From NCBI GenBank assembly GCA_964447495.1, contig CAYUTF010000008.1, positions 6,935-22,427 on the forward strand: 15,493 nt of DNA, given 5' to 3'. Shown here one piece after another: positions 1-15,493 of this stretch. Within the stretch, counting starts at the first letter, position 1. The number at the start of each line of letters is the position of its first letter. This stretch comes from an uncultured archaeon (GTDB lineage Archaea; Asgardarchaeota; Lokiarchaeia; Sigyniarchaeales; SOKP01). The translations under genes and the position numbers were made by a program. The notes beneath the pieces were generated by a model. That model had not been told where the DNA came from and did no database searches. It saw only the letters and a program-made list of their open reading frames with translations.

Positions 1-180
1 ATAAGGTCAATAAATATGCTTGAAGAGAGATGTCCACATTTAGAAGGAGATCGGCCAGGAGAGTATTCTTGTAGGATACATCATTATGAATGGTTCAGGG
101 ATACACCTTGCGGACAATACAATTCAGACGGTTGTGGATTAGGAGAATACATCATTAGTAATAGTAAGAAGGATGATTGA
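1..180 (+). CDS. Cys-rich hypothetical protein, probably 5'-truncated (YkgJ-like cysteine cluster motif)
   Basis: Frame 1 is open from base 1 to TGA 178-180: IRSINMLEERCPHLEGDRPGEYSCRIHHYEWFRDTPCGQYNSDGCGLGEY...; CPHL...CxIH...C pattern; overlaps next ATG at 173. Not in the ORF track. Confidence 0.6.
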   Translation: MRSINMLEERCPHLEGDRPGEYSCRIHHYEWFRDTPCGQYNSDGCGLGEYIISNSKKDD

Positions 181-445
181 TAGAGTGACTGGTTCAAAAC
201 AGAAAAGAGTTATTCGTATTCATGATGATGGACCATTTGAGATATGTGAATATGAACAAAGATATTTTCTTGAAATAGCAATATGGAAATCATCAGAAAA
301 AGTATCAGGATGGTTGTTGCAGTGGGTTAGAAAAGAAGATGGAAAACCTCTTTCGTTCAAAAGAAGATGTGATGCAAGTAGATATGCAGGAAAACATTTT
401 AAAGACTACGAAAAACAACACTGGACAATATCTTGTGGTAAATAA
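173..445 (+). CDS. hypothetical protein
   Basis: 90-aa ORF coupled to the upstream ORF. Confidence 0.65.
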   Translation: MIDRVTGSKQKRVIRIHDDGPFEICEYEQRYFLEIAIWKSSEKVSGWLLQWVRKEDGKPLSFKRRCDASRYAGKHFKDYEKQHWTISCGK

Positions 446-464
446 AGAATAAAATAAAGAATAA
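441..464. repeat. 12-bp tandem duplication AATAAAGAATAA x2 (UP-element position)
   Basis: 441-452 and 453-464 are identical and lie just upstream of TTGACA at 472. Confidence 0.75.
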
Positions 465-470
465 AAAAGT

Positions 471-502
471 GTTGACAAACTATTGAGAACTAGATAATAT
501 AT
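471..502 (+). promoter_or_regulatory. sigma70-type promoter P1
   Basis: TTGACA 472-477, 17-bp spacer, TAATAT 495-500. Intergenic with A-rich upstream tract. Same extended motif at 5113 and 14141. Confidence 0.75.
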
Positions 503-576
503 TTACTTGATAAAAATATAATAATATTGAATCGATAGGAAATATAAGGAATAAACAATATTTAGGAGATAATAAA

Positions 577-711
577 ATGGATGCTGCAATCATAATTATA
601 GTGCTTTTAGCTGTAGGCTTTCTTGTAGCAGTTAGAATAGTTGGGATTAATAAGGGGGAGAAGAACCCAGAAGAAGATGAAGATTGTCAAGAAGATGAGT
701 CAAGAAGATGA
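577..711 (+). CDS. small single-pass membrane protein with acidic tail (44 aa)
   Basis: AGGAG 564-568, ATG 577; MDAAIIIIVLLAVGFLVAVRIVGINKGEKNPEEDEDCQEDESRR*; first ORF after P1; below the ORF-track cutoff. Confidence 0.7.
   Translation: MDAAIIIIVLLAVGFLVAVRIVGINKGEKNPEEDEDCQEDESRR
686..711. repeat. 13-bp tandem duplication GTCAAGAAGATGA x2
   Basis: 686-698 and 699-711 are identical. Confidence 0.85.
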
Positions 712-750
712 TGTTGGAGATAAAGAAGAATAGAGTATGGAGATAGAGTT

Positions 751-921
751 TTGAAACGATACGTATTTTATGTAGACACAGGGAATACAAGTGATTTGTC
801 TCCTAAAGCAAAAGCTCGTCTTGAAAAGATAAGAAGCAAATATGAAAATAAAGAAGTTGATTTTAACAGTAATCTTATTGGTACAGATGATCATATAGAT
901 GATGAAAAGGGGAAAAATTAA
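751..921 (+). CDS. 56-aa protein with a motif resembling the T4-like portal (gp20) clip segment
   Basis: GGAG 739-742, TTG 751, TAA 919-921 overlapping the next ATG (TAATG); MKRYVFYVDTGNTSDLSPKAKARLEKIRSKYENKEVDFNSNLIGTDDHIDDEKGKN*; below the ORF-track cutoff. Confidence 0.6.
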   Translation: MKRYVFYVDTGNTSDLSPKAKARLEKIRSKYENKEVDFNSNLIGTDDHIDDEKGKN

Positions 922-1139
922 TGAGTATTTGGAATGTTGAGAGTATTTTAGAAGAGAAGTTTCATGAGAAGAATGGAAGAGTTGGTAAAGTGTTTGGGGT
1001 AGAGATAACAACTAGGTTTTCTAAGGAAGCGCTGGTTGGTATGATAGCTATGTTGGCTGATATGATGAAAGAGAAAGAAGAAGATGCAGGAAGACATCAT
1101 GAGATGATGTCATTTTTTCAAGCAAATAAACATGGGTAG
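921..1139 (+). CDS. hypothetical protein
   Basis: 72-aa ORF, AAGGGG upstream, TAATG coupling. Confidence 0.7.
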   Translation: MSIWNVESILEEKFHEKNGRVGKVFGVEITTRFSKEALVGMIAMLADMMKEKEEDAGRHHEMMSFFQANKHG

Positions 1140-1515
1140 AAAGAAGAAAGAAAAAGTTGAAAGTGGTCAGCATCCATTTTGGGCATTGTTATCAGAGTTG
1201 AAGGCTGAAGAGTTTGATAAGAATGTGATGCTTTCTATTGGTGATATAGAGGCTAGATTAATTGCCACTTGGCCAAAAGTTACAAGAACAGTACTTAGTA
1301 CGCCTTTTGAGAATATAAATATTCATATGGCATGGAACTATATTGATTTTTATGCAGGTGGTTGGGCTAGGTTGGCTTTTGTTGATGATGATGTTATATG
1401 GAGTAGGTGGCAAGGATTAGCCAATACAAAGTTAATATATCCTGATGGGACATATCCTGATGAAGTTAGAACTGTATTGTTGGCTAAGGCAGATGCTTTG
1501 GCTAAGTTGAAATGA
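1132..1515 (+). CDS. hypothetical protein
   Basis: 127-aa ORF overlapping the upstream stop; globular-looking composition. Confidence 0.75.
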   Translation: MGRKKKEKVESGQHPFWALLSELKAEEFDKNVMLSIGDIEARLIATWPKVTRTVLSTPFENINIHMAWNYIDFYAGGWARLAFVDDDVIWSRWQGLANTKLIYPDGTYPDEVRTVLLAKADALAKLK

Positions 1516-1550
1516 TTGATTTTTTTGAAGAATTATATGAAGGTGGTAAT

Positions 1551-1700
1551 ATGCAAGAAGTAATAAATTTGCTTTTGATGAGTGTTTTTACTTTTATTAT
1601 TGGGGCTATAGTTGGATTGATTATTGGTGGGATAGTGAAACGAACTCGAGTTCGCAAAGCAAGAAATGAGTTGAAAGATGAACAAAGAAAATTGTTGTAG
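1551..1700 (+). CDS. small membrane protein (ORF open from 1512)
   Basis: AGGTGG 1541-1546 before ATG 1551; hydrophobic helix with GxxxG motifs followed by basic KRTRVRK. Confidence 0.65.
   Translation: MQEVINLLLMSVFTFIIGAIVGLIIGGIVKRTRVRKARNELKDEQRKLL
1641..1658. repeat. dispersed palindromic element copy 1 (CGAACTCGAGTTCGCAAA)
   Basis: 14-bp perfect palindrome 1641-1654; exact 18-mer also at 5580-5597 and 11438-11455. Confidence 0.9.
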
Positions 1701-1968
1701 TTTAAGAATAGATGATATGAAGGGGTCATTTTTGTGTAAGGCTACAGAAGATCTTGGATCTGGTCAGATGAGATGTATTGGGTTTAAGCGTGATGATAAA
1801 GAAGGATGTAGTAATGGATGTAAGTATAATATTATGTTTTCATGTCATAATATTGAGTTGCAATTGAAAACATTAGATGAATTGATAGAAAAATTGGGTG
1901 TTTTAAAGGGACAATTGGTTATAGAATTTGGTAAAAAGATGTATGAGCAAGTAAATGGTAATTCATAA
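1678..1968 (+). CDS. Cys-rich hypothetical protein
   Basis: 96-aa ORF, several Cys then a helical C-terminus. Confidence 0.65.
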   Translation: MNKENCCSLRIDDMKGSFLCKATEDLGSGQMRCIGFKRDDKEGCSNGCKYNIMFSCHNIELQLKTLDELIEKLGVLKGQLVIEFGKKMYEQVNGNS

Positions 1969-2167
1969 TGTGGTCTGTGATGGGTGTGGGAAAGAATGTG
2001 TTGGATTTCCTCCTCTTGAATTGAATAAGAGGGGGAGCAATAGGGATAAACTACATAAGATACGGTATATGTATTCTCTTTGTGGGTGGAGAGTGAACCT
2101 TCCTGGTGGAAAAGATTATTGTCCAGAATGTTGGGAGAAGATGAAAGATGAAGAAAAGCATTTTTGA
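1955..2167 (+). CDS. zinc-ribbon hypothetical protein
   Basis: CDGCG...KDYCPEC. Confidence 0.7.
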   Translation: MVIHNVVCDGCGKECVGFPPLELNKRGSNRDKLHKIRYMYSLCGWRVNLPGGKDYCPECWEKMKDEEKHF

Positions 2168-2432
2168 TATAAAACAAGATCGGCCTGCAAAGAGAATACA
2201 ACAGGCTCTTTATAAAGAGAGAGACAAAGATGGAAGTAAATTGTTGTCACCATTAGAATGGCAACAGGCTGAAATAAATGTATTATGGAATGTCGTGAAT
2301 GATGAGAGAAAGAAGATTGGGAAGGGGCCAATTAGAATAACTAGAATAGAGGATGTTGAAAAAACTGCCTTTGGTCATATTGATTATGTACATAAAATAG
2401 CAATCTATTGTGAAGAATTGGTTTATGAGTAA
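2148..2432 (+). CDS. hypothetical phage protein
   Basis: 94-aa ORF with GHIDYVHKIAIYCEEL C-terminal motif. Confidence 0.7.
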   Translation: MKKSIFDIKQDRPAKRIQQALYKERDKDGSKLLSPLEWQQAEINVLWNVVNDERKKIGKGPIRITRIEDVEKTAFGHIDYVHKIAIYCEELVYE

Positions 2433-2435
2433 GTT

Positions 2436-2651
2436 ATGAAAAGGAGATTTGATATAGGTGATTCTGTAATAGTTGATGATGAAAATTCTATATTGAATCA
2501 AAGGCATGGTTTTGTTAGTGGATATAATGAATCACGTGGTTATTATGTTGAATTCAAGAAAACAATAACGATAATAGGTGGAAAGAATTTTTATTATTCT
2601 TGGTTTAAAGATGAACAATTGAGGGATGGAAAAGGACCATGTCTTTATTGA
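2436..2651 (+). CDS. small beta-barrel (SH3/KOW-like) hypothetical protein
   Basis: FDIGDSVIV...GFVSGY...YYVEF pattern. Confidence 0.6.
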   Translation: MKRRFDIGDSVIVDDENSILNQRHGFVSGYNESRGYYVEFKKTITIIGGKNFYYSWFKDEQLRDGKGPCLY

Positions 2652-3167
2652 TTGGAGAAAAAGATGAATAAAGTTGTGAAATTAGAAGAATTGTCATTAG
2701 AAGAATTAATAAAGTATCATAATAGAAAGATGCTTGAAATGTTCAATTTAGTTGAGTCTTTATTGAACAAGGCAGCGTGCAAGAGATCAGATGGGGATAT
2801 TATTTGGGTTCATCCGATTGAGTTTGTAAGACTTTATACGTCTATAGAAGAATTGAATGAAAAAATTCGTCTTATATTGAAAGAGAATTCTATTTTAAGA
2901 GACAAAAAAATAAGGGAAGATGCAATTTTGACTTCTCAAGCAATGCGAGTTTCAGAAAGTGTTGCTGAAGAACTTACGGAATTAAGAAATAAAATTGTTT
3001 TTTTTAAAAATATAATAAAGTTAGTTGATGAATTAGATGTTGATTGTAAAATTTTTAATAAAATTATAGAGATGTATACAAAAAAAGGTTTTAAGATTGA
3101 TTCCTTTATGGAAGATTTGATTAAATTTTGGCATAATGGTAAGTATGCTGTAAATAAACATATTTAA
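2652..3167 (+). CDS. helical/coiled-coil hypothetical protein (start possibly ATG 2664)
   Basis: 171-aa ORF, L/I/E/K-rich; GGAG precedes ATG 2664. Confidence 0.7.
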   Translation: MEKKMNKVVKLEELSLEELIKYHNRKMLEMFNLVESLLNKAACKRSDGDIIWVHPIEFVRLYTSIEELNEKIRLILKENSILRDKKIREDAILTSQAMRVSESVAEELTELRNKIVFFKNIIKLVDELDVDCKIFNKIIEMYTKKGFKIDSFMEDLIKFWHNGKYAVNKHI

Positions 3168-3189
3168 AGTATAATGGAGTCTGGTTAAC

Positions 3190-3537
3190 ATGATAATAGT
3201 TGCAATAGTTTGTGATAATTGTGGGCGTCAATACAGTCAAAGAGAATTCAAGGAAGATATTGTTGATGATTTGCTTGATGCTATCGAGACAAGAGGAATT
3301 AACAAGGATTTATGTAATGATTGTTCATTGGAAATATCTAAAGATAAACCAATGTGGGAAGATATTACTCTTGCAGAAGGAATAGATATACGGTTGTGTA
3401 GGGCACCATCGATAAAATCTATGGCTTTTGAATGTTCGAAGAGTGTTTTTGAAAAAGATGCTGATATTTGTAAATATTATTGTGACAGAGAGATTGGTGA
3501 TACAGAATTTGGTCTTTGTTTATTCAAAGATGAATAA
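3190..3537 (+). CDS. Cys-rich zinc-binding hypothetical protein
   Basis: GGAG upstream; CDNCG...KDLCNDC plus a second Cys cluster. Confidence 0.75.
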   Translation: MIIVAIVCDNCGRQYSQREFKEDIVDDLLDAIETRGINKDLCNDCSLEISKDKPMWEDITLAEGIDIRLCRAPSIKSMAFECSKSVFEKDADICKYYCDREIGDTEFGLCLFKDE

Positions 3538-3650
3538 AAATAATATAATTTGATGAATAAATATTCGTTATTTTATGGAAACTTCGGGATATAGAAAAAA
3601 CGGATGAAAACTGTGAATAATTATTCATAAAATATAAAAAGAGAGTTGAG

Positions 3651-3872
3651 ATGTTAGATAAAATACGAAAAAGTGATTTAAAGAAAGGTATGTGGGTTGC
3701 TTATATTGCTAATCAAGTAAATTATGGTGGGGAAATAGAAGTTGGAAGAGTGAAAAGTTGGAATGATAAGTTTGTTTTTGTAGTATATAAATGTGCTGAA
3801 AATTGGGATCGGTATGAAGATTATACTGGAGTTGCTACAAAAATAGAGGATTTAGTTAGATGGGAAAGGTAG
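3651..3872 (+). CDS. hypothetical phage protein (SH3-like)
   Basis: 73-aa ORF; LKKGMWVAY...EVGRVKSWNDKFVFVVY. Confidence 0.7.
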   Translation: MLDKIRKSDLKKGMWVAYIANQVNYGGEIEVGRVKSWNDKFVFVVYKCAENWDRYEDYTGVATKIEDLVRWER

Positions 3873-4060
3873 TTAAATGTTGGAAATACATACGTCCATA
3901 TGGTGAATATGAAAAAACAGAATTAGAGATTTTAGCAGAATATTTTGAATGTTGGTCTGCTGAGATGAGAAAGAATGGAAGAGAAGATCTTATTTCTGAA
4001 AAAAGATGTATAGATGATTGGGTTGCTATAAATTGTGCTTGGGAAGTGAAAGATGAATAA
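3860..4060 (+). CDS. hypothetical phage protein
   Basis: GAGGA upstream; 66-aa Trp-rich ORF. Confidence 0.7.
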   Translation: MGKVVKCWKYIRPYGEYEKTELEILAEYFECWSAEMRKNGREDLISEKRCIDDWVAINCAWEVKDE

Positions 4061-4292
4061 AAGAAAAGAAGAAATTTTTGAATCGGTACCTAAATGGGCT
4101 GATTTGTATGAGGTATCTAATGATACGGTTAAGATGAGAAGTTGTGCTGGTCCTTTTTCACCATTAACTAATTCTCATATGATATTAGGTCCACCAATTT
4201 GTACCTTTAGATGTAAAAAATGTATGTCGATATATGATGAAGGTGATGTAATAGGAGACAGAAAGTGTCCAAGTTGTGGATATGGAGGATAG
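4053..4292 (+). CDS. zinc-ribbon hypothetical protein
   Basis: FRCKKC...KCPSCG at the C-terminus; overlaps upstream stop. Confidence 0.7.
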   Translation: MNKRKEEIFESVPKWADLYEVSNDTVKMRSCAGPFSPLTNSHMILGPPICTFRCKKCMSIYDEGDVIGDRKCPSCGYGG

Positions 4293-4557
4293 TTTGAACG
4301 TTAAGGAGGCTAAGAAGGCAAAGAATAAGTGGAAGAAAGTTGCACCATCTATGGGGGAGGATGAAGCTAATGATATATTGTTGTCTTCTATGAAGTGGTT
4401 ATCAAGACATGTTGATGGAGATGTTAAGGAAAGCAGAGAGCTCGGTGAGATGCTTCGTGATAAAGGTATTTGGTATATGTTTGTTGAAGGAGATGAACAG
4501 AGGCCGATATTTAAGACTAAAAGGGGAAAGTTTAGAAGGATGGAATGGCCTAATTGA
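4276..4557 (+). CDS. hypothetical protein (start possibly TTG 4294)
   Basis: GGAGG 4284-4288 precedes in-frame TTG 4294. Confidence 0.65.
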   Translation: MDMEDSLNVKEAKKAKNKWKKVAPSMGEDEANDILLSSMKWLSRHVDGDVKESRELGEMLRDKGIWYMFVEGDEQRPIFKTKRGKFRRMEWPN

Positions 4558-4572
4558 GTAAAGGTTTTTAAG

Positions 4573-4860
4573 ATGGATGGTAAATGGTTGAAAGATTATT
4601 CTTTAGGGCCAGATTGGTTCAAGGAAGGTGTTGATAAGGTTAGAAAAGAGTTTGATGAAAAAAGGCAAATTATATATGAAAAGTATGTTTTTAAGGACCC
4701 TAATAATGGCAAGATTTTATTGATTGATGGTAAGGTTCATTTGTCGAAAGGTGCTGAAAAGAAATATACTAATGAAATGTCAGAAGCTGTTAAGAAATAT
4801 GATGAAGAAATTAATTTGTTGAAAGATAAATTATTTATTTATTTTTCATTGATATGGTGA
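4573..4860 (+). CDS. hypothetical protein
   Basis: AAGGT upstream; 95-aa charged helical ORF. Confidence 0.7.
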   Translation: MDGKWLKDYSLGPDWFKEGVDKVRKEFDEKRQIIYEKYVFKDPNNGKILLIDGKVHLSKGAEKKYTNEMSEAVKKYDEEINLLKDKLFIYFSLIW

Positions 4861-4867
4861 AAATAAG

Positions 4868-5113
4868 ATGAATAAGATAGATTGGCCTAGTGGTAAAAAG
4901 ATGCATGTTCAGAATATTGTTCTTGTACCACCTAATGGACGTCATGTTCATTCTGAATTGGTGGAAGAGGCTTACAAAGAATATTGTCAGATGTTTGGAA
5001 AAAATCAAACGTTAGAAAGGTTACAAGAGAGGGGTGGATTTGATATAGTTGAATTGGCTACTTTTTTGTATATGAGGATAAAGAGACTTGAGCAAGATGT
5101 TGCAAAAAAATAG
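4868..5113 (+). CDS. hypothetical phage protein
   Basis: 81 aa; QTLERLQERGGF motif. Confidence 0.7.
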   Translation: MNKIDWPSGKKMHVQNIVLVPPNGRHVHSELVEEAYKEYCQMFGKNQTLERLQERGGFDIVELATFLYMRIKRLEQDVAKK

Positions 5114-5143
5114 TTGACAAATTCTATATTATATATAATATAT
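5113..5143 (+). promoter_or_regulatory. sigma70-type promoter P2
   Basis: TTGACA 5114-5119, TAATAT 5136-5141 (16-bp spacer; overlapping TATAAT 5134-5139), directly after a stop codon. Confidence 0.7.
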
Positions 5144-5246
5144 CTGTATGGATTTCCAGTTAGATTCTGGATGTGGAGTGAAAATGAAAAATGAAAATAG
5201 ACAACATGAGTATCGTCCAGATGGATGGTTTTAGGTATCAGATTAG

Positions 5247-5570
5247 ATGATTTCTTATTTTAGAAATATATATATTATTCATATTCTTATTGTTTTTTTA
5301 TGGTTGTTGAATTTTCTTGATGCTGTTTTTACGTGGTATTGGTTGAACAATGGTGAAGAAGAGTTGAACTGGATTATGAGGATATTATTTGATGTTCATC
5401 CAATTTTGTTTTTTGTTTGCAAGGTAGGTTTTGTGACTATTTTTTTGATAATGTTGAAAAGGTGGTCGAAAGAATATTTTCTTGCCAGAGTAGGAATTGT
5501 ATTGTGTTCTGTTGTCTATTCTTTTGTTATTTTATGGCATTTTTGTGGTGTATATTTGTGTTTTAGGTGA
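5247..5570 (+). CDS. multi-pass membrane protein, DUF5658-like
   Basis: Three hydrophobic helices; LNFLDAVFT...GEEELNWIM resembles the recalled N-x-x-D-x-x-x-T...E-x-N-P-x-M family motif. Confidence 0.7.
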   Translation: MISYFRNIYIIHILIVFLWLLNFLDAVFTWYWLNNGEEELNWIMRILFDVHPILFFVCKVGFVTIFLIMLKRWSKEYFLARVGIVLCSVVYSFVILWHFCGVYLCFR

Positions 5571-5576
5571 TTAGGA

Positions 5577-5597
5577 TTGCGAACTCGAGTTCGCAAA
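5577..5597. repeat. dispersed palindromic element copy 2
   Basis: 20-bp perfect palindrome TTGCGAACTCGAGTTCGCAA 5577-5596, intergenic, directly before GAGG RBS 5599-5602. Confidence 0.9.
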
Positions 5598-5607
5598 AGA
5601 GGATAAA

Positions 5608-5955
5608 ATGTATTCAGATGGATATGTAGTAAGAGAAGAAATAGGTAAAAAGAGTGATGATGTTGCTCGGTATATTCCTATGAATTGTGAGACAATTCAG
5701 ATTGTTCTTTATGTTGGATGTGGTTGTGAAGATAATATATTTGATATTATTGAAGGTAAGCCATGTTTATTTGTTAGAAAGAATAAAAAAGCTACTATGT
5801 ATCTTCAGCGTATAATTGATTCTTGTTATACGTTTGACATTATTGCTTTTCAAAAGAATGGAGATGATTATTGTGATGAAGTGATGGTTGTTAAGGAAGG
5901 ATGTATACCATGGCATAATGATAATCCATCATTAAATCGTAGTTATCATAAATAA
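5608..5955 (+). CDS. hypothetical protein
   Basis: GAGGA RBS, 115-aa ORF. Confidence 0.7.
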   Translation: MYSDGYVVREEIGKKSDDVARYIPMNCETIQIVLYVGCGCEDNIFDIIEGKPCLFVRKNKKATMYLQRIIDSCYTFDIIAFQKNGDDYCDEVMVVKEGCIPWHNDNPSLNRSYHK

Positions 5956-5967
5956 TGGAGGAGAATA

Positions 5968-6216
5968 ATGTTTGATATATTTAGAAAGCCACATAATGAT
6001 AAAAAATATAGGCAGGTTTTTCTTGGTTACAATGATAGACGATTGGTGGGATGGGTAGATAACAGAATGGCCATGAAGAGGAATTTGGTTAGAGTGAAGG
6101 GATATGATGGTGTATGGGAGATACTTGAAGTATTTGATGATGTAATAGTGGATGATGGGAATTTGGATACTTTATCTTCTGAGTATAGGCATCATAGAGA
6201 AAGAACAGATGTATGA
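5968..6216 (+). CDS. hypothetical phage protein
   Basis: GGAGG RBS, 82-aa ORF. Confidence 0.75.
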   Translation: MFDIFRKPHNDKKYRQVFLGYNDRRLVGWVDNRMAMKRNLVRVKGYDGVWEILEVFDDVIVDDGNLDTLSSEYRHHRERTDV

Positions 6217-6365
6217 TATTTTTAGACCAAAAATATTTTGTAAAAAAGAAAGTTTTAAGAAGTAAAATTTGTACAGATTGTGGTGGTTTTTTTACTAAAA
6301 CTGAAGATGGATATTTATGTAATTCGTGTGGATTTGAGCTTGATAAAGATGGGAGTAGTAAATAA
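6213..6365 (+). CDS. small zinc-ribbon protein (50 aa)
   Basis: ATGA overlap; MIFLDQKYFVKKKVLRSKICTDCGGFFTKTEDGYLCNSCGFELDKDGSSK*; below the ORF-track cutoff. Confidence 0.65.
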   Translation: MIFLDQKYFVKKKVLRSKICTDCGGFFTKTEDGYLCNSCGFELDKDGSSK

Positions 6366-6416
6366 TATTTTTATGGTGTGATTACTATTAAGAACAAATA
6401 ATAGATAGGAATATAA

Positions 6417-6752
6417 GTGTCAAATTTGGAATTAAAATGTGTTGTTACTAGGAAAGAGAAAAAGACTGTTTCTGAAATTTTTTCATTGATTAAAGAACCT
6501 TGGTGTGAGGTTGTAGTTGAAATTAAAAAAATGAATATTAGTGTGGTTTCATATTTTGAGAAAGATGCTGTGGTTTCAAAAATAGATGTTTGGGAAAAGG
6601 CAAATGCACTAGAAGACTTAATTGATGATATAGAATATTATTCTGGTGAAGTTATGCAATTTACTGGAGATGGTGTTTGGTTGAAGTTTAAATTGTCAGA
6701 AGATATACTTAGAAGGGTTTTAGAAAAACTTTTGAGGAAAAACTATGGATAG
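6417..6752 (+). CDS. hypothetical protein
   Basis: AGGA upstream of GTG; 111 aa. Confidence 0.7.
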   Translation: MSNLELKCVVTRKEKKTVSEIFSLIKEPWCEVVVEIKKMNISVVSYFEKDAVVSKIDVWEKANALEDLIDDIEYYSGEVMQFTGDGVWLKFKLSEDILRRVLEKLLRKNYG

Positions 6753-7161
6753 GAAAGAAAGCATAAGAATTCATTGGGATTGGTATGGATATTGTAGGAC
6801 ATGCAAATTTTGGGATAGTCATGAGGATAGAAAGAAACTAGAAGGTAGATGTGATTATGAAAAATCACCTAATTACAATGAAGAAGTATGGAGTGAAGGA
6901 CATTGTAAATGTTGGGAAAGTTTTGATCCTGAAATTGCTAATTTTGTTGTGAATGTAGTTCAAAGAAGACCTAAAAGTGAAGGGGTATGGTTCTATAAGA
7001 ACAATTATGATGGTCATGTAGATTCAGCTCTTGTTGGCAGGAGATATGGAAGGCATAGTGGGCCACTGCAAGTATTTCATGTGGAAAATGATGATTGGTG
7101 TAATTTTGATGCTTTTGAAAAAGCTGAGGTAGCTAGATGGATGGAGAAAGCAAAACCATAA
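6745..7161 (+). CDS. Cys-rich two-domain hypothetical protein
   Basis: GAGGA RBS; CRTCKFW...GRC...CKCWE N-terminal domain followed by a PKSEGVWFY domain. Confidence 0.75.
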   Translation: MDRKESIRIHWDWYGYCRTCKFWDSHEDRKKLEGRCDYEKSPNYNEEVWSEGHCKCWESFDPEIANFVVNVVQRRPKSEGVWFYKNNYDGHVDSALVGRRYGRHSGPLQVFHVENDDWCNFDAFEKAEVARWMEKAKP

Positions 7162-7319
7162 AACTTGAAGCAAAATGTTCGGAGTGTGGAGAATGGTCAG
7201 AAATATCATGGTTTGAGTTTGAATTTTATGCTGGTTATTGGTGGATAGAATCTGGTCCATGTCCACAATGTGGTGAAGCTGTTAGAGTTGATGAATTGAA
7301 GACAAGAAGTAGAAGATGA
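7137..7319 (+). CDS. zinc-ribbon hypothetical protein
   Basis: GAGGT upstream; CSECG...CPQCG. Confidence 0.65.
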   Translation: MDGESKTIKLEAKCSECGEWSEISWFEFEFYAGYWWIESGPCPQCGEAVRVDELKTRSRR

Positions 7320-7338
7320 GCATAAAAGAGCATAAGGA

Positions 7339-7848
7339 ATGGTCAAAGTGATCAATTGTAAAGAATTGATGTATTTCTATGGTTGGATTTTTGTGAGACC
7401 ACGTAGGTGGTTTTTTATGAATATATGTAGAAATAATAAATTGCGTCTTTGGCCAAAAAAGGAATATGGTTATTGGCTTTGGCCTAATATGCATTGGATT
7501 GTTTTATATTATACTTTGTGGAAATTTTTTAAATGGATGTATTATGAGGCTTGGCGATTTTTTTGTAATTGGGATGGTGGATATAGAAATACTTATCCAT
7601 GGATTGCTAGATTTATTCATTGGATTGGGCGTACAACAGTTGGTGTTCATATATCCACGGTAGAGTGTTGGCATTGTGGTTTTGAGGCTGGAAATCAGGT
7701 TGATTTATCAGATGATGATAGTGGAACGACATTTATTTTAGAAGATTCTGGTTCTTATGGTACGCAGGATGGAACATGTCATTGGTTTGAAGGTACAACA
7801 ATTTGTCCAATATGTGGATATAGAGAACACTATGAGGATAGTGATTAG
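7339..7848 (+). CDS. Trp-rich hypothetical protein with C-terminal zinc ribbon
   Basis: 169 aa; CWHCG...CPICG. Confidence 0.7.
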   Translation: MVKVINCKELMYFYGWIFVRPRRWFFMNICRNNKLRLWPKKEYGYWLWPNMHWIVLYYTLWKFFKWMYYEAWRFFCNWDGGYRNTYPWIARFIHWIGRTTVGVHISTVECWHCGFEAGNQVDLSDDDSGTTFILEDSGSYGTQDGTCHWFEGTTICPICGYREHYEDSD

Positions 7849-7863
7849 AAGGAGTATTTAATA

Positions 7864-8193
7864 ATGATGAATCCAGAAACAAATAGATTTGAAGAAGTGC
7901 ATCCAAAGGTTGAGAGTGCTCTTGAACAATTTGCTAAAAAAATGCCTGATATGTCTGGGTATGTTCGTCATGATGGGTCTGATGTGCCTAAAGGATATCC
8001 TGTTTTTGGGATAGGAGAAGAGTTTCAACTTAAAGGATATCGATTCAAGGTTAAAGCGATAAAAGAAGATGAAATTACTTTTGAACCAGTTGGTCCAGTA
8101 CCTGTATCGAAAATACGCAGTGTGGTATATACAAAAAAAGGTACTGGGTCTTCAAAGAAGAAAAAGAAAAGTGGCAGTAGAAATAAGAGATAA
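7864..8193 (+). CDS. hypothetical protein with basic C-terminal tail
   Basis: AAGGAG RBS; ends SSKKKKKSGSRNKR. Confidence 0.75.
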   Translation: MMNPETNRFEEVHPKVESALEQFAKKMPDMSGYVRHDGSDVPKGYPVFGIGEEFQLKGYRFKVKAIKEDEITFEPVGPVPVSKIRSVVYTKKGTGSSKKKKKSGSRNKR

Positions 8194-8194
8194 A

Positions 8195-8371
8195 ATGTTG
8201 TCAGATAAAGCAATTTGTTGGACATGTAACAAGTTTGTATATTCTGGAGAGTTAGATATTGGATATTGTTATTATCATGATAGAAATGTGAAACAAGATT
8301 CACTTTGTATTCATCATCCAGATTATGTTGAAAGTGATTTTATTGATATAGAGGATGAAGATGAAAGTTGA
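8195..8371 (+). CDS. small Cys-rich protein (3' part of track ORF 8069..8371)
   Basis: In-frame ATG 8195 just after the upstream stop; CWTC...GYC...C. Confidence 0.6.
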   Translation: MLSDKAICWTCNKFVYSGELDIGYCYYHDRNVKQDSLCIHHPDYVESDFIDIEDEDES

Positions 8372-8648
8372 TACAATTGAAGATTTAAAAAAAATAGTTG
8401 GTAAAAAAGTTTATTTAGGTGCTTGGAACAACAATGATAATGATTTTGATACTTTTGAATTAGAAGTAGGAAGTATAATTATTGGACACAAAAGATATAA
8501 AAATGAACTTGGGCCAGTAGAAGTTTTTATAAAGCCTATTTTAAAAGATGATCCTTGGGAAGTAATTGGTGAAGTTCCTATTGATTTTGTTTGGAATACT
8601 CGTGAAGAGGCATTGGATTTTATAGCGGAATATGAAAGACAAGATTAA
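8355..8648 (+). CDS. hypothetical protein
   Basis: 97 aa; GAGGA precedes the second Met; WNTREEA motif. Confidence 0.7.
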   Translation: MKMKVDTIEDLKKIVGKKVYLGAWNNNDNDFDTFELEVGSIIIGHKRYKNELGPVEVFIKPILKDDPWEVIGEVPIDFVWNTREEALDFIAEYERQD

Positions 8649-8679
8649 TGCATGTGAATGTTAGATTAAAGTATTATAT

Positions 8680-9525
8680 ATGACTTATTTTAATAGAAAA
8701 ATTGCCAGGGTGTTTCCAAGGAAGACTAGGGCTACACCTATTGATGAATTTTCTTTTTTTGATGCTCCTGGTTTGTTTTGTCCAGAATTTGATGAGGTGC
8801 ATGTATCAGTTACGTTTTCATGGGATATTAGGTATGCTGAATGGCTAGCTCGGCAATGGGAAAGAATTGCACCAGTTAAAATTGGTGGTCCAGCTATTGG
8901 GACAAGAGGTATGGATTTTAATCCTGGATTATATATTCGTAATGGATATGTAATAACGTCTAGAGGATGTCCTAATAAGTGTTGGTTTTGTGATGTTTGG
9001 AAACGGGATGGTAATATTAGAGAATTGCCAATTAAAAATGGATGGAATGTTTTAGATGATAATTTATTTGCATGTTCTGAAGGTCATATTAGATCTGTTT
9101 TTGATATGCTGAATAAACAGAATGAAAAAGTTGAATTTACTGGTGGTCTTGAGGCTGCACGTTTAAAAGATTGGCATATAGATTTATTAGTTAATTTAAA
9201 ACCTAATCAAATGTTTTTTGCTTATGATACTAAAGATGATTATGAACCACTTATTGAAGCAGGAAAGAAATTATTAAAAGCTGGGTGGAGTTTGAAAAGT
9301 AGAGTTTTAAGAGCTTATGTCTTGATTGGATACAAAGGAGATACAATTGAATATGCTGAGAAGAGGTTGTTAGATACATTGAATGCTGGTTTTATTCCAA
9401 TGGCTATGTTGTGGAGAAATAAAGATGGTAAAACAGATTATAATTGGAGGAAATTTCAGCGTTTGTGGGCTAGACCAGCAATAATGTATAGTAAAATAAA
9501 GGAAATATGTAGAAGTGAAGGTTAA
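8680..9525 (+). CDS. radical SAM protein (class B/B12-dependent-like core)
   Basis: TSRGCPNKCWFC (CxxxCxxC), LDDNL, FTGGLE, FAYD, YVLIGY; N-terminal VHVSVTFSW...IGGPA resembles a reduced cobalamin-binding module. Confidence 0.9.
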   Translation: MTYFNRKIARVFPRKTRATPIDEFSFFDAPGLFCPEFDEVHVSVTFSWDIRYAEWLARQWERIAPVKIGGPAIGTRGMDFNPGLYIRNGYVITSRGCPNKCWFCDVWKRDGNIRELPIKNGWNVLDDNLFACSEGHIRSVFDMLNKQNEKVEFTGGLEAARLKDWHIDLLVNLKPNQMFFAYDTKDDYEPLIEAGKKLLKAGWSLKSRVLRAYVLIGYKGDTIEYAEKRLLDTLNAGFIPMAMLWRNKDGKTDYNWRKFQRLWARPAIMYSKIKEICRSEG

Positions 9526-9760
9526 TTTTAATGGTATAAGGATAAATTTAGCAAGAGCATATAATGGTTTGTTTGAGCAATCTGAGTCAATAGATAATGA
9601 GAGGATTGAAATAAGCAAAGATAGACTTGCTGAGATGTGTGAAATGGTAGGTGCATTTTTGTGTATTTATAACGAAGGAGATGAATCTTTTCGTGATTTA
9701 TCAAGTGATGTTAAATTGAGAGACCCATATACTGGTAGATGGGAAGAAGATGATGGTTGA
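9515..9760 (+). CDS. hypothetical protein
   Basis: 81-aa ORF coupled to the radical SAM gene. Confidence 0.65.
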   Translation: MKVNFNGIRINLARAYNGLFEQSESIDNERIEISKDRLAEMCEMVGAFLCIYNEGDESFRDLSSDVKLRDPYTGRWEEDDG

Positions 9761-10046
9761 TAATAATTATTGTATGACATGTGAAAGTGTAAGGAGGGTT
9801 GCATCTGAAGATTTAGAAAAAGAAGGATATGTGGGTTGTAATATCTTGAGTGGTATTAGAGGTGTTATTTGTTATAATAAAGATGACTTGAATAAAATAA
9901 TAGGTAATGTTGTTGCTATGGGATGGGTTGATTTGGGTTCTCGTCCTGGTAGTAAAAGTAGTGGTATGATAACAAATGAACAATTGATAATAAAAGGTGT
10001 TATTTCTTGTCCATGGTTTGAATTGAATTGGAGGAATAGAAGATGA
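9750..10046 (+). CDS. Cys-rich hypothetical protein
   Basis: CMTC...VGC...CPWFE. Confidence 0.7.
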   Translation: MMVDNNYCMTCESVRRVASEDLEKEGYVGCNILSGIRGVICYNKDDLNKIIGNVVAMGWVDLGSRPGSKSSGMITNEQLIIKGVISCPWFELNWRNRR

Positions 10047-10258
10047 GTTGTTGTAAAGATAAGAGATATATAATTGTGAAGATAGAAGGAATACATAGGG
10101 TTATTGATGTGTTGGAGGAGGAATTAAAAGGATCATATATGGATTTGCCATCAGCGTATCAAGCGATTTGTGGGTTTTTACTTGAAGACCAGAAGAATAA
10201 AAAATGTAAAAAACATAAAGGGGATAATGTTCGTCGTGTTCTTTTGGAATCACCATAA
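10043..10258 (+). CDS. hypothetical protein
   Basis: GGAGG RBS, ATGA overlap. Confidence 0.65.
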   Translation: MSCCKDKRYIIVKIEGIHRVIDVLEEELKGSYMDLPSAYQAICGFLLEDQKNKKCKKHKGDNVRRVLLESP

Positions 10259-10286
10259 AATATGATTGATGAATGTTGGGTGAGTT

Positions 10287-10595
10287 GTGAATAGATTTGT
10301 AATGATGAAAGATGGTTTTTGGAAATGGGATATTGGTGGGTTGAGTTTTTTGATTGGTAGTACAAGAGAAAAAAAGACATATTTAGCATTATGGGTAACA
10401 ACTATTTCGATATTGAATTATAGAATGGTGGAAAGGAGAATTGTTGAAGGTAATTATGGATTGGTGTTAAAGAATTTAGAGAAAAAAGCATCAATTCTTT
10501 TGGTTAAAAGTAAAATTAATGGTGAAAAAAATTTTATTGAATATATAGATAAAAGACAAGAAGTAATGGATAGTTTGATGCGTATTAGGTATTGA
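10287..10595 (+). CDS. hypothetical protein
   Basis: 102-aa ORF, start uncertain. Confidence 0.55.
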   Translation: MNRFVMMKDGFWKWDIGGLSFLIGSTREKKTYLALWVTTISILNYRMVERRIVEGNYGLVLKNLEKKASILLVKSKINGEKNFIEYIDKRQEVMDSLMRIRY

Positions 10596-10596
10596 T

Positions 10597-11157
10597 ATGA
10601 ATAAATTGGAAGATATGTCTAAAGCATTTGATTCATTAACTGGTGTTTGTAATAATTGTGGTTATACAGATGATAATATAGGTCGAAAAGAATGTTTAAT
10701 GTGTGGAGCAAAGGCTTATGATGTAAAATTGCATGTTTTGGATAAAGATAGACCTAGTTTTCAAAAAATATATATGAATCTTGCGATTGATATTTCTAAA
10801 CGATCTACTTGTTCTAGGAGACAAGTAGGTTGTGTAATATCTTCTAGTGATTTTAGAAGGATTCTTGCTGTTGGATATAATGGTAATGCTTCTGGGTTGC
10901 CTAATAAGTGTGACGCACCAAATGTTTCTTCAAGGTGTGGATGCATTCATGCTGAGGAAAATGCTTGTATTTCTTGTGTTGAGCCAAGGAATACAAAGAA
11001 AATAGTTTTTGTTACGGTTTTTCCTTGTAAGATGTGTGCAAAAAGATTTGTGCAACTTGGTGGGGTTAAGCAAGTATATTATTTAGATAATTATCATGAT
11101 GAAGAAGCAAAATTTGTTTTTGATATGGCTGGAATTAAGTTTTGTCGTTTGTTGTAG
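10597..11157 (+). CDS. dCMP deaminase with N-terminal zinc-ribbon extension
   Basis: RPSF..YM.LA...KRSTC.RRQVGCVI, GYNG, catalytic HAE and PCKMC motifs. Confidence 0.92.
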   Translation: MNKLEDMSKAFDSLTGVCNNCGYTDDNIGRKECLMCGAKAYDVKLHVLDKDRPSFQKIYMNLAIDISKRSTCSRRQVGCVISSSDFRRILAVGYNGNASGLPNKCDAPNVSSRCGCIHAEENACISCVEPRNTKKIVFVTVFPCKMCAKRFVQLGGVKQVYYLDNYHDEEAKFVFDMAGIKFCRLL

Positions 11158-11433
11158 TTGATGGTGAATATAAGGAAAAGTTATATGAAGATTAAGCATA
11201 GAGATATTTTTACAAAAGAACAAATTGAAGAATTTGTTGGTGAATTTGTTACAATCAGTTATAAAGGTTGTTTAGATATGAAAGTTTTGGTAACTAGGCT
11301 TTTTAAGGGAAGTATAGGTTTTGATTCTAAAGAAGAATGGATATTAGGTGTTATTGAAATTGGAAAAGGATTTTTTGAGATACCGATTGCTATTTCTAAT
11401 ATATTAGAGATAAAGAAATTAGTAGTTGATTAG
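11158..11433 (+). CDS. hypothetical protein (start possibly ATG 11185)
   Basis: AAGGA precedes in-frame ATG 11185. Confidence 0.65.
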   Translation: MMVNIRKSYMKIKHRDIFTKEQIEEFVGEFVTISYKGCLDMKVLVTRLFKGSIGFDSKEEWILGVIEIGKGFFEIPIAISNILEIKKLVVD

Positions 11434-11436
11434 TTG

Positions 11437-11455
11437 GCGAACTCGAGTTCGCAAA
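11437..11455. repeat. dispersed palindromic element copy 3
   Basis: 16-bp perfect palindrome GCGAACTCGAGTTCGC 11437-11452 between TAG stop (11431-11433) and GAGGT RBS (11456-11460). Confidence 0.9.
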
Positions 11456-11464
11456 GAGGTTGTT

Positions 11465-12112
11465 ATGTCGAGACGAGTTGTTGTTTGGTCTGGAGGTGCT
11501 GATTCTACATATCTTCTTCATTGGTATGCTATTTATTCTTCTATACAGAATCCTGTTCATGCTATTACGGTTGATTCTCATCCTCAATTAAATAAGAAAT
11601 TTATGGCTGCACAAAGAGCAGCTAGAAGTAGGTATTTGAAGTTTGCTGAGAAATCTGGGTTGCACATAGAAGTTCATACAGTTAGTCAAGATTATAGCGA
11701 AAAAACATTGATTGGAATTGGTAAAAATGTATCGGGTCAACCTATGATTTGGTTGTGTTCGATAATGCCATTTATTCAAGATGATGATATGGTTTGTTTT
11801 TCATATATTTTTGAAGATGGAATTTGGCATCATAAAAAAGAATTTCAGGATGTTTTTTATAGTATATGTAGATTGAAAAATATTGATGCAACTTTGGAAT
11901 TTCCACTTGAGGAATTTAGAAAATATCAAATTCTTAAAAGGTTATCTGAATATGAAATAAAAGATAACATGTGGTGGTCATGTGAAGAACCAAAAAATAA
12001 AAAGCCATGTGGTGTTTGTTATAAGTGCTGTGAGCTTAAATTGGCTGATATAAAATTTGAAATGGAAAAGAAGAATCCACGGTCACCGTTTTTTGAAGGA
12101 GAAAAGAAATGA
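11465..12112 (+). CDS. queC: QueC-like PP-loop ATPase (7-cyano-7-deazaguanine synthase family, divergent)
   Basis: VVWSGGADST PP-loop, KYQI, C-terminal SCEEP...PCGVCYKC zinc site; start moved from 11426 to ATG 11465 based on the GAGGT RBS. Confidence 0.8.
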   Translation: MSRRVVVWSGGADSTYLLHWYAIYSSIQNPVHAITVDSHPQLNKKFMAAQRAARSRYLKFAEKSGLHIEVHTVSQDYSEKTLIGIGKNVSGQPMIWLCSIMPFIQDDDMVCFSYIFEDGIWHHKKEFQDVFYSICRLKNIDATLEFPLEEFRKYQILKRLSEYEIKDNMWWSCEEPKNKKPCGVCYKCCELKLADIKFEMEKKNPRSPFFEGEKK

Positions 12113-12456
12113 ATAGTGTTAATAAATGTTCTATTTGTGATGAGATATTTGATTTATCAGATTATGAGAGATATGAAAATCATTTATTGTGTGAACATTC
12201 AGATATTATGGATATTGTTATAAGACTTGATGATTGTGAGGATAGTGAGAAGGATGAATTACTTATGGGTCTTGTTAGGAAGGGATATGGGGAAAAACAA
12301 CTTCCTGATAGATGGAAGGGCAAAGGTGGATTGAAGGATATTTATGAGCTTCATGGTTGGGAAGCTGTTTTTTTTATTGGAAAAGCTATTAGGCAAGAAG
12401 AATTGTATGTTGAAGAGATGAAAGATAGGAATAGTAATGCAGACAATAAAGTTTAA
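12109..12456 (+). CDS. hypothetical protein with N-terminal C2H2-type zinc finger
   Basis: AAGGAG RBS, ATGA overlap; CSICDEIF...HLLCEH. Confidence 0.7.
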   Translation: MNSVNKCSICDEIFDLSDYERYENHLLCEHSDIMDIVIRLDDCEDSEKDELLMGLVRKGYGEKQLPDRWKGKGGLKDIYELHGWEAVFFIGKAIRQEELYVEEMKDRNSNADNKV

Positions 12457-12982
12457 TTATGATTTTTTGGATGTACCATGTAAGAAGAATAAAGAAGTTA
12501 TGGTTGGTTCTATTACATGTAAAAAATGTAAGCATAACAAAACTTCAGGTATAAGAATGAGATATGGAGGGGAAATAATGTGTAATTATGATGAAGATGT
12601 TATTGTTATTGGTGATAGAGAAATAGTTGGTTGGTCATGTAATGAAAATGAAGAGCGGATTGTTTGTAGTGATAAAGATGAAGCTATACGATATTATTTT
12701 GAAGCGTTTGAGTGTGGAGAAAAACTAGATAAGATAAAGGTTTTTGGCTTTGCTCGTTCTGAAATATATGATGATGGAACAGGTGTTTTAGAGAATTTAT
12801 TGATGTGGTTAGATGAGGATTTTGGAGAGCCAGATAGTGGATGGACAGAACCTTCTGATAAAATGAAAAGGGCAGCAAAAGAATTTGTTGATGTTGTAAT
12901 ATCAGAATATGAAGTTTGGGCTTGTGATTGTGTTTATGAAGAAGAAGTTGATGTTAAAGAATGGTTGAAGAAAAACAAATAA
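12437..12982 (+). CDS. two-domain hypothetical protein (Cys-rich N-terminal module plus acidic domain)
   Basis: AGGA RBS; VGSITCKKCKH module shared with 13236..13445. Confidence 0.75.
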   Translation: MQTIKFNYDFLDVPCKKNKEVMVGSITCKKCKHNKTSGIRMRYGGEIMCNYDEDVIVIGDREIVGWSCNENEERIVCSDKDEAIRYYFEAFECGEKLDKIKVFGFARSEIYDDGTGVLENLLMWLDEDFGEPDSGWTEPSDKMKRAAKEFVDVVISEYEVWACDCVYEEEVDVKEWLKKNK

Positions 12983-13233
12983 AGAAGATGTTTGTGGGGA
13001 TTGATGAATGTATAGATATTATATTTGAGATATTTAATAATCCTCGTATTTCGATTGAATCAATTATTGATTCAGATGGTTTAGATTATATTGAGATAAC
13101 AGTTTATCCTACTAAATGTTCTGGCCAAATATCAATGAAGGAATTTAAAGTGAAGGTTCTTAATATATATTCTATATTAAGAGAAAAAGGATATATAGAT
13201 TTATACGAAAAAATTGTGATTAGAAAGGGATAA
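12961..13233 (+). CDS. hypothetical protein
   Basis: 90-aa ORF, start uncertain. Confidence 0.6.
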   Translation: MVEEKQIKKMFVGIDECIDIIFEIFNNPRISIESIIDSDGLDYIEITVYPTKCSGQISMKEFKVKVLNIYSILREKGYIDLYEKIVIRKG

Positions 13234-13235
13234 TT

Positions 13236-13445
13236 TTGAAATTAAAATATGAATACGAAAGTAAGGAAACAGGTAGGTTGTTAACAGATTGTAGGTTTGG
13301 TGAGAGTGTTGATTTGGATGGTAATGTTGTAATAATTAAGGTTGGGTCTATAATGTGTGAGAGATGTAAGCATTTTATAAATATAGATAATAAAAAGAGA
13401 GAAGTTGAATGTGGAATGTGGAGTGGAAAGGAAGATAAAAAATGA
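13236..13445 (+). CDS. small Cys-rich protein
   Basis: AAGGGA before TTG; VGSIMCERCKH. Confidence 0.7.
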   Translation: MKLKYEYESKETGRLLTDCRFGESVDLDGNVVIIKVGSIMCERCKHFINIDNKKREVECGMWSGKEDKK

Positions 13446-14155
13446 AAATTGTAGAACCATCAGTTGAAGTTATATTTTGGGCTCCTGAAGATAGTGGAAC
13501 ATTAGAAGAAGGAATTGAGAAAGCAGCAAGAACTTGTTACAAAAGTGAAGGGAAAATTGGTGAAGGAACAGCGGATAAACTGATTAGGAAACTCAGAAAA
13601 AGTGGTCACCATGCTATGCTTGAATTTGGTTATATAATGGCAAGGATTATTGCAGACCGGGGTTTGAGTCATGAGTTGGTAAGGCATAGATTGGCTTCCT
13701 TTGCACAGGAATCTACAAGATATTGTAATTACAATTCAGAAAGATTTGATTCGGAAATTTCTGTGATAGAGCCACCAGGGTTGACATGGCAACAAAGAGA
13801 TGAATGGCATATAGCTATGGATGATGCTGAAAGACATTATATGACTTTGATGAAAATTGGTGCTAAGCCACAAATAGCTAGGTCGGTTCTCCCGATAGGG
13901 TTAAAGACTGAGATTGTTATTGGGGCAAATCCGAGGGAATGGAGGCATATTTTCAAGATGAGGTGTGACAAGCATGCTCACCCTATAATTAGGAGTATAA
14001 TGATAGAGATTTTGTTGCAGTGTCGTGATAAATATCCTGCTATTTTTGATGATCTTTTTGATGATTTGCCTGATGAACTTATAAATAAATGGTCGGAATT
14101 AAAAGATAAAACTATGAGAGAAGTGATTATGAAACATGTTGTTGACAAAACATGA
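13442..14155 (+). CDS. thyX: FAD-dependent thymidylate synthase
   Basis: ARTCYKS, GHHAMLEF, signature ELVRHRLASFAQESTRY (RHRx7SxR), ARSVLP, NPREWRHIFKMRC..HAHP. Confidence 0.97.
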   Translation: MKIVEPSVEVIFWAPEDSGTLEEGIEKAARTCYKSEGKIGEGTADKLIRKLRKSGHHAMLEFGYIMARIIADRGLSHELVRHRLASFAQESTRYCNYNSERFDSEISVIEPPGLTWQQRDEWHIAMDDAERHYMTLMKIGAKPQIARSVLPIGLKTEIVIGANPREWRHIFKMRCDKHAHPIIRSIMIEILLQCRDKYPAIFDDLFDDLPDELINKWSELKDKTMREVIMKHVVDKT

Positions 14156-14171
14156 ATATGCTGTAATATAT
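14141..14171 (+). promoter_or_regulatory. sigma70-type promoter P3
   Basis: TTGACA 14142-14147, TAATAT 14164-14169 (16-bp spacer); overlaps the thyX 3' end. Confidence 0.65.
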
Positions 14172-14221
14172 TAATGTTAGATTTGTAGGGCGATCTTACA
14201 TGGATAGGAAATGAAACAAAA

Positions 14222-14407
14222 ATGAGACCATATAAATCAGAATATTGGTGGTATGAAATAAAGCCAAATAGTAGATATGGTAATTTTGAGATAGCAGATT
14301 TAAGGGGGTTATCTGATAAAACAAGAGAGAAGCAAGTTTTATGTATAGAGAATGATCCTGTTTTTGTTAGGTGGTTAGATTTGGCATATCCGTCTAAGCA
14401 TGTATAG
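14222..14407 (+). CDS. hypothetical protein
   Basis: 61-aa ORF after P3. Confidence 0.55.
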   Translation: MRPYKSEYWWYEIKPNSRYGNFEIADLRGLSDKTREKQVLCIENDPVFVRWLDLAYPSKHV

Positions 14408-14419
14408 ATTGATAGAAAG

Positions 14420-14689
14420 GTGATATTGATGATATGCACAAGATGTGATGGTACTGGATTTATAAATTGGGATGAAAGGTGTGACCCAGAACAATTTCAT
14501 CCTGAAAATGTAGAAGGGGTTTTGAAGTGGATATCAGAACATGAAGATACTGATATGTCGGTTTGTGATTGTTGTGGGGATGGAGAAGGGGGGTGGTATG
14601 GGATGCCAGGACAACATTATGGACCTGATGACCCAATAGGGAAGAATGGACCTTATGCCTATAACGGTGGGCTTTGTGAGTGCCATTAA
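14420..14689 (+). CDS. zinc-finger protein with DnaJ-type CxxCxGxG motif
   Basis: CTRCDGTG...CDCCGDG, Gly/Pro-rich tail ending GGLCECH; AAGGTG RBS suggests start near 14429. Confidence 0.7.
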   Translation: MILMICTRCDGTGFINWDERCDPEQFHPENVEGVLKWISEHEDTDMSVCDCCGDGEGGWYGMPGQHYGPDDPIGKNGPYAYNGGLCECH

Positions 14690-14695
14690 TGAATT

Positions 14696-14914
14696 ATGAA
14701 AACTGTAAAAATAACAATTGAAGTTAAAGTACCTAATAAAACTAAGTTTGTAGCTGTTGACAAGAATGGGTATGTATATGCTTATTCAAGTGGTAAACCA
14801 GTTGCGTTTTCTAACGAAAGTGTATGGGATATTGCTGGTGATATTGAAGAATCAGAAAAATTTTCTAAAAGGGAAGTTTATAATTGGAGAGAAACATTGA
14901 CGAAGGTTGAATAA
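14696..14914 (+). CDS. hypothetical phage protein
   Basis: FVAVDKNGYVYAY...NWRETL pattern typical of small phage proteins. Confidence 0.7.
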   Translation: MKTVKITIEVKVPNKTKFVAVDKNGYVYAYSSGKPVAFSNESVWDIAGDIEESEKFSKREVYNWRETLTKVE

Positions 14915-14917
14915 AAT

Positions 14918-15301
14918 ATGGCTAATATAGATAAATTTTTACCGTTGACTGGTAAAGAACCACCACCAGGTTGGAGAAGACGTGTTGATGGTTTATCTGC
15001 TTTCTATCATGGGGTATGGGATAATGAGAAAAAGCAGATGAGAGTGATAATATCGTATTCTAATGAATACGGTGATGGTAAATGGTGGTACCATGTTTCA
15101 GTATCTCATCGAAAAAGAATTATTACCTATGATGAATTAACATATGTGAAGAGGCATTGGGTTGGAGATGACCATAAAGCTATTATGGTGCTTCCTGAAA
15201 AATCAAAACATGTGAATATACATTCAAATTGTCTTCATTTGTTTTGTTGTCTTGATGGAGATCCTTTGCCTGATTTTACTGGAGGTATTGGTACGATATG
15301 A
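14918..15301 (+). CDS. conserved phage protein of unknown function (DUF7694-like, recalled)
   Basis: AAGGT RBS; WYHVSVS...TYDEL..VK...HVNIHSNCLHL His-rich motif. Confidence 0.75.
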   Translation: MANIDKFLPLTGKEPPPGWRRRVDGLSAFYHGVWDNEKKQMRVIISYSNEYGDGKWWYHVSVSHRKRIITYDELTYVKRHWVGDDHKAIMVLPEKSKHVNIHSNCLHLFCCLDGDPLPDFTGGIGTI

Positions 15302-15493
15302 CAAAAGAATTTCATGTTGAAACTGGAATATTGACGGAAGTTAAAACATTTAAGGTAGTTTTGACTGCTGTTATAGAAAAACCATTTAGTTCTTTTGGTG
15401 AGTATAGAGATGACCATGAACATTCGCGTAGTGGAGATCTGCAATCTTATTGTTTTATGTGTTCTAGATTGTTTAAAAATGAAGACAATATAT
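15298..15493 (+). CDS. hypothetical protein, 3'-truncated
   Basis: ATGA overlap at 15298 with GGAGGT upstream; open to the window end (MTKEFHVETG...CFMCSRLFKNEDNI). Confidence 0.6.
   Translation, partial: MTKEFHVETGILTEVKTFKVVLTAVIEKPFSSFGEYRDDHEHSRSGDLQSYCFMCSRLFKNEDNI

Follow-up and report, generated by a model that had tools for sequence, protein, structure and literature searches.

The LexA operator published for Gram-positive bacteria is the palindrome GAAC-N4-GTTC, with CGAACAAATGTTCG as the S. aureus version (PMC11442139, PMC3323433), and in a published example of a cellular LexA box the centre is AAAT. Host LexA also serves a phage: in the cited passages on Bacillus thuringiensis phage GIL01, host LexA together with gp7 is described as the repressor and gp6, a LexA-domain-only protein, as an activator (PMC6182141). 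Other dispersed sites are known from mycobacteriophages. Cluster O genomes contain 17-bp palindromes, TGTTCGG-N3-CCGAACA, with 34 copies in Corndog and no link to a host regulator reported by the authors in the cited passages, while the stoperators of Cluster A, which bind the immunity repressor of the phage itself, are asymmetric and run in the direction of transcription (PMC4351075). Here, an array of palindromic boxes in a large myovirus is described, the arms and spacing of which are identical to those of the Gram-positive LexA operator (Cheo box, CGAAC-N4-GTTCG). In the literature searched, no description of LexA operators at such scale and layout was found.

Three copies of the box and their local setting

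In the window, i.e. the whole analysed stretch of 15,493 nt, exact copies of the element CGAACTCGAGTTCGCAAA were located on the plus strand at positions 1641-1658, 5580-5597 and 11438-11455, and the element did not occur in any of 200 dinucleotide-preserving shuffles. One-mismatch matches on the minus strand are the same palindromes read in reverse. The three identical copies, their palindrome lengths and the wider context common to two of them had been pointed out in a sequence-only reading of this DNA and were all reproduced: the perfect palindrome measures 14 bp in copy 1, 20 bp in copy 2 (5577-5596) and 16 bp in copy 3, and copies 2 and 3 share the arrangement TGATTAG-N4/N3-GCGAACTCGAGTTCGC-AAAA/AAA-GAGG-N5-ATG. 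Given without strand, the boxes are ACGAACTCGAGTTCGC at 1640..1655 (G000:C8:8574-8589) for copy 1, and GCGAACTCGAGTTCGC at 5579..5594 for copy 2 and at 11437..11452 for copy 3.

The placement claimed in that reading was likewise recovered, with copies 2 and 3 between a stop codon and the next ATG and copy 1 inside an open reading frame upstream of the next ATG. Copy 1 lies within the 3′ end of ORF 1512-1700 and is followed 20-22 nt later by the ATG at 1678, where a gene for a 96-aa product without a match in the family search begins (1678..1968, plus strand). Copy 2 is situated 8 nt past the stop of ORF 5247-5570, which encodes a DUF5658 protein, and AAAAGAGG leads from the copy to the ATG at 5608; the product of this downstream gene (5608..5955, plus strand, 115 aa) also gave no match in the family search. 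Copy 3 stands between ORF 11158-11433 and the ATG at 11465, 3 nt past the stop and followed by AAAGAGG, and the downstream gene (11465..12112, plus strand) encodes a product of 215 aa with a partial QueC match (residues 126-189, E 1.3e-8). As also claimed, the surroundings are poor in C (10.7% C on the plus strand over the phage contigs; GC skew of 0.42-0.62 in the window), and none of the copies is overlapped by the three best sigma-70-like sites of the window. These sites, all on the plus strand, are TTGACA-N17-TAATAT at 472..500 with the next box 1.17 kb downstream, TTGACA-N16-TAATAT at 5114..5141 with the next box 465 nt downstream, and TTGACA-N16-TAATAT at 14142..14169, for which the next box lies 3.0 kb downstream, outside the window.

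Distribution, conservation and placement of the array

The three copies belong to a set of 29 RCGAAC-TCGA-GTTCGY copies on four contigs (168 kb), and no copy was present in the remaining 3.64 Mb of the binned genome. The four contigs belong to a large myovirus (about 170 kb, T4-type portal) and ended up in the bin of an archaeal genome by mis-binning. The perfect 14-mer, with both CGAAC-N4-GTTCG arms intact, was found in 28 of the 29 copies, which are scattered about every 6 kb through the phage at distances more even than chance (CV 0.49, P 0.0002). Over the aligned sites, information content is confined to 16-18 bp with the consensus W-R-CGAAC-TCGA-GTTCG-Y-W, and no -10 or -35 element flanking the box was detected. 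In relatives, CGAAC-N4-GTTCG with lineage-specific centres was found in at least one copy in 51 of 60 portal-related phage loci (137 sites in 740 kb; an arm-scrambled control gave 3), and in four relatives with complete or near-complete genomes the copies number 33, 30, 22 and 26 (reversed control 0-1). The element, which had been proposed to be genome-wide, is thus present in 29 copies in this phage and in 22-33 in each complete relative, and independent IMG/VR contigs, together with contigs of four other studies, exclude an adapter or chimera artefact. Twenty related cellular genomes contain 0-11 perfect boxes per 1-4.3 Mb, close to the reversed control.

The centre of the box is uniform within each phage and different between lineages, and within a single genome the asymmetric centres TCAA/TTGA, CTGG/CCAG and TCCA/TGGA face either way with respect to gene direction. 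Additionally, a distant relative (L237/G007) carries an equivalent array with other arms, GTCCAAT-YR-ATTGGAC, of like architecture and spacing; its 12 perfect copies and the 4 with one mismatch are confined to phage contigs. This palindrome is unlike every LexA motif that the cited passages name (GGA-N5-TCC and CTAA-N5-TTAG for Bacteroidetes, and others).

Perfection of the sites is all-or-none, and purifying selection on them is strong. Across 11 orthologous comparisons between divergent sequences, the 14-mer core was identical at 153 of 154 positions and the flanks at 480 of 726, one-mismatch copies were at the shuffle level (1-11 observed versus 0.8-7 expected), and the positions of the boxes are stable across relatives with 50% portal identity. 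Only 18 of 139 sites are located deep in an open frame, compared to 50% of random positions (p 6e-20). Many copies occupy short intergenic gaps between co-directional genes; boxes were also found before promoters, inside genes and within conserved structural modules. The start-associated sequences of Cluster K are described as tightly linked to translation starts (PMC4351075); of the boxes, 16 of 29 in the carrier phage and 54 of 113 in relatives have an SD sequence and a start codon within about 30 nt, and 16 of the 29 boxes of the carrier phage stand 1-12 nt before the SD. None of the 22 TTGACR-N16-18-TAnnnT sites of the carrier phage touches a box, and an exact TTGACA follows 4-11 nt downstream of the box in only 10 of 138 cases. 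Unlike a LexA operator in or next to the promoter of its regulated gene, the boxes seldom touch promoters; one overlap was found, in G004.

Candidate binders and the functions they would imply

Two relatives, G003 and G004, each encode a protein that comprises LexA's DNA-binding domain alone, with matches to solved LexA structures at E 6e-11 to 1.5e-6, and in G004 the gene is part of an operon whose TTGACA promoter overlaps a box. Moreover, a Dehalococcoidales bin (G006) contains a G004-like phage contig with 25 boxes. Off this contig, the bin has two perfect boxes only, one on contig C66 and the other at lexA, where CGAACTAATGTTCG is found 1 nt upstream of the SD of the full-length bacterial gene in the same box-SD-ATG layout as at the phage sites; this pairing of phage and lexA is based on co-binning, which is weak evidence of host. 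The search for a LexA-like domain was negative in the carrier phage, G001, G002 and G007, no S24 peptidase was found on the carrier phage contigs, and the archaeal genome of the bin has no LexA domain and boxes at background level only. The phage centres (TCGA, TCAA, CTGG and others) are unlike the A/T-rich cellular centres, e.g. TAAT in the G006 lexA box, and the phage sites are all-or-none, whereas cellular LexA regulons tolerate mismatches.

From the observed identity with the LexA operator sequence, the array, its conservation and the LexA-domain genes in relatives, we infer, tentatively but as a plausible reading, that a LexA-family dimer, host LexA being the most likely one, uses the boxes as double-stranded DNA operators, which act as roadblocks at many sites. 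The dimer, probably the host's own LexA, would recognise each site in double-stranded form through a LexA-type winged helix, and in one sub-lineage the phage-encoded LexA DNA-binding-domain protein may take part too. Bound about every 6 kb where two genes meet, in the typical case after a stop codon and ahead of the following ribosome-binding site, a dimer could serve as roadblock or operator, so that transcription past the first genes after each constitutive promoter would need the removal of LexA via the SOS state or a phage-made trigger. This suggests that the phages tie their gene expression to the host SOS switch. Among the three mechanisms put forward in the sequence-only reading, the dimeric-repressor roadblock fits best, in view of the orientation-independence of the sites, the invariant arms and the match to a known operator, although the identity with the LexA (Cheo) box had been missed.

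If host LexA or a LexA-like phage protein occupies the sites, uncultured salt-marsh and sediment phages would couple their whole genome to the DNA-damage state of the host via 20-30 operators per genome in a widespread phage group, and because LexA motifs are specific to bacterial phyla, the box would be a signature for inferring the host groups of uncultured phages. A doubtful extension is that the whole family of these myoviruses with T4-type portals does without a phage repressor and keeps its genome under the host SOS repressor in an episomal, LexA-gated dormancy. Through perfect LexA operators, dozens in number and one to each operon-sized segment, the phage would be silent or paused in healthy cells and released by LexA cleavage, and the perfect host-type parS sites of the carrier phage would allow partition of the silent genome by host ParB. 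Such dormancy, if true, would occur in phages usually regarded as strictly virulent.

The sites might instead bind a phage-encoded non-LexA dimer, a global regulator or genome organiser with a specificity that co-evolves with its sites, comparable to the presumed binder of the Cluster O palindromes, the likeness to the LexA box being convergent or secondary. KorB with its 12 dispersed operators in plasmid RK2 offers a comparison for such a protein. The lineage-specific centres, the regular spacing of perfect sites and the other arms of L237/G007 agree with this proposal, as do three small HTH proteins in the carrier phage (L122:6925-7200, L123:3777-4007 and L123:4007-4270). A box also precedes an ASCH-like gene and a 340-aa gene in five of five box-bearing genomes, and both genes are absent from the box-less G005; this co-absence counts little because G005 is without 12 of the 26 families common to G001-G004. 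However, no recognisable DNA-binding candidate is common to all box-bearing phages, and the equality of ten arm bases and spacing with the LexA operator, next to LexA-domain genes in two relatives, would have to be coincidence, which makes a non-LexA binder rather unlikely. It is improbable that host LexA is bound but that the boxes are decoys, draining it from the chromosome and turning SOS functions on without DNA damage. Dozens of maximal-affinity boxes would then be multiplied by replication, and junctions would be where a 16-bp insert harms least. Perfect consensus arms in every copy, the many copies of irrelevant orientation, the scarcity of promoter-linked boxes and the presence of some copies inside genes would suit a decoy, but the conservation of each site (153/154 in the core) goes beyond the demand of a 1-in-29 titration share, even spacing would be useless, and the literature searched describes no DNA decoy array of such kind.

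The other two mechanisms of the sequence-only reading fared less well. An RNA hairpin, GCGAAC-UCGA-GUUCGC, upstream of the ribosome-binding site as a processing, stability or translation signal, with the NYN-domain protein or another phage nuclease as its possible reader, is very unlikely. Every copy is transcribed in sense, 16 of 29 copies closely precede an SD, one begins 2 nt past a tRNA 3′ end, copy 2 folds at -10 kcal/mol (z -2.8), and the phage encodes an NYN-domain protein and an RNA ligase; but over a range of 33% to 67% GC the arms stay invariant and compensatory pairs are missing, the complementary loops UCAA and UUGA are about equally frequent, the folding of copies 1 and 3 does not surpass that of shuffles (z 0.12 and -0.89), and the stems reach only -5 to -10 kcal/mol. 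A stem of 5-7 bp also seems too short for RNase III. The sites are not intrinsic terminators, because a U tract follows only 1 of 29 here and 4 of 113 in relatives. In the last of the three mechanisms, the box would be a site of recombination or mobility by which gene cassettes are shuffled, as with REP elements or the PeSL motifs of T4-type phages. A few indels abutting boxes provide anecdotal support: compared to L090, the Tad6 gene, of about 365 nt, has its insertion point exactly between a box and the RBS that follows, and in the compared contigs a 480-nt skip starts 9 nt past copy 1, with loose ends at 1638 and 11458. The uniform centre within a genome might also reflect a need of strand exchange between sites. 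Nevertheless, of about 52 listed boundaries, three coincide with three of the roughly 50 gene junctions, as expected by chance, box positions are stable among relatives, boxes in both orientations would scramble the genome and no promoter is attached to the box; neither a recombinase nor a Y1 transposase, the RAYT of REP-like elements, was found among 278 scanned ORFs of the carrier phage. Such a site is highly improbable. In G004, an IS200 TnpA was observed within an IS element.

Comparison with described systems

The PeSL cassettes of T4-type phages are likewise repeated motifs at gene junctions in variable regions, but by the titles of the reports they are composite promoter-terminator motifs (PMC2839356, PMC4122927), whereas the box carries no promoter and occurs in conserved structural modules too. 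With the Cluster A stoperators, which are thought to block elongation, the array shares dozens of sites in short co-directional gaps, and to this extent the earlier comparison with stoperators holds; it fails in that the boxes are palindromic, with centres in both orientations and thus without direction. No repressor was identified in the carrier phage. The Cluster O palindromes are closer in form, as the cited passages describe invariant inverted arms, a variable asymmetric centre in both orientations, more than 30 copies, of which many fill short gaps between genes and about one third are intragenic, and a presumed dimeric binder; they differ in sequence and spacing and belong to siphoviruses of about 70 kb (PMC4351075). 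If true, the LexA-operator reading could be tested as an explanation for dispersed palindromes of other phages, these among them, that so far lack one.

With the SOS operators of Gram-positive LexA (DinR), the boxes have the arms and spacing in common and, at the Dehalococcoidales lexA, the box-SD-ATG layout as well. The cellular operators are few, often imperfect and located at SOS promoters, with 0-11 perfect copies per genome, in contrast to 22-33 perfect boxes over about 170 kb in the phages, mostly off promoters and with centres that are not A/T-rich. Phage GIL01 resembles the present phages in its host-type LexA boxes and, as in G003 and G004, in a phage gene for the LexA DNA-binding domain only; according to the cited passages, the few boxes of this 15-kb tectivirus lie inside two promoters, and its gp6 binds another palindrome (PMC6182141). 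Here, by comparison, the array extends genome-wide in large myoviruses, in the carrier phage without a LexA-like gene, and if the LexA-operator reading is true, the GIL01 principle of a host repressor serving as phage repressor would be extended to 170-kb phages.

Distribution of the palindrome in the window and on the phage contigs

The 18-mer CGAACTCGAGTTCGCAAA, reported in the sequence-only reading as a dispersed palindrome (here the box, CGAAC-N4-GTTCG), was found exactly at window positions 1641, 5580 and 11438 and in none of 200 dinucleotide-preserving shuffles. Reading the sequence of the three copies bore out the palindrome lengths of 14, 20 and 16 bp, the context common to copies 2 and 3 (the box preceded by stop codons and followed by AAA(A)GAGG, another five nucleotides and an ATG) and the location of copy 1 inside the final codons of an ORF at 1512-1700, with the next ATG 20 nt on. 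The description of the DNA as C-poor was likewise accurate, as the + strand contains 10.7% C over the phage contigs and the GC skew of the window is 0.42-0.62, and the three best sigma-70-like sites of the window do not overlap a box copy. All long ORFs of the window are located on the + strand. Promoter-like sites at window positions 472-500, 5114-5141 and 14142-14169 and 19 more on the phage contigs have the extended -35 element TTGACAAA and the -10 element TAnnAT and are probably early promoters. An adapter or chimera artefact was rejected, since the same sites are present in independent IMG/VR contigs and the region is covered by contigs of four other studies, which differ by many strain differences and gene-sized indels. 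Among the 20 runs listed from 15 studies as containing the phage there was no RNA run.

The proposal that the box is a genome-wide cis-element was confirmed by mapping the motif over the whole archaeal bin (G000) and by the arrays of related phages. The core CGAACTCGAGTTCG is present in 28 copies, or 29 including one TGAAC variant, exclusively on the contigs C8, C16, C26 and C80; it was not found in the remaining 219 contigs (3.64 Mb), and contig C71 carries one bare AACTCGAGTT with the arms missing. The four contigs have a combined length of 168 kb, a GC content of 33-35% and an absolute GC skew of 0.32-0.40, and the gene order across all of them agrees with that of complete relatives. They encode T4-type portal, prohead protease, tail sheath, tail tube and baseplate proteins, a sigma-70-like factor, a DnaB helicase, a RecA/UvsX homologue, a CCA-adding enzyme, an RNA ligase and an NYN-domain protein, as well as 23 tRNA genes and a tmRNA (L123:9133-9480, on a piece of the same phage). 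A tmRNA and a sigma factor, along with Shine-Dalgarno sites and TTGACA promoters, indicate a bacterial host, and the four contigs are therefore taken as a bacteriophage mis-binned with the archaeal genome. No near-identical phage records were found. Among cultured phages there is no close relative; their portals are 30% identical at most.

In a position-by-position count the information was confined to W-R-CGAACTCGAGTTCG-Y-W, and no conserved flank, -10 or -35 element was detected around the box. A Shine-Dalgarno word and a start codon follow within about 30 nt at 16 of the 29 copies, with 1-12 nt between box and Shine-Dalgarno word, and the box centre is usually about 20-25 nt upstream of the start codon with no promoter in between. 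A U tract follows a single copy (1 of 29), TTGACA boxes are located downstream of three copies, one copy begins 2 nt past a tRNA and two are deep within genes. The 22 promoter-like sites of the form TTGACR-N16-18-TAnnnT never overlap a box, and, if the contig extends far enough, the next box is 0.3-7 kb downstream of each of them. The 25 inter-box gaps have a mean of 5.6 kb and a coefficient of variation of 0.49, a value as low being obtained by random placement in 0.02% of 5000 trials. The box as a promoter for the phage sigma factor was dismissed on account of its unconserved flanks and its insufficient distance from start codons.

Additionally, an 883-aa phage protein encoded at L122:12834-15482 (G000:C8:31834-34482) matches the shoulder and repeat domains of the major vault protein (E 4e-26). 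Contigs C7, C77 and C91 (66, 15 and 12 kb) differ from the remainder of the bin in GC content (44-47%) and absolute GC skew (0.25-0.32) and may be another foreign element; no box array was found on them. The sequence TGTTTCACGTGAAACA, which we take to be the canonical bacterial parS (ParB) site, is located outside the window in three perfect copies (G000:C8:39865-39880, G000:C16:38137-38152 and 11197-11212) and one near-copy with one mismatch (G000:C26:2617-2632). All three perfect copies are intergenic, two of them at 25 and 66 nt from a box, and none was found in the five related phage genomes or the rest of the bin. A gene for Tad6 (anti-Thoeris) at G000:C16 reverse-complement 5506-5859 (L127:9606-9959, minus) is present here and not in the related locus L090, the insertion point being exactly between the box and the following ribosome-binding site.

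Related phages and selection on the sites

Relatives were collected by a viral-contig scan and a portal search and form an uncultured phage family with portal identities from 85% down to 38% and GC contents of 33-67%. The box was found in 51 of 60 portal loci, with a total of 137 sites in 740 kb, where a control with scrambled arms had 3. Copy numbers are 33, 30, 22 and 26 in four relatives, of which three are complete (157-195 kb, terminal repeats present) and one is 91% complete; the reversed control gave 0-1, and the most distant relative, G005, contains 0 copies. The centre depends on the lineage, being TCGA here and TCAA/TTGA, CTGG/CCAG/CCGG, TCCA/TGGA or ACGT elsewhere; a methyltransferase or restriction target (CTCGAG, TCGA) was discarded because relatives have the same arms with an altered centre. 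Asymmetric centres face both ways relative to genes, with six TTGA and five TCAA at co-directional junctions of the relative G004, and the apparent excess of TCAA (27 to 8) is largely due to one orthologous in-gene site recurring across loci. A distant relative (locus L237, portal identity 41%, contigs C13, C48, C49 and C52 of bin G007) carries a dispersed palindrome GTCCAAT-YR-ATTGGAC in 12 perfect copies and 4 with one mismatch, on phage contigs only and with a density and spacing similar to those of the boxes.

The box is a genuine element, found across the family and under strong selection. Orthologous sites were compared in 11 cases in which the flanks had diverged: 480 of 726 flank positions were identical versus 153 of 154 in the 14-mer core, where the single change was G to A in the centre. 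Perfect copies numbered 22-33 versus 0-0.2 expected in shuffles, and copies with one arm mismatch were at shuffle level (1, 1, 10, 11 and 5 observed versus 0.8-7 expected). Decay is seen at few sites, one copy (C26, 7731) being imperfect both here and in the related locus L096 at differing bases. In the five box-bearing genomes, only 18 of 139 sites are 150 nt or more inside an open frame versus 50% of random positions (p 6e-20). The suggestion that the sites mark breakpoints of gene gain and loss was not upheld: among the differences listed, indel ends were no commoner at boxes than at other gene junctions.

Several coding regions of the family were also recorded. At G000:C8:52480-52640 and L145:3380-4400 an ORF ends within the box (...TNSSS stop), with an 870-nt indel in L145; the ORF has NUMOD-like repeats and is read by us as homing-endonuclease-like. 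In G004 the DnaB helicase is split by an intein that contains a LAGLIDADG domain (136515-139124; L197:16515-19121), and IS200/IS605 TnpA and TnpB genes are present.

Proposed assignment to LexA and candidate binders

The published LexA operator of the Gram-positive type reads GAAC-N4-GTTC, given for Gram-positives in general as well as for B. subtilis and M. tuberculosis, and takes the form CGAACAAATGTTCG in S. aureus (PMC3323433, PMC11442139). Judged by its sequence, the box is the operator that LexA recognises in Gram-positive-type bacteria, a consensus that may not be that of the phage host, and three independent observations appear to tie the array to LexA. Two relatives, G003 and G004, encode proteins consisting only of a LexA DNA-binding domain, a profile of which matched solved LexA structures at E 6e-11 to 1.5e-6, and in G004 a box overlaps the TTGACA promoter of the operon to which this gene belongs. 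With the G004 protein as query, a word-indexed search for homologues gave 2 matches only, and an exhaustive search gave 12,607 at E <=0.001, many of them short. A G004-like phage contig with 25 boxes was binned with a Dehalococcoidales genome (G006), which outside this contig has two perfect boxes only, one on contig C66 and one before lexA. The latter, CGAACTAATGTTCG, has a TTGACA-N17-TATGTT promoter on one side and the GGGAGG of the full-length lexA gene on the other, and its arrangement of box, Shine-Dalgarno sequence and ATG is that of the phage sites. Twenty relatives of this bacterium have 0-11 perfect boxes per genome, on par with the reversed control; with cellular genomes at control level, the phages are enriched roughly hundred-fold per base. 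The element is best described, as far as sequence comparison goes, as a LexA-type operator array.

Recognition of the box as double-stranded DNA by a LexA-type dimer is favoured, due to the symmetry, the missing orientation, the match to a known operator and the invariant arms without compensatory changes over a 34-point GC range. A function in RNA, as a hairpin in the transcript (predicted at -5 to -10 kcal/mol), is regarded as very improbable. A LexA-type dimer bound near the start codon would most simply block elongating RNA polymerase, and genes past the first box after each promoter would then wait for the removal of LexA. That the boxes instead act as decoys which drain LexA seems unlikely, if somewhat less so than the hairpin.

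The LexA of the binned genome is not applicable as host LexA, the bin being archaeal. A binder encoded by the phage and co-evolving with the sites, instead of host LexA, is considered doubtful and is nevertheless the most plausible of these alternatives. It is kept alive by several points against host LexA: no LexA domain was detected in G001, G002 and G007 or in this phage, where Pfam, the profile built from the two phage proteins, another built from 162 domains and searches with HMMER filters off gave no LexA-like gene; the centres are uniform per phage and differ from those of the cellular boxes observed, which are A/T-rich; contact of boxes with promoters is rare; and the L237 array, at equal density, has other arms that match no LexA motif named in the literature passages compared. 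The Bacteroidetes LexA motifs GGA-N5-TCC and CTAA-N5-TTAG, as given in the available part of the source, were rejected as a match for that array because the sequences disagree (PMC8565304).

Candidates for a phage-encoded binder are weak. This phage has three small HTH proteins, and the 26 families common to G001-G004 at BLASTP level included no evident DNA binder. A further candidate source is a conserved operon that has a box in front of it in each of the five phages with boxes (G000:C26 reverse-complement 28331-31292; G004 147065-150586; also G001, G002 and G003), which encodes an ASCH-like protein of 116-129 aa, a protein of 298-367 aa (340-aa) judged Cas4-like by visual inspection alone, a RuvC-like protein and a protein of 285-311 aa. 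The first two genes are missing in G005. Weak ASCH matches were obtained for two of the five members of the ASCH-like protein (best E 0.015), and no solved structural relative was found.

Comparison with known systems

The kind of site is known and its deployment as a dispersed phage array is new; genome-wide LexA-box arrays in large phages were not found reported in the literature searched. Stoperators, as described in the passages available, are asymmetric and oriented, unlike the boxes. The closest formal precedent comes from Cluster O mycobacteriophages, which have an unexplained 17-bp palindrome in 34 copies, about one third of them in genes; its arms are invariant, and its asymmetric centre occurs in either orientation (PMC4351075). 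The closest mechanistic precedent is GIL01, in which host LexA serves as phage repressor and gp6 is a protein consisting of a LexA domain only (PMC6182141).
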